Below are positions 1 to 64,000 of a DNA stretch of 64,000 nt, one piece after another. The DNA is from Methanobacteriota archaeon (GTDB lineage: Archaea > Halobacteriota > Bog-38 > Methanoflorentales > Methanoflorentaceae). The notes beneath the pieces are model-generated. The model had not been told where the DNA came from. It searched no databases and saw only the letters and a list, made by a program, of their open reading frames with translations. The DNA lies in contig OY970393.1 of assembly GCA_963720465.1 (NCBI GenBank), forward strand, positions 224,001 through 288,000, written 5' to 3'. Both the position numbers and the translations under genes were made by a program. How positions within the stretch are numbered: position 1 is the first letter of the stretch; every line of letters starts with the position of its first letter.

Positions 1-523
1 CTATGGTGTCGTTTGGGCTCGATATTTGCATGACATCCCACAGCGTCAAATTTTGTTGCTTAATTGCTTGCAATGAGGACGCGTCATTCACGTCAAGATA
101 ATGATGTTCCCCGACGCGGACGTGCACGCTCCGAAAAGATTCATAGAACTGGATCGCGTCCGCGCTCGAAGTGCCCTTGACAACGCGGACCAAGTTAGTC
201 TTGAGTTGAGATATTGTGCTGCTTTTCCGTGCCGCAGCACATAAAGGGATCAGCAGCAGGATCGCGCCAAAGTGGCAGTTCCCAGCGCTCTGCCAAGTGG
301 CACTCGCTTGAACCGCATCGAGAATCAGACCGCCTATCCGATGCTGCGCTGACGCTGCTTTTTTGAAGACAGGAAAAATGCCAACCGCAGATGCAAGAAA
401 ATGTTCGTAAGTTACATCTTCAAAGTCGTGCGTTCGGTCTACATTGCCCGGCTTTGGTGTCGCGGACACTTCGAGCAACATTGCTAGCTCGGCACAACCT
501 GCTATGAAATCTGGGTCGTACAT
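1..523 (-). CDS. CitG-like triphosphoribosyl-dephospho-CoA synthase family protein (3'-truncated by window edge)
   Basis: Not in ORF track. Manual translation from ATG at 523: MYDPDFIAGCAELAMLLEVSATPKPGNVDRTHDFEDVTYEHFLAS...GNCHFGAILLLIPL; LEV..PKPGNV and N.HFG motifs of the archaeal CitG family. Confidence 0.85.
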   Translation of the reverse strand, partial: MYDPDFIAGCAELAMLLEVSATPKPGNVDRTHDFEDVTYEHFLASAVGIFPVFKKAASAQHRIGGLILDAVQASATWQSAGNCHFGAILLLIPLCAAARKSSTISQLKTNLVRVVKGTSSADAIQFYESFRSVHVRVGEHHYLDVNDASSLQAIKQQNLTLWDVMQISSPNDTI

Positions 524-533
524 GTTGAAGAGC

Positions 534-1670
534 TCAGTCAAGGTCTCGACAGCTGAGAAATTTCTCTGCAAGTTGCTTTTTGAGTTGCATGTACTCAACG
601 TCGGAAATGCCTAGGTCTTGTAGAGAGCCGTCTCTCCAAGGGCAAGGCCTGGTAATTTTGCAGCACCATACCATGCTCCCGAAGCACGTATCTGGTCCCG
701 CCCCTAGCTTTGTGTTGTTGAAGCTCTCTTTGATTTGGACGTACTCTTCTTGGGAGATGCCCGCCCGTTTCAGAACATAGCGCAATGGACACTCCTTTAC
801 GGGCATGCAACAGTACGCTAACCCCCGCAAGTCCCCTCCAGCGCAAATGTGTTTTGGGGCATTGTACCAACCAACAGCTTCTTGAAATGACTGAACTTCA
901 GTCAGGATTTCTTCAACAGCGGTGTTGTCGGCTACAGCGGCACGGGCGACTGAGACGTAATCCGCTCCCATCGAGAACATTTTGTGGGCGCTGCTATAGT
1001 CCACGATCGAATTGTTTGCGATGATTTTGAGCGCCGTAACATCCCTAATTTTCTTAATCAACGCCGGCCCGGAATCCATCGTGTCGATATGAATCGCGTC
1101 AGCGCCAGCCTTGTCCATAGCCTTTGCGAGCTCTATGTCTCCAACAACGCCTGCGCGTACCTTCACCGACAGGGGCACGTCTGTTTGTTTGATCTCCCGT
1201 ATCCATTCGCTGAGCGTGTTGAGATCGTACGTGAGACACTGGCCCGCGCCAACAGCTTGCATTTCAGGCTGCCTGCAGTGGGCATTTAATTCGAGAATTG
1301 CCCCTTTTTTATGAATCAACTCCGCGATTGCGATCAGGGGCTCCAGCGTAGTTGACCGAGCATTGATTCCGGCTTTTATGTCGATCGTGTTCATGACTCC
1401 GAGCTCATTTTCGATAACAGGTGTCGGTTCGTCGTAAGCAAATTCACTTCGCCCCTTTTTGACGAGCTCTTTTGCCGCTTCGATGGTTGGCGCGTCAAGG
1501 TTGTATCCACCGAGAATTGCTAGTCCAACGCTCCGCGAGGTAGCAAACGAGCTGTTAGTTAGTCCAGCCATGGAAGCGAGAACTAATGGATTGGGGATCC
1601 GGATATCGCCTATCGTCAGTTGAAAGACTTCTTGAGCCACGATGAAACCTCTATACGTATCCATACTCAC
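534..1670 (-). CDS. Dus-like TIM-barrel protein fused to methanogenesis marker 9 Cys-rich domain
   Basis: N-term LASMAG, ELNAHCRQPE, SVKVR (Dus/MJ0144-like); C-term APKHICAGGDLRGLAYCC..K.CP and CFGSMVWCCKITRPCPWRD. Confidence 0.85.
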   Translation of the reverse strand: MSMDTYRGFIVAQEVFQLTIGDIRIPNPLVLASMAGLTNSSFATSRSVGLAILGGYNLDAPTIEAAKELVKKGRSEFAYDEPTPVIENELGVMNTIDIKAGINARSTTLEPLIAIAELIHKKGAILELNAHCRQPEMQAVGAGQCLTYDLNTLSEWIREIKQTDVPLSVKVRAGVVGDIELAKAMDKAGADAIHIDTMDSGPALIKKIRDVTALKIIANNSIVDYSSAHKMFSMGADYVSVARAAVADNTAVEEILTEVQSFQEAVGWYNAPKHICAGGDLRGLAYCCMPVKECPLRYVLKRAGISQEEYVQIKESFNNTKLGAGPDTCFGSMVWCCKITRPCPWRDGSLQDLGISDVEYMQLKKQLAEKFLSCRDLD

Positions 1671-1775
1671 TTGCTACCTTGAAAAGGGCAAGCAGTAAAG
1701 CAGACGCTCAATATTGTAATTTGCTGCTATTTAGTTTTATTTTGCAGACGCCGACTCCGCTGTTCCCATATATCC

Positions 1776-2684
1776 TTAAGTTTGGTGTGCAAGTATGCGC
1801 ACGATCTCTGTCGCCAGCTTTTTGCTTTGCTCTATGCCGTACATAATCGTATCCGCGTGGAACAGTTCGATATCGCCCGGCAAATCGCTTTGAGAAATGT
1901 CGTCGCCATGGTCAACGATTAAGGCATCCAAGAAGTCGCTGTAGAACTCCGCAACCCCTAAGGAGCTGACCGGAAGCTCACGGGATTCCATGAACTTTCC
2001 CGCAGGTCCGCTAATCGGCTCGTTCCGTATTATTGGACTAACAGCAATGACAAATCGGTCTTTAAGGATTTTTCGCATTCCGTTTACGTTAAGAATAGGT
2101 CCTATGCTGGATATCGGATTTGAAGGCCCAATCACGACGGAACGACATTGTTCGAGCGCTGTTTCTACGTCTTTGGTCATTTTGCTGGGCCGGCATCTAA
2201 CGTGCAAGACGCTCGGGGCTTGCTGATATTTTACCAGAAAATCTTGGATATGCATCTCGCCTTTGTCTGTTACGATTGTTGTAGGCACGAAGTCGTCCGT
2301 CATCGGGAGGATCTTGGCAGATAATTGGAACGAAGCGCATATCGTATGGGTTGTATCAGTTAGCGTCGCCCCTCGTCGTAGAAGGTCGCTTCGGAAAATA
2401 TGAATAGCTCGATCAAGCTCGCCTATGATGAGCGGTTCTTTGTATCCTAAGCTTGCCAGTCTTTCGTGGGTACAGAAAGTATCCCCGTTGATACCCCACC
2501 ACCGTTCACTCACAATTCCCGCTGTGGTGTAGATAACCGTGTCAAGGTCCGGGCAAACAAGATTACCCGAGATCCAAATGTCATCTCCGGTATTAGCAAT
2601 GACGGTTACTTGAGCGCCAGAACAATAAAGAAGCAGCCCGCCAAGCAGTTTAGGGCTACCGGTTCCGCCAGATAAGAGTAGCAA
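1776..2684 (-). CDS. cofD: 2-phospho-L-lactate transferase (F420 biosynthesis)
   Basis: LSGGTGSPKLL, NTGDD, CPDLDTV, IGPSNPISSIGPIL, SGPAGKFM motifs. Confidence 0.93.
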   Translation of the reverse strand: MLLLSGGTGSPKLLGGLLLYCSGAQVTVIANTGDDIWISGNLVCPDLDTVIYTTAGIVSERWWGINGDTFCTHERLASLGYKEPLIIGELDRAIHIFRSDLLRRGATLTDTTHTICASFQLSAKILPMTDDFVPTTIVTDKGEMHIQDFLVKYQQAPSVLHVRCRPSKMTKDVETALEQCRSVVIGPSNPISSIGPILNVNGMRKILKDRFVIAVSPIIRNEPISGPAGKFMESRELPVSSLGVAEFYSDFLDALIVDHGDDISQSDLPGDIELFHADTIMYGIEQSKKLATEIVRILAHQT

Positions 2685-2970
2685 TGTTCTTCCCCGGCGT
2701 TCCAGTGAGCTTTTCTAGAATAAATGGCTATGTCACGCACAACTAGAACTGCGTTTGTCGGCGACTTGAAAAGGCGCGTAAAGAATGGAGCCCTTGTCTC
2801 ACTGCGTGCCGATTGGCAGCAAGATTCTTTCAATTGTTAGGCATATTAATGGGGATCTCAACAGTCGCGCCGCGCAGGCGTCAAACCCAAAAGCCTTAAG
2901 ACGGTGAGCACGTAGAATTAGAGGTGTTGTGGCCGTAGCCACCTGACGGTCGCTTCGCTTAAGCTTTGAT

Positions 2971-3354
2971 TTGCCAGAAACTGTGAGCGGGAGTGGATAT
3001 TTGTCTCGTGGTCACGTTGTTTTGACGAGTAACGCGGGCCCAGCAGATTTGAGGGTCGACGCAACTCGAATGGGAAAAGACTTACTCGTCACGTTGGTGG
3101 GGGGAAAAGCGCATGTGGGTGCCGTTGCGCTTGGCGGATTTCACAGGAGGTCTTATGCTTCGGTGCTAACTGTTCCCAATCATCGGGATGATATTATCGC
3201 TAAGGAAGCGGCTTTGCGAATTTCGAAAGAATTGCGCCAGAGCTGCGTCGTGGTTGTCGGGATTCACGTTCACGACGTATCTAAAGGGCAAGTCGCAGAA
3301 ATTGTTGATGCATCATTTTCGCTTGTTAATGAACTTATCGAGGCTCTTAAATGA
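2971..3354 (+). CDS. LpdD-like (prenylated-flavin chaperone / PAC4-fold) small protein; start uncertain
   Basis: MGKDLLVTLVGGKAHVGAVA...HRDD...VVVGIHV pattern; ATGA overlap with ubiX. Confidence 0.65.
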   Translation: MPETVSGSGYLSRGHVVLTSNAGPADLRVDATRMGKDLLVTLVGGKAHVGAVALGGFHRRSYASVLTVPNHRDDIIAKEAALRISKELRQSCVVVVGIHVHDVSKGQVAEIVDASFSLVNELIEALK

Positions 3355-3905
3355 CAATTATAGTTGCCATTACCGGCGCAAGCGGCGTGCAGTACGGTGT
3401 TCGGTTGCTCGAGACGCTGAATCAGCTCGGCGTCGACACGCAGCTCGTTGTGACCAAAAGTGGCCAGGAGCTTATAGGCATTGAGACTGATTACAGCTTG
3501 AACTACGTCACGTCGCTAGTCAACCGCACGTACGACGAAATGGACCTCGCCGCGCCTATTGCAAGCGGTTCCCACATTAGTAACGGCATGGTAATAATTC
3601 CGTGCAGCGTGAAGACGCTTGGAAGTATCGCACACGGCATTTCTTCAAACCTTGTAACGCGCGCCGCAGATGTATGTTTAAAGGAACATAGGAAGCTCAT
3701 ATTGGTTGTGCGCGAAACCCCGTTGAACGGGATTCATTTGAGCAACATGCTGAAATTATCGCAGTGCGGAGCTGTCATAGTTCCCGCTAGTCCTGGGTTT
3801 TACACGCGTCCGACTACGATCGAAGAGCTCATTGACGCTCTGGTTGCCCGGGTGCTCGACCTGTTGCAGCTTGACCATTCGGTGTCGCGACGCTGGGGCG
3901 ACTAA
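3351..3905 (+). CDS. ubiX: Flavin prenyltransferase UbiX
   Basis: ITGASG, IASGS, PCSVKTL, RAADVCLKE, RETPL, PGFY motifs. Confidence 0.95.
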   Translation: MTIIVAITGASGVQYGVRLLETLNQLGVDTQLVVTKSGQELIGIETDYSLNYVTSLVNRTYDEMDLAAPIASGSHISNGMVIIPCSVKTLGSIAHGISSNLVTRAADVCLKEHRKLILVVRETPLNGIHLSNMLKLSQCGAVIVPASPGFYTRPTTIEELIDALVARVLDLLQLDHSVSRRWGD

Positions 3906-5144
3906 ATGAGACACTTCATTCACCATCTAAAGGACTCAGGACAACTAGAAGTCGTAACTAAGCCCGTTTCGCCGATATTGCAAGCACCGCGCCTAGCCCG
4001 AGGACGGGGACCGGTACTGTTCGAACGTATTGACGGCTCTCAAGCCATCGTAAACCTTTTGGCTTCGCGTGCGCTGCTGGCCCAAGCGCTCAACGTCGAC
4101 GAACGAGGGCTTATTCGTAAGCTTTTAAGCACGGCGGCAACGGGAAAAACGGTGCTACAAGACCTTGCGTGGGACGTAGAATGCACTCCTGATCTGAGCA
4201 AGTTGCCTGTAATGAAGTTTTTCGAGCGAGATGGTGGACCCTACATCACCGCAGGCGTCGTGGTGGCAAAATATGGTCACAGAATAAACGCGTCAGTTCA
4301 TCGCATGATGGTTGTCGACAAAACGTCGTTAGCTGTGAGGCTCGTGCCCCCGCGCCACACGTATCTGATGCACAAAGCATCTGTAAAAAAAGCCGAGCCG
4401 TTGAACATCGCCATTGCCATAGGCGTCGATCCTGTCACGCTATTCGCAACAACAACGAGACTCCCGTGTGGTCTCGAATTCAACTATGCGGCCGCCCTGA
4501 AGGGAAAGGCTCAGACCCTCATTGAATGTGAAAATGGGATCCCTGTCCCGCCAAGCGAAATAGTCTTGGAGGGACAAATAAGCCCAACAAGAACTACAAA
4601 TGAAGGTCCTTTTGTGGATCTCACGGGCACTTATGACGTCGTTCGACCTGAACCAGTTATCGAAGTAACGAGAATGGTGTCGGCTAGAGACCCCATCTAC
4701 CACTCGATATTGCCAGCGGGTGTCGAACACTCGCTTTTGATGGGTATTCCGTACGAACCGCAGATCTACAACGCGTGCAAAAACGTAACAAAAGTGAAGA
4801 ATGTAGTCTTGACTGCAGGAGGGCGTCACTATCTGCACGCTGTTATACAGATAGAGAAACAGACCGAGGGGGACGCAAAAAATGTGATCATGGCAGCGTT
4901 TGCGGCTCACACGAGTTTGAAACACGTTGTAGTGGTCGATGAGGACATTGATATCTACGACGCTGATGATATAGAATTTGCAATCGCCACGCGCGTTAAA
5001 GGCGATTTAGATGTTATAGTCATCCCAAACGTGCGCGGATCGTCCCTCGACCCGCGTAGTGGAAGCGACGGCACGACAACGAAAGTCGGCGTCGACGCTA
5101 CCGCACCGCTGGTCGATCACTGGAAGTTTGAGAGGGTCCATTAA
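3906..5144 (+). CDS. UbiD-family prFMN decarboxylase, probably anhydromevalonate phosphate decarboxylase (archaeal mevalonate pathway)
   Basis: DGGPYITAG, SVHRM, EGPFVDLTGTYD, KHVVVVDEDID, GSSLDP, KVGVDAT; directly after ubiX. Confidence 0.88.
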   Translation: MRHFIHHLKDSGQLEVVTKPVSPILQAPRLARGRGPVLFERIDGSQAIVNLLASRALLAQALNVDERGLIRKLLSTAATGKTVLQDLAWDVECTPDLSKLPVMKFFERDGGPYITAGVVVAKYGHRINASVHRMMVVDKTSLAVRLVPPRHTYLMHKASVKKAEPLNIAIAIGVDPVTLFATTTRLPCGLEFNYAAALKGKAQTLIECENGIPVPPSEIVLEGQISPTRTTNEGPFVDLTGTYDVVRPEPVIEVTRMVSARDPIYHSILPAGVEHSLLMGIPYEPQIYNACKNVTKVKNVVLTAGGRHYLHAVIQIEKQTEGDAKNVIMAAFAAHTSLKHVVVVDEDIDIYDADDIEFAIATRVKGDLDVIVIPNVRGSSLDPRSGSDGTTTKVGVDATAPLVDHWKFERVH

Positions 5145-5254
5145 CACGCGTTTGTCCGGATTTCGCTCGGTGTTTATGGACGCACCGCACGAATGCACGA
5201 GCAAATTGCGCAGCTTATGAAAAACCTTATAATTTACAAAACTTAGTCCTACGT

Positions 5255-6430
5255 GTGCGAACGAGGCTCGCTCTTGAAGGCCACACTCCTGTTTTGGTGC
5301 CGCGTTTGGATCCAAACGCGTCGTACCCTCCATCATCGGCACCGGTCTTCTACAACCCACGAATGGAGTTAAGTCGAGACATAAACGTTGCTTGTATACA
5401 GGTTCTTGACAATAATCAACGCGACAACAGGGGGCTCACGTATCTAGATGCGCTCGCGGGTTGTGGCATACGGGGTCTCAGAGTTGCGAACGAGGCGCAG
5501 GTCGAGGTCACTGTCAACGATTATGACCTCGCAGCATATGAGTTGATCAAGAGGAACGCGAAAAGATTGCAGCTGAACGTCCACGTGGAGCACCGTGATG
5601 CGAATGCTTTGATGTCTGAAGCGAGGTTCAACGTAATCGACCTCGATCCGTTCGGATCTCCAGCCCCTTTTGTTGACGCAGCGTGCAGGTCAGCCACGAA
5701 GATGCTTTGTGTGACTGCGACGGACACTGCCCCTCTCAGCGGTGCTCATTTTAATGCCGGCGTGAGGAGGTATTCTGCACTGCCTATGAACACAGAGTAT
5801 CACGCTGAGACAGGGATAAGAATACTCATCGGCACAATTATTCGAGAGCTTGTCAAATATGATAAATCTGCCACTCCTGTCCTTGCGCACGCAACCGAAC
5901 ACTACTATCGGGTTTATTTGCTTCTCGATCGCGGCGCCGAGCTCGCCAATACATGTGTCAGGTCGATGGGATTCATAGCCCACTGTTTTACGTGCGGACA
6001 TCGCTATGTGCTCCCAGGGCTGTTTCCTATGCTGCGCCCTGACTGTGCGTTTTGCGGCGCACCACTTGCCGTGGCTGGGCCTCTCTGGCTCGGGACTCTG
6101 CGTGATCAAAAATTCTGCCAGCTAGTTCTTGAAAACATTGAGAACGGTGTTTTTGGCACCAAGAGGCGCGCCGCAAAAATCATAACACTGTGTCTAAATG
6201 AGCTTGACACGGTAACGTTTTTTGATTACCACAAGCTCCTGAGAGAACTCAAGCGTCCACCGGTTCCTATTGAAGCACTCGTAAGCGGACTGCGCGCCGT
6301 CGGTTGTCGCGCATCGAGAACTCATTTTTCAGGCACGTCGATTAAGACGGACGCTGACGCAGCCACGTTGAAGGGGGTGCTGCTCGATTTGAGCTGCGAG
6401 AGCGAGAAAGCCCGACTTAATCACGGTTGA
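5255..6430 (+). CDS. trm1: tRNA (guanine-26-N2)-dimethyltransferase
   Basis: VFYNPRMELSRD, DALAGCGIRGLR, DLDPFGSP, VTATDTAPLSG, CxxC..CxxC GPLWLG, SRTHF. Confidence 0.93.
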   Translation: MRTRLALEGHTPVLVPRLDPNASYPPSSAPVFYNPRMELSRDINVACIQVLDNNQRDNRGLTYLDALAGCGIRGLRVANEAQVEVTVNDYDLAAYELIKRNAKRLQLNVHVEHRDANALMSEARFNVIDLDPFGSPAPFVDAACRSATKMLCVTATDTAPLSGAHFNAGVRRYSALPMNTEYHAETGIRILIGTIIRELVKYDKSATPVLAHATEHYYRVYLLLDRGAELANTCVRSMGFIAHCFTCGHRYVLPGLFPMLRPDCAFCGAPLAVAGPLWLGTLRDQKFCQLVLENIENGVFGTKRRAAKIITLCLNELDTVTFFDYHKLLRELKRPPVPIEALVSGLRAVGCRASRTHFSGTSIKTDADAATLKGVLLDLSCESEKARLNHG

Positions 6431-6518
6431 GGACGGAATCGTAACGGTCTGCTTGAAAACAACGGCGAACACAGGAGAACTGAAAAGTCTTTGTTGAGCG
6501 TGACCAGTATGCCATCAG

Positions 6519-7130
6519 TCACATTCCCAAAGTCTTGCGGATGACTTGGGTAAAGACGAGTGAGCACACCAGGTACCAAACAAGCCAAACAGGAAAAGTC
6601 AAAATGACGCCTTGAGTGTACGCGAGTGCTCCAAAATGGGGAAAAGTCATCGTAGTTGGCACGCTGGTCGGCCATGAACCTACGTTCGCCATTGTGTAAC
6701 TCAGCCAGCCGAACAGTGGTAGCGAGATGATCAGTATGTATGGCATAGGTCTCATGGTCTGGGCTTGAACGTCCATGCTGAGCTCCATCACTTCGGCACG
6801 TTCCTTTTCGAGCTTTTTCAGTTTGCCTTGGTCTCCGGCCAGTTGGGCCTCACGGTAGACCTTCTGAAATTCCCTCATCTTTGCTTGAGACTGTTTTACC
6901 TGGTCTTGATCTACGAAGCGGTTCAGCAGCAGAGAAGAGTAAGAGCCCGTGATAACCGACAGCAAGAGGATGGTAATAAAGAGAGGAACGTGGAGGGTGG
7001 TGACCAAGCCCCCAAGGACATAGTTCATGGCTTGACCAACGGGATTTCGCAGAAAAGCATAGGCTATGGTCATCACCAAATAAACGAGCAAGAGCCTCGT
7101 CATCACGCTAGTCGTACTTTGTTGTGCCAT
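6519..7130 (-). CDS. DUF106 / EMC3-TMCO1 (Oxa1 superfamily) membrane insertase-like protein
   Basis: TM, coiled coil (KMREFQK..KLKKLE), MRPM..IISLPLFGW, C-term WLVWYLVCS..QVIRK. Confidence 0.85.
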   Translation of the reverse strand: MAQQSTTSVMTRLLLVYLVMTIAYAFLRNPVGQAMNYVLGGLVTTLHVPLFITILLLSVITGSYSSLLLNRFVDQDQVKQSQAKMREFQKVYREAQLAGDQGKLKKLEKERAEVMELSMDVQAQTMRPMPYILIISLPLFGWLSYTMANVGSWPTSVPTTMTFPHFGALAYTQGVILTFPVWLVWYLVCSLVFTQVIRKTLGM

Positions 7131-7280
7131 TACTCGCAAACATCAATGCGCCGTTCGGAAAAGAACCTTTTTTGGGTTTGTAGCTGCAGATACAACGAGT
7201 AGTTTCCGATACGTGAATAAATAGTTTTACGTTGACAATTTGTGGCTCGACCCGCGACTTTAGCACAGGTTGTCCAATCT

Positions 7281-7895
7281 TCAGTGACTCAGCTTGGTCA
7301 AACGGTTTGCTGAGGGGGTATAACGCTTAGCTACTATGTATGTTTCGGCGCTTTGCTTTCGTGATGCTCGCGGGTTGAACGCTTTGACAAACTTAAAATA
7401 CGCGCTCACGTCGCGTATGAACGTGTCAAAGAGGTCCCCTTGGAAAACTTTTACCACGAAGTTGCCGCCTGGTTTCAGAACGTTTTTGGTGATCTCTAGT
7501 GCGCAGGCTGAAAGGTTGATTGATCGTGCGTGATCTAGGCTCCATGCGCCACTTAGATTTGGGGCAGCATCCGATATGACGACATCCACAGCATCGACGA
7601 TCTCGTGTATTTTATTCGCAATTTCTGGGGAAGTTAGGTCGCCTCGAATAGGCGTCACCCCCTCCAGCGGAACGATCTGCTGCAGATCAACGGCTATGGC
7701 AGACGCTCCCAAATGGCGGATCACTTGGAGCCATCCGCCAGGGGCGGCGCCCAAATCGACGACCACGTCTCCTGGTCGCATAATGTGGTACCGTTCTTGA
7801 ATTTCCAGCAGTTTGAAAGAAGCTCGCGATCGATATCCTTCCGATTTCGCCCGCCGGTAGTAATAGTCCTTTCGCCGTTTCTCGAGGCTTTTCAT
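7281..7895 (-). CDS. rlmE: 23S rRNA Um2552 2'-O-methyltransferase
   Basis: DYYYRRAKSEGYRSRASFKL, DLGAAPGGW, SDAAPNLSG, KVFQG, SRKQSAE; start trimmed to ATG 7895. Confidence 0.93.
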   Translation of the reverse strand: MKSLEKRRKDYYYRRAKSEGYRSRASFKLLEIQERYHIMRPGDVVVDLGAAPGGWLQVIRHLGASAIAVDLQQIVPLEGVTPIRGDLTSPEIANKIHEIVDAVDVVISDAAPNLSGAWSLDHARSINLSACALEITKNVLKPGGNFVVKVFQGDLFDTFIRDVSAYFKFVKAFNPRASRKQSAETYIVAKRYTPSANRLTKLSH

Positions 7896-8035
7896 TCTAG
7901 ATAATAGGGAGCGCACAGAATAAAAAGCATTATGGGCAGCCAGACGGCTTTTATATATTACTCTACTAATAGACAACTGCATAAACAAGAAAGATGAAGA
8001 ACTTAAGAAACGTCGCGGCCAGCACAGACCGATCC

Positions 8036-8539
8036 ATGTGGATAGAGCTTGACGGGTGGCAGGCAAAGCTCCGATTTTCAGCGTGCCATTTTATACCGGA
8101 TCACCCGAAATGCGGGCGCTTGCACGGGCATACATATGCTATGAGTGCGAAGATCGTCGGCGCGCAGATTCACGATTTTGTAATGGACTTTGAGGACCTC
8201 AAAAGACAAGTTGCAGAGATCTGTGAAGCTCTCGATCATAAAATTCTGCTCGCATCTCGAGACGCGGATGTCCAGATACGGAACACGGGCGCTGGAGATA
8301 TCGCGGTCACGGTCGGAAAGTGTGGGAAGCGTTACTGCTTCCCGAGAGAGGACGTGTTTATGCTCCCCATCAATTCTGCGAGCGCTGAAGATCTTTGTTC
8401 CTTCCTCCTCGATGAGCTTTGTAACAAGCTTGACCTCAGCGCTATAACAGAAGTCAGCGTCCGTTTAGATGAGGGTTTGGGGCAAGGCGCAGGCAGCGTC
8501 CGGTACTTTCGCTCTCAAGACAAGCAACTCAGGGCCTAG
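8036..8539 (+). CDS. queD: 6-carboxytetrahydropterin synthase / PTPS family
   Basis: FSACH, CGRLHGHTY, DH+LL, SAE motifs; likely start ATG 8036. Confidence 0.8.
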   Translation: MWIELDGWQAKLRFSACHFIPDHPKCGRLHGHTYAMSAKIVGAQIHDFVMDFEDLKRQVAEICEALDHKILLASRDADVQIRNTGAGDIAVTVGKCGKRYCFPREDVFMLPINSASAEDLCSFLLDELCNKLDLSAITEVSVRLDEGLGQGAGSVRYFRSQDKQLRA

Positions 8540-8667
8540 TTGAACGCCGCATTCCATTTTTTTTTCCTGCCGAGGGCAGATCGTTTTGCGAGCCAATTCT
8601 GAACAGCAAAGATATAAAGTTATGATCAGACATATACGGAGTTTAGACGGTTACAAGGGAGTGGAGC

Positions 8668-9414
8668 ATGTTTAAAGCTGATATTCTCGGAGAGACTTTG
8701 AAGGAAGGCATCGAAGCGTTGACTATCATTGTTGATGAAGCGCGGGTACATTTAAGCAAAGATGGCCTGTACGCGAGAAATGCAGACCCATCGTACGTGG
8801 CTATGGTGCAGTTTGAATTGTCGGTTAAAGCTTTTGAAAACTATGAAACTGACGATGAGGTTGTCACACTTGATCTCAAGAAAATGCAGGACATTCTTGA
8901 GCTGGCTAATCGTACAGATGTCATCCGAATGGCCGTTGACGAGAACCGAATGGCCTTGTCATTTGGAGATCTTAAATACAGTATCGCACTCTTAAGTCCC
9001 TACTCGATAAAGAAGGAGCCCAAAGTGCCAAAGATTGAATCTGCTGCACACATCGTTATCACGGGAAAAGAGTTTAGGTGGGCGGTGAAAGCAGCAGGCA
9101 AAGTTAGTGACAATATCGCCCTTGGGTGCACTGACACTGACTTTTTCATGGAAGCTCTTGGTGACTCTGATACTATGCGTCTCGAGCTGTCAAAAGATCA
9201 GCTTATCGACGTATCGCGCACCGATGGCAAAACAGATGAAGTAAGATCACTTTTTAGTCTTGAATTCTTGCTTGAAATGTCCAAAGCAGTCGGAAAGGCT
9301 TCTGAAGTCTCTCTCGACATGGGCAAGAACATACCACTCAAGGTTGCATTTGAGTTTGCCGACGGCAACGGTTCTGTCTCGTATCTCTTGGCGCCGCGTA
9401 TCGAACAAGAATAA
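8668..9414 (+). CDS. pcn: DNA polymerase sliding clamp PCNA
   Basis: MFKA, DPSYVAMV, SLFSLEFL, YLLAPRIE. Confidence 0.95.
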   Translation: MFKADILGETLKEGIEALTIIVDEARVHLSKDGLYARNADPSYVAMVQFELSVKAFENYETDDEVVTLDLKKMQDILELANRTDVIRMAVDENRMALSFGDLKYSIALLSPYSIKKEPKVPKIESAAHIVITGKEFRWAVKAAGKVSDNIALGCTDTDFFMEALGDSDTMRLELSKDQLIDVSRTDGKTDEVRSLFSLEFLLEMSKAVGKASEVSLDMGKNIPLKVAFEFADGNGSVSYLLAPRIEQE

Positions 9415-9451
9415 AACTCAAACGCCGTCGCACTGGGCCGACGCGAGAAGC

Positions 9452-10454
9452 ATGGACGAATATTTAGCTCTTTTTCCATATACGGCTGCAGCAGCACGTT
9501 ACGTAGAAGCATCCGCAAGGACCTTTGACTCTCTCATGACCGCTGGGGAGTTCTCTGAGAGCGTCCTCAACAAAAGCGTTCACCGAGTCGCACGAGCGAT
9601 CGATAGCGACGTCCATTCAAAGCCAGTCGAGCGTGACGATTGTGAAATTGAGCTCTTCTCTTACGTCATGGGGAGGGTATTAGTCTCGTGCATTCGTGAA
9701 GCGGTTCTGGTTCAGAAATATGCAAACACGGAAGCCCACGGCGCATTTAGCAAGTTGCGCAACGCCAGCGAACGACTTCAGGACGAGTACATTGCAAGGC
9801 TGCTGGAGGACTTTGAGATACCCGTATCGGAAGACAACAATATTTTCGAGTTGCATTTCGCGGACTTGATCAAGTATACGGGTAGATTAAGAGGGCCACA
9901 GTGGCGCCTCGTTAACCTATTGAACAGAGGCCACGTAACTCTTGCAAAAAATGAGATGATCCAGGTTTTGGCCGAGGCCGTGAGGCTCAAGGTGCTACGC
10001 GGGCTGCCACTAAAACTGAGCAGCAAAATGTGCGAAGAACTTGCGCCTTACACCTCACCCTTGAAAAAAGCGGTCTCTGTAGCCTCATCGCGCCCTGCTG
10101 ATTCTGGTCCTGTGATTTTGGAAGCGTGCCCTCCGTGCATGAAAGCGCTGCTTTCGCAAGTAAAAGCTGGACAGAACCTCTCACATCCCGGTCGATTCGC
10201 GTTGACCTCCTTTTTAGCGAACATAGGTATGAAAGCCGAGGAGATCGTGCGTATCTATGAAACATCTCCAGATTTCGACTACGAACTTACGCGTTATCAG
10301 GTCGATCACATAAAGGGAGCGTCGGGGAAAGACTACGTCCCTCCCGGATGTTCAACGATGGAGACCTACGGCAATTGTACCTGAGACCACAGGCCTGTGT
10401 AAACGTATCTCTCATCCGCTCTCGTATTACCGAGCGCGACTTAAGCATCAGTAA
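9452..10454 (+). CDS. priL: DNA primase large subunit (frameshift near 10378; last 25 codons in another frame)
   Basis: FPY, WRLVN, PPCM, NLSH.GRF, YQVDHI, Y.PP.C.TM...GNC; the shifted frame continues VPETTGLCKRISHPLSYY to TAA at 10452-10454. Confidence 0.9.
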
Positions 10455-10563
10455 GACAGCCGATGACCCTAGAACCAAGAAGAGCAATGAACTGTGGCCG
10501 TTTATGAGTTACTGAAAAAGAGGTGGCCGTACCTGGCAACGCCTCGCGGTCAGGTGCAAGCGC

Positions 10564-11715
10564 GTGAATCCGGAAACGAAAGCATTCCTCCAGAGAAAAT
10601 TTGGCGATTACTATCGTAAGGCTTCAGTTGGGCTCCCACCGCAGTTCAAGAAACGAGAATGGGCATTTGTTCTTTTTGACTCAAGTTATCCGAAGCTTGT
10701 AATGCGACGCCACAAAGCTTTTAGCTCGAATAAAGAAGTGCGCACATATTTGGGCGCAGTCGCACCGGCTCATGTGTACCATTCAACCGCGTGCTATGCG
10801 TATCCCAGCGCAACACGCATGCAAGACAAGAAGTGGGAAGGCGCAGACATAATCTTCGATCTCGATGCGGATAAGCTCTTGACGAAGTCTGTGCCTTCGT
10901 ATGCGGGCATGCTTCAAGAGGTAAAAGAGGAAACCACTAAACTGCTGGATTTCCTGATGAATGATTTCGGCTTGGACGAGAAGGACTTCAGTATCGTGTT
11001 TTCGGGTGGTCGTGGTTACCACGTCCATTTACGGGAAAATAAACTAGCTGCCCTAGGCAGTCACGAACGGCGAGAGGTTGTGAACTATTTGACAGGAACG
11101 GGCCTTGAGGCAGAGTATCTACTGAAACGCTCAAGCAAAACTGCAATGCCCGGGGACACCAGCTGTTGGGAGATTAGAATAAGGGCGTGGATTGACGAGT
11201 ATTTCAAGCGGATACGCGGACTTGATGCAAAAATTGCGATAAATGAGCTTGCACCCGTCAAGGCTATCGGCAAGCGGCGCGCCAAAGAAATTGTCGACGC
11301 GCTGTCGCAAGACGCATCGATCCAACCTTTGGTAGAGTCAAAGCTAATTTCGCTAAACGCATGGAAAAGCTTAATCAGAGAAGCTATCTCGCATTTAAAG
11401 GTCCGCATCGATGTGCCGGTTACCGCGGACATAAAGAGACTGATTCGGCTGCCCACGTCGTTGCACGGCGGCTCTGGCCTTCAGGTCACGCCTTTGACTC
11501 TCGATGGCTTCCGTCGCTTTTCACCGCTCAATGACGCTGTCGTCTTCGGTGACAATTCGGTTTCGGTCAGGATTCTCACGCCGGCTACGACTGAAATTAT
11601 GGGTGAAACTATTAAGGTTGATCAAAGTACAACAGAGCTACCAGAACACACGGCCGTTTATCTCATGGCGCGAGGACTTGCCGAATATGAATCTCGACGA
11701 CTTGAAAGTGATTAG
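10564..11715 (+). CDS. priS: DNA primase catalytic subunit
   Basis: REWAF, MRRHKAF, FDLDAD, FSGGRGYHVH, IDVPVTADIKRLIRLP.SLHG. Confidence 0.95.
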   Translation: MNPETKAFLQRKFGDYYRKASVGLPPQFKKREWAFVLFDSSYPKLVMRRHKAFSSNKEVRTYLGAVAPAHVYHSTACYAYPSATRMQDKKWEGADIIFDLDADKLLTKSVPSYAGMLQEVKEETTKLLDFLMNDFGLDEKDFSIVFSGGRGYHVHLRENKLAALGSHERREVVNYLTGTGLEAEYLLKRSSKTAMPGDTSCWEIRIRAWIDEYFKRIRGLDAKIAINELAPVKAIGKRRAKEIVDALSQDASIQPLVESKLISLNAWKSLIREAISHLKVRIDVPVTADIKRLIRLPTSLHGGSGLQVTPLTLDGFRRFSPLNDAVVFGDNSVSVRILTPATTEIMGETIKVDQSTTELPEHTAVYLMARGLAEYESRRLESD

Positions 11716-12445
11716 AAACGAGGAACGCCGCTCGCGACGATTGACGCAATTAAAGAATAGCTTCTATTCAGAGTTCAAAGAATACATGGATTCACTCAAG
11801 ACAAGCGATGATCCGCAAAGAAAAGATGAACTTGAGAATGCTCTGCAAGTCGCAGACGCAATTTATGATAAACGCGCCGCGAAAATAATCAAGTTGGCGG
11901 CGCTTGCGGCAAAAGGGCACACGGAAGACGTATCGCTAGCTGACGCCGAAGCTGAAGTCTACGATTCGGTTTACAAGGTATTCACGTATTACCGGGACCG
12001 CGTACTCGGACAAATGGAATTAGACGTCGCCGCTCCGGCAAGCGAGCCAGTGCTATCAAATGAAAACCGTCGGACCACTGTTGCACTGCCGAAACAGGAA
12101 TCTGATCGCGTTGAGCTTGACGCTACGAGCTTCGAACAGCCTCTGAAGAAAGGACCGGCACTTCAGTCCTTAATTGAGTCCAATGAAGAAGATGAGGACA
12201 GTGCAGACGAAAGCGAGGGGCTGCTCAGCGACGAAAGCACTTTAATACGAGAACGCGGGAATATGAGATACCTCCGAGTGCGAGTGTTGGCTGACATTCC
12301 CACATTCATAGGACTGGACGGCGAAAACTACAAGCTCGGAGAAGGCGACTCGGTTATGTTGCCTGAAGGGAATGCTCGGGCATTGTGCGATCGCCGTATG
12401 GGTATCATAGTCGGTGATAAACTTGAAGATGCCAAAGAAGATTAG
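11687..12445 (+). CDS. GINS complex subunit (Gins51-like)
   Basis: ER..L..L...[11 protein letters not shown], acidic linker, C-term [19 protein letters not shown]...LP..NA..L; follows priS. Confidence 0.85.
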
Positions 12446-12704
12446 GTCAATATGCCCGGTGTGTCGAAAGCACACAACTCACGAAGTTGAGAAGGTGCGA
12501 AAAGGGCGCGCATCATCTTTAACGTGGATCTCGCGTCAAAAAAAGCGGCGCAGCGGCATTGGTAATCTCGGCAAGTTTTCCAAGGTTCCGGGCGGAGACA
12601 AACCAACCAAGCGCATCAACGTTCGCTACCGCTGTACCGAATGTAACAAAGCGCACACAAGGAAAGGATTCAGAGTATCGAAGTTCGAGTTAGTGGAGGT
12701 GTGA
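12423..12704 (+). CDS. rpl44e: 50S ribosomal protein L44e
   Basis: KMPKK...[27 protein letters not shown]. Confidence 0.95.
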
Positions 12705-12869
12705 GTGGTGAGTAAATTCCTGCGCGTAAGATGTGCGGATTGTGAGAATATCCAGATTATCTTCGGCAATGCGTCTTCGGTAGTAAACTGCATAGTCTGT
12801 GGGAGAACTCTTGTTGAGCCGCGCGGCGGGAGGGCAGAGATAAGGACACAAATACTTGAGGTCTTATGA
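12705..12869 (+). CDS. rps27e: 30S ribosomal protein S27e
   Basis: Not in ORF track. Manual translation: (M)[53 protein letters not shown]. Confidence 0.93.
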
Positions 12870-13639
12870 AAAAAGGCTGGCCAGAGATCGGAGACTTGGT
12901 CGTTTGTACAGTGGTTAACGTAGTCGACTTTGGAGCATTTGTTCAACTCGACGAGTACGACAAGAAGGAGGGGCTAATTCACATCTCCGAAGTTGCGTCT
13001 GGGTGGGTAAAGTACATAAGAGATCACGTACGGGAAGGTCAAAAGATCGTGTGCAAGGTCCTGAACGTCGATCCGAGTCGTAGCCACATAGATCTCTCGT
13101 TTAAGGACGTTAATGAGCATCAGAGACGCTCCAAAATTCAGGAATGGAAGAGCGAACAAAAAGCCGAAAAGTGGCTAGAATTTGTAGCCGAAGCTACTGG
13201 GGCGGACAAAGATGCGCTCTATGATCAACTCGCTGACAAATTCGACGGTCTTTACTATGTCTTCGAGGATGCAGCCATGCGGGGCCCAGAAGCTCTCAAA
13301 GGACTTCAGCCCGAGGTTGCCGCTCAAATTGCACTCGTTGCTAAGGAGAACGTAAAAATACCTTACGTGTACATCACAGGCTACGTAGATTTGACTTGTC
13401 CGCAACCGAACGGGATAGACGTTATCAAACGTGCGCTGAAAGCCGCCATGAAGTCTGAAGATGATGATGTTAGCTTTGACGTGAGCTACATCGGGGCGCC
13501 TCGCTACCGTATAAGGATAGTCGCCCTCGATTATAAAATCGCCGAAAACGCGATGAAAAGGGCGGCTAACGCAGCTATGGACGTGGTAATAAAGGCCGGC
13601 GGCACGGGAAAGTTTCATAGAGAACTTCAATCATCATAA
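12866..13639 (+). CDS. eif2a: Translation initiation factor aIF2 alpha subunit
   Basis: [13 protein letters not shown]1 domain, [27 protein letters not shown]. Confidence 0.95.
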
Positions 13640-13660
13640 TATAGCGTAACTGTCTCATTA

Positions 13661-13828
13661 ATGCTGAAGATGAAGCTTCGAAAATGTCACGGCTACACCT
13701 TAGAGGAAAAATGCCGGACGTGCGGACAACCGACGGTGGCGGCACGCCCAGCGCGATTCTCACCGGAGGATCGATACGGCAAGTATCGGAGAATGCTCAA
13801 GCGCGAGGCAGCTGCACAATCAAAGTGA
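13661..13828 (+). CDS. nop10: H/ACA RNP protein Nop10
   Basis: Not in ORF track. Manual translation: MLKMKLRKCHGYTLEEKCRTCGQPTVAARPARFSPEDRYGKYRRMLK; P.RFSPED.YG.YR signature; conserved position after aIF2a. Confidence 0.92.
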   Translation: MLKMKLRKCHGYTLEEKCRTCGQPTVAARPARFSPEDRYGKYRRMLKREAAAQSK

Positions 13829-13870
13829 GCTTAAAGCTAAGTTGAAGATTTTTTAACAAGTGGGATCTAG

Positions 13871-14632
13871 ATGGAGCGAATAGAAGTCAAGCGAATCACA
13901 GACGTGAAATTGAAAAAGCCGATTCTGGTAGAGGGATTGCCAGGGATTGGACACGTGGGAAAGCTCGTGGCTGAGCACATGATTGACGAACTTGGCGCGA
14001 AAAAAATCGTCGAAGTGTACTCCTCGCATTTTCCCCCCCAGGTGATCGTGCTTGCTGATGGCTCAGTCAGAATGGTTAGAAGCGAATTATATGCGGTCAA
14101 CAGCGGCAAGCAGGATCTGCTGATCCTCGTCGGTGATCATCAAAGCGCGACAAACGAGGGGCATTACGAGCTGACTAGCGCGTACCTGGAACTAGCCAAA
14201 GAAAACGGCGTGCAAAGGATTTACACACTTGGCGGCTACGGGCTCGGACAGCTTGTAGAGAAGCCTGCGGTCTTGGGGGCTGTGAACAACTTAGCGCTGA
14301 TTGAAGAAATGAAACGATACGGCGTGGTTTTCAAAGAGAATGAGCCAGGAGGGGGCATCGTAGGCGCTTCTGGATTGTTGCTGGGTCTTGGCGGCCTTAT
14401 GGGCATTGACGGGATCTGTTTGATGGGCGAAACATCTGGTTACTTGGTCGATCCAAAGAGCGCCCAGGCAGTCCTGACAGTCCTATGTAAGGCGTTAAAC
14501 ATTGACATTAACATGCAAGCGCTGGAAGACCGAGCAAAAGACATGGAAAAAATTGTTGCTCGACTCAGGGAAATGGAGCAAACGGGGATGCACGAAGTGG
14601 CGAGCGAAGAGGATCTCCGTTACATACGTTAA
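13871..14632 (+). CDS. PAC2-family proteasome assembly chaperone-like protein
   Basis: EGLPGIGHVGKL, FPPQV, GDHQ, GGIVGASGLL, LMGETSGYLVDPKSA. Confidence 0.9.
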   Translation: MERIEVKRITDVKLKKPILVEGLPGIGHVGKLVAEHMIDELGAKKIVEVYSSHFPPQVIVLADGSVRMVRSELYAVNSGKQDLLILVGDHQSATNEGHYELTSAYLELAKENGVQRIYTLGGYGLGQLVEKPAVLGAVNNLALIEEMKRYGVVFKENEPGGGIVGASGLLLGLGGLMGIDGICLMGETSGYLVDPKSAQAVLTVLCKALNIDINMQALEDRAKDMEKIVARLREMEQTGMHEVASEEDLRYIR

Positions 14633-14716
14633 GCATTCGCCTGTCGAGCCTCGAAACGTTCTGCGCTTCTCGGTACGCACTCTTTGCTCGCCAACGCAGC
14701 TAGAAGGAGGTTAACC

Positions 14717-14884
14717 GTGATTCAAGTCAATATTGAGAAATGCGGACACTGTGGCGCCTGTGTGTCAGTTTGCCCGACTAATTCGATAACGCTCATCGAG
14801 TCATGCCTCGAAATCGCAGAAAGTTGTACGGCGTGCGAGACGTGTATCACAATATGCCCCGTCGGCGCGCTCTTCGTTTCCTGA
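14717..14884 (+). CDS. 2[4Fe-4S] ferredoxin, probable electron donor to GGR
   Basis: CGHCGACVSVCP and CTACETCITICP; GGAGG RBS before GTG 14717. Confidence 0.9.
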   Translation: MIQVNIEKCGHCGACVSVCPTNSITLIESCLEIAESCTACETCITICPVGALFVS

Positions 14885-14894
14885 ACCGGGAGGC

Positions 14895-16073
14895 GTGAGT
14901 GTGAAAAGCGAATACGATATCATAGTAGTGGGGGCGGGGCCTGCCGGAGCTTTCGCTGCGGCGACAGCCGCACCCGAATGTGACGTTCTTTTGGTTGAAA
15001 AGCGCCAAGAAATCGGCGATCCCGTTCGGTGCGCTGAAGGCATATCAAAAGTGGGGCTCTCGAAGTTTTTACGACCGCAGAAAAGGTGGATCGCGAACAA
15101 AGTGGCCAGCGCCCGCATATTTGCGCCTGATGGAACGAGATTGGACGTTTCAGAAGAACTCGCGGGTCCAGAGGTAGGCTACGTGCTCGAGCGTAAGATT
15201 TTTGATCGAGACCTTGCGAAGCGGGCAGCTCGAGCAGGAGCTGATGTGGTAGTCAGGACGCGCGCGACAGGGGTCATTACAGAAAATGGGTTCATACGTG
15301 GCATCGAGGCTCGGCATTTAGGCGAATCTCTTGAAATCCGTGCAGCTGTTGTCATCGCGGCCGATGGCATCGAGTCACAAGTCGGCCGGTGGGCTGGCAT
15401 TAACACCACTCTTCGACCCAAAGACCTCGAAAGCTGCGCCCAATACCTTATGGCCAACGTCGATTTGCTGGACGACTGCTGCGATTTTTATCTCGGTTCG
15501 GCGGCTCCCGGGGGCTACGCCTGGGCATTCCCGAAGGGACCACAAGCAGCAAATATCGGGCTTGGTGTCCTCGCGAGCAAACTGAACGGCAAGCATCCAA
15601 TCGACTATCTAGACGCGTTTGTGAAAAAGCATTACCCCAGCGGCCAGCCAGTTGAATTGAACGTTGGAGGCGTCCCAGTCAGCAATGCCGTCCGTAAAAC
15701 AGCAGGAGACGGCATTATGCTAGTCGGTGATGCTGCCCATCACACTGATCCTATAACTGGCGGCGGCATAATTAACGCTTTAGAGGGTGGCAAACTGGCA
15801 GGCGAAGTTGCCAAGGAAGCTATCCGAGCGAAAGACCCGTCTGCTAAGGTTTTGAAGCGATATGAAGCGGCTTGGCGCGCGTCTTTCGGGAAAAAGCTCG
15901 AACGAAATTACAAAATAAAGGACATCTTTGTCAATCTGCCCGATGAGGAGTTGAACAAGCTCGTCCGATCACTCGAAGGGCTGCCGCTCGAGGAGATGAG
16001 CGTTGCAGGAATAGTAAGGCGTATTATCTCCCGCAATCCGCGGCTGCTAGCTGGAGTGCGTCATTTGTTTTGA
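14895..16073 (+). CDS. Digeranylgeranylglycerophospholipid reductase (GGR)
   Basis: GAGPAG, PVRCAEG, ADGIES, PGGYAWAFPK, GDAA...P.TGGGI. Confidence 0.92.
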   Translation: MSVKSEYDIIVVGAGPAGAFAAATAAPECDVLLVEKRQEIGDPVRCAEGISKVGLSKFLRPQKRWIANKVASARIFAPDGTRLDVSEELAGPEVGYVLERKIFDRDLAKRAARAGADVVVRTRATGVITENGFIRGIEARHLGESLEIRAAVVIAADGIESQVGRWAGINTTLRPKDLESCAQYLMANVDLLDDCCDFYLGSAAPGGYAWAFPKGPQAANIGLGVLASKLNGKHPIDYLDAFVKKHYPSGQPVELNVGGVPVSNAVRKTAGDGIMLVGDAAHHTDPITGGGIINALEGGKLAGEVAKEAIRAKDPSAKVLKRYEAAWRASFGKKLERNYKIKDIFVNLPDEELNKLVRSLEGLPLEEMSVAGIVRRIISRNPRLLAGVRHLF

Positions 16074-16086
16074 GGCAAATTAAGCC

Positions 16087-16737
16087 ATGAAGCTTGCTGG
16101 TGTGGATGAAGCAGGCAAAGGAGCGGTTCTGGGATCTCTTTTCGTTGCAGGAGTTTGTATTGACTCTTCGGGACTGAAGTACTTGGAGAGGATGGGGCTT
16201 AAAGACTCAAAAGTGCTGAGCGCAAAGCGGCGCGAATTTCTATCGAAGCGGATCGAAAAGGTATGCGCTGTGCAATTGCAAGAGATTACCGCTCAACAAA
16301 TAGATGAACTAAGAACGGTGCTCACTATCAACGAAATTCTCGTGAGAGGCCATGCTCAAGCCTTGCGATATTTAAAGCCCGATGTAGCATTTGTTGACGC
16401 TGCTGACGTAAATGAGTCGCGATTCTCTGAGCGCGTGAAGGAAGCGAGCGGGATAAACAAGGTAATCGCCGAGCACAATGCAGATACAAATTACGCTATT
16501 GTGTCGGCTGCGTCAATCATCGCCAAAGTAAGCAGAGACACCAGCATAAGAGCCCTCGAACGCTCTCTCGGTGTCACTATTGGCAGTGGTTATCCGTCAG
16601 ACGTAACCACGATTGCTTTTTTGAAAAAGTGGTTGGACACGCGGGGTGACCTGCCACCTGGAACGAGACGTTCTTGGAAAACGGCTCAGAACTTGTTGAG
16701 TTCTACCCCTGAGAAGCACGAAAGCAGCTCTTCCTAA
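16087..16737 (+). CDS. rnhB: Ribonuclease HII
   Basis: [42 protein letters not shown]. Confidence 0.95.
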
Positions 16738-16767
16738 CGTGAACAACTAAAACGTTGTCGCGACGCT

Positions 16768-17568
16768 TTATCTCAGCTTCGTCAAGACTTTTTCAAAAAA
16801 ACTCTTTTCGACAAGAACAAACAGCGATTTCTGATCATCTTTGTCAAAGCGGATCTCATCGTCTTTGTGAACGGTTTCATTATATTGCCCGTCAATGACG
16901 ATAGCAGCGTCCTTCTCCTCTATTTTGATGACTACGGTGCTCTCACCATACACGACCCAAGAACGGACGGAAAGCCGATAGGGCGCAAGAGGGACAATAA
17001 GGAATGCATCTACTCGTGGATCCACGATCGGACCGCCGGCGCTCATTGCGTACGCGGTTGACCCCGTAGGCGTAGCGACGATAACGCCGTCTGCACGCAG
17101 CACATCAAGAACATGATCGTCTACCTTGATGCTGTACTCAAGTATTTTTGCCGGCCGTGAAGTGACGATTACCGCTTCATTGGTAGCGGACGGCAGGCGT
17201 CGGCCATTGACTGACACTGCCAGTCTCGAGTGTGCCGAGACACGGAAGCCGTCGAGCAGGCGTTCAACGACGCTGAGCGCCTTTTCTGGGCTGACTTCCG
17301 CCAGGAAGCCTACTTTTCCGACGTTTATGCCCACCACTGGAATCGGGTGTGGAATGTTTTGCAGAACTCGCAGGATCGTCCCGTCGCCGCCTACGGTCAC
17401 TATTACGTCGACGTCGAAGCGTTCGAGTTCCATTCCTCCTTGCCCAAGTGCGTGAGCGGTTTGATTGTCATAGATTACGTCAGCACGGCCTTTGACATGG
17501 CGGCCGATTTTGGCAGCTAAGTCAGTTGCTTCTCTAACATCACATCTGGAGACGATTCCTATGCGCAT
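16768..17568 (-). CDS. nadK: NAD kinase
   Basis: GGDGTIL, GFL, NE, ADGVIVATPTGSTAYAMSAGGP. Confidence 0.95.
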   Translation of the reverse strand: MRIGIVSRCDVREATDLAAKIGRHVKGRADVIYDNQTAHALGQGGMELERFDVDVIVTVGGDGTILRVLQNIPHPIPVVGINVGKVGFLAEVSPEKALSVVERLLDGFRVSAHSRLAVSVNGRRLPSATNEAVIVTSRPAKILEYSIKVDDHVLDVLRADGVIVATPTGSTAYAMSAGGPIVDPRVDAFLIVPLAPYRLSVRSWVVYGESTVVIKIEEKDAAIVIDGQYNETVHKDDEIRFDKDDQKSLFVLVEKSFFEKVLTKLR

Positions 17569-17678
17569 TTCTACTGACCCAAATCTCGTCGTTTTCTTGA
17601 ATAGCGTGCGTTGCTGGGCGCTAAGCCTTTTACGTTAATGCGTATACATTTATATTTAATGCTTGTCTATTACCCCGT

Positions 17679-18062
17679 ATGAAGGAGCAAACGGAAATAC
17701 GAACGCTGAAAGTCGGCCGCTACATTATAATTGACGATGAACCCTCCACTATAGTAAATTTGGCAACATCAAAGCCTGGTAAGCACGGATCAGCCAAAGC
17801 GAGGATAGACGCGATCGGCGTTTTCGATGGCCAAAAGCGATCGATCGTGCAGCCGGTTAGCGCCAAGATTTACGTCCCCATTGTCGAACGAAAAGGGGCT
17901 CAAGTTCTTTCTGTTATGGGAAGTGTTGCGCAGCTCATGGATCTCAACGACTATTCGACTTTTGAGATTGAGATTCCGCCAGAGTATAAGCATAAACTGG
18001 AGGCAGGCAAAGACGTCACGTACCTGGAATCGATGGGAAAGCGCAAATTAGATATCAAATAA
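17679..18062 (+). CDS. eif5a: Translation factor aIF5A
   Basis: Hypusine motif SKPGKHGSAK. Confidence 0.97.
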   Translation: MKEQTEIRTLKVGRYIIIDDEPSTIVNLATSKPGKHGSAKARIDAIGVFDGQKRSIVQPVSAKIYVPIVERKGAQVLSVMGSVAQLMDLNDYSTFEIEIPPEYKHKLEAGKDVTYLESMGKRKLDIK

Positions 18063-18093
18063 TAAATTCACTAGACAGTTGACTTTTTGACGC

Positions 18094-18945
18094 ATGATAT
18101 TTGCCGATTCAGGCTCTGATTACGCAAGCAGCAAATACGTTATTCACGGCGTCTTGTTCGACGGCACGTCCTCTTTTAGATCAGGTTCCCGATGGGCGCC
18201 TGAAGCGGTACGCAAAGCTTCGCACAATTTTGAGCCGTACGACTTAGAGTGCGATTGTGAGCTTTCAGAGTCGCTGGTGTGTGATATAGGCGACACGGAG
18301 TATGGCAATGTAGACGACATGATAGCCGATCTGGAGGCAACAACGTCTCGCATAGTGGAAGACGGAAAAGTCCCGATAGCGTTAGGCGGCGAGCACTCAC
18401 TCACTTTTCCATGCGTCAGGGCCCTTGCAAACAAGATGGAGCTCATCGCGGTTATTTTTGATGCGCATCTAGATTTCAAAGAAAATTATCTTGGAAACGA
18501 ATGCGGGCACGCGTGCGTCGCACGAAACGTATTCGGTCTTTCCGTGCCGCTGATTCAAATCGGAATCCGCAGTGGGGCGCGCGATGAGTATGAGAGGGCG
18601 CTAGACACCAGCGCTATTTATACGATGGACCAGATCAGAAGTGTGGGGATTAAGAAAATTTTGAATGATATTGCGCCGTTAGTCGAAAACAGGGCGGTAT
18701 ATCTTTCCATTGACGTGGACGTCCTAGACCCAGCATATGCGCCTGGAGTCGGAAATCCTGAGCCCTATGGGTTGACACCTCTGGAACTGCGAACGGCAAT
18801 CAGAGAGATTTCATCACGCGTGGTCGGTTTCGATATGGTTGAAATCACTCCCGATTACGACATGGGAATTTCGGCTCTTGTCGGCGCGAAACTTGTTCGA
18901 GATTTCTTGTTCGCCCGCTTAATGACGGGCTACGAGAAGCCATGA
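18094..18945 (+). CDS. speB: Agmatinase (ureohydrolase family)
   Basis: GGEHS, DAHLD, HAC, SIDVDVLDPAYAPGVGNPEP. Confidence 0.92.
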   Translation: MIFADSGSDYASSKYVIHGVLFDGTSSFRSGSRWAPEAVRKASHNFEPYDLECDCELSESLVCDIGDTEYGNVDDMIADLEATTSRIVEDGKVPIALGGEHSLTFPCVRALANKMELIAVIFDAHLDFKENYLGNECGHACVARNVFGLSVPLIQIGIRSGARDEYERALDTSAIYTMDQIRSVGIKKILNDIAPLVENRAVYLSIDVDVLDPAYAPGVGNPEPYGLTPLELRTAIREISSRVVGFDMVEITPDYDMGISALVGAKLVRDFLFARLMTGYEKP

Positions 18946-18962
18946 GAAACGGAGACTATTAG

Positions 18963-19877
18963 GTGAACCCTGTCAAACACGCAAAGCTCGGAAAAGGCAT
19001 CACTGTAGCGGACTTAATGAAACAGTATGAAAACTGCGCTTTTGGAGCCGGTCGCCTAGCTCGGGCTGTTAAAATATACAAAGAAATGCAAGCTGAAGAC
19101 GTCACGAGCTTTTTTGGCCTCGCTGGCGCCATGATTCCAGCAGGAATGCGGCAAGTTGTTGCTGACATGGTTAGGCGCGGCGATATTGATGTGCTAGTTA
19201 CCACAGGCGCTAACCTTGTGCACGACATGATCGAAGCTTTCGGGGGCGAGCATTGTCAAGGACAATGCACTGCGAACGACATCGAACTGAAAAACTGCAA
19301 GATTGATAGGATATATGACGTTTATTTGGCCGACCAACATTTCACAACGTTTGAAGAAAGGTTTGACGCGATAGTTGGTGATATTCTAGATTCGCACCCA
19401 CAAAAGCTGTTTACGATTTGCGATTTTTTGCGGGAGATAGGATCGCGCATAGAGGACAAGAACTCTATTCTACGGGCCGCCGTAGATAACGAAGTGCCTG
19501 TGTTTTGTCCTGCCATCGCTGACTCTTCGATCGGGCTTCAGAGTTGGGTGTTTGGGTATAAACGCGATCTTCAAGTCGACACGTTCAAGGATATTCGGCA
19601 AATAATGGATATCTGCTACAAAGCGCGACGAGCAGGGGCGCTTTTTGTTGGCGGAGGCGTTCCAAAGAATTTCATTATGCAGTCTATGCTTCTTATTCCC
19701 AAAGGGTTTGATTTCGCCATTCAACTCACAATGGATACTCCTGAGACTGGGGGGCTCTCCGGTGCCACTTTGGACGAGGCGAAATCATGGGGGAAGATAG
19801 GTGAGCATGCTGATACGGTAACGGTGTATTCAGACGCGACTATCACGCTGCCGATCTTAGTAGCTGCCACATTGTGA
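18963..19877 (+). CDS. dys: Deoxyhypusine synthase
   Basis: TTGANLVHD, DRIYDV, CPAIADSSIG, GGGVPKNF, GGLSGATLDEAKSWGK, DATI. Confidence 0.93.
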   Translation: MNPVKHAKLGKGITVADLMKQYENCAFGAGRLARAVKIYKEMQAEDVTSFFGLAGAMIPAGMRQVVADMVRRGDIDVLVTTGANLVHDMIEAFGGEHCQGQCTANDIELKNCKIDRIYDVYLADQHFTTFEERFDAIVGDILDSHPQKLFTICDFLREIGSRIEDKNSILRAAVDNEVPVFCPAIADSSIGLQSWVFGYKRDLQVDTFKDIRQIMDICYKARRAGALFVGGGVPKNFIMQSMLLIPKGFDFAIQLTMDTPETGGLSGATLDEAKSWGKIGEHADTVTVYSDATITLPILVAATL

Positions 19878-19902
19878 ATACTTGCGACTCGATTTTGAAA
19901 TG

Positions 19903-20571
19903 CTAGAAGCGTCTGCCTGAAACTCGATCTAAGTCAAAGCTCGCTGTTTTCGCGATTGCCATCACGGCAAATGTTCCTGCCTGTATAGGATCAGTGACTA
20001 CTAGGTCCGCTATTTCCGGCACAGACCCCGCCATGTTCAGAGCAATGACCTTAAAACCCTCTTTTTGTAGCTTCTTGACCTCCTGAGCGATTTTTCCCCC
20101 CATAAGCGCTCCCGCGAGCACCAATATGCTTGCGCGATGCGTCCTAGATACTGCATTTACTGCTTTGGCTATATTGTCTTCGTCTACTATTGGCAATGTG
20201 TCAATGCTAATTCTCTCTCCGCGTATGTTATGTCTATCAGCTTCCGTAATCGCTCCGAGGGCTACTTGCGCGACCTGAGCGCCACCGCCGATTATAATGA
20301 TTCTGGAGCCCCAAATCTTCTCGAAAGGCTCATGAAAAGAAACGCTGTCGACCTCAGAGATGGCCTTAAGCTTTTTAGCCAAGTCTAGCACGCTTGAGAC
20401 GTTCACGATCTCCATATAGATTGCAGCCAAGCCCTGGTGTTTCCCCTTTGTGAGGATGAACTGCTGCGTGTATCGTATATTACCTTCAAAACGGGCAACT
20501 GCGGCGGCAACATCTCTCAAAACGCCCGGCTTGTCTTGGCATATCACATTTATCGCTGTTGAGTTCTCCAT
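19903..20571 (-). CDS. ACT-domain + DUF5612-type conserved archaeal protein
   Basis: N-term ACT (DKPGVL); GGGAQVAQVA.GA..EADRHNIRGERISIDT, DP.QAG. Confidence 0.8.
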   Translation of the reverse strand: MENSTAINVICQDKPGVLRDVAAAVARFEGNIRYTQQFILTKGKHQGLAAIYMEIVNVSSVLDLAKKLKAISEVDSVSFHEPFEKIWGSRIIIIGGGAQVAQVALGAITEADRHNIRGERISIDTLPIVDEDNIAKAVNAVSRTHRASILVLAGALMGGKIAQEVKKLQKEGFKVIALNMAGSVPEIADLVVTDPIQAGTFAVMAIAKTASFDLDRVSGRRF

Positions 20572-20577
20572 CGCGGG

Positions 20578-21612
20578 CTAGCTCCGGGCATCAGATCTGT
20601 TAAAGATATGTTGAGGGTCTATGATGCCTTCTTCGGTTATTATTCCCGTGATGAATTCGACGGGCGTCGCATCAAACGCGGGGTTTTCAACTTGCACAGC
20701 GCTCGGGGCAATTTGTTGCCCACCGCAGAATCTGAGTTCATTGGCATCTCGCTCTTCAATCTTGACGACGGAGCTTTCGTAATCAAAGGTTGATAACGGC
20801 GCGGCGACGTAGAATGGTATGCCATGGTTCTTGGCGCAGATCGCGAGCATATACGTTCCGACCTTGTTGTAAACTTCCGATCTAGTGATCCGGTCTGCCC
20901 CGACAATTACATGATCGATTTTTCCTTGCCTCATTATCCAAGCCGCCATGTTGTCGGCGACCAAGGTGGTTGGAATGTGGTCTTCGAGCAACTCAAACGC
21001 TGTGATGCGGCTGCCCTGGTTGAGTGGTCTTGTCTCACACACATATACGGCGATGCGCTTTCCTTCCTGTACTGCCGAGCGAATGATCCCCAAAGCAGTC
21101 CCCCAGCCTACGGTGGCGAGCCTTCCAGCGTTGCAGTAGGTCATGACGACGTCACCATCTTTCAACAAAGACGCGCCCACGACGCTTAAAGCCTTATTAG
21201 TGATCACATCTTCTTCTGCTATGTGTATCGCTTCGTCGAGCGCAGTTTCTCGGACTTCGTCAGATGTGATGCACGGCTCTATTGCTTTCAGAACGCGATC
21301 AACTCCATAAAACAGATTGGCGGCAGTTGGTCGTGTTGCTAGAATTGACCTTGCCGCCGCATGTACGTGGGTCTTTAGCTTAGATAGTGTGCGGGCTGTC
21401 GAGTTGTGTGCCGCAAGAGCAATGCCGTAGGCGCCGGCTGCGCCGAGAGCCGGCGCTCCGCGCACTTTTAATTTATTTATTGCGATAATGAGCTGATTGA
21501 TTGTTGTAATTTTGATGAGCTTATAGGCGATTGGAAGCTTTGTTTGATCGACTAACCTAATGGCGCCGCTGTCCCAGAAAATCGTTAGTTTTTCGGTAAA
21601 CTCCCGGTCCAT
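20578..21612 (-). CDS. mtnA: S-methyl-5-thioribose-1-phosphate isomerase
   Basis: DQTKLP, VRGAPALG, TRPTA.NL, CNAG.LAT, ETRPLNQG, GADRI, NKVGT, NPAFD.TP. Confidence 0.92.
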   Translation of the reverse strand: MDREFTEKLTIFWDSGAIRLVDQTKLPIAYKLIKITTINQLIIAINKLKVRGAPALGAAGAYGIALAAHNSTARTLSKLKTHVHAAARSILATRPTAANLFYGVDRVLKAIEPCITSDEVRETALDEAIHIAEEDVITNKALSVVGASLLKDGDVVMTYCNAGRLATVGWGTALGIIRSAVQEGKRIAVYVCETRPLNQGSRITAFELLEDHIPTTLVADNMAAWIMRQGKIDHVIVGADRITRSEVYNKVGTYMLAICAKNHGIPFYVAAPLSTFDYESSVVKIEERDANELRFCGGQQIAPSAVQVENPAFDATPVEFITGIITEEGIIDPQHIFNRSDARS

Positions 21613-21860
21613 ATTCTTTACTGGGAATTCAAGTTTACAAGCTTAACGGTGGCATATTACTCCAGAGCTCGTGCCAACGCCTCAAACGTTCGAGCGAACG
21701 GTTCTTTGCCTCCCTAAAACAGAACCTTCGTGAAAGCCTCTAATCCAAGCCGCGTGCTGGAATCTGGTGCGAAAAGTTAGTTATTTTCTTTTTTTGTACA
21801 ATTCATTATCCTATAACAACCATTAAATATAGGTGTAGTTAACTGTTTGCAGAAATCGTA

Positions 21861-22379
21861 ATGCTTGCAGATGATCTTATTCGGGCAACGTTTTCATCCG
21901 ACGAGGAGCTTAAGAGTACTCTTTTGCAAGCGATAAAAGAACTTGGATATACAGTTACGAAGTTTGCTGACATCTCAGGCGTATCATCAAGCACGCTTTA
22001 CAAAATTATTTCAGGAGAACGCGAACCAAATCTCAAAACACTCAGAGAGATCCTCCGAGCAGTTAGACGACTCGAAGGAGCCTCAAAAAAAGGCGATCTT
22101 ATCGCCGTCGTCGCTGCTAGGCCTGTGCTTGACAAGATAACGGAAAGGTCCATGATGATAGAAGGGAAAGAAATCGTAATCAGAGAGTATCCAGCAACGT
22201 CAATTGAAGAAGCTTTGATAGCAGCTATCCACGCTGAGCGCGACGGCGCGCTCGCATTAGTTTGCGCCCCGATCGTCAGTCCCACAGTTGAAAAAATTTT
22301 GCGCATCCCCGTCGCATCTATCATGCCACAGAATAGCCTGGTCGAAGCGATCAGACTCGCAGCACGGAAAATCGGCTGA
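21861..22379 (+). CDS. XRE-type HTH transcriptional regulator with C-terminal alpha/beta domain (COG4800-like)
   Basis: HTH (SGVSSSTLYKIISGEREPNLKTL); IAVVAAR..L, AERDGA..LVCAPI. Confidence 0.8.
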   Translation: MLADDLIRATFSSDEELKSTLLQAIKELGYTVTKFADISGVSSSTLYKIISGEREPNLKTLREILRAVRRLEGASKKGDLIAVVAARPVLDKITERSMMIEGKEIVIREYPATSIEEALIAAIHAERDGALALVCAPIVSPTVEKILRIPVASIMPQNSLVEAIRLAARKIG

Positions 22380-22584
22380 CTGGTGTAACGCGGCAACTTC
22401 GTTCAATCGGCAAGCAGCGTATTTCTTAGGCGTGTAACTCAATCAGGGCGTCTTCGAGGCTAAAAGTGCCTGGTGGGGCCCTACGCTCTTGATCGCCGAG
22501 CAAATTCCTTGCGCTCGCGCGTAGCTTTGCACGAGGTGGCGCAATCTGCGGGCAACGAAGCGAATGCAGTGCGATTTGCGCGAC

Positions 22585-23061
22585 TCAAATCAAGTATGTC
22601 GCGATATCGCTATCGATGATGCTCTCGCAGTAGCTGCACCGAAGGACAAACGAATCTAGAACTCTAAACTTAGAATAGATCGGCTCTGCGCTATTTGAAA
22701 TGCAATTTAGATTCGGGCAGCGAACGACGTGGGTTATCAAATCTGGTAAGACGACTAACTTCTTTTGTACCACTTCGTAGTCGCGTATGATGTTGATCGT
22801 CGCCTGCGGGGCTATAAGCGCAATTTTGTCTACTTCTGCCGGGACTAGCTCCCGGTCTTCGATCTTGACGATATCTTTTCGTCCGAATGCTAGCCTCTTG
22901 CTTGGCACATTCATGACCACGCTAACGATAGCTGTACTGATCCCAGTTATGCCGAGTATTCTGAGCACGTTAAGAGCGTTTCCGGCGGTGATATGGTCTA
23001 TGACAGAACCGTTTCGAATCGATCGGACTCTCAGTTCCTCCTTGTCTTTGTCTGGAATCAT
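22585..23061 (-). CDS. pyrI: Aspartate carbamoyltransferase regulatory chain
   Basis: [30 protein letters not shown]. Confidence 0.96.
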
Positions 23062-23960
23062 GTCGCACCATTCAAGAGTATCGCAAGCAACGCCATTCTT
23101 ACAGGGATCCCATAGAATGCTTGTTTGAAGTACTTCGCGTGTTTCGTTTGATCAACTTCTTGAGCTATTTCGTCTACGCGCGGCAGCGGATGCATGATAA
23201 TCAGATTATCGCGCACTCCCTCTAAAACTGGCAGCGTTATCTTATAGCTCTTGGCGACGCGCAAATATTCGTTTGGATCAGGAAATCGTTCTTTTTGTAT
23301 TCGCGTGACATAGAGCACATCCACGTCCCGAATGACCTCATCGATGTCCTCGGTTAATCTGACTGAATGTAGCGTACTAGCGATGTGCTTGGGCATTTGG
23401 AGCCCCTCTGGCGCTACAAGCGTGATGTTCGCATCGTACATATTTAAGGCATAGACTAGGGAATGGGCAGTCCGTCCGTATTTAAGATCTCCTAGCAAAG
23501 CTATGTCGAGGTCGTGTAAATGACTCTCCTTTTTTATCGTGAAGAGATCGAGAAGAGTTTGAGTCGGATGGTGACCTGCTCCATCGCCTCCGTTAATGAT
23601 GGGGACGCTTGATATCTCACTAGCCATTCGCGCTGCTCCTTCCCTCGGATGTCGCAGGACGATCGCATCTGCGTATTCACCCACTACTTTTATCGTGTCG
23701 GCAAGGGTTTCGCCTTTTAGCACAGAGCTCTCTTCCGAGGTTAAGCTTAAAGTAGAGCCGCCAAGCCGCTTCATTGCTGAGTCGAACGAAAGTTGCGTTC
23801 TGGTACTAGGTTCGAAAAAAAGTAGCGCCAATATTCGGCTTTGGAGCAGTCGCACGCCGGCTTTTGCGCACGGCATCATTTTTTCAGCATAGTCCAGCAC
23901 AAAGTCCACATCATCGCGCGTTAAATCTCGCATTGAAACGATGTGTTTTTGCTTGAACAT
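23058..23960 (-). CDS. pyrB: Aspartate carbamoyltransferase catalytic chain
   Basis: [35 protein letters not shown]. Confidence 0.97.
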
Positions 23961-24056
23961 CCTATAATTATTGTTAACTGAAGCTTTTATAGTTTATCGA
24001 GTGTCTCTTATCTGCTTACAAGTGCCTCCTCCGGTGTTGCGGTTGGCACATATGTG

Positions 24057-25112
24057 TCATAGGCGTTTGATCACAGCCTCTACTTCCCGTCTGTAAGCTT
24101 CTTGACTGCAGCCACATATATAAGCTAGAGTCATGGCTCCCCCTGCCCCTACGCCTTCTTTCACCTCTCCCTGCTCATATTTCTGAAGCGCACCAACCGA
24201 GCTTTTTGAGAACCCTGGATCGGCGCTAAACGCATCTACGTCTAATGCAGTAACTAACTTTACAAACTGAGCCGGACGATCGTCAAAGACGTACTTTGTC
24301 GTCGCTATTACAAGGTCGGTGGAAACGTTGAGTGCACGTAACGCGGCTGCAACTGCACCCATTTGCGTTCCACCTGCTAAGATAACTTCTTTTCCGGAGC
24401 GCAGGAAACCCTCGGTGAGTCCGACCGCACAAGGCATCATTGGATCACCAAATAGTTCAATAGCTCGCATGGGATCGTTTCGTAAGTCTCCTGGATTAAT
24501 AGAAGCGCGGCGCATCGCCTCGCGTACGACTTTTTGTTTTAAAGCGATCGGATTCGTCGCGAAGCTGCTGCTCACGTTAGCGGTGAAGCCAAGCGCTCGT
24601 AGCACGCACAGCGCGGTGGTTGTGCCTCCAGGAATTGTCTCTCCTATTACTGCTAAATCGCAGTCACAGTACGCAGCGAGCTTTTTAGCAGCCTTTTGGA
24701 TTGAGTAAGCGTCGGGCACTGCTGGCGCAAATCGGATGTCGCTGCCGTGTTTCGTTCGCAGGTCGTAGTAGGGGACCCCGGGCACAATCTTCAAGCCTGA
24801 GTTTATTAGAAGATGTGCACTTTGTGACAGATTAAGGCCGGCACGTGTGAGAACGGCAGGAGTGACGGCTCCAGACGGTGCATTAGGCATTACTCCAATC
24901 GTTTTCAGTTTTCCATTGGAGACAATTTCAGCGTCAGCAGCCGGCGTGTATTGGATGTAATCTTCAGCGCTTCCAGCCCCTGATATGCCGGGAATCGTCG
25001 CCGTATCCGAATTGGAGAGAATCAAAATGAAAAGCGGGCGCTCAACGCCGCTATACCTTTTCCTAATGTCTAAAGGTCGCCCTGAACCGTTGTGGCAGTT
25101 AGTTACCCACAT
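24057..25112 (-). CDS. cobT: Archaeal-type nicotinate-nucleotide:DMB phosphoribosyltransferase
   Basis: PGISGAG, TPAADAE, GETIPGGTTTAL, LAGGTQM, VKEGVGAGG. Confidence 0.88.
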   Translation of the reverse strand: MWVTNCHNGSGRPLDIRKRYSGVERPLFILILSNSDTATIPGISGAGSAEDYIQYTPAADAEIVSNGKLKTIGVMPNAPSGAVTPAVLTRAGLNLSQSAHLLINSGLKIVPGVPYYDLRTKHGSDIRFAPAVPDAYSIQKAAKKLAAYCDCDLAVIGETIPGGTTTALCVLRALGFTANVSSSFATNPIALKQKVVREAMRRASINPGDLRNDPMRAIELFGDPMMPCAVGLTEGFLRSGKEVILAGGTQMGAVAAALRALNVSTDLVIATTKYVFDDRPAQFVKLVTALDVDAFSADPGFSKSSVGALQKYEQGEVKEGVGAGGAMTLAYICGCSQEAYRREVEAVIKRL

Positions 25113-25162
25113 GACTCCGAATCCTGTGCACCCTTTTTGGTTACACCAGCGCGGCCGTTTCT

Positions 25163-26431
25163 CTATTGAAGCCGCGGGAGAGTGAGCGCTCCGTACGGCA
25201 TGACTGTAATTCGGGCATCTGGCCCATACTTTCGCGCTGTTTCCCGTAGAGCATCATCCAAATCTCGTGCGCAGAGTAAAAATGCGCGCTCCACAATCTC
25301 TTCTTGAAGCTCAGACACGAGATAAACATCGGCTTTTTGGGTGAGCTTAGCCAGAATTCCGGCCTTATGTCCGCCGATTTCGAATGCGTAGTCGAGCCTG
25401 TCAACAAGCTCCTGTTTGCTATGAGCTTCGTTAATCCATCGTTCAAACACTTTTTCACCCAATCCTTCTGGACACTCGGCCGCCAGCACGATCGCGCCAC
25501 CCTCCTTCATCGCGTATTTCGCATTGTCTAGCGCTTTCTGTGCTTGAAAGAGGTTTATATCCTTGGGTGTACCTCCAGCTGAAACGAGCACGACATCAGC
25601 GAGTTCGGTAATCGGAATTATGTACATCGAATCAACGACTTTGACGCCTTCGCGGTGCGCTGCAATGGGATCACCTGCCACAGCTTTTACGATCTGCTTT
25701 TTTGAGTTAAGCACGACGTTTACGAGAAAGTCGCATCCGATCAACTGGCCCGCCTCCTCTAGATCTTTTCTTACAGGGCTGTCTAGCCTTCCGGCGGTCG
25801 CGTTTGGCTGTAGCATAAGTTTATGATTGGCTTCAATAGTCTCTCGCGCGCAGATGCCAGGGAGCAGTGACTTGTATCCGCCGCTGTATCCTGCAAAGTA
25901 GTGGAGTTCAACCGCTCCCAGGCAAATTCTCACATCGGAGTCTAGAGCCAGTGTGTTGGCATGAACACACGTGCCTCGCGACGTTGTTCCTACAAAAGCG
26001 CACTCATTCGCGTCGTGGTTGACGCAATGGTAATTGTCAAAGACATCATCGCCCACGAGCGTTCTCATCTCTGGTTCGGATAACGTCCTGTGAATTCCCA
26101 GAGCAAACAAAATCGTCACCGAATCTTCAGGTATCCCGCCTTTGTGCAGGTCTCTTAAAACATGAGGAAGCAACTTCTTGGTCGGCGTCGGCCTCGTTAT
26201 GTCACTCACGATGATGACGGCGGTCAAGTCTTTTTTGGAGGCCTTGCGCGTTGACACGATTTCGTGGAGCATGGGTGTCTCAAGAGGATGTTGCATCGCG
26301 CGGACAATCTCACTTTCTTCATCTCCAGCCTCGATTTCCTTTGGTTGTATTACTTGAATGAGGTTTCTTTTGTTTAGCGTTGCGGCGGTTTTTCGGTCTC
26401 CGTATTTGAGAGTCACCCGAGATTTGCCCAT
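25163..26431 (-). CDS. larA: LarA-family nickel-pincer hydroxyacid racemase/epimerase
   Basis: SDITRP, GIHR, HYFAGYSGG.KS..PG, NH, D.NLFQA.KAL, ECPEG.G. Confidence 0.88.
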   Translation of the reverse strand: MGKSRVTLKYGDRKTAATLNKRNLIQVIQPKEIEAGDEESEIVRAMQHPLETPMLHEIVSTRKASKKDLTAVIIVSDITRPTPTKKLLPHVLRDLHKGGIPEDSVTILFALGIHRTLSEPEMRTLVGDDVFDNYHCVNHDANECAFVGTTSRGTCVHANTLALDSDVRICLGAVELHYFAGYSGGYKSLLPGICARETIEANHKLMLQPNATAGRLDSPVRKDLEEAGQLIGCDFLVNVVLNSKKQIVKAVAGDPIAAHREGVKVVDSMYIIPITELADVVLVSAGGTPKDINLFQAQKALDNAKYAMKEGGAIVLAAECPEGLGEKVFERWINEAHSKQELVDRLDYAFEIGGHKAGILAKLTQKADVYLVSELQEEIVERAFLLCARDLDDALRETARKYGPDARITVMPYGALTLPRLQ

Positions 26432-26583
26432 ATAGGGACTGATAAGTATTTTTTAGTATATCAATATGCAACGCCCCAGAGAAGCTGTTCAAAACAAGGA
26501 GAAGTAGTTTCATATAGAATTGTTGCCATAAAAAGAACGTAGTTGCGTTATATCGTATTGCGACGAAGTGGAGGAGCCTAAAG

Positions 26584-27858
26584 TTGTACAGATCGTATGC
26601 TGAGATGCCGAAAATCGAGCTTCCGGGCGATTTGGAGGTCAAGATTAGTGACAGCACCCTGAGAGACGGGTCCCAAATGCCGGGCATCGTATTAAAGAAA
26701 GCACAGAAGCTTAAGATATTCGAGTTTTTGCACGAAATGGGCATAGAAAAGCTCGAGTGTTTTGTTTTCAATGAGAGAGACCGCAGCTTAGCCCGGGATA
26801 TGCTCGATTGCAATTATGATCATCCAGAAATCACAGGGTGGGCGCGCGCCAACGTCGCCGATATTGATATGAACCTTAGCATGGACGGCATAAACGAGGT
26901 AGGCATTCTGATGTCCATATCGGACACGCACATTTTCGACAAACTTGGCTTGAAGGATCGAGAACAAGCGCGCGACAAGTACGCCGAAGCTCTCCAATAC
27001 GCTGTCGATCACGGGTTGAAGGTACGATGCCATCTCGAGGATATTACGCGCGCCGATATCCCAAACTTCGTGATCCCTTTCGTCAAGGAATTGCTGGATA
27101 TTGCCCCTGACGCGATTTTTCGAATCTGTGATACTTTGAATTACGGCGTCCCGTTCGATGAGACTCCACTGCCGTACAGCATACCCAAGATCGTGCGTGC
27201 CTTCAAAGAGATCGGCGCCGAGGATCTCGAAATGCACGTTCACGATGACTTTGGACTTGGCGTTGCCAACACTTTGGCTGGGTACTGGTACGGAGCTAAC
27301 TGGTCGAGTTTGACGTTCATGGGCATAGGTGAACGGGCAGGAAATACCGAGCTTGAAAAGATTCTCACCTTTCTTTTTTGTCGCGTGAAGGGATTCGAAA
27401 AGTACAACCCTACACCAGTTACGGAGCTCACCCGCTATCTGGAACACGAGCTTGCTTTTAGACTCCCGCGAAACAAGGCCATTGTCGGCGAAAACATTTT
27501 CGCCCACGAAAGCGGCATACATACTGACGGCGTGTTGAAGAACCCTTTTACGTACGAGCCGTTTCCACCAGAGGTTGTAGGCGGACAGCGCGTGCTTCTC
27601 ATAGGAGACTCCTCTGGGAGGGAAGTAGTGCGCCACAAGATGCAGGAAGTCCTGAACGAGCTTCTGGGCGTCGAGGTGAACTTGAGGAAAAACGACCGCA
27701 GGATTAAGATGATCTGCAACGACATTCACAAACTTTACGATGAGGAGGCGCGCACGTCCAGCGTCTCAGATGATGAACTCAAGGAGTACGCGATTAAATA
27801 CTTCCTCACGACCGAGGAAGCGTTCCCGCCCTGGATTGCCCACACTCGTTACGAATAA
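26584..27858 (+). CDS. DRE-TIM metallolyase, Re-citrate synthase-like (IPM/homocitrate synthase superfamily)
   Basis: DSTLRDGSQ, RCHLEDITRAD, RICDTLNYGVP...LP.SIPKIV, HVHDDFG, GIGERAGNTELE, AHESGIH.DG..KN; lacks the LeuA regulatory domain. Confidence 0.75.
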   Translation: MYRSYAEMPKIELPGDLEVKISDSTLRDGSQMPGIVLKKAQKLKIFEFLHEMGIEKLECFVFNERDRSLARDMLDCNYDHPEITGWARANVADIDMNLSMDGINEVGILMSISDTHIFDKLGLKDREQARDKYAEALQYAVDHGLKVRCHLEDITRADIPNFVIPFVKELLDIAPDAIFRICDTLNYGVPFDETPLPYSIPKIVRAFKEIGAEDLEMHVHDDFGLGVANTLAGYWYGANWSSLTFMGIGERAGNTELEKILTFLFCRVKGFEKYNPTPVTELTRYLEHELAFRLPRNKAIVGENIFAHESGIHTDGVLKNPFTYEPFPPEVVGGQRVLLIGDSSGREVVRHKMQEVLNELLGVEVNLRKNDRRIKMICNDIHKLYDEEARTSSVSDDELKEYAIKYFLTTEEAFPPWIAHTRYE

Positions 27859-27971
27859 AAGCTAGGGGAGGAAGCAATACGAAGCAGTGCCGCTACCGAA
27901 GGCGTGAGCGTGTCCTGCTCGGATCGGAAAGCTTAGATTTTTACTCTTGCGTCCTCGCCGGCGAAGGCATT

Positions 27972-28163
27972 ATGGTTCACGAAGTACAGTGCGATGAGTG
28001 CACGATCGAAACGTTGCGTGAAAGCTTCGATTGTCGGCACATGTCTCCGAAAAAGCGCTTCGTGAGCGGGGGACATTCTCAAGAGTGCGTGAGCTGCAGC
28101 AAGAAAGGTCTCTTGTTAGACCAAAGCCGCAGCGCGTGCGCAGCTTGTCCAGAAAAGGAATAA
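27972..28163 (+). CDS. Hypothetical 63-aa Cys-rich protein (three CxxC)
   Basis: CDEC, CVSC, CAAC plus one more Cys; T-rich TATA-like stretch about 30 nt upstream; fills a gap with no other gene. Confidence 0.45.
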   Translation: MVHEVQCDECTIETLRESFDCRHMSPKKRFVSGGHSQECVSCSKKGLLLDQSRSACAACPEKE

Positions 28164-28194
28164 CGCTTTGGTCGGTCGCGTCAAGGAGCTCGGT

Positions 28195-29211
28195 CTAGGC
28201 CCCCTCAACTTTTTCGATGAGGCAATCGGTCACTTGGCTCGTTCTGAGAGCGCCTCCGAGGTCGTACGTCGTTTTGCCTTCGGCAACAGTCTCTTGGAGA
28301 GCGTTGAATATCATCGCGGATTCGCGTTTCAAGCCCAAGTAATCGAGCATCCACGCTCCAGCAAGTACGGTGGCGGTGGGATTCACCTTGTCAAGGTTTT
28401 GATACTTGGGGGCTGAACCGTGGGCGGGTTCAAACATGGCATAAGTGTCGCCGAAATTCGCCGAGTAAATCATTCCAATGCTCCCGACCAGCGCCGCACA
28501 CTCTTCACTTAGTATGTCCATGAAGAGGTTAGTAGACAGTAATATCGATTTGTTGAATATCTGCGGATTTTTCACGAGTTGTTGTGCGACGTTGTCCACG
28601 TGGTACTCCCAGAGTCCAATGTTTGAGAACTCACTTTTTATCTCGCGGACGGCTTGGAGAAAAGCGCCGTCCGTCTGCTTTAGTATGTTACTCTTGTGGA
28701 TAGCGACAACAGTTGTCCAGCTTCGCTTGTCCGCCTCTATAAAAGCGAAGTGAGCTATTCTTCGACTCGCCGATTTCGTGATTTTCCGTAGGGCGACGTA
28801 CATGTCTCCCGAGAGCTGCACTTCACTGCCCGCGTACATGCCTTCAGTCGCTTCACGCACGCACACAAAGTCGACATCTCCAAGAGGACGGGGGGTATTG
28901 GGAAACGTTCGTATCGGACGAACGTTTGCAAATAGGTCCTTTTCCTGTCTAATGGTAACGGCGACACTGCGCGGGGAACCAGGCCCCCCAGGTGTTGTGG
29001 TCGGCCCTTTGAAACAGGCTTGAGTTGAGTTGATTACGTCCCAGGTCTCATTGGGAATTAATGAGTTTCCTGCGTGAGACTCGTACCAATCGCTTCCCGC
29101 GTGACAAGGGATCATATTTACGGGCGCTCCGGTAGCAGTGACGATTCGCATCATTGCTTTGACCAGTTCAGGTCCAACTCCATCTCCCAATATAACGGCT
29201 ACTTCTTGCAT
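28195..29211 (-). CDS. Isocitrate/isopropylmalate dehydrogenase family, IDH-like
   Basis: GDGVGPE, KGPTTTP..RSVAVTIRQ, REATEGMY, HKSNILK, NLFMDILS, FEPAHGSAPKY. Confidence 0.88.
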   Translation of the reverse strand: MQEVAVILGDGVGPELVKAMMRIVTATGAPVNMIPCHAGSDWYESHAGNSLIPNETWDVINSTQACFKGPTTTPGGPGSPRSVAVTIRQEKDLFANVRPIRTFPNTPRPLGDVDFVCVREATEGMYAGSEVQLSGDMYVALRKITKSASRRIAHFAFIEADKRSWTTVVAIHKSNILKQTDGAFLQAVREIKSEFSNIGLWEYHVDNVAQQLVKNPQIFNKSILLSTNLFMDILSEECAALVGSIGMIYSANFGDTYAMFEPAHGSAPKYQNLDKVNPTATVLAGAWMLDYLGLKRESAMIFNALQETVAEGKTTYDLGGALRTSQVTDCLIEKVEGA

Positions 29212-29253
29212 TGCCTCACCAGAATGGTTCAGTTGTCAAAAACGCTGAATTGG

Positions 29254-29766
29254 CTAATCCGTGAATCCGCCACGGGTGTCCAAGTATTGCATTAGTCCGC
29301 CTTTCGCTAACAATTCTTGCATGAACTGTGGAATGGGCTTGAAGTGATACTCAGCATTTCGATTCTCGCTTCGAATCACCCCTTTACCGAAATCTACGTT
29401 AAGCATCTCGCCTCGGGTCACGTTGTTTGAGATGCTTTCGCACTCCACCAATGGAAGGCCGATATTGAAGCCATTTCGGTAGAATATACGTGCGAAAGAG
29501 TCGGCGATGACGCAGGAGATGCCACAAGCTTTGAGAACCTGTGGCGCTTGCTCTCGTGACGAGCCGCACCCGAAGTTCGCCCCAGCAACCAGAATTGGAT
29601 CTTTCAAGCGCTTGCAATCATCATAAAAGTGCGTATCGAGTGATTCAAACGTGTGCCGAGCGAGCTTATTCAAGTCGAGCTCATCATATTTGTATTTGCC
29701 AGCAATAATCTCATCTGTGTTGGTATCACTAGGAAATACTCGGACAACTTTCCCCTCAATTTTCAT
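29254..29766 (-). CDS. LeuD/HacB-type aconitase-family small subunit
   Basis: [31 protein letters not shown]. Confidence 0.92.
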
Positions 29767-29790
29767 GTTTCCCTCTATCGAGAATAGCCT

Positions 29791-31026
29791 TCAACGCTCC
29801 AAACCTCGCGGATCTGTGATCTTCCCTTCGATCGCACTTGCTGCCGCTGTTGACGGACTCGATAGGTAAATGAACGAAGTGTTGTTACCCATCCTACCTT
29901 TGAAGTTTCTGTTTTGTGTGGAAAGGGCAACTTCTCCATCTCCCAAGGCGACCGTCCTTCCTATGCAAAAGCCGCATCCAGGGGGGCCTATCGAGGCGCC
30001 TGCCTTCAGAAGCGTTTCTAGGACTCCCTCTTTGAGGGCTTCTAGAAGGACATCGCGGCTTGCAGGGTAGACCACCAGTCGCGCTTTGCTCCGATGTCCG
30101 TCCAGAATGCGTGCTGCGGCGCGGAGATCTTCAATCCGTCCGTTGGTGCACGAGCCAATGCATACTTGGTCTAGCTCCTGACCTTCAACCTCTGTAACTG
30201 GAACGGCGTTATCGACTTTGTGGGGTTTAGCTATCATCGGAACGACAGTCTCGGCGCGAATACGGATCTCCTGAACGTAAAGGGCACCTTTATCGGCGTA
30301 TAAAGGCGTGAACTCATTGCCACGCCCGTACTGCGCTAGATACGCTTCAACCTTTTCATCTGCTGCGCACATTCCTACCTTTGCGCCGGCTTCAATCGCC
30401 ATGTTTGACAACGTTGCGCGGGACTCGATGCTCATCGCTTCAACAGTGTCGCCGTAGAATTCAAGAGCCTTATAAGTGGCTCCGTCGGCTGTTATTCGTG
30501 AAAGCAGTTCTAAGAATACGTCCTTCGAGTGAACGTTTTTCGGCAGTTTTCCAGAAACCTCTACGTGTACTGTTTCTGGCACTTTCAACCACGTTTTTCC
30601 GTAGGCCATGATCGAAGCTACGTCAGTCGAACCCATTCCGGTGGCGAAAGCGCCGAGTGCACCGTGGGTGCACGTGTGACTGTCCCCGCCTACGATTATC
30701 TTATAGGGCGACGCGTACCGTTCGAGGACAATTTGATGACAAATCCCATCACCATTTTCATAAAAATCCATTCCGTACGTATGGGCAAACTGCCGCATGA
30801 GCCTTTGGACGTTGGACACTTTCTCCGATGGAGAGGGTGATGCGTGATCGCAAAAAGCCACGACGCTTTCTGGAAATTTCACTGAGTGTCCGCCCAGTTC
30901 CTGGATCGCAAGCGGCAGTGTACCATCGTGGGCGAAAACCAAATCAACTGGGACGGTGACGATATCGCCACTCGCAGCATCAACCCCACTGCGCTTTGAT
31001 AGAACCTTCTCTGATATCGTTTTCAA
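29791..31026 (-). CDS. LeuC/HacA-type aconitase-family large subunit
   Basis: HDGT, DH, GICHQ, DSHTCT.GA, GSCTNGR, PGCGFCIG, STQNRNFKGRMG; GGAGG RBS before TTG. Confidence 0.93.
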   Translation of the reverse strand: MKTISEKVLSKRSGVDAASGDIVTVPVDLVFAHDGTLPLAIQELGGHSVKFPESVVAFCDHASPSPSEKVSNVQRLMRQFAHTYGMDFYENGDGICHQIVLERYASPYKIIVGGDSHTCTHGALGAFATGMGSTDVASIMAYGKTWLKVPETVHVEVSGKLPKNVHSKDVFLELLSRITADGATYKALEFYGDTVEAMSIESRATLSNMAIEAGAKVGMCAADEKVEAYLAQYGRGNEFTPLYADKGALYVQEIRIRAETVVPMIAKPHKVDNAVPVTEVEGQELDQVCIGSCTNGRIEDLRAAARILDGHRSKARLVVYPASRDVLLEALKEGVLETLLKAGASIGPPGCGFCIGRTVALGDGEVALSTQNRNFKGRMGNNTSFIYLSSPSTAAASAIEGKITDPRGLER

Positions 31027-31679
31027 GTGAATGACCTCCTCCGATTAGCGCCATCTTCAAAAAGTGTTCGCCCAAGTCGCACAGAATCCTTGAGTTACGT
31101 CGTGCTCTAAATAGTGGTTACGCTGAGTTAGCTATTATCTTTTCCGGTGTCCATCGCTTGTCTTCTCTGGCTTGTCGCGCGCGATTACTTCGTCTGAATC
31201 TTAGGACGGCAAGGATGGCGGCTACCAAGATGGACAACGCCGCCGCTGCGATGCCGTCGTACGTTGACGTTTTTGTCTTCCAATTCGCCCTGAAATAGAA
31301 TCCAGCGAAAGCCAGAGCGACTGCGCGATAAACGTTTGTAACGCGAGCACTCAACACTACATGGATTTTCAATCACGCTTAGCTTCTGTTTAAGCAATCT
31401 CCGTGCTTGAACATCTTGCTGGACAACAAGATGCAAAGAACAACTGATTCTAAACGAAAACAGTGGTTCGATTTTGCTTCAGACAGTTTAGGGAAACTTA
31501 TGCTTGGTCACCAGCGCAATGTCGAAGCAGTAAAAGAGTTTTTCGATTTTATCCTAGATTTCCGCTTTTTCCTCGTTATTCTTCTTAGCTACCTATGTGT
31601 ATGTTGAGGAAGAAAAGAAGAGCGAAATCCGTGAGGGACTCGCTGAAGGAACGCTCTGGCAGTCATGATGACTCACTTA

Positions 31680-32957
31680 TCACAGATAGTGTGACCGCCT
31701 CAAGGCGTAGATTGCAATAGGTATGCCGAGAGCCGCACCAAGACTCTGCGATATAGTCGTCGCATATGCGGCACCTAAAGCGCCCATAGCCGGTATTAAA
31801 ATCAAGTTCAGCCCAACGTTCACCCCCGTCAAATAGGTTGCATTCAGCACGTGTACCTTCTGATTGTTCGTTGCGTCCAGCAAGAGGCCGGTTGGGATGG
31901 TTACCAAGTTCACGGCAAATCCGATGACAAGGATGTTGATGAACACGATAGACTCAGCGAATTTTGGGCCGAAGGCGAAAATCATAAGTTGCCCCCCGAA
32001 CGCGTACGTTACGCCGAGTATGACAAGTCCAGCTACAGCGAAGTAGCCCAGGTACTTCGACAGTTCCTTTTTGGAGACCTTCCTCTCGTGCACGGTTCTC
32101 GAAACAATGGGAAAGAACGCGCCGGTGAGCGCAAGCACAGCCATGTCCCCTATATTTACGTAGCTGACCGCTGGGGTGTACAGTCCGACCTGCGTCATGT
32201 TGGCCAACAGTGAGAGCATTATTGTGTCTATTCCTTGCCAGATTGTCCCAAGTACCCCCGCAATGCCAAACCACACGGCCGGCATTAGTATGGCATAATC
32301 TAATACGGGTCTGAAGTTCAGCTTGTAGTAGTGAATTCTTCGGCTGATTACGAAATTCAGCATCAGGCTGACAAAAGCGGCTATAATAATCGCAAGTATG
32401 ACACCGGGTACGCCAAGCCCTGCGATCAGAAAGACGAACGCGAGCGAGGAAAAAGTAATTCGTTCAGCGATCTGAATGATCGAGATATACTTCATGTCTT
32501 GGTAAATGCTGAAAACAGCGCTGAACATACTCCCGATGCCGCCCATCAAGAGCGTGATAGACATTAACACGATCAGCGCCTTCACCTCGAATGTGTAAGG
32601 GGTGAAAATATCGAATATGATCACAGCCAGCATCGATGCGAGGGACATGAAAAACTTGATCCCCATCGAGCTAAAAATGAGATGGTGTGTGTTTTCAGGG
32701 TTTTTTGCTCCTTCGCGGATTATGACTGTGTTGATCCCGAAATCAGTGAAGATGCCAAATAAGGTGACGAACGAGATCACCGTGATGTAAGAGCCAAAGT
32801 CTGGGACAGGCAGCACTCGCGCGATGTAAACGGTGATGACAAATGAGATTACTGCAGAGATCGCATTTCCACCAAACAAAAGCACGCTGTTCTTTATGCC
32901 GCGTACCACTGACCCGCGGCTCAACTTCGCTGTTTTTTCGTCATTAGTTGGTGCCAT
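31680..32957 (-). CDS. Wzx-type oligosaccharide flippase (MOP family)
   Basis: About 12 TM segments; YIAR.L...DFG, DFGI...IRE, D.IML, VGLY, N..LIP.MG..GAA.AT. Confidence 0.88.
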   Translation of the reverse strand: MAPTNDEKTAKLSRGSVVRGIKNSVLLFGGNAISAVISFVITVYIARVLPVPDFGSYITVISFVTLFGIFTDFGINTVIIREGAKNPENTHHLIFSSMGIKFFMSLASMLAVIIFDIFTPYTFEVKALIVLMSITLLMGGIGSMFSAVFSIYQDMKYISIIQIAERITFSSLAFVFLIAGLGVPGVILAIIIAAFVSLMLNFVISRRIHYYKLNFRPVLDYAILMPAVWFGIAGVLGTIWQGIDTIMLSLLANMTQVGLYTPAVSYVNIGDMAVLALTGAFFPIVSRTVHERKVSKKELSKYLGYFAVAGLVILGVTYAFGGQLMIFAFGPKFAESIVFINILVIGFAVNLVTIPTGLLLDATNNQKVHVLNATYLTGVNVGLNLILIPAMGALGAAYATTISQSLGAALGIPIAIYALRRSHYL

Positions 32958-33031
32958 CTCTTATGTGCTCACGTCTGCTAATCTACCAAAAAAGCAGCCC
33001 ACAAAACTCGAAGGGTTTGGCAGGGCGCAAA

Positions 33032-34237
33032 TCATTTGGCGTCGACGAGGCTTCCATAGATTCCTTCAAGCCTATCGACCACGGCGCTCCACGTGAATTG
33101 TTCAATTACCTTCGCCCTGCCTTGAATGCTCTTCTTTCGTTCCTGCTCCTCATTATCAAGAATATCAACGATATTTTCGGCAAGAGCTCGTGTATCCCCA
33201 TACTTAAATATTCTGCCGATATCACCGAGGACGTTGGGAATCCCTCCAACGTCTGAAGCAACAATTGGAGTACCACACGCCATTGCCTCTAGCAAAACGA
33301 TGCCAAAAGCTTCCCACTCGCTCGGCAGAACGAAAACGTTGGCAGCAGCATAACCTGACTTAAAAAGTTCGTAACTGTCTATATGGCCAGTGAACTCGAA
33401 GTAATCATCTAAATTGTTTGCCCATATCTTCTTTTTGAGCCTTTTAAGCACGCCCCAATCTTCTCCTACTATCACAAATTTTGTTTTAGGGTACTTCGCA
33501 ACGACGTCATATGACGCGTCGATCAAGTGTTCCAGTCCCTTATTATCGGCTAGTCTTCCGGTATACAGGACCATCTTCTCATCGTCTTCCATCTTATAGC
33601 GCCTCCGGAAAAGTCGACCGTCGGGAATAGGAGTCCAGTCTTCTATATCTAGTCCATTTGGAACGGTTACGCACTTCGTTAAGGGCGCGAATCTTCCGAT
33701 GAAAGGCTTTTCGCTGTCTGTTACAACCAGTACCTTATCGACCATTCTGTAAACGCGACGCGAAAAAAGGATGTCGTCTAGTCCCATGAAGAATCGTGCC
33801 GCGAGTGGTTCCACGTTAGACGGCGGATGAAAGTGAGGGGTGACCACTAGTGGCATCTGGTATCGTCCTTTTCGACGGCCCCGTTTCAATTTCGCCGCAG
33901 CGCATGCAAAAATCTGGTAATAGCGGTGCGAATGGGCGTGCACGACATCATCTTCAGCATCGAAAATTGTCTTGATCAAGCCAGGAATAGTTGGGTATGC
34001 TGCGTAAGGGAACGGGTATCGTTTAACGGGCAGTCGCACTACCCGCACGCCGTTGACGTAACTTTCTGCGGCGTAATCTTCAAAGCATTGCCAAGGCACC
34101 TGTGTTTTCAGGTTTGTTGTATAAACGGTTACGTCGTGACCTCGTTGCACCAATCGCTCTGAAATCTTTTGTATATGCGTTTCCACGCCGCCAGGAGCGA
34201 GATACCTAATGCAAACCTGCGCTATTTTCAATGTCAT
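33032..34237 (-). CDS. GT4 glycosyltransferase
   Basis: GGVE, VPNG.D, GRL...KG, PSEWEAFGIVLLEAMACG. Confidence 0.92.
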   Translation of the reverse strand: MTLKIAQVCIRYLAPGGVETHIQKISERLVQRGHDVTVYTTNLKTQVPWQCFEDYAAESYVNGVRVVRLPVKRYPFPYAAYPTIPGLIKTIFDAEDDVVHAHSHRYYQIFACAAAKLKRGRRKGRYQMPLVVTPHFHPPSNVEPLAARFFMGLDDILFSRRVYRMVDKVLVVTDSEKPFIGRFAPLTKCVTVPNGLDIEDWTPIPDGRLFRRRYKMEDDEKMVLYTGRLADNKGLEHLIDASYDVVAKYPKTKFVIVGEDWGVLKRLKKKIWANNLDDYFEFTGHIDSYELFKSGYAAANVFVLPSEWEAFGIVLLEAMACGTPIVASDVGGIPNVLGDIGRIFKYGDTRALAENIVDILDNEEQERKKSIQGRAKVIEQFTWSAVVDRLEGIYGSLVDAK

Positions 34238-34515
34238 CGACCATTTTTTTAGCGACTAAAACGAAGAAAGCGGATTTTTTTGAACTGAGTAGTACAAACG
34301 TTACGAAGCTGTATTTATTTGTAATATGACGAACAGATGGTTGCTCAAAGTGCTTAGCGTGCACCGTCCATATGAGCTCAGCAAAGGCGGTTGACGCACG
34401 CCTGAGATGAGAGCCAACTGCTCGAACGAAAGATCCACCGAAATCGAAGGTGCACGCATTCCAACCTTCGATTCAGAGCGATTATGAGTCGGAGCTTGTA
34501 ACGGCATAAAGGATT

Positions 34516-35679
34516 ATGAAAGTTACTGTCATAGCACCTTTTCCCCGACAAAAAGATGGGATACCACGGGTCGCTGAGGAGCTACTCAAAAGAATATCCG
34601 AGGCTACTGAAGTGGACGCGGTTTCAGTCCTTGCTCGTCAAGGCATGGACTTCCTCACTCCTTCTCTCCTCGTTAATCAAAAAGTCTCACTTTTTACGAT
34701 AGCGCGTTTTCTCACACCTCAGACTATGGTGAAACTCATACGCTTGTATAAGGAAAGTGATGTGGTACTATTCTTGGCACCACCGTGGGATGTGCTGGAC
34801 CCCTTAGAGGCCTTGTATTTTTTTCTTCTGCTCATCAAGTACGGCTTTCTGCCCAGGTCAAGATGGGTTCAAGTAGTGCACGATTTCATACCTTACATTT
34901 TTTCTGAGGACGGAATCCAAGGCAGGCGGACGATAAAGCTCTTCAATACGTTTCAAAAGCACTTCAGCGACGTTCCTGAAAAATATATCGCGGTCTCACA
35001 ATCAACGAAGAAGGACGCGATGCGTTTTTGGGGTCTGCAAGCGGACAGAGTTGTGGTGATTCACCACGGTCCGTTCATCGCTCCAAAAGCTCCTCGCAAT
35101 GATTTTGGAAGCAATAAGATCTTGATCGTGTCTGATATCTCCCCACGGAAAAATCACCTACGGCTGATAAAGGCGTTTGAGCTCGTACAAGAACTATCTA
35201 AAAATCCTTTGGAATTAGTTATCGCAGGATACATGAGAACCGCTATTCCCGAATTGGAGACCATCCTTCAAGATGTCAAAGTGCGAAATGAAAACAGCAA
35301 AATCACATTTGCGGGCTACTTGCCAGACGCCGACATACTGGCCCTCTATGAGCACGCTGACGTTTTTGTTTACCCTTCGCTTTACGAAGGATTTGGACTT
35401 CCTGTACTCGAGGCGATGGCGTGCGGGTGCCCGGTTATTGCATCGAACGTTTCTTCGCTGCCAGAAGTGGTCGGAGAAGCAGCTCTCCTCGTTGATCCTT
35501 ATGACGTCGAAGCGCTAGCGCACGCAATGCTCACAGTGCTCGAGGACGACGACTTAAAAAGGGAGATGAGTAGAAAAGGCGTAGCGCAAGCGCGGAAGTT
35601 TTCCTGGGAAAAGGCTGGTGAGGAATTGCTGGCGGTCTGCCGTGAAGTAGCAGAAAAAACAGGTCAAGCCACGTCTTAA
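34516..35679 (+). CDS. GT4 glycosyltransferase (MtfB-like)
   Basis: [41 protein letters not shown]. Confidence 0.92.
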
Positions 35680-35766
35680 AAGCGAAATAGCGCGTCGCTG
35701 AGGCGTACGTACAATAAGCGGGAAGGCGCGGAGCTTCGGCAGGCGCAGAAAAGCTTTTTTTTGGCG

Positions 35767-36867
35767 TTACAGGTCGACGCCACAAGCTTCGAAAGCGCTC
35801 TTAAGTATGGACACGATGCGCTGCCCTGAGTCGCCGTTACCGAATGGGTTATCCCAGTTGCGTGGCTTGTTTAGCATCGCTCGTGCACCTGTTACGATCT
35901 GATCAGCGTTGGTACCAACCACTAGGTTGCTATGGACTGCCACCGTCTCAGGCCTTTCGGTGTTATCTCTAACCGTTATGCACGGGACTTTTAGAATGCA
36001 CGCCTCTTCTTGCACACCTCCAGAGTCGGTGATAACAAGCTTCGCATTTGCTTCCAACAGCAAGAACTCGAGAAAACCGATAGGAGAAGTCGATATGACG
36101 CCATCTAAGGCTAGATCGAACTCTGCGACGCGCTTTTTGGTTCGTGGATGCATCGGGAATATTATCGGCGCGTCGAACTCATCGTGCAGCGCTTTCAATC
36201 CTTTCAAAATTCCGCTAAGGCGTTCTTTGTTGTCGACGTTCTCTTGTCTATGCGCGGTTGTTAGAAAGTAGTTTCTTTCGTCAATATTCAGCTCTTCCAG
36301 AATACTGGCTCTTTTTTGTGCAATTTTTAGGTTTTGGTAGACTGCGTCCACGATCGTGTTACCCGTCACCGATATCTTGTTTGAAGGAATTCCTTCGGCT
36401 AAGAGATTCGCTTCTGCTTTCGCTGTTGGGGCAAACAGGAAATCGGAGATATGATCAGTAAGCACGCGGTTTATTTCTTCTGGCATGAATCTGTCGTAGC
36501 TTCGCAAGCCTGCTTCTACGTGCCCCACTTCGACGTGCAGCTTCGTCGCTGCATACGCGCTTGCAAAGACGGAATTCGTGTCTCCTTCCACTAAAACCAC
36601 GTCTGGCTGCTCTGTAATCAAAGCGCTCTCGACGCCAACCAGGATCCTGCCGGTTTGTTCTGCGTCTGTGCCGGATCCGACGCTAAGCGCATAGTCTGCG
36701 TCACGAAGCTCTAGCTCTTCAAAAAAGACCTTATCCATCTCGTACGAATAGTGCTGCCCGGTGTGTATAATCAATTCATCTATTGATTGTTTTTCACATT
36801 CGCGGATCACCGGGGCCATCTTGATTATTTCAGGCCGAGTCCCGACGACAAATGCTAACATGGACAC
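35767..36867 (-). CDS. wecB: UDP-GlcNAc 2-epimerase (non-hydrolysing)
   Basis: GTRPEIIK, HTGQHY, GDTNS, HVEAGLRS, PEEINR, TDSGG.QEE, TERPE. Confidence 0.95.
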   Translation of the reverse strand: MSMLAFVVGTRPEIIKMAPVIRECEKQSIDELIIHTGQHYSYEMDKVFFEELELRDADYALSVGSGTDAEQTGRILVGVESALITEQPDVVLVEGDTNSVFASAYAATKLHVEVGHVEAGLRSYDRFMPEEINRVLTDHISDFLFAPTAKAEANLLAEGIPSNKISVTGNTIVDAVYQNLKIAQKRASILEELNIDERNYFLTTAHRQENVDNKERLSGILKGLKALHDEFDAPIIFPMHPRTKKRVAEFDLALDGVISTSPIGFLEFLLLEANAKLVITDSGGVQEEACILKVPCITVRDNTERPETVAVHSNLVVGTNADQIVTGARAMLNKPRNWDNPFGNGDSGQRIVSILKSAFEACGVDL

Positions 36868-37300
36868 TTATAATGCGCCTACTTCGTCTGACAGCTGTGC
36901 GAGTTCGCATTTTTGTCTATTTATAGTACGAATTATTAGTCCAGCTATGGAATGAGCTTCTACATAATGTTTGTTAGGAATTGGATATGGTACTACGACC
37001 TAGGACGTTGAAATCTGGTGGTTTAGTGCGAATCTCGCTCTCAACCTCGAGGGAATACTGGGACTGAAGACCTGAGGAATATCGCAACAACGCAAGTTGG
37101 AATTACGACGTTGTTGGCTAACCTGATCAAGGCGCCAGTCTTAAAAAGCATCGTCCGGAGTAAAAAATAGGTTAAAAAGCGAGTGCTAGCTCTTCTTTGC
37201 AACCTGGATAACCCGCTAATCCGTTTTGCTGTCTTCAGGGCCGCCTGTTGAGGCTGTGCAGGGTGTGCGCTTGTGCGGAGCACCTTTGGATTGTTTCTCC

Positions 37301-38323
37301 TTAAATGTAGACCACTTGAACCTTTGGGTGTTTTTTGCGAAGCTCCTGGCATAGTGCGTTGAACTTACCCTCGGTACCGGGGAACGGGTCTACTAAGATG
37401 ATATCTACTTCGCAATCTTGAATACTGAACTCCTGAAAATCGCCATGATAAAGCTCTATCACGCCGTTATCGGTGGTAGCTGTGCAGAATAGTTCAGGGG
37501 TCTTATCTGACTCTCTTTTGGTCGTTGACGTGCGCTTTATCGTCCGTATGCTGAGTATTCTTTTGTTCACCCGCAAGTTGAGATACGCATTCTCCACGGC
37601 AGGCAGCCAAGCGTCGTTTAGAATTACTCTTTGAGCGCCCATGAGCACACTCATAAGACCCAGGGAACCTGGCCCGGCGAGTGCGTCAAGCACGACGCGG
37701 CCTGATACTGGAAGCGCTCCGAGTTTTGCCATCTTGACCGCATTGTCGTATTCTATATGAATCTTTGATTGGCTCTTGTAAATTAGGATCTGCCCATAAG
37801 CTGAAGCGACTAGGTCGGCTCGGATGTCGCAACCCGCCAAGACGCGACACGTGTGTGGCTGGGCTTGGCTGTGAGCTAGACCGATTACTCGCTTTGTATC
37901 TCCAAAGATCACTCCTGCGACTTCAGGTACCTCTCGGAGAATTCTGCCGCTCGCATCTGCGATAAGTCGTTGATTGGTCATGAGAAGCAGGTTGTGGTAT
38001 CCGATATGTGGCGGAGCGTATGTAGGGACGCCTGGTGACAACAGCGGGGTACCTACTTCTCGAAGCGACAGCTTTGGTCGATCTTTGCGCCGAACCGACG
38101 TGGCGAGTATGTGTGCCATCACGGCATCAAGGGGCCTTCTTCCACAGTTAGTGCACGTCAAATCGTTAAAATTGATGTCCGACAAATTGATTTCGTCTGT
38201 TTTCTTAAGAACCAAATCGTGACATGCCTGACACTTTGCGTACATTGTGGGGGCAATTTCAACGATGTGCTCGGCAGAAGTCACGCAGGAAAGGCTGCCG
38301 CAACTCGGGCAACGAAATCTCAT
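37301..38323 (-). CDS. Zn-ribbon + class I SAM-dependent methyltransferase, substrate unknown
   Basis: N-term CPSC/CQAC/CTNC; GCD.R.D; VLDALAGPGSLG SAM motif; ILVDP. Confidence 0.7.
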   Translation of the reverse strand: MRFRCPSCGSLSCVTSAEHIVEIAPTMYAKCQACHDLVLKKTDEINLSDINFNDLTCTNCGRRPLDAVMAHILATSVRRKDRPKLSLREVGTPLLSPGVPTYAPPHIGYHNLLLMTNQRLIADASGRILREVPEVAGVIFGDTKRVIGLAHSQAQPHTCRVLAGCDIRADLVASAYGQILIYKSQSKIHIEYDNAVKMAKLGALPVSGRVVLDALAGPGSLGLMSVLMGAQRVILNDAWLPAVENAYLNLRVNKRILSIRTIKRTSTTKRESDKTPELFCTATTDNGVIELYHGDFQEFSIQDCEVDIILVDPFPGTEGKFNALCQELRKKHPKVQVVYI

Positions 38324-38534
38324 CGCATTTGTTTTATTCTCTGCGTTATATAATGCTGTACCTTGGATAGTTCAAGCGCCGAATCAAATTTGTTAAAGCG
38401 CGAACCGAAAACAGGATCTTTGCGAATCTATAAATCGCAGGAAGCCGGGGCGGCCGAGGGCCCAACATAGGGCGAGCTGAATGAACAGAACTCGCACATA
38501 AAGCGCATGAGGAAAAATCGCCTATTGAAAAAAG

Positions 38535-38606
38535 TGGACCGGTCGGGAATTGAACCCGAGGCCTCTACCATGCCAAGGTAGCGATCTACCCCTGATCTAC
38601 CGGCCC
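38535..38606 (-). tRNA. tRNA-Ala(GGC)
   Basis: GGGCCGGTAGATCAGGGGTAGATCG-CTACC-TTGGCAT-GGTAG...GTTCAATTC...CCGGTCCA. Confidence 0.95.
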
Positions 38607-38875
38607 TTCTCTGCGCTCAGTTTGCCTTTAGTAGACTTCCCGAACACTTCAACAGCGTTTTTGGCTCAATGCCATATAAGCGTTACTTTGCGAGAAAGAA
38701 AGATTCGCGCGTCGCCGTCTGCTTAAGGAGCAGACAAGAATTGTTATATAATGCATTGACCCATAGGCATTGCGCTGCCAACGAATGGGCCCGTAGCTTA
38801 GCCAGGTTTGATTCCATTCTGTTTTGTTTCAGGACGGAGAATATGCACACGGCTGATAACCGTGAGGCCAGGCGT

Positions 38876-39340
38876 TCAAATCGCCTCGGGCCCATCATTT
38901 TTGACTGCGCGAGACGGCAATTTATAAGCCAAACCTTCACATATGGCGACGACGCGTTGATCGTCGGTTTTTACTACGATCTTATAAAGCGCGGTGCTTT
39001 TTCCTGAGCTCTCTTCCACAGCCTCTGCTACCAGCTGTGTGTTAACTTGGACAGGCCGTCGGTACGCGATGTGGAACGACAATGCGACTGCCGTCTGATC
39101 ATATGAGTTGCAAGCAGCTGCAAATGCTGCATCAGCGAGCGAAAAAATCAAGCCTCCGTGCGCAAAGCCATTAAAATTGAGCATTCGTTCCGCAACTGTC
39201 AGGTTCGCTTGAGCGTAGCCTCGTTCGATTTTTGTAATGTGAATTCCTAAAAAGCTCGAATAGCGGTCGCTTTTCAGCTTTCCCAAGACGCTGCCGAGCT
39301 CATTATTTTGAGTCTTTCTTCCAGGACTCATCACAATCAA
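38876..39340 (-). CDS. PaaI-family hotdog-fold thioesterase
   Basis: LN..G.AHGG.IFSLAD.AFA.ACN. Confidence 0.88.
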   Translation of the reverse strand: MIVMSPGRKTQNNELGSVLGKLKSDRYSSFLGIHITKIERGYAQANLTVAERMLNFNGFAHGGLIFSLADAAFAAACNSYDQTAVALSFHIAYRRPVQVNTQLVAEAVEESSGKSTALYKIVVKTDDQRVVAICEGLAYKLPSRAVKNDGPEAI

Positions 39341-39495
39341 CTACCATACTCATTCTTGTCGCTCTGACGTTCAGCTGCACCGGCCCTGTTTATCCGCGTG
39401 CACCAATTTACGGGGCTGGTCTATGGGCCGAAACCGCTAAGCCCTAGTGTACGTGTATTTTGGGTTTTGGAGGGTCCCGTATCTACGGTACGAGC

Positions 39496-39879
39496 TTACT
39501 CTGGCTTAGGCGCGGCTTTTGCAAATATTTCATCTATCTTAGCTGCCACTATGAAATCGTTTTCAGACAACCCTCTTATGTTGTGGGTCGTAAGACTGAT
39601 TCGCACGTAGCTGTAGGACACGAAAATGTCTGGATGGTGCCCTTCAGCTTCTGCCAGTTGCGCCACTTCATTGATGAAGCGCATCGACTCGATGAAGTTT
39701 TTGAACCTGAAACTTCGCACGATCTTTGTTGTGTCTTCCAGCTTCCACTTGGGCACCATGGGTAGAAGTCCATTGATGGTCTCCAGGTCAAACGGTTGCG
39801 TGCCGACTTCGCACGGTACGCAGTGTTTCTCCGTTAGACGCGAAGCGACGGTAGTCCCTTCGTTGCTCATCTTCAACAC
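39496..39879 (-). CDS. phhB: Pterin-4a-carbinolamine dehydratase
   Basis: CVPC, F.F.NF, AE.EGHHPD, THNI.GLSENDFI.AAKID. Confidence 0.92.
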   Translation of the reverse strand: MLKMSNEGTTVASRLTEKHCVPCEVGTQPFDLETINGLLPMVPKWKLEDTTKIVRSFRFKNFIESMRFINEVAQLAEAEGHHPDIFVSYSYVRISLTTHNIRGLSENDFIVAAKIDEIFAKAAPKPE

Positions 39880-40250
39880 CTTCTGAGTCTTGCGTCGTTG
39901 TATCGCTTAAGGTTATTGGAAACTGTTAGCACGACACTTGGGTGCAGGAGCACGTGACGTCGCTTGGGGACCAGAATTTTTGTAGTAAGTTTCTGCGCGA
40001 AAGCGCGAAAAAAAAAGCTTTGTCGCGCGTGCATTATCGCGCCGGACCATTGGCGCGTTTGCCAGTTTCTGCCTTCTCGCTCAGACGTGGAAAAGCTTGA
40101 GCGAGGTGCTCAAGGCCCCGGATTTCTGATTGGTGTACAGCAAGCGGGTCTTTTCGAAGTAAACTCTTGCAGACGAGGACCGCTGGCAGAGTAAATTTAT
40201 TAAGGCTCAACGAGCACTTAAGAAATACGTTAAGTGCAAACTAGCAGGAT

Positions 40251-40493
40251 GTGCCTATGAGGGTGTTTTATGCTGCCAAGCCTGCTGAATTTGAAGCAGC
40301 GCTAGTCGAAAAAGGAGTGAGCTTCGAGCACGCGGACGATGACCCCGTGCAGTTTCGCGTTGCGGATAATGACGTAGACGTGGTGGAGAAAATTGCGCGG
40401 CGACTGACGATTTACGTCTACTTGAAAGACGATTATGTTACAAATGCGGCGGCCCTTGGCGATCGTTATAACGATTCGGCCGACCCCAAATAG
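40251..40493 (+). CDS. Hypothetical acidic 80-aa protein
   Basis: Protein-like composition; TATA-like TTTATTAA at about 40196; no recognised family. Confidence 0.6.
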   Translation: MPMRVFYAAKPAEFEAALVEKGVSFEHADDDPVQFRVADNDVDVVEKIARRLTIYVYLKDDYVTNAAALGDRYNDSADPK

Positions 40494-40552
40494 TTCAATT
40501 GAACGATCCTCTTGCGATCGTACCGATCAGGGATAACCGCCGTGAGGCAATA

Positions 40553-40637
40553 TGCGGGGGGTGCGATTCGAACGCACGAACTCCTGCGAGAATAGGCCCT
40601 GAACCTATCGCCTTTGACCTGGCTTGGCAACCCCCGC
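40553..40637 (-). tRNA. tRNA-Leu(CAG)
   Basis: GCGGGGGTTGCCAAGCCAGGTCAAAGGCG-ATAGG-TTCAGGG-CCTAT, long variable arm, GTTCGAATC...CCCCCGCA. Confidence 0.95.
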
Positions 40638-41460
40638 ACTTAAGGCGTCCAACTGTGTGATTTACGGCGCGATATATACGTGTTGCTGCCATCGCCGAGA
40701 ACTCAAAAAAAGCTTTCAACTGGGTGTTTGAGGGCAGCTCAGATACCGCCTCGCTGAGATATTGCCGCAAGCGTTTCTTTGGCTCCTGACAGTATCCAAA
40801 TTGAATGATAATTGCTAGCCCACTTATCAGCGCGATCTTTCTCAAGAACGGCACCGAAGTCCACACTATATCTTTATACGTATTTACATAAAGCAATGCA
40901 TTTGTTTTGTCTGGCAGCTTTGATTAGCCGTTGTCAACGAAGGTAACTTGAGGTTTCATAGTGTTCACTAAAGTTGGTTCATGGCTTGCCGCTGCAGCCG
41001 ACCTAGACAGGGACAGGAGAGACCATTAACGTGAAAGGAATACCTTTCGCTTCAAAAAAGCTTGCCCTGGAGACCGCTTTCGACTTACAGTCCCCTTGTT
41101 GCGATTTTAGCAAGCGCTCGGCGTGAGAGGTACTACACGGCCTCGAAGACTTGAAAATCAAGTGCGTAGTGAACGTGAGCGTCGACCGATTGCTCGCGCT
41201 CCCATTTCTCGGGAGCGACGCTGCAACGAGTTTCCATCGTTTGTAGGCTTGGTCGGCATCTCATAGAAGCGGTAGACGTCTGCGAGCAAGATCATCGTGT
41301 TTGGAAAAAGAATCAGTAGGATCCAGACGGCAGCAATAGCTTTCTTGTGATGTAAAATCAGGTTCACGCTCGGCTTTAAACTGAGCACTGCTATCTTTAT
41401 GTACGATATACTAATTATTAAGACTGTGCCCCCCGATAAGCACGGGGTGCGCAAACAACT

Positions 41461-41990
41461 ATGGAAATTGTGGTTTTGAGAGTGGGTCATCGCATCGATC
41501 GCGATCGACGTGTGACCACGCACGTGGGTCTGTGTGCCAGAGCGTTAGGAGCCCAAGGAATGCTTCTCGCAGCTTCAGACCGCTCTGTCGTTTCTACAAT
41601 ACGCGATGTAGTTCAACGTTGGGGGGGAACTTCTGGATTCGCGATAACGCCAACTGGAGGCGAGAGATCGTAAAATGGAAGCGAGAAACGGGCACGGTGG
41701 TGCACCTGACCATGTACGGAGAGAACCTTCCAAACGCGATCGGCCAACTCGAAAGCGAGAAGCTTATGGTTGTGGTAGGAGCGGAAAAGGTACCTCCAGA
41801 CCTCTACCGACTCGCGGATTATAACGTAGCAGTCACGAATCAACCGCACTCAGAGATAGCAGCCTTAAGCGTCTTTCTCGATCACCTCCAGGGGGGGCAG
41901 GAGCTCAAGGCGGATTTCGAAGGGAAAATGAAGATCATCGGCAACACGAGTAACAAGGTAGGTGTGAAGCGTTCTGAGCAGATCAACTAG
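41461..41990 (+). CDS. trm56: tRNA (cytidine-56-2'-O)-methyltransferase aTrm56 (frameshift at G7 run 41621-41627)
   Basis: Frame A: [21 protein letters not shown]...RWGG; frame B: NFW...VHLTMYG...VGAEKVP...NQPHSE.AAL. Confidence 0.9.
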
Positions 41991-42007
41991 CAGCGCAGGT
42001 CGAAGCG

Positions 42008-43125
42008 GTGGAGACCAGCGGATCCTTGTCATAGGATATAACACAAGGCATATAATTTGCTCTGCGAAGCGAGCAGGATACTATGTCGAGTCCGTAAGCC
42101 ATTACAAAGATCGTGACTTGATCAAATGCGGTGACGTAACGCGTTTCATAAGAGACGAGTTCCCTGGAATAATCTCTGACTCCGACTATGCCGGCGTTAA
42201 AGCGCTCGTGGGGGGCTTGGACTACGACCATGCAATACTAGCCGCAGGTTTTGAGACGCTTGAAATCCCGCGCACGGCTGGAAATCCTCCGTCGCTGTCA
42301 AGCTTCGTTAATGACAAAGGTCGCATGAGAGACAAGCTCCAATCCTTAGGCTATTCAGTCCCTAAGCGTTATAGGTTAGAAGAAAATTTGCCATTTCCCG
42401 TCATTCTGAAACCGAAGCGAGGTGCGGGTGGATTTAAGAACATTCTGGTCAAAGATGAAGAGCATCTCCAGAGGAGCATTGAGCAGTATCATGAGAACGG
42501 ATGGGGAGATGACTTCCTCGTTGAGGAATACGTTCGCGGTATAGATGCTAGCTCTTCGGTGTTGTCTACCGGCACAGAGGCGGTCACCGTCGCAATAAAC
42601 GAACAGCTTATCGGTCTGCGGAGTCTTGGTCCGATGCGGCGCTTCAGCTTCTGTGGTAGTTTGACTCCGCTTAAAACGAGTTATGCGAAGGAAATTGAAA
42701 GAATTTCGAACTCGCTAGCAGTCGATCTGGGCTTGGTCGGTACTAATGGCATTGATTTCATCATCGGTTCAAGCGGTCCGGTCGTAATTGAGATCAATCC
42801 GAGATTTCAAGGAACTCTCGACACGATCGAGGGATCACTTGGAGTCAACCTGGTCGAGGCCCACATTAAAAGCTGCCAGGGCGAACTGATCCCCGTCGCA
42901 AAGTATCGGAGATTCTCGTGCCGCCTGATCTGTTTCGCGGAGCAAGATTTTCAAGTCACGAAAGCGTGCAACCGTGCGCATTACATGGATATCCCCCAAA
43001 AAGGGGCTTATATCGAGCGCGCGAAGCCGATCATCTCGGCTATCGGATATGGCAAGTCGAGAGATTCTGCGTTCAACACCGCCGCGTGTTACATAGAAGC
43101 TGCAAAAAAGGCCTACCAGAGCTGA
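42008..43125 (+). CDS. ATP-grasp superfamily ligase (COG2232-like); start uncertain
   Basis: In-frame RILVIGYNTRHIICSAKRAGY upstream of the ORF-track start; KP..GAGG, EEYV.G..AS, NEQL, GIDF, EINPRFQG. Confidence 0.82.
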
Positions 43126-43202
43126 GTCGTGCCATGGTGGCCCCCTCGTGCACGAATACACATCATAAGTAGGTATAAGATACTTTAACGCACAAAAATA
43201 AT

Positions 43203-43700
43203 GTGATGGTTAACGATGTTGCCGTTCAAGGCTATTTGAAGAATCTTGTCGGAGATGACGGCTTGGAAATGATTGAGCGTGCGTCCATTGACGAATTGAC
43301 CGACGAAAAAATAGCTGAAGAAACGGGTTCGAACCTTAATACGGTAAGGCGGACTCTGTATATCCTTTATGAAAACCGACTAGCAAACTATCGACGTGAG
43401 CGGGACAAGGACAGTGGGTGGCTCACGTACTTGTGGAAAGTTGATTTGAGCGACATTTCGCGCAATATGGACGAAGAGGCACAGAAGCTTATTAGGAGAC
43501 TTGATACGCGTTTAGACTTTGAAAGACAGAACGTTTGCTATACGTGCGAAAACGGGTGTGGTCGTTTTCTATTTGAGACAGCAAGCGACTATGATTTTGT
43601 CTGCCCCGTCTGCCACGCGGGACTTGATTATCAAGATAGTTCTGTTTTAGTCGATGCGGTGGGAATAAAGCTGGAAGAGCTGAGACGTGCCTTCGAGTAG
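43203..43700 (+). CDS. tfe: Transcription factor E (TFE alpha)
   Basis: TDEKIAE, LNTVRRTLY.L, RD..SGW.TY.W, Zn ribbon C..C / CPVC. Confidence 0.94.
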   Translation: MMVNDVAVQGYLKNLVGDDGLEMIERASIDELTDEKIAEETGSNLNTVRRTLYILYENRLANYRRERDKDSGWLTYLWKVDLSDISRNMDEEAQKLIRRLDTRLDFERQNVCYTCENGCGRFLFETASDYDFVCPVCHAGLDYQDSSVLVDAVGIKLEELRRAFE

Positions 43701-44232
43701 TCTCCCCTCGTACGACAGAGCGCTTCAGCTTCTCAAGGAAAGCGGCTGCAGCGACGGACTCAAACAACACGTAGAGGCTGTCTCTAAATACGCGGTCGAA
43801 GTTGCCGAATCTCTAGCGGATGTTGATGTGGCGCTTGTCCAAATTGGTGCGCTTTTGCATGACATCGGCAGATGCAAGACCCACGGCATTGAGCACGGCA
43901 TTGTAGGCGGAAAACTGTTGCGGAGCTTCGGAGTCGACGAACGCGTCGCGAAGATCGCTGAAAGACACGTCGGTGCTGGAATAACAGAGAAAGAAGCTGT
44001 ACGCTTGCGTCTCCCCCTTGGAAACTACATCCCAGAGACCCTCGAGGAAAAAATCGTCGCCGCCGCCGACAACCTCATAGAAGGAACGCGGAGAGTCACC
44101 ATTGACAAGGCAGAAGCTGATTTCCACGCTAAGCTCAACGGAAATCCAGCTGCAATTCGCATAAGAAGTCTTCACGACGAAGTTTTTGGCAGCGCCAAAC
44201 GGTCTGTCCCCGCAACGCGTGCGAAGCAGTGA
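43687..44232 (+). CDS. HD-domain protein (TIGR00295-like)
   Basis: H...V, GALLHDIGR, HG..GG, ERHVGAG, PETLEEKIV..AD. Confidence 0.88.
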   Translation: MPSSSLPSYDRALQLLKESGCSDGLKQHVEAVSKYAVEVAESLADVDVALVQIGALLHDIGRCKTHGIEHGIVGGKLLRSFGVDERVAKIAERHVGAGITEKEAVRLRLPLGNYIPETLEEKIVAAADNLIEGTRRVTIDKAEADFHAKLNGNPAAIRIRSLHDEVFGSAKRSVPATRAKQ

Positions 44233-44915
44233 AGATGAGAACGATTCATCTTATGCAGCTCGTCTGCGGTAACGCAGATAAGGCAGCCCGATCGTTCGAG
44301 GCGATGCTGCGCAACGACCTAAGTGGATTGCGCATCAAATACTCGCTCACGCTTACCTCGTGGATCTCGGTGACTATCACCGGGAGTGAAGAACAGGTTG
44401 CCGAAGATTTATTGGTGAGGCAATACGGCGAGTTGCGCGACCCCCGACCGGGCGACATCGCGCGTGCTTGGGTGGCGGGGATCAACGATGATGGCATTGC
44501 CCTTGACACGGGCTGCAAACGTGTTTTGGTGCCTTGTGTCCGGCTTGAACCGTTCGGGCGTGGCACTGTTGAACAGATCGCCTCCAGATTCGGCTTGATT
44601 CATTGTTTGCCCCTGCAGGTCCGGCTAGTAGGAGAATTTGATGCAGAGTTTACGAAAAAGCAAATCGACGCTTTGTGGCGGTGGAGAAAAGGGACCGACC
44701 GGATAAATGTCAACAATGCTACCCGCGCGCAGGTCCACGCTGCTCTGAAACGGAGTGGCCACGCACGAGATGTCTACGCGATCGAAAGGCTCGGCATTTT
44801 GGAGCACTCTATCGTCTGTAAGCAAGGGACTGATGCACCAGGCTTGGTCCCGCAAATCGGCCCTTACTTGGAATCAGAGCTGGCATGTGTCAGAGGCGCC
44901 CGAAACGCTCGCTAG
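44229..44915 (+). CDS. DUF2110-like conserved archaeal protein
   Basis: L.NDL..L, FGL...LP, L.R.GH.RD...IERLG.LEH.IVCK.GTDAPG; conserved position after tfe-HD. Confidence 0.75.
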   Translation: MKMRTIHLMQLVCGNADKAARSFEAMLRNDLSGLRIKYSLTLTSWISVTITGSEEQVAEDLLVRQYGELRDPRPGDIARAWVAGINDDGIALDTGCKRVLVPCVRLEPFGRGTVEQIASRFGLIHCLPLQVRLVGEFDAEFTKKQIDALWRWRKGTDRINVNNATRAQVHAALKRSGHARDVYAIERLGILEHSIVCKQGTDAPGLVPQIGPYLESELACVRGARNAR

Positions 44916-44957
44916 CCGCCTCTGTGACCTCCTCAGCCATTCGAAAGAGCGCCTATT

Positions 44958-45461
44958 TTAGAAGACCGAAACGCCTTTGACGCTTGCAAGTTGCAGGAGC
45001 TTGTCAACAAGCGAACCGGGAACGCGCGTGTCGCAGATAATCGTCAGCTTGGGTTCATCAATAAAGTAAGGATCATCAGTCACGGCCTGTCTGATGCGCA
45101 CATCAAACGCTGTAACAGTCTCTGCAACTTCTTCGATGATGCCTATCTGCGTAGCATCTTGAGGCGTTATGACGATTACGCCAAGTCCCAGAAGAGGCGC
45201 AACGTCGCGGAGGAATATCAACGTTTTCACGTTTGAAAAAAAGCGCTTGAGCATGTCGTCGCCTAGAATAGTGGCAGTTGCCTCGTCGACCGCCCTCCGA
45301 TCGACTTTGGCCGCGCGCGAGATCTCGGTGTCAGGGATCCTAATGGTGCCCGAGATAACCTCCCCCGTGCTGTTCACTTGGAATCCGTGCTCAAGCAAAA
45401 CCTCTGCAACCCGCTCTTGAGCGGGAAACTTGGCAAACCTTGCGAGCACTTCACTCCACAT
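44958..45461 (-). CDS. ACT-domain regulator of amino acid metabolism (COG2150-like)
   Basis: MW....F..FP.Q..VA..L...G, VDRRAV, LGLGVI.I, IRQAV.DDP. Confidence 0.8.
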   Translation of the reverse strand: MWSEVLARFAKFPAQERVAEVLLEHGFQVNSTGEVISGTIRIPDTEISRAAKVDRRAVDEATATILGDDMLKRFFSNVKTLIFLRDVAPLLGLGVIVITPQDATQIGIIEEVAETVTAFDVRIRQAVTDDPYFIDEPKLTIICDTRVPGSLVDKLLQLASVKGVSVF

Positions 45462-45532
45462 AAGAAGCAACTTTGTAAAGCTTTTTAGCTTGTACTCTAA
45501 TGGATGATACATACAAGAAGCTTGTGCACACC

Positions 45533-46222
45533 ATGCGGCTGGACACGTATCTCGTTCGGGAAAAGCTTATTGCATCGCGCTCACGCGCACAAAGGGCGAT
45601 CAAAAGTGGGTTTGTTACAGTCGACGGAAGGACTGTCGTGAAGGCTTCGTTTGACATCACGCGTCGCCAGTTGGTTACCGTTGGCGCTGCCGCGGACAAC
45701 CCTGCTGGGTATTGGAAACTAAGAGGAATCCAAGAGGCGTTTGAGCTGATAAAAACTGGTGACGCTGTACTCGACATTGGTGCGAGCGCGGGAGGCTTCT
45801 TGTCGTACGCGGCGGAACTAGCGCACGAAGTCTACGCGGTCGAGTTCAGTTCGTCATGCAAGCCATTTCTTGAGGCGGTCGCAGGAAGGTATCCCGGCCA
45901 GGTAACTATCATTTACGCTGACGCATTTTCTTTTGATTTTGGCCGTCTTGGGGTACTTTTTGACGTTCTGCTGAACGATATAACAGTGGAACCAACCGAT
46001 GCACTTAAGCTTCTCGCAAGGTTGTCAGCGGTTCTCAAAACGGGAGGGCTAGTCTTGCAGGTTTTTAAAGGGAAAGTAGCCGAACAAGCATTAGGAGGTC
46101 TTACGAAGCGCATCGAGGATGAAGGCTTCAAAATCGTTAAGCTGTTTAGCGCGCAAAAAGACGAGCTTTACGTCATCGCTCAAAAGAAGAGGGATGATCG
46201 AGACGCCGAGGAAGGGATTTGA
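45533..46222 (+). CDS. S4-domain/FtsJ-type RNA methyltransferase (TlyA-like)
   Basis: MRLD.YL...SRSRA...I..G.V.VDG (S4); GY.KL, LDIGASAGGF. Confidence 0.82.
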   Translation: MRLDTYLVREKLIASRSRAQRAIKSGFVTVDGRTVVKASFDITRRQLVTVGAAADNPAGYWKLRGIQEAFELIKTGDAVLDIGASAGGFLSYAAELAHEVYAVEFSSSCKPFLEAVAGRYPGQVTIIYADAFSFDFGRLGVLFDVLLNDITVEPTDALKLLARLSAVLKTGGLVLQVFKGKVAEQALGGLTKRIEDEGFKIVKLFSAQKDELYVIAQKKRDDRDAEEGI

Positions 46223-46304
46223 ACCCCTGCGAGGCAGAAGCCTCACCAGCTGTCCGATCACGAGACCTCCAGGCTGGCGCCGTAGTCCACTTGGCTACCT
46301 CGGC
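46204..46304 (-). tRNA. tRNA-Ser(GGA) with 15-nt intron at 37/38 (46252-46266)
   Basis: GCCGAGGTAGCCAAGTGG...CCAGC-CT-GGA-G[GTCTCGTGATCGGAC]A-GCTGG, long variable arm, GTTCAAATC...CCTCGGCG; BHB can be drawn. Confidence 0.92.
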
Positions 46305-46312
46305 ACGTCAGA

Positions 46313-46384
46313 TGCGCCAGCCGGGATTCGAACCCGGGTTTGAGGCTTGGCAAGCCTCAGTGATAACCACTACACTACCAGCGC
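46313..46384 (-). tRNA. tRNA-Gly(GCC)
   Basis: GCGCTGGTAGTGTAGTGG...GAGGC-TTGCCAA-GCCTC...GTTCGAATC; 8 nt upstream of tRNA-Ser. Confidence 0.95.
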
Positions 46385-46492
46385 AAAAATCGAGCATGCG
46401 ATCATGCGTTGGTATCTATATAAAAGTTATCAGCGCGACAGCAAGGCATTTCGCGCTGGTTTAGCGAAGGAGAGCTCACGATTACTGCGAGG

Positions 46493-46735
46493 TCAGCTTA
46501 AGTAACTTACGCCTTCGAGCTTGAATTTTAGCTTGTAAACAAGGGCTTCAATTTCGAAGATGGACGTGAGCGTGTCATCATAGGCGATGACGACAGTCGC
46601 GTTGTTAACGTTGATCTCCACGTTAGCGACCCCGTGCTTATTTGAAAATGCGTTGCTTAGCGCGTCGGCATTCGTCTGCTCGCTGAGTTCTGCGATTTTG
46701 AGCCGTATTATCTTCAGGTGTTCTATGCGAGTCAA
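46493..46735 (-). CDS. HMA/CopZ-fold small protein lacking the CxxC motif
   Basis: LKI....., GV.NVEINV....V.I.YD....S...IE..V.KL.F pattern of HMA domains; no Cys. Confidence 0.6.
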   Translation of the reverse strand: MTRIEHLKIIRLKIAELSEQTNADALSNAFSNKHGVANVEINVNNATVVIAYDDTLTSIFEIEALVYKLKFKLEGVSYLS

Positions 46736-46899
46736 AGAACCACGTTATTTACAACTTATTCATCATTTATAAAACGCGCACCGACGCTGCTTGCGCGGCT
46801 CCTCTTATTCCGCTTTTGTTTGCTCCTGCTTTGTTCGGGGGTCATCGCGTAGCGCGTCGCGATCGCAAAGTATAAGCTGAAAATTCGTAGAGAAAGCCT

Positions 46900-47571
46900 A
46901 TGGAATATCAAATCTTCTACAAACCCACCTACAGCCTCGCAGAAGTCAAACTGTCAGATGGCGAAAGCATTCAAGCTGACCGGCGATCTATGGCCTACAT
47001 GAGTCCGAATTTTAACGTGAGCACCGGAATCAAGGGAGGGGTCCTCCGTGGGCTTAAGAGAACCGTGCTCGGCGGTGCTGACATTTTTCTGAACACGTTC
47101 GTAGCGCAGGGCGACGCGGTCGTCGGCCTCGCTCCCCCTTACGTCGGCGATATTGCGTACAGAGAGATAAGGGATGAGACGCTTCTTGTTCAAGGAGACT
47201 GTTTCTTAGCGGGCTCGCAAAGCTTAGATTTAGATACGAAGTGGGGCGGCGTCAAAGGGTTCTTGTCGGAGACGGGGCTCTTTTTCGTGAAAGTCTCTCA
47301 GTCCGGGTACGTGTTTATTTCAAGTTTTGGGGCCATTCAAGAGCGAAGAATCGACGGACGGTTTCGCGTCGATACCGGGCACATTGTTGGATTCACTGAA
47401 GGCCTCGAATGGAAAATTGGGACTTTTGGAGGTGTTAAATCGACTGTTCTTGGTGGTGAGGTACTGGTTACCGAATTTAACGGAGAAGGGACTGTCTATA
47501 TACAAAGCCGGAGTGAAAAGATGTTTGTTGACTGGTTGACGCCGTTGCTGCCGGAGCAAGAGAAAAAGTGA
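46900..47571 (+). CDS. AIM24 / TIGR00266 family protein
   Basis: LKR.VLGG..F.NTF, LAPP..GDI, SFGAI, VDTGH.V.F, F.G.G.V..QSR. Confidence 0.9.
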   Translation: MEYQIFYKPTYSLAEVKLSDGESIQADRRSMAYMSPNFNVSTGIKGGVLRGLKRTVLGGADIFLNTFVAQGDAVVGLAPPYVGDIAYREIRDETLLVQGDCFLAGSQSLDLDTKWGGVKGFLSETGLFFVKVSQSGYVFISSFGAIQERRIDGRFRVDTGHIVGFTEGLEWKIGTFGGVKSTVLGGEVLVTEFNGEGTVYIQSRSEKMFVDWLTPLLPEQEKK

Positions 47572-48020
47572 AGGCCACTTATCTCCGCTAATTGTTTTGA
47601 AATGTCTCAACCCTATTCGCCTGCGCATCGGCGCTCACGGTCAAGACACGTCGCGCAGTAGAATGCCCCCACAGCCCTCGGCTCGTCCGCATCCGATGCC
47701 CGAGGCGGCGTACGGGAAGGAGGGCGATCGGCCTCTTGAGGTGCATCAGGGCGCCCCCGTCAGCCGGGCGATCGCGTCGATGATCATACGATCTGGAATG
47801 TCGCTACCGGCGTAAAACGGTGCCGATCCGTTCATCGGCGGGTGTCAGTATAGGGGGCAAAAACCGGAATTTTTTCGGGTTTGGTACCGGTCGGCCTCGA
47901 GAGTGATCAGCCTTCAGAAGGCCGATATACGCGTCTGCCCAGCCTCCGGTCACGTCGATGAGCCCCGAAAATGGAAGCATCCGGCCCCGGCTGCGGTGGC
48001 TTTTGACAAGAAATGTAGAG

Positions 48021-48094
48021 TGCCCCAGCCCGGATTTGAACCGGGGACAACCAGATCTTCAGTCTGGCGCTCTCCCAGGCTGAGCTACTGGAGC
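48021..48094 (-). tRNA. tRNA-Phe(GAA)
   Basis: GCTCCAGTAGCTCAGCCTGGGAGAGCG-CCAGA-CTGAAGA-TCTGG...GTTCAAATC...CTGGGGCA. Confidence 0.95.
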
Positions 48095-48110
48095 GTCACT
48101 TGCGGGTGAA

Positions 48111-48184
48111 TCCCGCCTCCCCGATTTGAACGGGGGACATGTCGGTCTACAGCCGACCACTCTGCCAGACTGAGTTAAGGCGGG
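48111..48184 (-). tRNA. tRNA-Tyr(GTA), intronless
   Basis: CCCGCCTTAACTCAG...GTCGG-CTGTAGA-CCGAC...GTTCAAATC...AGGCGGGA; archaeal C1-G72 pair. Confidence 0.95.
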
Positions 48185-48380
48185 TGACGACAGTATTGCG
48201 ATCGTTATTACTTATTATTTACTGTGTTCAGTGAGCGACGTTATAGTTTCAGAGTGGTTCTGATTCTGGTTTCGGGGCGTTTGAGAGCGTTATGGTGCAC
48301 GGCTTAGTTTAATAGATTTATACATTTTTTTTATAAAAAAGCGATAGCAAAAGTTTAATATTGCAGTAGGGTAATTCACA

Positions 48381-48464
48381 GTCAGACGAAAAACAGACAT
48401 GCGTCTGACACTAGACAGCTTTTTGTAGCCTCTGAAGCAGACAGAAGTCAGCTGTTCGTCTGAC
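48381..48464. promoter_or_regulatory. Cluster of (GT)CAGAC/GTCTGAC motifs upstream of cdrS, putative RHH operator array
   Basis: GTCAGAC 48381, CAGACA 48394, GTCTGAC 48403, TAGACA 48412, CAGACA 48438, GTCAG 48447, GTCTGAC 48458. Confidence 0.5.
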
Positions 48465-48490
48465 ACACTACGAAAATTCAGATGGTTGCT

Positions 48491-48667
48491 ATGGAGCGAA
48501 TCACCCTGAGATTGCCGAAACAACAGCTAGAACTCATAGATAAACTGGTAGTAGCAGGCGAATTCCCCTCGAAGAGCGAAGCAATTCGTGCAGCTGTTCG
48601 AGATCTGGTTGATACCCATTATGAGAAGCTCCTCAGCAGAAAAGAACGAAGTGCGGTTTTGATCTAG
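48491..48667 (+). CDS. cdrS: Ribbon-helix-helix regulator CdrS
   Basis: [12 protein letters not shown]...[17 protein letters not shown]; directly upstream of ftsZ. Confidence 0.88.
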
Positions 48668-48672
48668 TACAG

Positions 48673-49833
48673 GTGGCGGTATATATGCAAAGTATTGTCG
48701 AAGAGGCCTTGCGACGATGCGAAATGGAGAAGCAGCGATCTCAGATGCTTGAAGATGAAGAAGAAGAGGAATTTGGAGCCCCTCGAATACTCATTGTGGG
48801 CTGCGGCGGGGCTGGCAACAACACGGTTAACCGACTCTACAATATAGGAGTCGACGGCGCCGAGACCATAGCGCTCAACACTGACAAACAGCATTTAGAT
48901 ATGATCGACGCCGATATCAAGGTGTTGGTCGGCAAATCGATTACCAAAGGGTTGGGTGCAGGTGGCGATCCGGAAGTCGGACGGTGTGCGACCGAGTTAG
49001 GTCGTAGGACGCTGGAAACGCTTCTCAAAGCTACCGATCTTGTGTTTGTTACGGCGGGGATGGGGGGCGGAACCGGCACAGGCGCTGCTCCGATCGTCGC
49101 ACAGATAGCGAAAGCGCACGGCGCAATCGTCGTGGCAATGGTGTCGACTCCGTTCAACGTGGAACGCGCGCGGCTGATTAAGGCCGAAGAAGGACTGGAA
49201 GACTTGCGGAGAGATGCTGATACGGTCATTGTTCTTGATAATAATCGTCTGCTTGAATTCGTGCCGAACTTGCCGATTGACCATGCGTTTTCAGTGATGG
49301 ATCAGATCATCGCAGAAACCGTGAAGGGCATCGCTGAAACGATCACACAACCTTCATTGATAAACCTTGACTACGCAGATGTCAGAACCATCATGAATAG
49401 CGGCGGCGTCGCCGCTATGCTAGTCGGTGAATCGCGAAGCCAAGACAAAGCACGCGACGTCGTGCGTGAGGCATTCAACCATCCGCTCCTCGAAGTTGAC
49501 TTCCGTGGGGCAAAAGGCGCGTTGATCCATATCACAGGTGGACCAGACTTGACGCTGAAAGAGGCCGAAGAGATCGCTAAGGCTTTGACCTCCCAGTTGG
49601 ATCCAAACGCTAACGTCATTTGGGGCGCACGGGTTCAGAGAGGGTACGAGGGCCGTGTGCGCGTGATGTCGATCGTGACTGGCGTGCAATCTGCTCAGGT
49701 GTTAGGGCCGACTTATGGCGAGCTGTTCAAGTTTCAAAGCGCAAAACAAAGCGCCAGCGGGACCAGAAAAGAACCGCGCGTGAGAGACTTCGCCCGCGAA
49801 TTTGAATCCGGTGAGATCGACAGCATCCTTTAA
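48673..49833 (+). CDS. ftsZ: Cell division protein FtsZ (FtsZ2 type)
   Basis: [32 protein letters not shown]; cdrS linkage. Confidence 0.96.
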
Positions 49834-49884
49834 GGTGCTCCTGGGCATTTAACACGCCGCTGGCTCGCGGCTCATTTGGCCGCT

Positions 49885-50763
49885 TTATAGTCTCGAACGC
49901 AGCTCTCTCAGGATTTCACAGCTCTGACAGAGCGCTTTGACCGCGGGTTCTCCGCACTGCACACAGTGACCGAGCTGAAACGGCTCACGCTGCGTTAATC
50001 CCAAGATCCTTTCAAGGCCCTTCACGAGCGCGTACTTGGTGCCTGGGTGCTTGGGCTCTAGTTCATTCAGCATGCTGCGCACCTCGGCTCGAAACACCCC
50101 AGCAGAGAAGCGGCACTCGTCAAGGCTGATGGGAATCCCCTTGAGAACCGCGTATAGCGCGACTTCTTTTTCTGGCACATATTTGAGCGGTTTGACACGC
50201 CGGACCAGTCCTTCTTTGGCGGGGTGATCAAGCCGCAGCAGCCGATCGATGTCCCCGCGCAAATAATTCATTAGAACTGTCTGCGCCTCGTCATCGAGAT
50301 TGTGGCCTGTGGCGAGTGTCGAGGCGCCGACCGTTTTTGCTATGCGATTCAGGAGTGAGCGTCGGAGGATCCCGCAAACCGTGCACGGTCGCTCGTGTAA
50401 GCGATCGATTCTTACGTCCAAGTACTCCTCAAACGAAGCCACCTGCCATCGAACGCCGAGCTCTGCGATGAGCATTGCTGCTGATTCAAGAGCCTTGTCG
50501 CGGTATCCTGCAATACCTTCGTCGATAGTGATGGCCACAATTTCAACGCCACGGCGTGAGAAAAGGTCATTTAATACGGCTAAAACTACGGCAGAGTCCT
50601 TCCCGCCGCTGAACGCAACAGCGAGCGTGCCTTCGATTCGCTTCTTTCTGATCTCTTTCTTGATCTTCTTTTCAACGTCGGCGAAGAAATGTACCTTGCA
50701 AAGGTGTAGTCCTGAATATCTCTGAAATAGAATGGCAGGCGCGCTACATTTATCGCACTTCAT
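49885..50763 (-). CDS. tRNA 2-thiolation protein NcsA/TtuA family (TIGR00269-like)
   Basis: CDKC..LC..HF, SGGKDS, CTVCGILRR, TGHNLDDEAQT, C-term CxxC..CxxC. Confidence 0.88.
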   Translation of the reverse strand: MKCDKCSAPAILFQRYSGLHLCKVHFFADVEKKIKKEIRKKRIEGTLAVAFSGGKDSAVVLAVLNDLFSRRGVEIVAITIDEGIAGYRDKALESAAMLIAELGVRWQVASFEEYLDVRIDRLHERPCTVCGILRRSLLNRIAKTVGASTLATGHNLDDEAQTVLMNYLRGDIDRLLRLDHPAKEGLVRRVKPLKYVPEKEVALYAVLKGIPISLDECRFSAGVFRAEVRSMLNELEPKHPGTKYALVKGLERILGLTQREPFQLGHCVQCGEPAVKALCQSCEILRELRSRL

Positions 50764-50838
50764 CTCCTGTACATCTCCGGATGAACACTAATAAACTGTT
50801 CTGCAGCACAGGGAGAAACGGAGGCTGGCCATAAGGCA

Positions 50839-51744
50839 GTGAAGATGCTTCAAGATATCGCACGCGAATTTAGGGAGTTGGAGCGCTATGATTTTCGAGT
50901 GCTGCAAGCGGTCGAAACTGGCATGCGTTTTTTTGACTGGGTTCCTGTCGATGATCTGCCTAACTACGCTCGGCTGCCGCGAGACGAGGTGGATTATCGA
51001 ATCAAGCGGCTTTCCAAATATAAGCTCGTTGAGCGGAGAACGGCCCATTACGTTGGCTACAAGCTAACTTTCGGTGGGTATGACGCCCTTGCCATTAATA
51101 CGCTTGTTCGGCGCGGGGCCATAAAGTCTCTCGGATCGAAAGTGGGTGTCGGCAAGGAGTCTGATATTTACGACGCCGAGCATGAAGGCGGTCGGATCGT
51201 GATTGTGAAATTCCATCGTGAAGGCACGACGTTCCGGCACGTGAAACGATCTAGGGGATATTTCGGTGAGGCCGAACGATGCTCGTGGATGCTTGCTTCT
51301 AGGCTCGCAGCAGAAAGAGAATATGAAGCCATAGCTACTCTCTATGGGAACGTCGCCGTTCCAACGCCGATTGCGCACAACCGACACGTTATCGTCATGG
51401 GACTTGTAAACGGTCGAGAGATGAGCAACACTGCGCTAGGACACCCTGTCGCTATTCTTGAAAAGATCATTGCGCAGATTAAGTTGACGTATGAGCTCGG
51501 CATTATTCACGCCGACTTAAGCGAATACAACGTAATTGTGTGTGCCGACGGAAACATCGCCCTGATCGACTGGCCGCAATGGGTCCCAGCGTCGCACTCC
51601 AACGCTGATGACTTGCTCTATAGAGACGTGAGCACAGTCCTATCGTATTTTGCTAGAAAATATCAAATAGCAAGACGAACAGAAGAAGTTTTGGCATATG
51701 TAAAACAACGCGATCACGGCCCCGCACAACGTTTTTCAGGCTAG
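50839..51744 (+). CDS. rio2: Rio2 serine kinase
   Basis: N-term wHTH, GVGKESDIY, KFHR, IHADLSEYNV, IDWPQ. Confidence 0.92.
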   Translation: MKMLQDIAREFRELERYDFRVLQAVETGMRFFDWVPVDDLPNYARLPRDEVDYRIKRLSKYKLVERRTAHYVGYKLTFGGYDALAINTLVRRGAIKSLGSKVGVGKESDIYDAEHEGGRIVIVKFHREGTTFRHVKRSRGYFGEAERCSWMLASRLAAEREYEAIATLYGNVAVPTPIAHNRHVIVMGLVNGREMSNTALGHPVAILEKIIAQIKLTYELGIIHADLSEYNVIVCADGNIALIDWPQWVPASHSNADDLLYRDVSTVLSYFARKYQIARRTEEVLAYVKQRDHGPAQRFSG

Positions 51745-51755
51745 CGGAGGCTTAT

Positions 51756-53081
51756 TTGGGGGCGCGTTGGAGGTGCGACGCAATTTCGACCACTAACGAA
51801 AACGGCGGGAGTTTAGTTGCGTCAAAGAGGACGTATACTATCGTCGGCGTAGATCCCGGAACAACCGCCGCTTTTGCCGTTTTGGATTTGAAAGGTCGAC
51901 TCCTTAGAACCGGCAGCTCAAGATCTTGGGGTTTTTCTGAGCTCGTGGGGTTGCTAATTGAATCGGGACATCCGCTTATCATCGCCACGGATAAGAATCC
52001 AGCTCCCGGAACTGTCGAACGGATAAAGCGAGCTTTTAACGCGATTCTGCACACACCTGCTTCATCACTTTCGCTGGAACAGAAGCAGCGCGACACGAAG
52101 CTCTTCGACTATTCAAACGAACACGAACGAGATGCGCTCGCCGCTGCAATCGACGCAGCCAGAAGCGTCAGAAACAAGCTTGAAAGTGTGGAGAAGAGAG
52201 CTCCTGCCGACGTTGAACTCGACGAACTTCAGATGCTGGTTTTGCGCGGACATACGGTTGATTCTGCAATCAATTTGCTCAAAAAGCCCCTAGCGCCGAC
52301 CGAGAATCCCCTGCAACGCCAAATTTCAGCCCCAGAGAAGGATCTTCTAGGTCCCGACATTCTCTACTTCAAGGCAATCATCAAACGACAAGACGAGCAA
52401 ATTAATCGGCTTTCGAGCTACGTGGCTGATCTGAATGAATTGTTGCAGTTAGACCAAGAACAGGTGCTGAAGCTGCAAAATAAGATTAATACCATTCGGT
52501 CTCAAGACGCAAAAAACCTGAGAAGGGACAGGGAAGTTATGTTCAGGCAAAAGGAAATCGATCGCCTTTCAGCTGAGCTTGTACGCAGCAAGAGGGTCAA
52601 CGAGGGCTTGCTGAAACGCATTCGTAAGCTGAAGCAAATCGGCGCAACTGAGCGTAACAAAGCGGTCAAGGCAGTCAAAGTAGTCAAATCCTTCAACCGA
52701 GAAGCGATTCAGGCCGCGGATGACCAGTTTGGGCTGAGCAAAGGCATCGTCTTGTTCGAGGACGCAAGCGGTGGCGGCATTGCTGCTGCTGAATTGTTGG
52801 TCAACAAACGAATACGCGCCGTCGTCGTTAGAAACGAAATGTCGCAGGTAGCTCGAAAAACGTTATTTGAAGCTGATATCCCTATTTTTTCGATGCGCGA
52901 GCTCGCATTGAATCATTCTGGTACTTTGATGACGATCGACAAGAATGAATTGGAGCTTATGATCGAAAAGGGTCAAACAGAAATCGCCAACGCAAAACAA
53001 CAGGAACAGCTTCGCCGGCTTGAGTCGCTTGTTGAAGCGTACAAACACAAGCGGACCATAGGCATCCGGAAAAAAGATTGA
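51756..53081 (+). CDS. DUF460-like protein (RNase H-like fold + coiled coil); start uncertain
   Basis: IVGVDPGTT, IIATD, N.HERDALAAA, long heptad region. Confidence 0.8.
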   Translation: MGARWRCDAISTTNENGGSLVASKRTYTIVGVDPGTTAAFAVLDLKGRLLRTGSSRSWGFSELVGLLIESGHPLIIATDKNPAPGTVERIKRAFNAILHTPASSLSLEQKQRDTKLFDYSNEHERDALAAAIDAARSVRNKLESVEKRAPADVELDELQMLVLRGHTVDSAINLLKKPLAPTENPLQRQISAPEKDLLGPDILYFKAIIKRQDEQINRLSSYVADLNELLQLDQEQVLKLQNKINTIRSQDAKNLRRDREVMFRQKEIDRLSAELVRSKRVNEGLLKRIRKLKQIGATERNKAVKAVKVVKSFNREAIQAADDQFGLSKGIVLFEDASGGGIAAAELLVNKRIRAVVVRNEMSQVARKTLFEADIPIFSMRELALNHSGTLMTIDKNELELMIEKGQTEIANAKQQEQLRRLESLVEAYKHKRTIGIRKKD

Positions 53082-53095
53082 TGCGGCCGGTAGGC

Positions 53096-53698
53096 TCATA
53101 GAGCGCGTTTTCGCTCAGCGATCAAGCGTAGGAGACGTTCGTGCGAACGCGCACGGACGGTTTCGTAGATGCTGTCGCCTCGAGAGTCTGTCGCTACCAA
53201 AAGAGGCCCAAAGTTGAGCACTTTGAGTTTCCACACAGCTTCCGTGGCGCCTAGCTCCTCGTAGTACACATCTAAGACCTCCACGATTTTTTCGCGCGCC
53301 AGCATCCCGCAGCCTCCCGTGAACGCGAGATACATGCAGCGACCAGCAAACGAACGGGCAACTTCTTGAGACACGCCTCCTTTGCCGATTATCGCCGTCA
53401 CGCCATGCTTCACAATGGAGGGCGTCTGCGCGTTCATTCGCGCACTGGTCGTCGGTCCTGCCGAAACAACACGATACGTGTCCCCCTCTTTCACGATGAG
53501 CGGCCCGCTATGGTAAATGCAGGCGTCCTGCAAACTGAACGGGAGGTGCGGGTCGGCAAGCATCCTATCGTGTGCTTTGTCTCTAGCTGTATAGAGAACC
53601 CCGCTGATAAAAACGACGTCGCCAATCTTGAATGGGGCTATATCTGCTGGCGATATCGGGGTGTGCAGCACGGTTGACATAGCGTTTGATCGATCCAA
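53096..53698 (-). CDS. Class I fumarate hydratase/tartrate dehydratase beta subunit
   Basis: TARD.AH, YH.GP, GPTTSARM, IGKGG, EAVW, FGPL.V..DS.G. Confidence 0.9.
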   Translation of the reverse strand: MDRSNAMSTVLHTPISPADIAPFKIGDVVFISGVLYTARDKAHDRMLADPHLPFSLQDACIYHSGPLIVKEGDTYRVVSAGPTTSARMNAQTPSIVKHGVTAIIGKGGVSQEVARSFAGRCMYLAFTGGCGMLAREKIVEVLDVYYEELGATEAVWKLKVLNFGPLLVATDSRGDSIYETVRARSHERLLRLIAERKRAL

Positions 53699-53712
53699 GC
53701 TACGACTCCTCG

Positions 53713-54525
53713 TTATAACTTGATGCTGAACCTAGCCTTTCGATCGGCCCAGCACTGGATTGCCACTGCTACAGGAAGCATGGCGGTGTGACACGGGGCC
53801 TCTTCGACGAAAACGCGCAACGCAGTTGTGTCGCCGCCAAGGCCCATCGGTCCGATGCCTAGTTCGTTGATCTGTTCTAAGATCTCTGCTTCAAAGGGGC
53901 TCTGCTCTTCTTCTAAAGATCTCAACAGCGTTCTTTTCGCCAGACGCGCGCAGCCGTCAAACGTGCTTCCGATGCCTAGCCCCACAATAATAGGTGGACA
54001 CGGCTTGCCGCCGCTTTCCCGTATCGTGTTGAGGACGAACGGCATAATGTCTTGAAGCGGCTCCAGCATAGCCAAAGCGCTTACGTTTCCTGAACCCGCG
54101 CCGTTGACTAGCACGGCAACCGATAGCCTGTTCCCTTCGCTGACGTCACAAATCATATCGAAGAGCGGTTCATCGCAGCTCATTCTTGTGAGCGGGTAAA
54201 CCGCGTGTTTTCTGAGAGGCACTGCGTCAGTCGCACGCTGTACAGCAGTTGCGAGTGCCTCTATCAGGCCGAAATCGATGTTTGCTTCTCGTCCGATCTC
54301 TACAAAGAAGATAGGAACGCCCGTGTCCTGGCACATCGGAAGGCCAGCAGCACCCGCTAGCCTGACGTTTTCAAGAATTGCGCATATCTGTTCTTTGGCC
54401 CGATCGTCCGACTCGGCCTTTGTTGCTTTGGCGAGTGCCCGCGTAACATCGCGCGGCAGACGTGTCTCAGCTTCTTGCAGCGCCTGTGCCGCGTGACGTA
54501 TAAATGCTTCTCTATGAGACGGCAT
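53713..54525 (-). CDS. Class I fumarate hydratase/tartrate dehydratase alpha subunit (divergent)
   Basis: P.CQDTG, KPCPP, GIGPMGLGG.TT, CHTA, CWA.R; KGxGSEN replaced by NGAGSGN. Confidence 0.85.
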   Translation of the reverse strand: MPSHREAFIRHAAQALQEAETRLPRDVTRALAKATKAESDDRAKEQICAILENVRLAGAAGLPMCQDTGVPIFFVEIGREANIDFGLIEALATAVQRATDAVPLRKHAVYPLTRMSCDEPLFDMICDVSEGNRLSVAVLVNGAGSGNVSALAMLEPLQDIMPFVLNTIRESGGKPCPPIIVGLGIGSTFDGCARLAKRTLLRSLEEEQSPFEAEILEQINELGIGPMGLGGDTTALRVFVEEAPCHTAMLPVAVAIQCWADRKARFSIKL

Positions 54526-54528
54526 TAG

Positions 54529-55065
54529 TCACTCAAGATAATCCATTTGGGAACGCTTCAGTTCCTGCCGTTTTCTTTCAAGGAAACTGTAGACCGCAGC
54601 GTGTTTGGCCCCTTCTGCGAGCATTTCGATTGCTGTTCTTACCGTCTGAATCTGATCGATGTACCCGATCGTGCTCACAGTCTTTCCGTAAATAGACACG
54701 TTCGCGCCCGTGAGACTCTCAAGAGCCTCCCGCGACTTTCCCTCTTTTCCAATTATGCGTCCCATAATCCGTTTGAGCTCCTTCGGCGTATCGGCGACCT
54801 TTGATAGGTCGATAATGTCGAGGGTAATCTGTTCATCCTCGAAAATCCGGAAGGCTTTTTCTGGGCTAAAACCGCGAGCAAGCGCATTAATGACTTCTGT
54901 TGCCTTCAGAATGCCGAGTGAATCGCTCTCGATGGTGACCGTCCCCTCGGCGCTATCGATGTCAAGTTTTACAGTGCTTTTTTCCTCAATCTGCGCTTTC
55001 GTGCTGCCACCAACGCCAATGATGACCCCTATGCGGTCTTTGGGAACCTTTAGATACTCCCTCAT
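54529..55065 (-). CDS. KH-domain pre-rRNA processing protein (Dim2/Pno1-like)
   Basis: RIGVIIG.GG, A..RGFSPE.A, GRIIGKEGK, G.KH..VY. Confidence 0.9.
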   Translation of the reverse strand: MREYLKVPKDRIGVIIGVGGSTKAQIEEKSTVKLDIDSAEGTVTIESDSLGILKATEVINALARGFSPEKAFRIFEDEQITLDIIDLSKVADTPKELKRIMGRIIGKEGKSREALESLTGANVSIYGKTVSTIGYIDQIQTVRTAIEMLAEGAKHAAVYSFLERKRQELKRSQMDYLE

Positions 55066-55850
55066 TTAGTGATCTCTCCCAAAACTGTGATGGCTGAAGC
55101 CCGAACTCCGGCTTCATTGAAGAACTTCACCACGTTGCTGACGTCGCGCTGCAGAAACTCCTGTGCGCGAGGGTGCTGCACAAGCACGGACTGGCCCATA
55201 TCGATGAATACCGGCTCGGCTTGATCGTCGATTAGTATGTTGTATTCACTGAGGTCGGCGTGGACCAAGTGTGCATCTTGATAAAGTCTCTTCATGAATT
55301 CGATTGTCGCGTCGTATACTTCTTTGACGTTTTCTAAGCTCTCTACCGCCTGCTTCAAAGGCGGACAAGCGACGCCGTTTCGGCCTATAAACTGCATGAC
55401 GAGGACATTCTCCCTATATTTGAGCGGCTCGGGGACGCGGACGCGTGCTTTACGCGCTCGCGTTAAGTTCCTGAATTCTTTTTTTGTCCACGCGAATACC
55501 ACGTCCTTTTTGGTTCTCCTGACGTTCGCGAACCTGTAATCGCCCAGTATGTAGTCGTGCATAGCCTTAAAGTCGCTCGTTCTTATTCGGTAGATCTTGA
55601 TCGCAAGTTCACGTCCGCTCGGTCCTATTGCATAGAAAACGTTCGCTTCTTTTCCCGTCGAAATGGGGCCACCAAGCGCTTGTATAAGCCCGGTGCTTGC
55701 GAGGCGATATAGGGCCTTTAGGGTTAGCTCGTCGAATACTTCATCTCGAACCTTGAAATCGTCTGCTTCTTTATCGCGTGCCCGTAGCTCGTCAACGTCT
55801 CTCTCTATGCGCTTTATCTTATCGTCAATCAAATCAGGCACGTCGGTCAT
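55062..55850 (-). CDS. rio1: Rio1 serine kinase
   Basis: ISTGKEANVF, KIY, W..KE..NL, VHADLSEYNIL, IDMGQSV, HP.A..FL.RD. Confidence 0.93.
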   Translation of the reverse strand: MTDVPDLIDDKIKRIERDVDELRARDKEADDFKVRDEVFDELTLKALYRLASTGLIQALGGPISTGKEANVFYAIGPSGRELAIKIYRIRTSDFKAMHDYILGDYRFANVRRTKKDVVFAWTKKEFRNLTRARKARVRVPEPLKYRENVLVMQFIGRNGVACPPLKQAVESLENVKEVYDATIEFMKRLYQDAHLVHADLSEYNILIDDQAEPVFIDMGQSVLVQHPRAQEFLQRDVSNVVKFFNEAGVRASAITVLGEITK

Positions 55851-55891
55851 GCTTGTTTGGAGGGCTGAGAGGAGCCGCTGTTTCGCGGCAA

Positions 55892-56174
55892 CTACAAGTA
55901 CCCGCTCTTCTTGAGCCACTCAACTTGCGTTCCTTGATATCGCCAGACGATGTCCGCTTTATCGTCTTGAAAATTCCACGGCACCATAACTATGACATCG
56001 CCGACACGTAACCAGACGCGTTTTTTCATCTTGCCGCGAATTCTCCCCATGCGAGTTTTGCCGTCCATAGACCGGATTCTCACCCTGTTCGCGCCGAGCA
56101 TGCTTTCTACGATCCCGAGGATCTCCCCCCCCCTTCTGTGGCAGTCTCACCTTAGTCTGCGGTTCTTGACTCAG
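55892..56174 (-). CDS. eif1a: Translation initiation factor aIF1A (frameshift in G9 run; probable CTG start)
   Basis: 5' frame ...KVRLPQK; 3' frame [14 protein letters not shown]...[23 protein letters not shown]...PW.FQD.KADI.WRY; conserved aIF1A-rio1-dim2 order. Confidence 0.9.
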
Positions 56175-56223
56175 AGAAACACCTCGTTCGTAATATGACT
56201 CTTCCTTTTTCCGTCGAAATAAT

Positions 56224-57186
56224 TTAGTCGCTGTGTATCGCGCTACGAATAGGTCCTATGATTGCTTCGATATACGTTGCTGCACCGTTTTTGAGATCCA
56301 GCGGGTGAAGCTTGCCGGCGGCGTAATCCAGCTCGAGCGCTGAGAAGTCCTCGTAACAAATCGGGCCGCCGAACTTTTGGGGTCGCTCGAGCTCGACGTG
56401 CTTGAATTGAGGAAAGACGTAATACCGGTACAACTGGAGGATAGGGTTTTCCTCTGGCGTTCGCGGCGGGCAGTAAGCCGATTGAATCTTCTTCTTTATG
56501 GACTCAGGCGAGTCCTCGACGGCAACAAGGTTGTTCCTTGACGAGGACATTTTGTTCGCGTCGAGGCCGAGCAGGATTGGCGTGTGGACGCAGACAGGGG
56601 ATCTAAATCCCATTGAATGAAGCTCTTCTCGCGCCAACATGTGAATCTTGCGCTGATCGATCCCGCCGACGGCGATGTCGATGTTTAAGTATCCTATGTC
56701 TGCTGTTTGCATAAGCGGATAGATCATTTGAGATACGACCGGGTCCTCGGCGTTTCGTGACACCTCGTCCATGCTTCGCCGAGCGCGGTTCAGCGTTGTG
56801 TGCCTCGCTAGTTTCAGAATCAGCTTGGTGTATTCCGGTTCAAGCTGATAATCGCTCCCGCGCACAAATCTCGTGCCTTCAGCAAGGCCTAAAGCGGAAA
56901 AACACTTCTGGTAGTGGTCCGCCCAGTCGCGGATTTGATCCATCGTGCCCTTTTCGTTCAGGTATGCGTGCAAGTCCGCGAGCAGCACAATGACGTCGAC
57001 GCCGACTGACTGAAGATCAATGAGCTTATACGCCGTTAGAAGATGTCCAAGATGGAGTTCTCCGCTAGGTTCGTAGCCGGCATAGGCAGTAATGTTTGTC
57101 TCATTGTCGAGAAGGGCAGCCAGCTCATCTTCGGTTACGGCCTCTTCAACGTTGCTCATGACTTGTTCGAACTTCACATTGATCAC
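56224..57186 (-). CDS. tyrS: Tyrosyl-tRNA synthetase
   Basis: Y.GYEPSG.LHLGH, YPLMQ..D, GGIDQRK, KMSSS, LHP.DLK. Confidence 0.96.
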   Translation of the reverse strand: MINVKFEQVMSNVEEAVTEDELAALLDNETNITAYAGYEPSGELHLGHLLTAYKLIDLQSVGVDVIVLLADLHAYLNEKGTMDQIRDWADHYQKCFSALGLAEGTRFVRGSDYQLEPEYTKLILKLARHTTLNRARRSMDEVSRNAEDPVVSQMIYPLMQTADIGYLNIDIAVGGIDQRKIHMLAREELHSMGFRSPVCVHTPILLGLDANKMSSSRNNLVAVEDSPESIKKKIQSAYCPPRTPEENPILQLYRYYVFPQFKHVELERPQKFGGPICYEDFSALELDYAAGKLHPLDLKNGAATYIEAIIGPIRSAIHSD

Positions 57187-57475
57187 GTTGGTCGAATTAA
57201 ATACGCGTTTAAGGACGCTATGGAAATAGACGTGGTCTTGCTTGTAATACGCCTAATGGCGGACCTCATATTTATTTAGCTCGGTGCCATTTGTTCTGTG
57301 CGCCCCAAAAGCCAATTGCCGCGCGTGACGAGCGATAGCTCGACTCGGTCAGTTCATGCTGGTGCAATCTTCCTGGAAAAAAGTTTATTACGCGGCGTTG
57401 GTAGAATTGGACGAGACGCTACTACCTCACGCGACTAATGAGTGAACTGCCCTTGCAATCTCAGAATCTAAGAGA

Positions 57476-57550
57476 TGGGCCTGACCGGATTTGAACCGGT
57501 GACCGCCCGGTTATGAGCCGGGCGCTCTGACCTGGCTAAGCTACAGGCCC
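57476..57550 (-). tRNA. tRNA with CAT anticodon, most likely tRNA-Ile2 (agmatidine)
   Basis: GGGCCTGTAGCTTAG...CCCGG-CTCATAA-CCGGG...CAGGCCCA; Ile-type acceptor stem, no initiator A1-U72. Confidence 0.88.
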
Positions 57551-57555
57551 GCTGA

Positions 57556-57628
57556 CGCCGCCAACAGGGCTCGAACCTGTGACATCGTGGTTAACAGCCA
57601 CGCACTCTACCAACTGAGTTATGGCGGC
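57556..57628 (-). tRNA. tRNA-Asn(GTT)
   Basis: GCCGCCATAACTCAGTTGGTAGAGTG-CGTGG-CTGTTAA-CCACG...TGGCGGCG. Confidence 0.95.
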
Positions 57629-57723
57629 TTGACACATCTCTCTAGTGTGTTTTTTTACTTAAACTTTAAGGTCGTAGAACCGTTCGCGCGACGAGTGATG
57701 CTCATTGTGGGCGCCTTTGAGCT

Positions 57724-58026
57724 TCAATCGCGTTTAATCTTGTAGTTGGCTTTGACTTCACTTAGCTTCTTGAGAAACTGGTCCAGAAGGTGTTCGTAGT
57801 TCTGAACAAATTCTGAAATCTTCGCGCTCGTAATTGCGCCGTACGGTGATGGCTTGATCAAGCCCTCCTGCTCTAATATGCGGAGCGAGTAACGGACTTT
57901 GTACTTGGAATGTCCAGTCACTTCTGACAATTTCGAAATCCCAACAGGCTCAGCGACAACGACTGCGTTTAAAACTTCTAAGTGCCTTTCAAGCATCTCT
58001 ATCTCGTTTTCCAGTCGATCCAACAT
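57724..58026 (-). CDS. Small winged-HTH protein (COG3388-like)
   Basis: E.E.L.RH..VL..V....P.GI.KLS..TG....KVRYSLR.LE..GLI.PS..GA. Confidence 0.8.
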   Translation of the reverse strand: MLDRLENEIEMLERHLEVLNAVVVAEPVGISKLSEVTGHSKYKVRYSLRILEQEGLIKPSPYGAITSAKISEFVQNYEHLLDQFLKKLSEVKANYKIKRD

Positions 58027-58071
58027 CTCTACCACACGTTTAAATAAATTGATTCTAATCATTCATATATT

Positions 58072-59349
58072 ATGAACGTGAAGGTCTCGCAATCCATCAT
58101 TCGCGGCAAGCTCGACGCACCTCCATCAAAAAGCTACACCCATCGCGCTATAGTCATGGCCAGCTTAGCAAAGACTTCACGTATAATCAAGCCTCTGGTC
58201 TCTGCGGACACGTGCGCGACGGTAAGCGCGTGTGAGACGATCGGTGCGACGATAAATCCCGTCGGTGACGCGTTTTTTATCGACGGCGTGCAAGGAAAGC
58301 CGCAAAGGCCTGAGAATGTTATAGATTGCCAGAACTCCGGGACGACGTTGCGCTTTCTGATGGGCGTGTCCTCCTTAATTGACGGTACGACAGTTTTGAC
58401 CGGGGATGCGTCGCTGAGGACTCGACCGAGCTCTCAGCTTATTGACGCTCTCAATGAACTCGGCGCAAAGGTTCTTTCGACGAAGTCGAATGGCACCGCG
58501 CCTCTGATCGTCCAAGGCGTACTTTCAGGCGGAAAATCAACGCTCACGAATCCGATGAGCTCTCAGTTTTTATCATCGCTTCTGATAGCCTGTCCATTGT
58601 GTCAAACTGATAGTATGCTGACCGTCCACAACCTTACGTCGCGCCCTTACGTTGACATGACACTCGAACTGTTGAACAACGCACAAATCAACGTAAGCAC
58701 CGATTATCACGAATTTATGATCCCCTGCTGCCAGCAATATGCAGAAACAGATTTTCAGATTCCCGGCGACTTTTCATCGGCAGCCTTTCATTTGAGTGCC
58801 GCAGCAATAACTAATTCTCGCGTGAGCGTGCACAACCTCTCTGAATCGAAACAAGGTGATGAGAAAATTGTCCCCATTCTCAAAGAGATGGGGGCACATA
58901 TTTCTTGGGAGGGTGATGTCGTCACTGCAGATGGTGCCGAGCTCCAGGGCATCGCGATTGACGCAGGTGACGTGCCAGATCTTGTTCCTATACTTGCGGT
59001 TCTAGGCGCATACGCTCAAGGCACTACCGACATTTCAAACGTAGCACACCTGCGCTACAAAGAGACTGATCGACTCGTCGCTATAATAACGGAGCTGAGA
59101 AAGATGCAGGTGGATATCAAAAAGGTGGACGACACGTTGCGAATCGAGGGTGGAAAGCCGCAGGGAGCTAGTTTGAGCGGATACGGCGACCATCGCATCG
59201 TTATGGCGCTTGCGGTCGCAGCGCTGGGAGCCGACGGGGAGACCCAGATCGACACTGCAGAATCGGTGAAAGTGTCATACCCGGACTTCTTTGATGATAT
59301 CTTCGCCCTCGGAGCAAATCTCGAGCAGACGAGCATTGAGACTCTCTAA
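58072..59349 (+). CDS. aroA: EPSP synthase
   Basis: PPSKS.THR, NSGTT.R, SSQF.S.LL, PGDFSSA, LR.KETDR, DHRI.MA, SYP.FF. Confidence 0.96.
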   Translation: MNVKVSQSIIRGKLDAPPSKSYTHRAIVMASLAKTSRIIKPLVSADTCATVSACETIGATINPVGDAFFIDGVQGKPQRPENVIDCQNSGTTLRFLMGVSSLIDGTTVLTGDASLRTRPSSQLIDALNELGAKVLSTKSNGTAPLIVQGVLSGGKSTLTNPMSSQFLSSLLIACPLCQTDSMLTVHNLTSRPYVDMTLELLNNAQINVSTDYHEFMIPCCQQYAETDFQIPGDFSSAAFHLSAAAITNSRVSVHNLSESKQGDEKIVPILKEMGAHISWEGDVVTADGAELQGIAIDAGDVPDLVPILAVLGAYAQGTTDISNVAHLRYKETDRLVAIITELRKMQVDIKKVDDTLRIEGGKPQGASLSGYGDHRIVMALAVAALGADGETQIDTAESVKVSYPDFFDDIFALGANLEQTSIETL

Positions 59350-59373
59350 AGCTCACTGCGGGGGACTTGCTTC

Positions 59374-60465
59374 ATGAACACTTGGGGACACATTTTTCGG
59401 GTAACGACGTGGGGTGAGAGCCACGGTCAAGCAGTGGGAGCGGTTATCGATGGGTGCCCGGCGGGATTGCGGATAACCCACGAGGACATTCAAAAAGAGC
59501 TCGATCGAAGACGTCCAGGTCAAAGCACTATAACGACACCACGTTCCGAAAAGGATACCGCGCACATACTCTCGGGCATCTACCAAGACAAGACGCTCGG
59601 CACCCCGATTTCAATCATCATCCGGAATGAAGACGTCGACTCGCGGGGCTACGATGAGTTGCGTCACGTGCCGCGGCCCGGCCACGCGGACTACACGTTC
59701 CACGTGAAATACGGGTGGCGAGATCACCGCGGCGGAGGGAGAGCATCAGCCCGAGAGACCGCCTCCCGCGTTGCTGCGGGGGCGGTGGCAAAGAAACTGC
59801 TCGAGCATCGCGAGATCCGCGTTCTCGGGCACGTTATCGATATCCACGGGATACAATCCAAGTTCGTCTTTGAGAGTCCCGAAGATCTGCTCCTCGCTGA
59901 GAAGAGCATCGTAAAATGCTGTGACGCGGCCGCATCGGACGAGATGGTCGCGTGCATCGAACGCATGAAAGAAGCTGGTGACAGCGTCGGTGGTATTGCC
60001 GAAATCGTTGCTTTCAATGTCCCTCCGGGTGTCGGCGAGCCGGTGTTCGGTAAACTCGATGCAGAATTGGGTAAGGCCCTTATGAGTATTGGCGCCGTGA
60101 AGGGCGTTGAAATTGGCGTAGGCTTCCTCGCAGCAAAACTAAAAGGGAGCGAAATGAATGATCAATTCACCACGATGGATGGCCGAATAGAACCGAAAAC
60201 GAACAGAGCTGGCGGAATTCTCGGCGGCATTTCGACAGGGGCGCCGATCATTAGCAGAATTGCGGTGAAGCCGACTCCTTCAATCGGCGTGCGACAAACC
60301 TCAGTCGATTTGGAAACGCTAGAGGAAGTCGATCTGTCGGTATCGGGCAGGCACGATCCGTGTATCCTGCCCAGAATAGTCCCGGTGGCAGAAGCAATGG
60401 TTGCTATCGTGCTTGCGGACTTAATGCTGGCGGGCGGCTTTATCCACCCGGCGCGTCTTTTGTGA
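59374..60465 (+). CDS. aroC: Chorismate synthase
   Basis: [41 protein letters not shown]. Confidence 0.97.
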
Positions 60466-60672
60466 TCATCATCGCTTGGCCCTAAGGTCTCTCCGCTGCG
60501 CCTTCATAACAAGGGCAGGAGCGCGTAGAAGAGTTCCTAACCGACTCTAAGTTTCTTGCGAACGATTTCCCACAACTATTTATCGCGGCCTGCGATAAAA
60601 AGTGCTTGAACTCGGCCGTTCGAGATCTTGAGAAACGAACTTGCAGGAAGCAGCGTTAGGTGTTGATCAAGC

Positions 60673-62178
60673 ATGGCACGATTTGTAATGATCTGTGGAA
60701 CGGCATCGCACGTCGGCAAAAGCGTTCTAGTTGCTGCGTTCTGCAGACTTTTGGTGGATAATGGTTACAAGGTTGCGCCGTTCAAGTCCCAAAACATGAG
60801 CTTAAACTCGTGGGTGACGGAGGACGGCGACGAAATCGGAATCGCGCAAGCCGTGCAAGCGTGGGCTGCGAGGATTCAACCGTCAGCAGACATGAATCCA
60901 GTTTTGTTGAAGCCTAAGGGGGACATGGTGTCGCAGGTGATCCTGCACGGAAAGCCCCTAGGTGATCGAAAAGTGGGCGAGTATTATGACTCAACAGAAG
61001 CTATTTTTTTGCATGTCTGCGAGTCATTAAAAGCGCTTGCTCGTTCATACGAGGTCATCGTAATGGAGGGCGCCGGCAGCCCAGCAGAAATCAACCTCTA
61101 CGAGCAGGACATCGCAAACCTACGCGTCGCACGCAGTGCCGATGCCCCTGTAGTCCTAGTCGGCGATATCGAGCGAGGCGGCGTTTTTGCCAGCCTTTAT
61201 GGAACGGTGCAATTGCTGGCAGAGGACGATCAGAAACGCATCAAAGGCTTCATCATCAATAAGTTCCGAGGCGATGAGAAGCTGCTTGAGCCAGGCCTAA
61301 CACAGCTCGAGGAGCTCACCGGGATCCCTGTTCTGGGCGTCATTCCATACGTGAACGTGCGATTGCCGTCTGAAGATTCCGTTTCGCTTGGTGACACGCT
61401 GCCGGCCGCATACAGCGTGCTCGACATCGCAGTGATCAGGCTTCCACATATCTCCAATTTCACCGATTTTGAACCGCTTGAAGCAGTTGCCCGAGTTAGA
61501 TATGTTTCGTTAGATGATGATCTCGATGAGCCCGACGCCATAATTATTCCTGGCACGAAGAACACGGTTGACGATTTGAGAGCAATGCGTCGCTCTGGCA
61601 TGGATAAGCGCATCGAGGCGCGTGCTGGAGTAATCCCCATCATCGGAATCTGCGGGGGATTTCAGATGCTTGGAGAGACAATAACTGACGAAGGCTATGA
61701 GGGAACGCAAAACCAGAGCAATGTCGTAGAAGGGTTGCGGCTGCTGCATGCGCGGACCGTTTTCAATTCTTCTGAAAAAAGAACGAAGCAGGTGGAAAAA
61801 CGCGTCACCGGAACGGGGCCGGTGCTCGACCACCTGAGAAACCAAACCGTGCGGGGGTACGAGATTCACATGGGCACCACAACATCTGCGCTTCCGATAT
61901 TTGGCGATGATGGAGGGCAGGATGCCACAGGCCTCGTATTAGGTACTTACTTGCACGGCTTGTTCCACAACGACAACTTTCGCTCTGCTTTGTTGGAGAA
62001 CCTGCACTCTAAACGTATGGAAAAGCCACACGGTGCACGCCGCGCTGCTCCCCAGCGGTCCACTGCATTAGAGGGCCAGCTGCCCTCCGATCAAGGTGTA
62101 GATCCCTTTGATGAGCTGGCGTGCGTCGTCCTCGAACACGTGGACATGGAAGCGCTATACTCGATTATCGGATTATGA
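60673..62178 (+). CDS. cobQ: Cobyric acid synthase
   Basis: GT.S.VGKS, PFKSQNM, NPVLLKP, EGAGSPAE.NL, ISNFTD, GICGG.QMLG, GYEIH.G, GTYLHG. Confidence 0.95.
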   Translation: MARFVMICGTASHVGKSVLVAAFCRLLVDNGYKVAPFKSQNMSLNSWVTEDGDEIGIAQAVQAWAARIQPSADMNPVLLKPKGDMVSQVILHGKPLGDRKVGEYYDSTEAIFLHVCESLKALARSYEVIVMEGAGSPAEINLYEQDIANLRVARSADAPVVLVGDIERGGVFASLYGTVQLLAEDDQKRIKGFIINKFRGDEKLLEPGLTQLEELTGIPVLGVIPYVNVRLPSEDSVSLGDTLPAAYSVLDIAVIRLPHISNFTDFEPLEAVARVRYVSLDDDLDEPDAIIIPGTKNTVDDLRAMRRSGMDKRIEARAGVIPIIGICGGFQMLGETITDEGYEGTQNQSNVVEGLRLLHARTVFNSSEKRTKQVEKRVTGTGPVLDHLRNQTVRGYEIHMGTTTSALPIFGDDGGQDATGLVLGTYLHGLFHNDNFRSALLENLHSKRMEKPHGARRAAPQRSTALEGQLPSDQGVDPFDELACVVLEHVDMEALYSIIGL

Positions 62179-62181
62179 TCA

Positions 62182-63144
62182 ATGTTTTCTTGGCTTCTCG
62201 TTCAGATCTCGATTCTTTTCGTTGCGTTGGCACTCGACGTGTTTCTCGGCGAACCTCCAGCCGTGGCGCATCCGGTTGTGTGGATGGGGAGGATCGTGAC
62301 AATCCTGGAACGAGGCTTGTACGGGGGGACTGATAATGCACAGCGCCTCAAGGGGGCCGCTCTCGCGATAGGCCTTACCGTAACCTTTACCGTACCGGTC
62401 GCGCTTTTCCAGTGGCTAGGCTACCAAATCGCAAGCGGAAACGTCGTGCTGCTGTTGGGCTACGTCGGGCTCAGTGCTTACTTACTCAAGATATCGTTCA
62501 CGATATTCACGCTGCAAAAAGAGGCCAGCAGGGTGACAGATCTCGCCTACACAGACATCGATGCGGCCCGGTCGCACCTACGCGCGCTCGTCAGCAGGGA
62601 AAGGTTGCATCTCGACCGCGAACGCGTGTTGTCGAGTGTGTGTGAGTCAGTCGGTGAGAACACTGTTGACAGTGTAGTTTCTCCCCTTCTGTTCTTTGCC
62701 GTTTTTGGAGTAGCAGGCGCGCTCTGTTATCGTGCCGTGAACACCCTTGATTCGATGCTTGGCTACAGAGATCACAGACTACATGCCGGCTTGTTTTCAG
62801 CCCGACTGGATGACATTTTCAACTACCTTCCCACCCGCTTGGCGATCGTTCCAATGTTGCTAGGATTTCGCATGGTTTCTGGCAAACCGGCCTGCGACGA
62901 GGCATGGAACGTTTTGAAAACGGACCGGCACAAAAAATCAGCCGTTAACTCAGGGATCCCTGTCGCCCTATTCGCAGGGGGATTGGGCGTGACGCTAATC
63001 AAGCCATCAAGTTATGAAATCGGCGACGGTCGAGATAACATAACGAAGGCCACTGTCAACCATGCCCTTAGCGTTATGCTGATTACGTCGATGTTTACCG
63101 TCTCACTCGCCGTCTTGTTTTTGTGCGGAAGAGCCTTGACGTGA
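62182..63144 (+). CDS. cbiB: Adenosylcobinamide-phosphate synthase CbiB
   Basis: GEP....HPV...G, LVSR, ES..EN..D, YR.VNTLDSM.GY, ARLDD..N..P.R, NSG.P. Confidence 0.92.
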   Translation: MFSWLLVQISILFVALALDVFLGEPPAVAHPVVWMGRIVTILERGLYGGTDNAQRLKGAALAIGLTVTFTVPVALFQWLGYQIASGNVVLLLGYVGLSAYLLKISFTIFTLQKEASRVTDLAYTDIDAARSHLRALVSRERLHLDRERVLSSVCESVGENTVDSVVSPLLFFAVFGVAGALCYRAVNTLDSMLGYRDHRLHAGLFSARLDDIFNYLPTRLAIVPMLLGFRMVSGKPACDEAWNVLKTDRHKKSAVNSGIPVALFAGGLGVTLIKPSSYEIGDGRDNITKATVNHALSVMLITSMFTVSLAVLFLCGRALT

Positions 63145-63217
63145 CCTGCGATTAGGGGCATACGTGGCTCAATAACGCAAACAAGTTAAACTAAGAGCGC
63201 ACAGTTGTGTCCTGGAC

Positions 63218-63712
63218 ATGCTTCAAGGAATAGAGACGCGAGCACTCACCAAACACGCAGATGAGCGAGGGTTTTTCACAGAATTAGTCAGGCAAGATTG
63301 GATCGCTGATGATTCCCTGCAGCAATGCAATTTTTCCATCACGTATCCAGACGTCGTTAGAGCATGGCACAAGCACATTAGGGGACAGACGGACTACTTC
63401 GTCGTTTTGCGCGGGGCGATTAAGCTATGTGCGTATGATGATGCGACCGCAGAACTTAATGAAATCATTCTCACGAGCGGCGTCTCGCAGTCAGCACGGA
63501 TTCCCGGACATTACTGGCACGGATTTAGGGTTCTTGGTGAACAGCGAGCATATTTAGTTTACTTCGTTAACAACCTCTACGAGTACGCTACGCCTGACGA
63601 GGAGCGACGTCCGTGGAATGATCCCACAATCTGCCCCTCTATTATAAATGGCGAGATGCAGGACGTCCGTTGCGGGAAACCGTGGGACTGGATGCAAACC
63701 AGCTACAAATAG
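63218..63712 (+). CDS. RmlC-like dTDP-4-dehydrorhamnose 3,5-epimerase family cupin
   Basis: DERGFF.E, Q.N.S, VRAWH.H, IPG..WHGF, DE.R. Confidence 0.85.
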   Translation: MLQGIETRALTKHADERGFFTELVRQDWIADDSLQQCNFSITYPDVVRAWHKHIRGQTDYFVVLRGAIKLCAYDDATAELNEIILTSGVSQSARIPGHYWHGFRVLGEQRAYLVYFVNNLYEYATPDEERRPWNDPTICPSIINGEMQDVRCGKPWDWMQTSYK

Positions 63713-63778
63713 CGCAAAGAACGCAGTGGTGCTCTGGACGCGAAACAAGAAAGGTAAAAAAGAGGGTAGGAGGTTTGA

Positions 63779-63985
63779 ATGACTGAATTGCCTATTGCTC
63801 CTGTTGATAGGATTATAAGAAAAGCGGGCGCTGAACGTGTAAGCCAAGAGGCAGCGGAAGCCCTTGCCAATGTTATGGAAAACTATGTAATTGATCTCAC
63901 CGAGAGGGCTTTAATACTGGCGCAGCACGCGGGGAGAAAAACCATTCGCGTCGATGACGTCCGCTTGGCCGCATCGCGAAGTTAA
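63779..63985 (+). CDS. Archaeal histone (HMf type)
   Basis: ELPIAPV.RIIRKAGAERVS..A...HAGRKT...DD; GGAGG RBS. Confidence 0.95.
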   Translation: MTELPIAPVDRIIRKAGAERVSQEAAEALANVMENYVIDLTERALILAQHAGRKTIRVDDVRLAASRS

Positions 63986-64000
63986 GATGGATCTTTCGAG

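Follow-up and report, generated by a model that had tools for sequence, protein, structure and literature searches.

Four genes lie together between positions 26,584 and 31,026 of the window (the whole stretch of 64,000 nucleotides that was analysed), and all four were intact in the ORF listing at the positions given in the preliminary description. The source organism is a peat archaeon. These genes, a neighbouring gene and the region between them are as follows.

25163..26431, minus strand: LarA-family nickel-dependent malate racemase homologue (NF052593, 525.4 bits against a cut-off of 500)
26432..26583, no strand: divergent intergenic region between the LarA homologue and the synthase, with ends of RNA-library contigs
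26584..27858, plus strand: short LeuA-family (DRE-TIM) synthase, 424 aa, TTG start (ORF listing, Pfam); proposed Re-type citrate synthase
28195..29211, minus strand: beta-decarboxylating dehydrogenase, 338 aa (ORF listing, NCBIfam, Pfam Iso_dh); proposed isocitrate dehydrogenase
29254..29766, minus strand: LeuD-type small subunit, 170 aa, loop GKYKYDEL (Pfam Aconitase_C); proposed aconitase small subunit
29791..31026, minus strand: LeuC-type large subunit, 411 aa (Pfam Aconitase); proposed aconitase large subunit

The minus-strand genes leuC, leuD and dehydrogenase are separated by gaps of 24 and 42 bp. The synthase is convergent with this string, as had been described, with 336 bp between the ends of the synthase and the dehydrogenase, and the three strings quoted beforehand (RCHLEDITRAD, RICDTLNYGVPFDETPLPYSIPKIV and KGPTTTPGGPGSPRSVAVTIRQ) were all found at the locus. 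The LarA homologue is divergent from the synthase and adjoins it in both sister-genus loci and in 0/18 loci of other families; its tie to the four-gene module is uncertain. All four genes are covered by contigs from RNA libraries (four studies), which may include DNA and carry no strand, level or operon information; gaps in this coverage (X15, 5/30 bins) carry no meaning. Contigs from three runs end at 26547-26551, 33-37 nt upstream of the synthase start, which is a weak hint at the transcript start of the synthase.

Affinities of the synthase

Pfam gives only the HMGL-like and HCS_D2 domains for the synthase, and the LeuA regulatory domain is absent, as first described. The R-D and HxH metal/catalytic motifs are intact, with LRDG and HVHDDFG visible. 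The protein scores under every NCBIfam cut-off, reaching at most 251.5 against 484.75 (about half), and by this score and the missing C-terminal regulatory domain it falls outside LeuA, CimA and AksA. It carries the clade signatures of the C. kluyveri-type Re-citrate synthase, namely CH(L/F)EDITRAD and CDT(L/M)xYGV followed by a 7-residue insert and LP.S(I/V)P; the AksA-like paralogue in the same genome has no YGV...LP insert. These motifs are not due to chance, since they have counterparts in the consensus of 16 bacterial sister-clade proteins (PRCHLEDxTRAD and KIRLCDTMGxGVPYPxAxLPRSVPxLI). The synthase shares the insert and an N-terminal motif with P0416 of A. thermocellus. Its identity to that protein is 35%, little above the 32% to the AksA-like paralogue, which counts against a Re-type citrate synthase. 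A protein 90% identical to it (P0003) is named 'citrate (Re)-synthase' by JGI/IMG. Other relatives are named isopropylmalate synthase or 'putative homocitrate synthase AksA', and the automatic annotation as leucine or coenzyme B synthesis was in this respect correctly foreseen. In the protein Atlas the names are generic only, the nearest clusters being in Chloroflexota and Bacillota, and a cluster look-up of 10 representatives yielded hardly any names.

A phylogeny was reconstructed under two models. In the LG+G4 tree (86 rows) the window and clostridial clades were separated from LeuA/CimA/AksA and a Hadarchaeal clade with an SH-aLRT of 100. The site-heterogeneous LG+C20 maximum likelihood tree (46 rows) placed the window clade sister to the clostridial clade (100/99, 1000/1000 bootstrap trees), and the accompanying AU test rejected a grouping of the synthase with LeuA/AksA (p=0.000265). 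With the 86 rows and LG+G4, a grouping of the window clade with LeuA/AksA was not rejected by the AU test (p=0.319); the 46-row run was made after this result, and the groups were named once the first tree had been seen. The reference side of these trees consisted of A. thermocellus proteins and JGI-labelled members. In the clostridial sister clade are proteins that share 89-90% identity with named proteins of A. thermocellus, together with four that JGI calls 'citrate (Re)-synthase'; the clade is probably of the Re-citrate synthase type. One further candidate, P0126, was presumed to be Dehalococcoides-like and was rejected, as a search with it returned Hadarchaeales and Nitrososphaeria archaea. 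The synthase thus probably groups outside LeuA, CimA and AksA and beside the clostridial clade. The likeness to bacterial Re-citrate synthases put forward in the preliminary description therefore stands for the C. kluyveri/C. thermocellum type, on tree and motifs. The Dehalococcoides/Clostridioides difficile/Heliomicrobium type is described as sharing only ~28% identity with the C. kluyveri type, from which it clusters apart (PMC12016533).

Partner genes and genomic background

LeuC-LeuD pairing is a textbook case. In the tree, the window LeuC groups with archaeal LeuC/HacA, away from 10 clostridial operon aconitases, and lies in a third archaeal LeuC clade separate from the HacA and LeuC clades. 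It scores over the cut-off of the broad 'aconitase/3-isopropylmalate dehydratase large subunit family' model and under the HacA and LEU2 equivalog cut-offs (445.6 vs 550 and 401.8 vs 610), and on the aconitate hydratase model NF005558 it reaches 375.8 against a cut-off of 612. By score and tree alike it falls outside the aconitate hydratases of AcnA/B or fused PRK07229 type, which lowers its assignment to a known type of aconitase family, not the prospect of its working as an aconitase. Given this tree position and score, aconitase activity of the LeuCD pair is suggested by context. The specificity loop of the window LeuD, GKYKYDEL, recurs in 5 orthologues, while 2 further orthologues have GKYKFDTL; it is neither the YLV(Y/L) nor the YLRT loop of isopropylmalate isomerase and homoaconitase small subunits. 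The paralogues in the same genome have YLRTT and YLVLN. The best matches of the window LeuD are 3vba (125 bits) and 2pkp (103 bits), and GCGSSREQA is conserved. No mention of a two-subunit or LeuCD-type aconitase was found in the literature searched.

The best solved relatives of the dehydrogenase, described beforehand as IDH-like, are NAD-isocitrate dehydrogenases. The top 3 solved structures are isocitrate dehydrogenases (225.8 bits), with a homoisocitrate dehydrogenase close at 213 bits. It scores under every NCBIfam isocitrate dehydrogenase cut-off (280.6 vs 509) and misses all curated cut-offs. RSVAV stands in place of S-x-N, the Ser being kept and the Asn replaced by Ala (Ser in the sister genus), whereas this Asn is present in 5/5 solved isocitrate dehydrogenases compared. 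Unusual FMD/SEE motifs are also found in the dehydrogenase clade. The missing Asn, these motifs and the missed cut-offs count against the protein being an isocitrate dehydrogenase.

The single-contig genome encodes 4 HMGL-type synthases and 3 each of LeuC, LeuD and Iso_dh genes, and the window genes are accordingly not its only leuBCD genes. Two long synthases, with the long C-terminus present, exceed the isopropylmalate synthase cut-off (643.7 and 677.5 against 517), one synthase adjoins an Aks-type cluster of LeuC, LeuD (YLRT loop) and dehydrogenase, and one dehydrogenase is over the LeuB cut-off. The separate leu and aks sets that the preliminary description had suggested looking for are therefore in place (two LeuA/CimA synthases, a LeuCD-LeuB set and the Aks-type cluster), and since they are present besides, the window genes are a surplus set. 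The suspected lack of Si-citrate synthase and AcnA was also borne out: the genome has no PF00285 match, its aconitase-family genes are of LeuC type only and no AcnA/B-type aconitase was found in it. Nor did it contain a SucC (succinyl-CoA synthetase) over the cut-off (40.5 vs 375.55 bits). It does contain two genes with glutamate-synthase domains, and this combination implies a need for a route to 2-oxoglutarate. PEP carboxylase, pyruvate carboxylase B and malic enzyme were not found in the genome, the one candidate being a divergent PEPCK-like ORF; this counts against a route that starts from oxaloacetate.

Distribution and the proposed route to 2-oxoglutarate

Across 401 genomes of the phylum, the synthase was found in 116, Si-citrate synthase in 244, the dehydrogenase orthologue in 85 and the LeuC orthologue in 41. 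The genomes with the LeuC orthologue almost all have the synthase (40/41) and the dehydrogenase (39/41) and no PF00285 match (40/41). The synthase is present and Si-citrate synthase absent in families f1, f5, f6, f7, f9, f13, f15, f27 and f28. In family f2 the synthase occurs in 57/57 genomes and Si-citrate synthase also in 50/57, so that simple replacement of Si-citrate synthase does not account for it. In two f2 genomes with Si-citrate synthase, the dehydrogenase orthologue (62-66% identity) is the only spare Iso_dh, and family f25 has the dehydrogenase and Si-citrate synthase but lacks the synthase. Of 20 synthase loci, 8 have the orthologous dehydrogenase and 7 have LeuCD at a distance of no more than 8 kb.

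We consider it likely that the four genes encode a Re-type citrate synthase, a two-subunit LeuCD-type aconitase with a new YKYDEL loop and an IDH-like dehydrogenase. All substrates, the stereochemistry and the action of the three enzymes in one pathway are what we infer for them. The synthase would condense acetyl-CoA and oxaloacetate to citrate, probably with Re-face stereochemistry by analogy with its clostridial relatives. LeuC and LeuD, drawn from the LeuCD/HacAB stock of archaea, would together form a [4Fe-4S] hydro-lyase of two subunits that converts citrate to isocitrate through cis-aconitate. The dehydrogenase would then carry out the oxidative decarboxylation of isocitrate to 2-oxoglutarate, which may feed glutamate synthase. 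If this is true, the synthase/LeuCD/dehydrogenase module closes a 2-oxoglutarate gap in at least 9 families of the phylum, widespread 'isopropylmalate' and 'AksA' labels are to be corrected, and the LeuCD pair represents a third specificity class among the LeuCD/HacAB isomerases of archaea, in which an aconitase arose by a recruitment separate from that of the bacterial enzymes.

The gap in question was described for Methanocellales, which were said to have little of the TCA cycle and no means of forming 2-oxoglutarate (PMC3146512), and it is found in the family of the window archaeon as well. In f9, every genome has orthologues of the synthase, of LeuCD and of the dehydrogenase, at 62-65% identity. 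Among the methanogens, the orthologue at 1,324,498 in genome G031 may be Mtc_1389 of Methanocella conradii, by a rough locus-tag estimate. In the M. conradii transcriptome paper, Mtc_1389 is curated as a 'novel citrate synthase' and is actively transcribed (PMC6046458). For relatives of methanogens, the citrate synthase part of the idea had thus been put forward earlier. The literature searched, as far as its text was accessible, places no Re-citrate synthase (K05942) in archaea or methanogens; one passage concerned a Firmicutes MAG. In another methanogen, Methanohalophilus mahii, the Si-citrate synthase gene has an in-frame amber codon (PMC3017947), while every f2 genome retains the synthase. 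The genome of M. paludicola (G051, which encodes P0056, letter-for-letter an NCBI M. paludicola SANAE protein) contains orthologues of all four genes together with glutamate synthase. M. paludicola is nevertheless reported to need glutamate, which counts against a citrate route.

That glutamate need would be real if the trio were instead a fourth and so far undescribed module for 2-oxoacid elongation in Halobacteriota, whose substrate is not oxaloacetate and whose product is not 2-oxoglutarate. The new LeuD loop, the Asn-to-Ala change of the dehydrogenase and the adjoining malate racemase homologue would then be signs of a new substrate. Such a module would also fit a LeuD loop that matches no characterised class, a dehydrogenase with Ala for the Asn of S-x-N, a LeuC that is sister to the LeuC/HacA clades rather than to aconitases, the retention of the synthase beside Si-citrate synthase in f2, and the malate racemase homologue that adjoins the synthase in the window family. 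However, it leaves the genome without any route to 2-oxoglutarate and yet with glutamate synthase, and the LeuC orthologue occurs almost only where Si-citrate synthase is missing (the 40/41 genomes above). Moreover, the dehydrogenase orthologue is the sole isocitrate dehydrogenase candidate in the f2 genomes tested, and the data point to no candidate alternative substrate. We therefore regard an elongation module as unlikely.

It is quite improbable that only the synthase and dehydrogenase serve a citrate route, with the aconitase step carried out by an AcnX-family protein and the LeuCD pair acting elsewhere. An AcnX gene is indeed present in the genome (G000:C1:860053-861156), and another lies at 1,198,112 in G031, near Mtc_1230-1231 by rough estimate. 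In archaea, AcnX acts as a dehydratase in the mevalonate pathway, which argues against such a role. AcnX was found in 4/4 genomes tested, including G392 with its AcnA-type aconitase, so its occurrence does not follow a lack of aconitase, as that of the LeuC orthologue does; the LeuCD genes, moreover, lie in a single string with the dehydrogenase. On the other side, Mtc_1230-1231, not the LeuCD pair, are named as 'putative aconitase subunits' of M. conradii in PMC6046458.

Automatic annotation would make the genes ordinary redundant copies for leucine or coenzyme B biosynthesis, as the source names (isopropylmalate synthase, 'putative homocitrate synthase AksA') and the best NCBIfam matches, all LeuA/LeuB/LeuCD archaeal subfamily models, would have it; with the separate LeuA/CimA, LeuCD-LeuB and Aks-type sets, a synthase at half the cut-off and outside the LeuA/CimA/AksA clade, and a LeuD loop that is neither YLVY nor YLRT, this is hardly credible. 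A NifV-type homocitrate synthase for nitrogenase was rejected, as such an enzyme would require no LeuCD or dehydrogenase of its own and the genome already has an Aks-type synthase.

Comparison with known systems

The proposed citrate route most resembles that of the C. kluyveri/C. thermocellum type of Re-citrate synthase (EC 2.3.3.3, K05942). For C. thermocellum, PMC6115520 gives Re-type labelling and a candidate gene that has 61% identity to the enzyme purified from C. kluyveri, and reports both citrate synthase types in C. thermocellum and C. kluyveri. Like the window synthase, this type combines an HMGL-like barrel with HCS_D2 and no regulatory domain, shares the N-terminal Y..(F)SY.E.PK motif, has aconitase-family and Iso_dh gene neighbours, and occurs in anaerobes that either lack Si-citrate synthase or supplement it. 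In 80 clostridial loci, mostly from uncultured Clostridia and with no C. kluyveri, Syntrophus or Dehalococcoides among them, a ~645-aa aconitase gene was directly downstream in 32, and an Iso_dh gene as well in 22. The differences are that the window synthases form a separate archaeal clade and have RDG(S/A/C)QMPG in place of RDGQQ. The partner isomerase is a split LeuC and LeuD rather than a fused ~645-aa aconitase of different origin, the dehydrogenase beside it is NAD-IDH-like and short, at 338 aa, with RSVAV where the clostridial partners have ESANV, and the synthase is convergent with its partner genes, not co-directional as in clostridial loci.

The Dehalococcoides/C. difficile/H. modesticaldum type, compared by description, is like the proposal in being a LeuA-family enzyme of strict anaerobes, mislabelled as homocitrate synthase, in an oxidative branch; a knockout of the Heliomicrobium modesticaldum Re-citrate synthase HM1_2993 has been made (PMC12016533). 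With the Methanocaldococcus jannaschii LeuCD (3vba) and HacAB (2pkp) the window pair shares the two-subunit architecture. However, its LeuC clade lies apart from the M. jannaschii-type HacA and LeuC clades, and its LeuD loop is YKYDEL, as against YLVY in the isopropylmalate isomerase subunit and YLRT in the homoaconitase subunit. The proposal for M. conradii (PMC6046458) puts forward the same citrate synthase idea within family f9, where orthologues of all four genes are found.

The gene cluster and its genome

The most likely reading of the genes between 26584 and 31026, and judged from sequence a rather probable one, is that 2-oxoglutarate would be supplied jointly by a citrate synthase of the Re type, an aconitase made of two LeuCD-derived subunits and an isocitrate dehydrogenase. 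The four genes that the preliminary description had placed here were all recovered, with the synthase convergent to the dehydrogenase. They are listed with a LarA-family gene, which lies upstream of the synthase in divergent orientation:

25163-26431, minus strand, LarA-family gene, scoring 525.4 where the NCBIfam equivalog model of nickel-dependent malate racemase (LarAH6) has its cut-off at 500
26584-27858, plus strand, synthase, 424 aa, ORF intact
28195-29211, minus strand, dehydrogenase, 338 aa, ORF intact
29254-29766, minus strand, leuD, 170 aa, ORF intact
29791-31026, minus strand, leuC, 411 aa, ORF intact

The minus-strand leuC, leuD and dehydrogenase genes are spaced by 24 and 42 bp, and 336 bp separate the convergent synthase and dehydrogenase. 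The synthase carries the Pfam domains HMGL-like and HCS_D2, the LeuA regulatory domain being absent from the Pfam result; the partner genes carry Aconitase, Aconitase_C and Iso_dh. The synthase scores 251.5 bits on its best NCBIfam model, whose cut-off is 484.75. The dehydrogenase scores about equally (287 to 278 bits) on the archaeal LeuB/AksF and isocitrate dehydrogenase models, none of which reaches its cut-off, and LeuC and LeuD reach cut-off for broad family models only.

RNA-library contigs, which attest presence in the libraries only and are uninformative on strand, level and operon structure, held part of the window in 18 runs, mostly peat metatranscriptomes. In four runs from four studies, contigs matching at 92-99% identity extend over 30, 30, 30 and 25 of the 30 bins, and a single 4.5-kb contig covers 26549-31087. 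In three runs contigs end at 26547-26551, which weakly suggests that a transcript begins shortly before the synthase gene. Other contig ends, at 26411-26415, fall within the opening 20 nt of the LarA-family ORF as listed, whose real start may therefore lie a few codons further downstream. An extra C behind 28199, in the last codons of the dehydrogenase, was present in all four RNA-library runs (4/4); it would change only the C-terminal residue(s) and probably stems from strain variation or from misassembly of a short homopolymer.

The source genome (G000) is a single 2.31-Mb contig with a marker completeness of 91%, encoding four HMGL-type synthases and three each of LeuC, LeuD and Iso_dh. Two long-form synthases score 643.7 and 677.5, above the cut-off of 517 for isopropylmalate synthase. 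A short synthase adjoins a LeuC/LeuD/dehydrogenase cluster whose LeuD loop is YLRT, as in the solved homoaconitase subunit 2pkp, and a further LeuCD pair (loop YLVL) is followed by a dehydrogenase above the LeuB cut-off. Since these other copies account for the rest of the set, the window genes are the fourth synthase and the third isomerase/dehydrogenase set. The preliminary description had allowed that they might be the only leuBCD genes of the genome; separate LeuCD-LeuB and Aks-type sets were found. The lack of Si-citrate synthase and AcnA that its proposal called for was borne out: a profile search with PF00285, positive in 13 of 14 named control genomes, gave no match in G000, and the aconitase-family genes comprise three LeuC types and none besides. 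No succinyl-CoA synthetase beta subunit scored over cut-off in G000 (best 40.5 against 375.55 bits, with internal stops). Two glutamate-synthase domain proteins are encoded, and thus 2-oxoglutarate is required. The window also has, at 53728-54489 on the minus strand, a fumarate hydratase gene of class I, alpha type (TIGR00722, 285 bits), which is among the few genes of G000 related to the TCA cycle.

Relationships of the synthase, isomerase and dehydrogenase

Archaea of the same phylum supply the close homologues of the synthase (61-96% identity). Database names on them are isopropylmalate synthase, AksA and pyruvate carboxyltransferase, much as the preliminary description had guessed in foreseeing leucine or coenzyme B annotations; one homologue at 90% identity bears the JGI name 'citrate (Re)-synthase'. 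Among representatives clustered at 50% identity, identity steps down sharply from 61% to 42%. A FastTree phylogeny pairs the window synthase clade (W) with a large bacterial clade (A) as its sister, apart from the LeuA/CimA/AksA-like paralogues of G000 (L) and from Hadarchaeal/Nitrososphaerial sequences (H). The same sister placement was obtained with a quick IQ-TREE run (LG+G4, 86 rows, SH-aLRT 100) and a careful one (LG+C20+F+G4, 46 rows), in which W+A received support of 100/99 and appeared in 1000/1000 bootstrap trees. The proposed separation from the paralogues was thus recovered in the trees, whereas rejection of W+L by the AU test depends on the model: the simple model with the large set (LG+G4, 86 rows) did not reject it (p=0.319), the mixture model with the small set (LG+C20+F+G4, 46 rows) did (p=0.000265, log-likelihood difference 37.5). 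The test is weakened because the groups were named after the first tree had been seen.

Judged by gene neighbourhoods and by identity to named proteins, clade A would probably represent Re-citrate synthase of the C. kluyveri/C. thermocellum kind. All 80 loci fetched with the clade A profile are from Clostridia; a ~645-aa aconitase lies directly downstream of the synthase in 32 of them, and an Iso_dh gene is additionally present in 22. One clade A member, from Acetivibrio sp. (L053), shares 89-90% identity with proteins that bear the name A. thermocellus; four of its near relatives carry the JGI name 'citrate (Re)-synthase'. In C. thermocellum, 13C labelling revealed citrate synthase activity of the Re and the Si type alike, and the candidate gene adjoins an aconitase gene and shares 61% identity with the enzyme purified from C. 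kluyveri (PMC6115520). A second Re-citrate synthase type (Dehalococcoides, C. difficile, Thermoanaerobacter and Heliomicrobium HM1_2993, the last backed by knockout) is described in PMC12016533 as ~28% identical to the first and clustering separately. The window synthase is 35% identical over 430 residues to the A. thermocellus protein P0416, sharing the N-terminal Y..SY.E.PK motif, CHLEDITRAD (CHFEDITRAD in P0416) and CDTLxYGV followed by seven residues and LP.S(I/V)P. The AksA-like paralogue of G000 (32% identity to the window synthase) is without these seven residues. Therefore, the original motif observation stands.

The window LeuC falls with its orthologues into a clade of their own (9 rows, SH-aLRT 99), the third in archaea next to the HacA-like and the LeuC ones. 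In this tree, ten clostridial operon aconitases stand apart from every two-subunit archaeal form, and therefore the aconitase role draws no support from orthology to a known aconitase. What marks the window LeuCD pair out is the specificity loop of LeuD. It reads GKYKYDEL in the window protein and in five of its orthologues, and GKYKFDTL in two more distant LeuD neighbours of a synthase. The loop is YLRT in 2pkp and the Aks-type LeuD of G000, and YLVY or YLVL in the solved 3vba and the LeuD proper of G000. A further LeuC/LeuD pair (L152, G024:C1:1485592-1489422), 50% and 40% identical to that of the window, is another candidate LeuCD-type aconitase; its LeuC falls outside all three archaeal clades, and its host, of family f2, has Si-citrate synthase and no AcnA-type gene.

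The best solved relatives of the dehydrogenase are NAD-isocitrate dehydrogenases (6lky, 225.8 bits), followed by Thermus homoisocitrate dehydrogenase (213 bits). Its substrate segment, RSVAV, differs from the S-x-N seen there in each of five aligned isocitrate dehydrogenases of solved structure and in the clostridial operon partners (ESANV). In isocitrate dehydrogenase this Ser and Asn bind the distal carboxylate of isocitrate. The position of the Asn is occupied by Ala in the archaeal orthologues, or by Ser in the sister genus.

Distribution in the phylum

Genomes matched by four queries, each run on one common set of 401 from the phylum, all at least 85% complete
Query; threshold; genomes
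Synthase; E up to 1e-100; 116/401
PF00285 (Si-citrate synthase); Pfam match; 244/401
Dehydrogenase; E up to 1e-110; 85/401
LeuC; E up to 1e-150; 41/401

The synthase was present in 40 of the 41 genomes with a LeuC orthologue, the exception (G049) being an assembly in 270 contigs, and the dehydrogenase in 39. PF00285 was unmatched in 40 of the 41; the exception, G215, has weak matches only (2.9e-36). Families f1, f5, f6, f7, f9, f13, f15, f27 and f28 have the synthase without Si-citrate synthase, f4, f8, f18, f19 and f21 the reverse, and f3, f12, f14, f22, f23 and f24 neither. The exception is f2, with the synthase in 57/57 genomes, Si-citrate synthase in 50/57, the dehydrogenase in 37/57 and the LeuC orthologue in 0/57. 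Two f2 genomes have the dehydrogenase orthologue as their sole Iso_dh beyond LeuB-like and AksF-like ones, and there it is convergent with the synthase, as in the window. An AcnA-type aconitase adjoins Si-citrate synthase in the large f2 genome G392, where an AcnX-family gene lies with them, all less than 7 kb apart (G392:C1:4372123-4379051). In f25 the dehydrogenase co-occurs with Si-citrate synthase and the synthase is missing, a pattern that fits an isocitrate dehydrogenase function.

Among 20 synthase loci from 20 genomes, the orthologous dehydrogenase lies less than 8 kb away in 8, a more distantly related Iso_dh gene is nearby in 3 further, and LeuCD is nearby in 7. The LarA-family racemase homologue adjoins the synthase in two of the 20, namely at both sister-genus loci (2/2) and at 0/18 of other families. 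At one f20 locus (L132, G108:C1:326739-343818, about 8004-10100) the synthase orthologue matches residues 49-409 only, and a separate 50-residue N-terminal fragment lies ~870 bp upstream; this gene may be interrupted or decayed. The synthase is present in 6 of the 16 genomes of that family.

Methanogen relatives, oxaloacetate and the clostridial system

The module is not unheard of. A prior IMG label on a near-identical protein already matches the Re-citrate synthase reading, and the citrate synthase part has already been proposed for Methanocella: citrate synthase and aconitase were found by manual curation (Lyu and Lu 2015, as cited in PMC6046458), and M. conradii has an actively transcribed 'novel citrate synthase', Mtc_1389 (PMC6046458). 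The aconitase is named there as Mtc_1230-1231, 'putative aconitase subunits', wording that suggests the AcnX family. An AcnX gene was found in 4/4 genomes examined, one of them with AcnA; it therefore does not track aconitase absence, whereas the LeuC orthologue does. The Si-citrate synthase gene of Methanohalophilus mahii has an in-frame amber codon (PMC3017947); two genomes of one f2 genus gave weak PF00285 matches only. No assayed enzymes of this clade's module were found in the literature searched.

Evidence against the proposed route comes from M. paludicola. According to PMC3146512, its TCA cycle comprises isocitrate dehydrogenase and fumarase only, 2-oxoglutarate was judged unmakeable, and L-glutamate is required and can stand in for yeast extract. 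The protein P0056, named as from M. paludicola, is encoded without a single difference in genome G051, where the synthase, LeuC (64%), LeuD (61%), the dehydrogenase (64%) and glutamate synthase all have orthologues. Therefore, either too little 2-oxoglutarate is made in those culture conditions or the product is another. Moreover, searches of G000 found neither type of PEP carboxylase (PF14010, PF00311), no pyruvate carboxylase B (PF02436; PF00682 matches only 4) and no malic enzyme. For C3 carboxylation they yielded a single candidate, a divergent ORF of PEPCK-ATP-like type (593 aa, 53.7 bits, G000:C1:1933925-1934674), kept in 10 of 11 genomes of the window family.

The module, read as a Re-citrate route to 2-oxoglutarate, would be a variant of the clostridial Re-citrate synthase/aconitase/isocitrate dehydrogenase system. 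It differs from that system in its archaeal synthase clade, in a split, independently recruited isomerase with a new specificity loop and in an atypical dehydrogenase.
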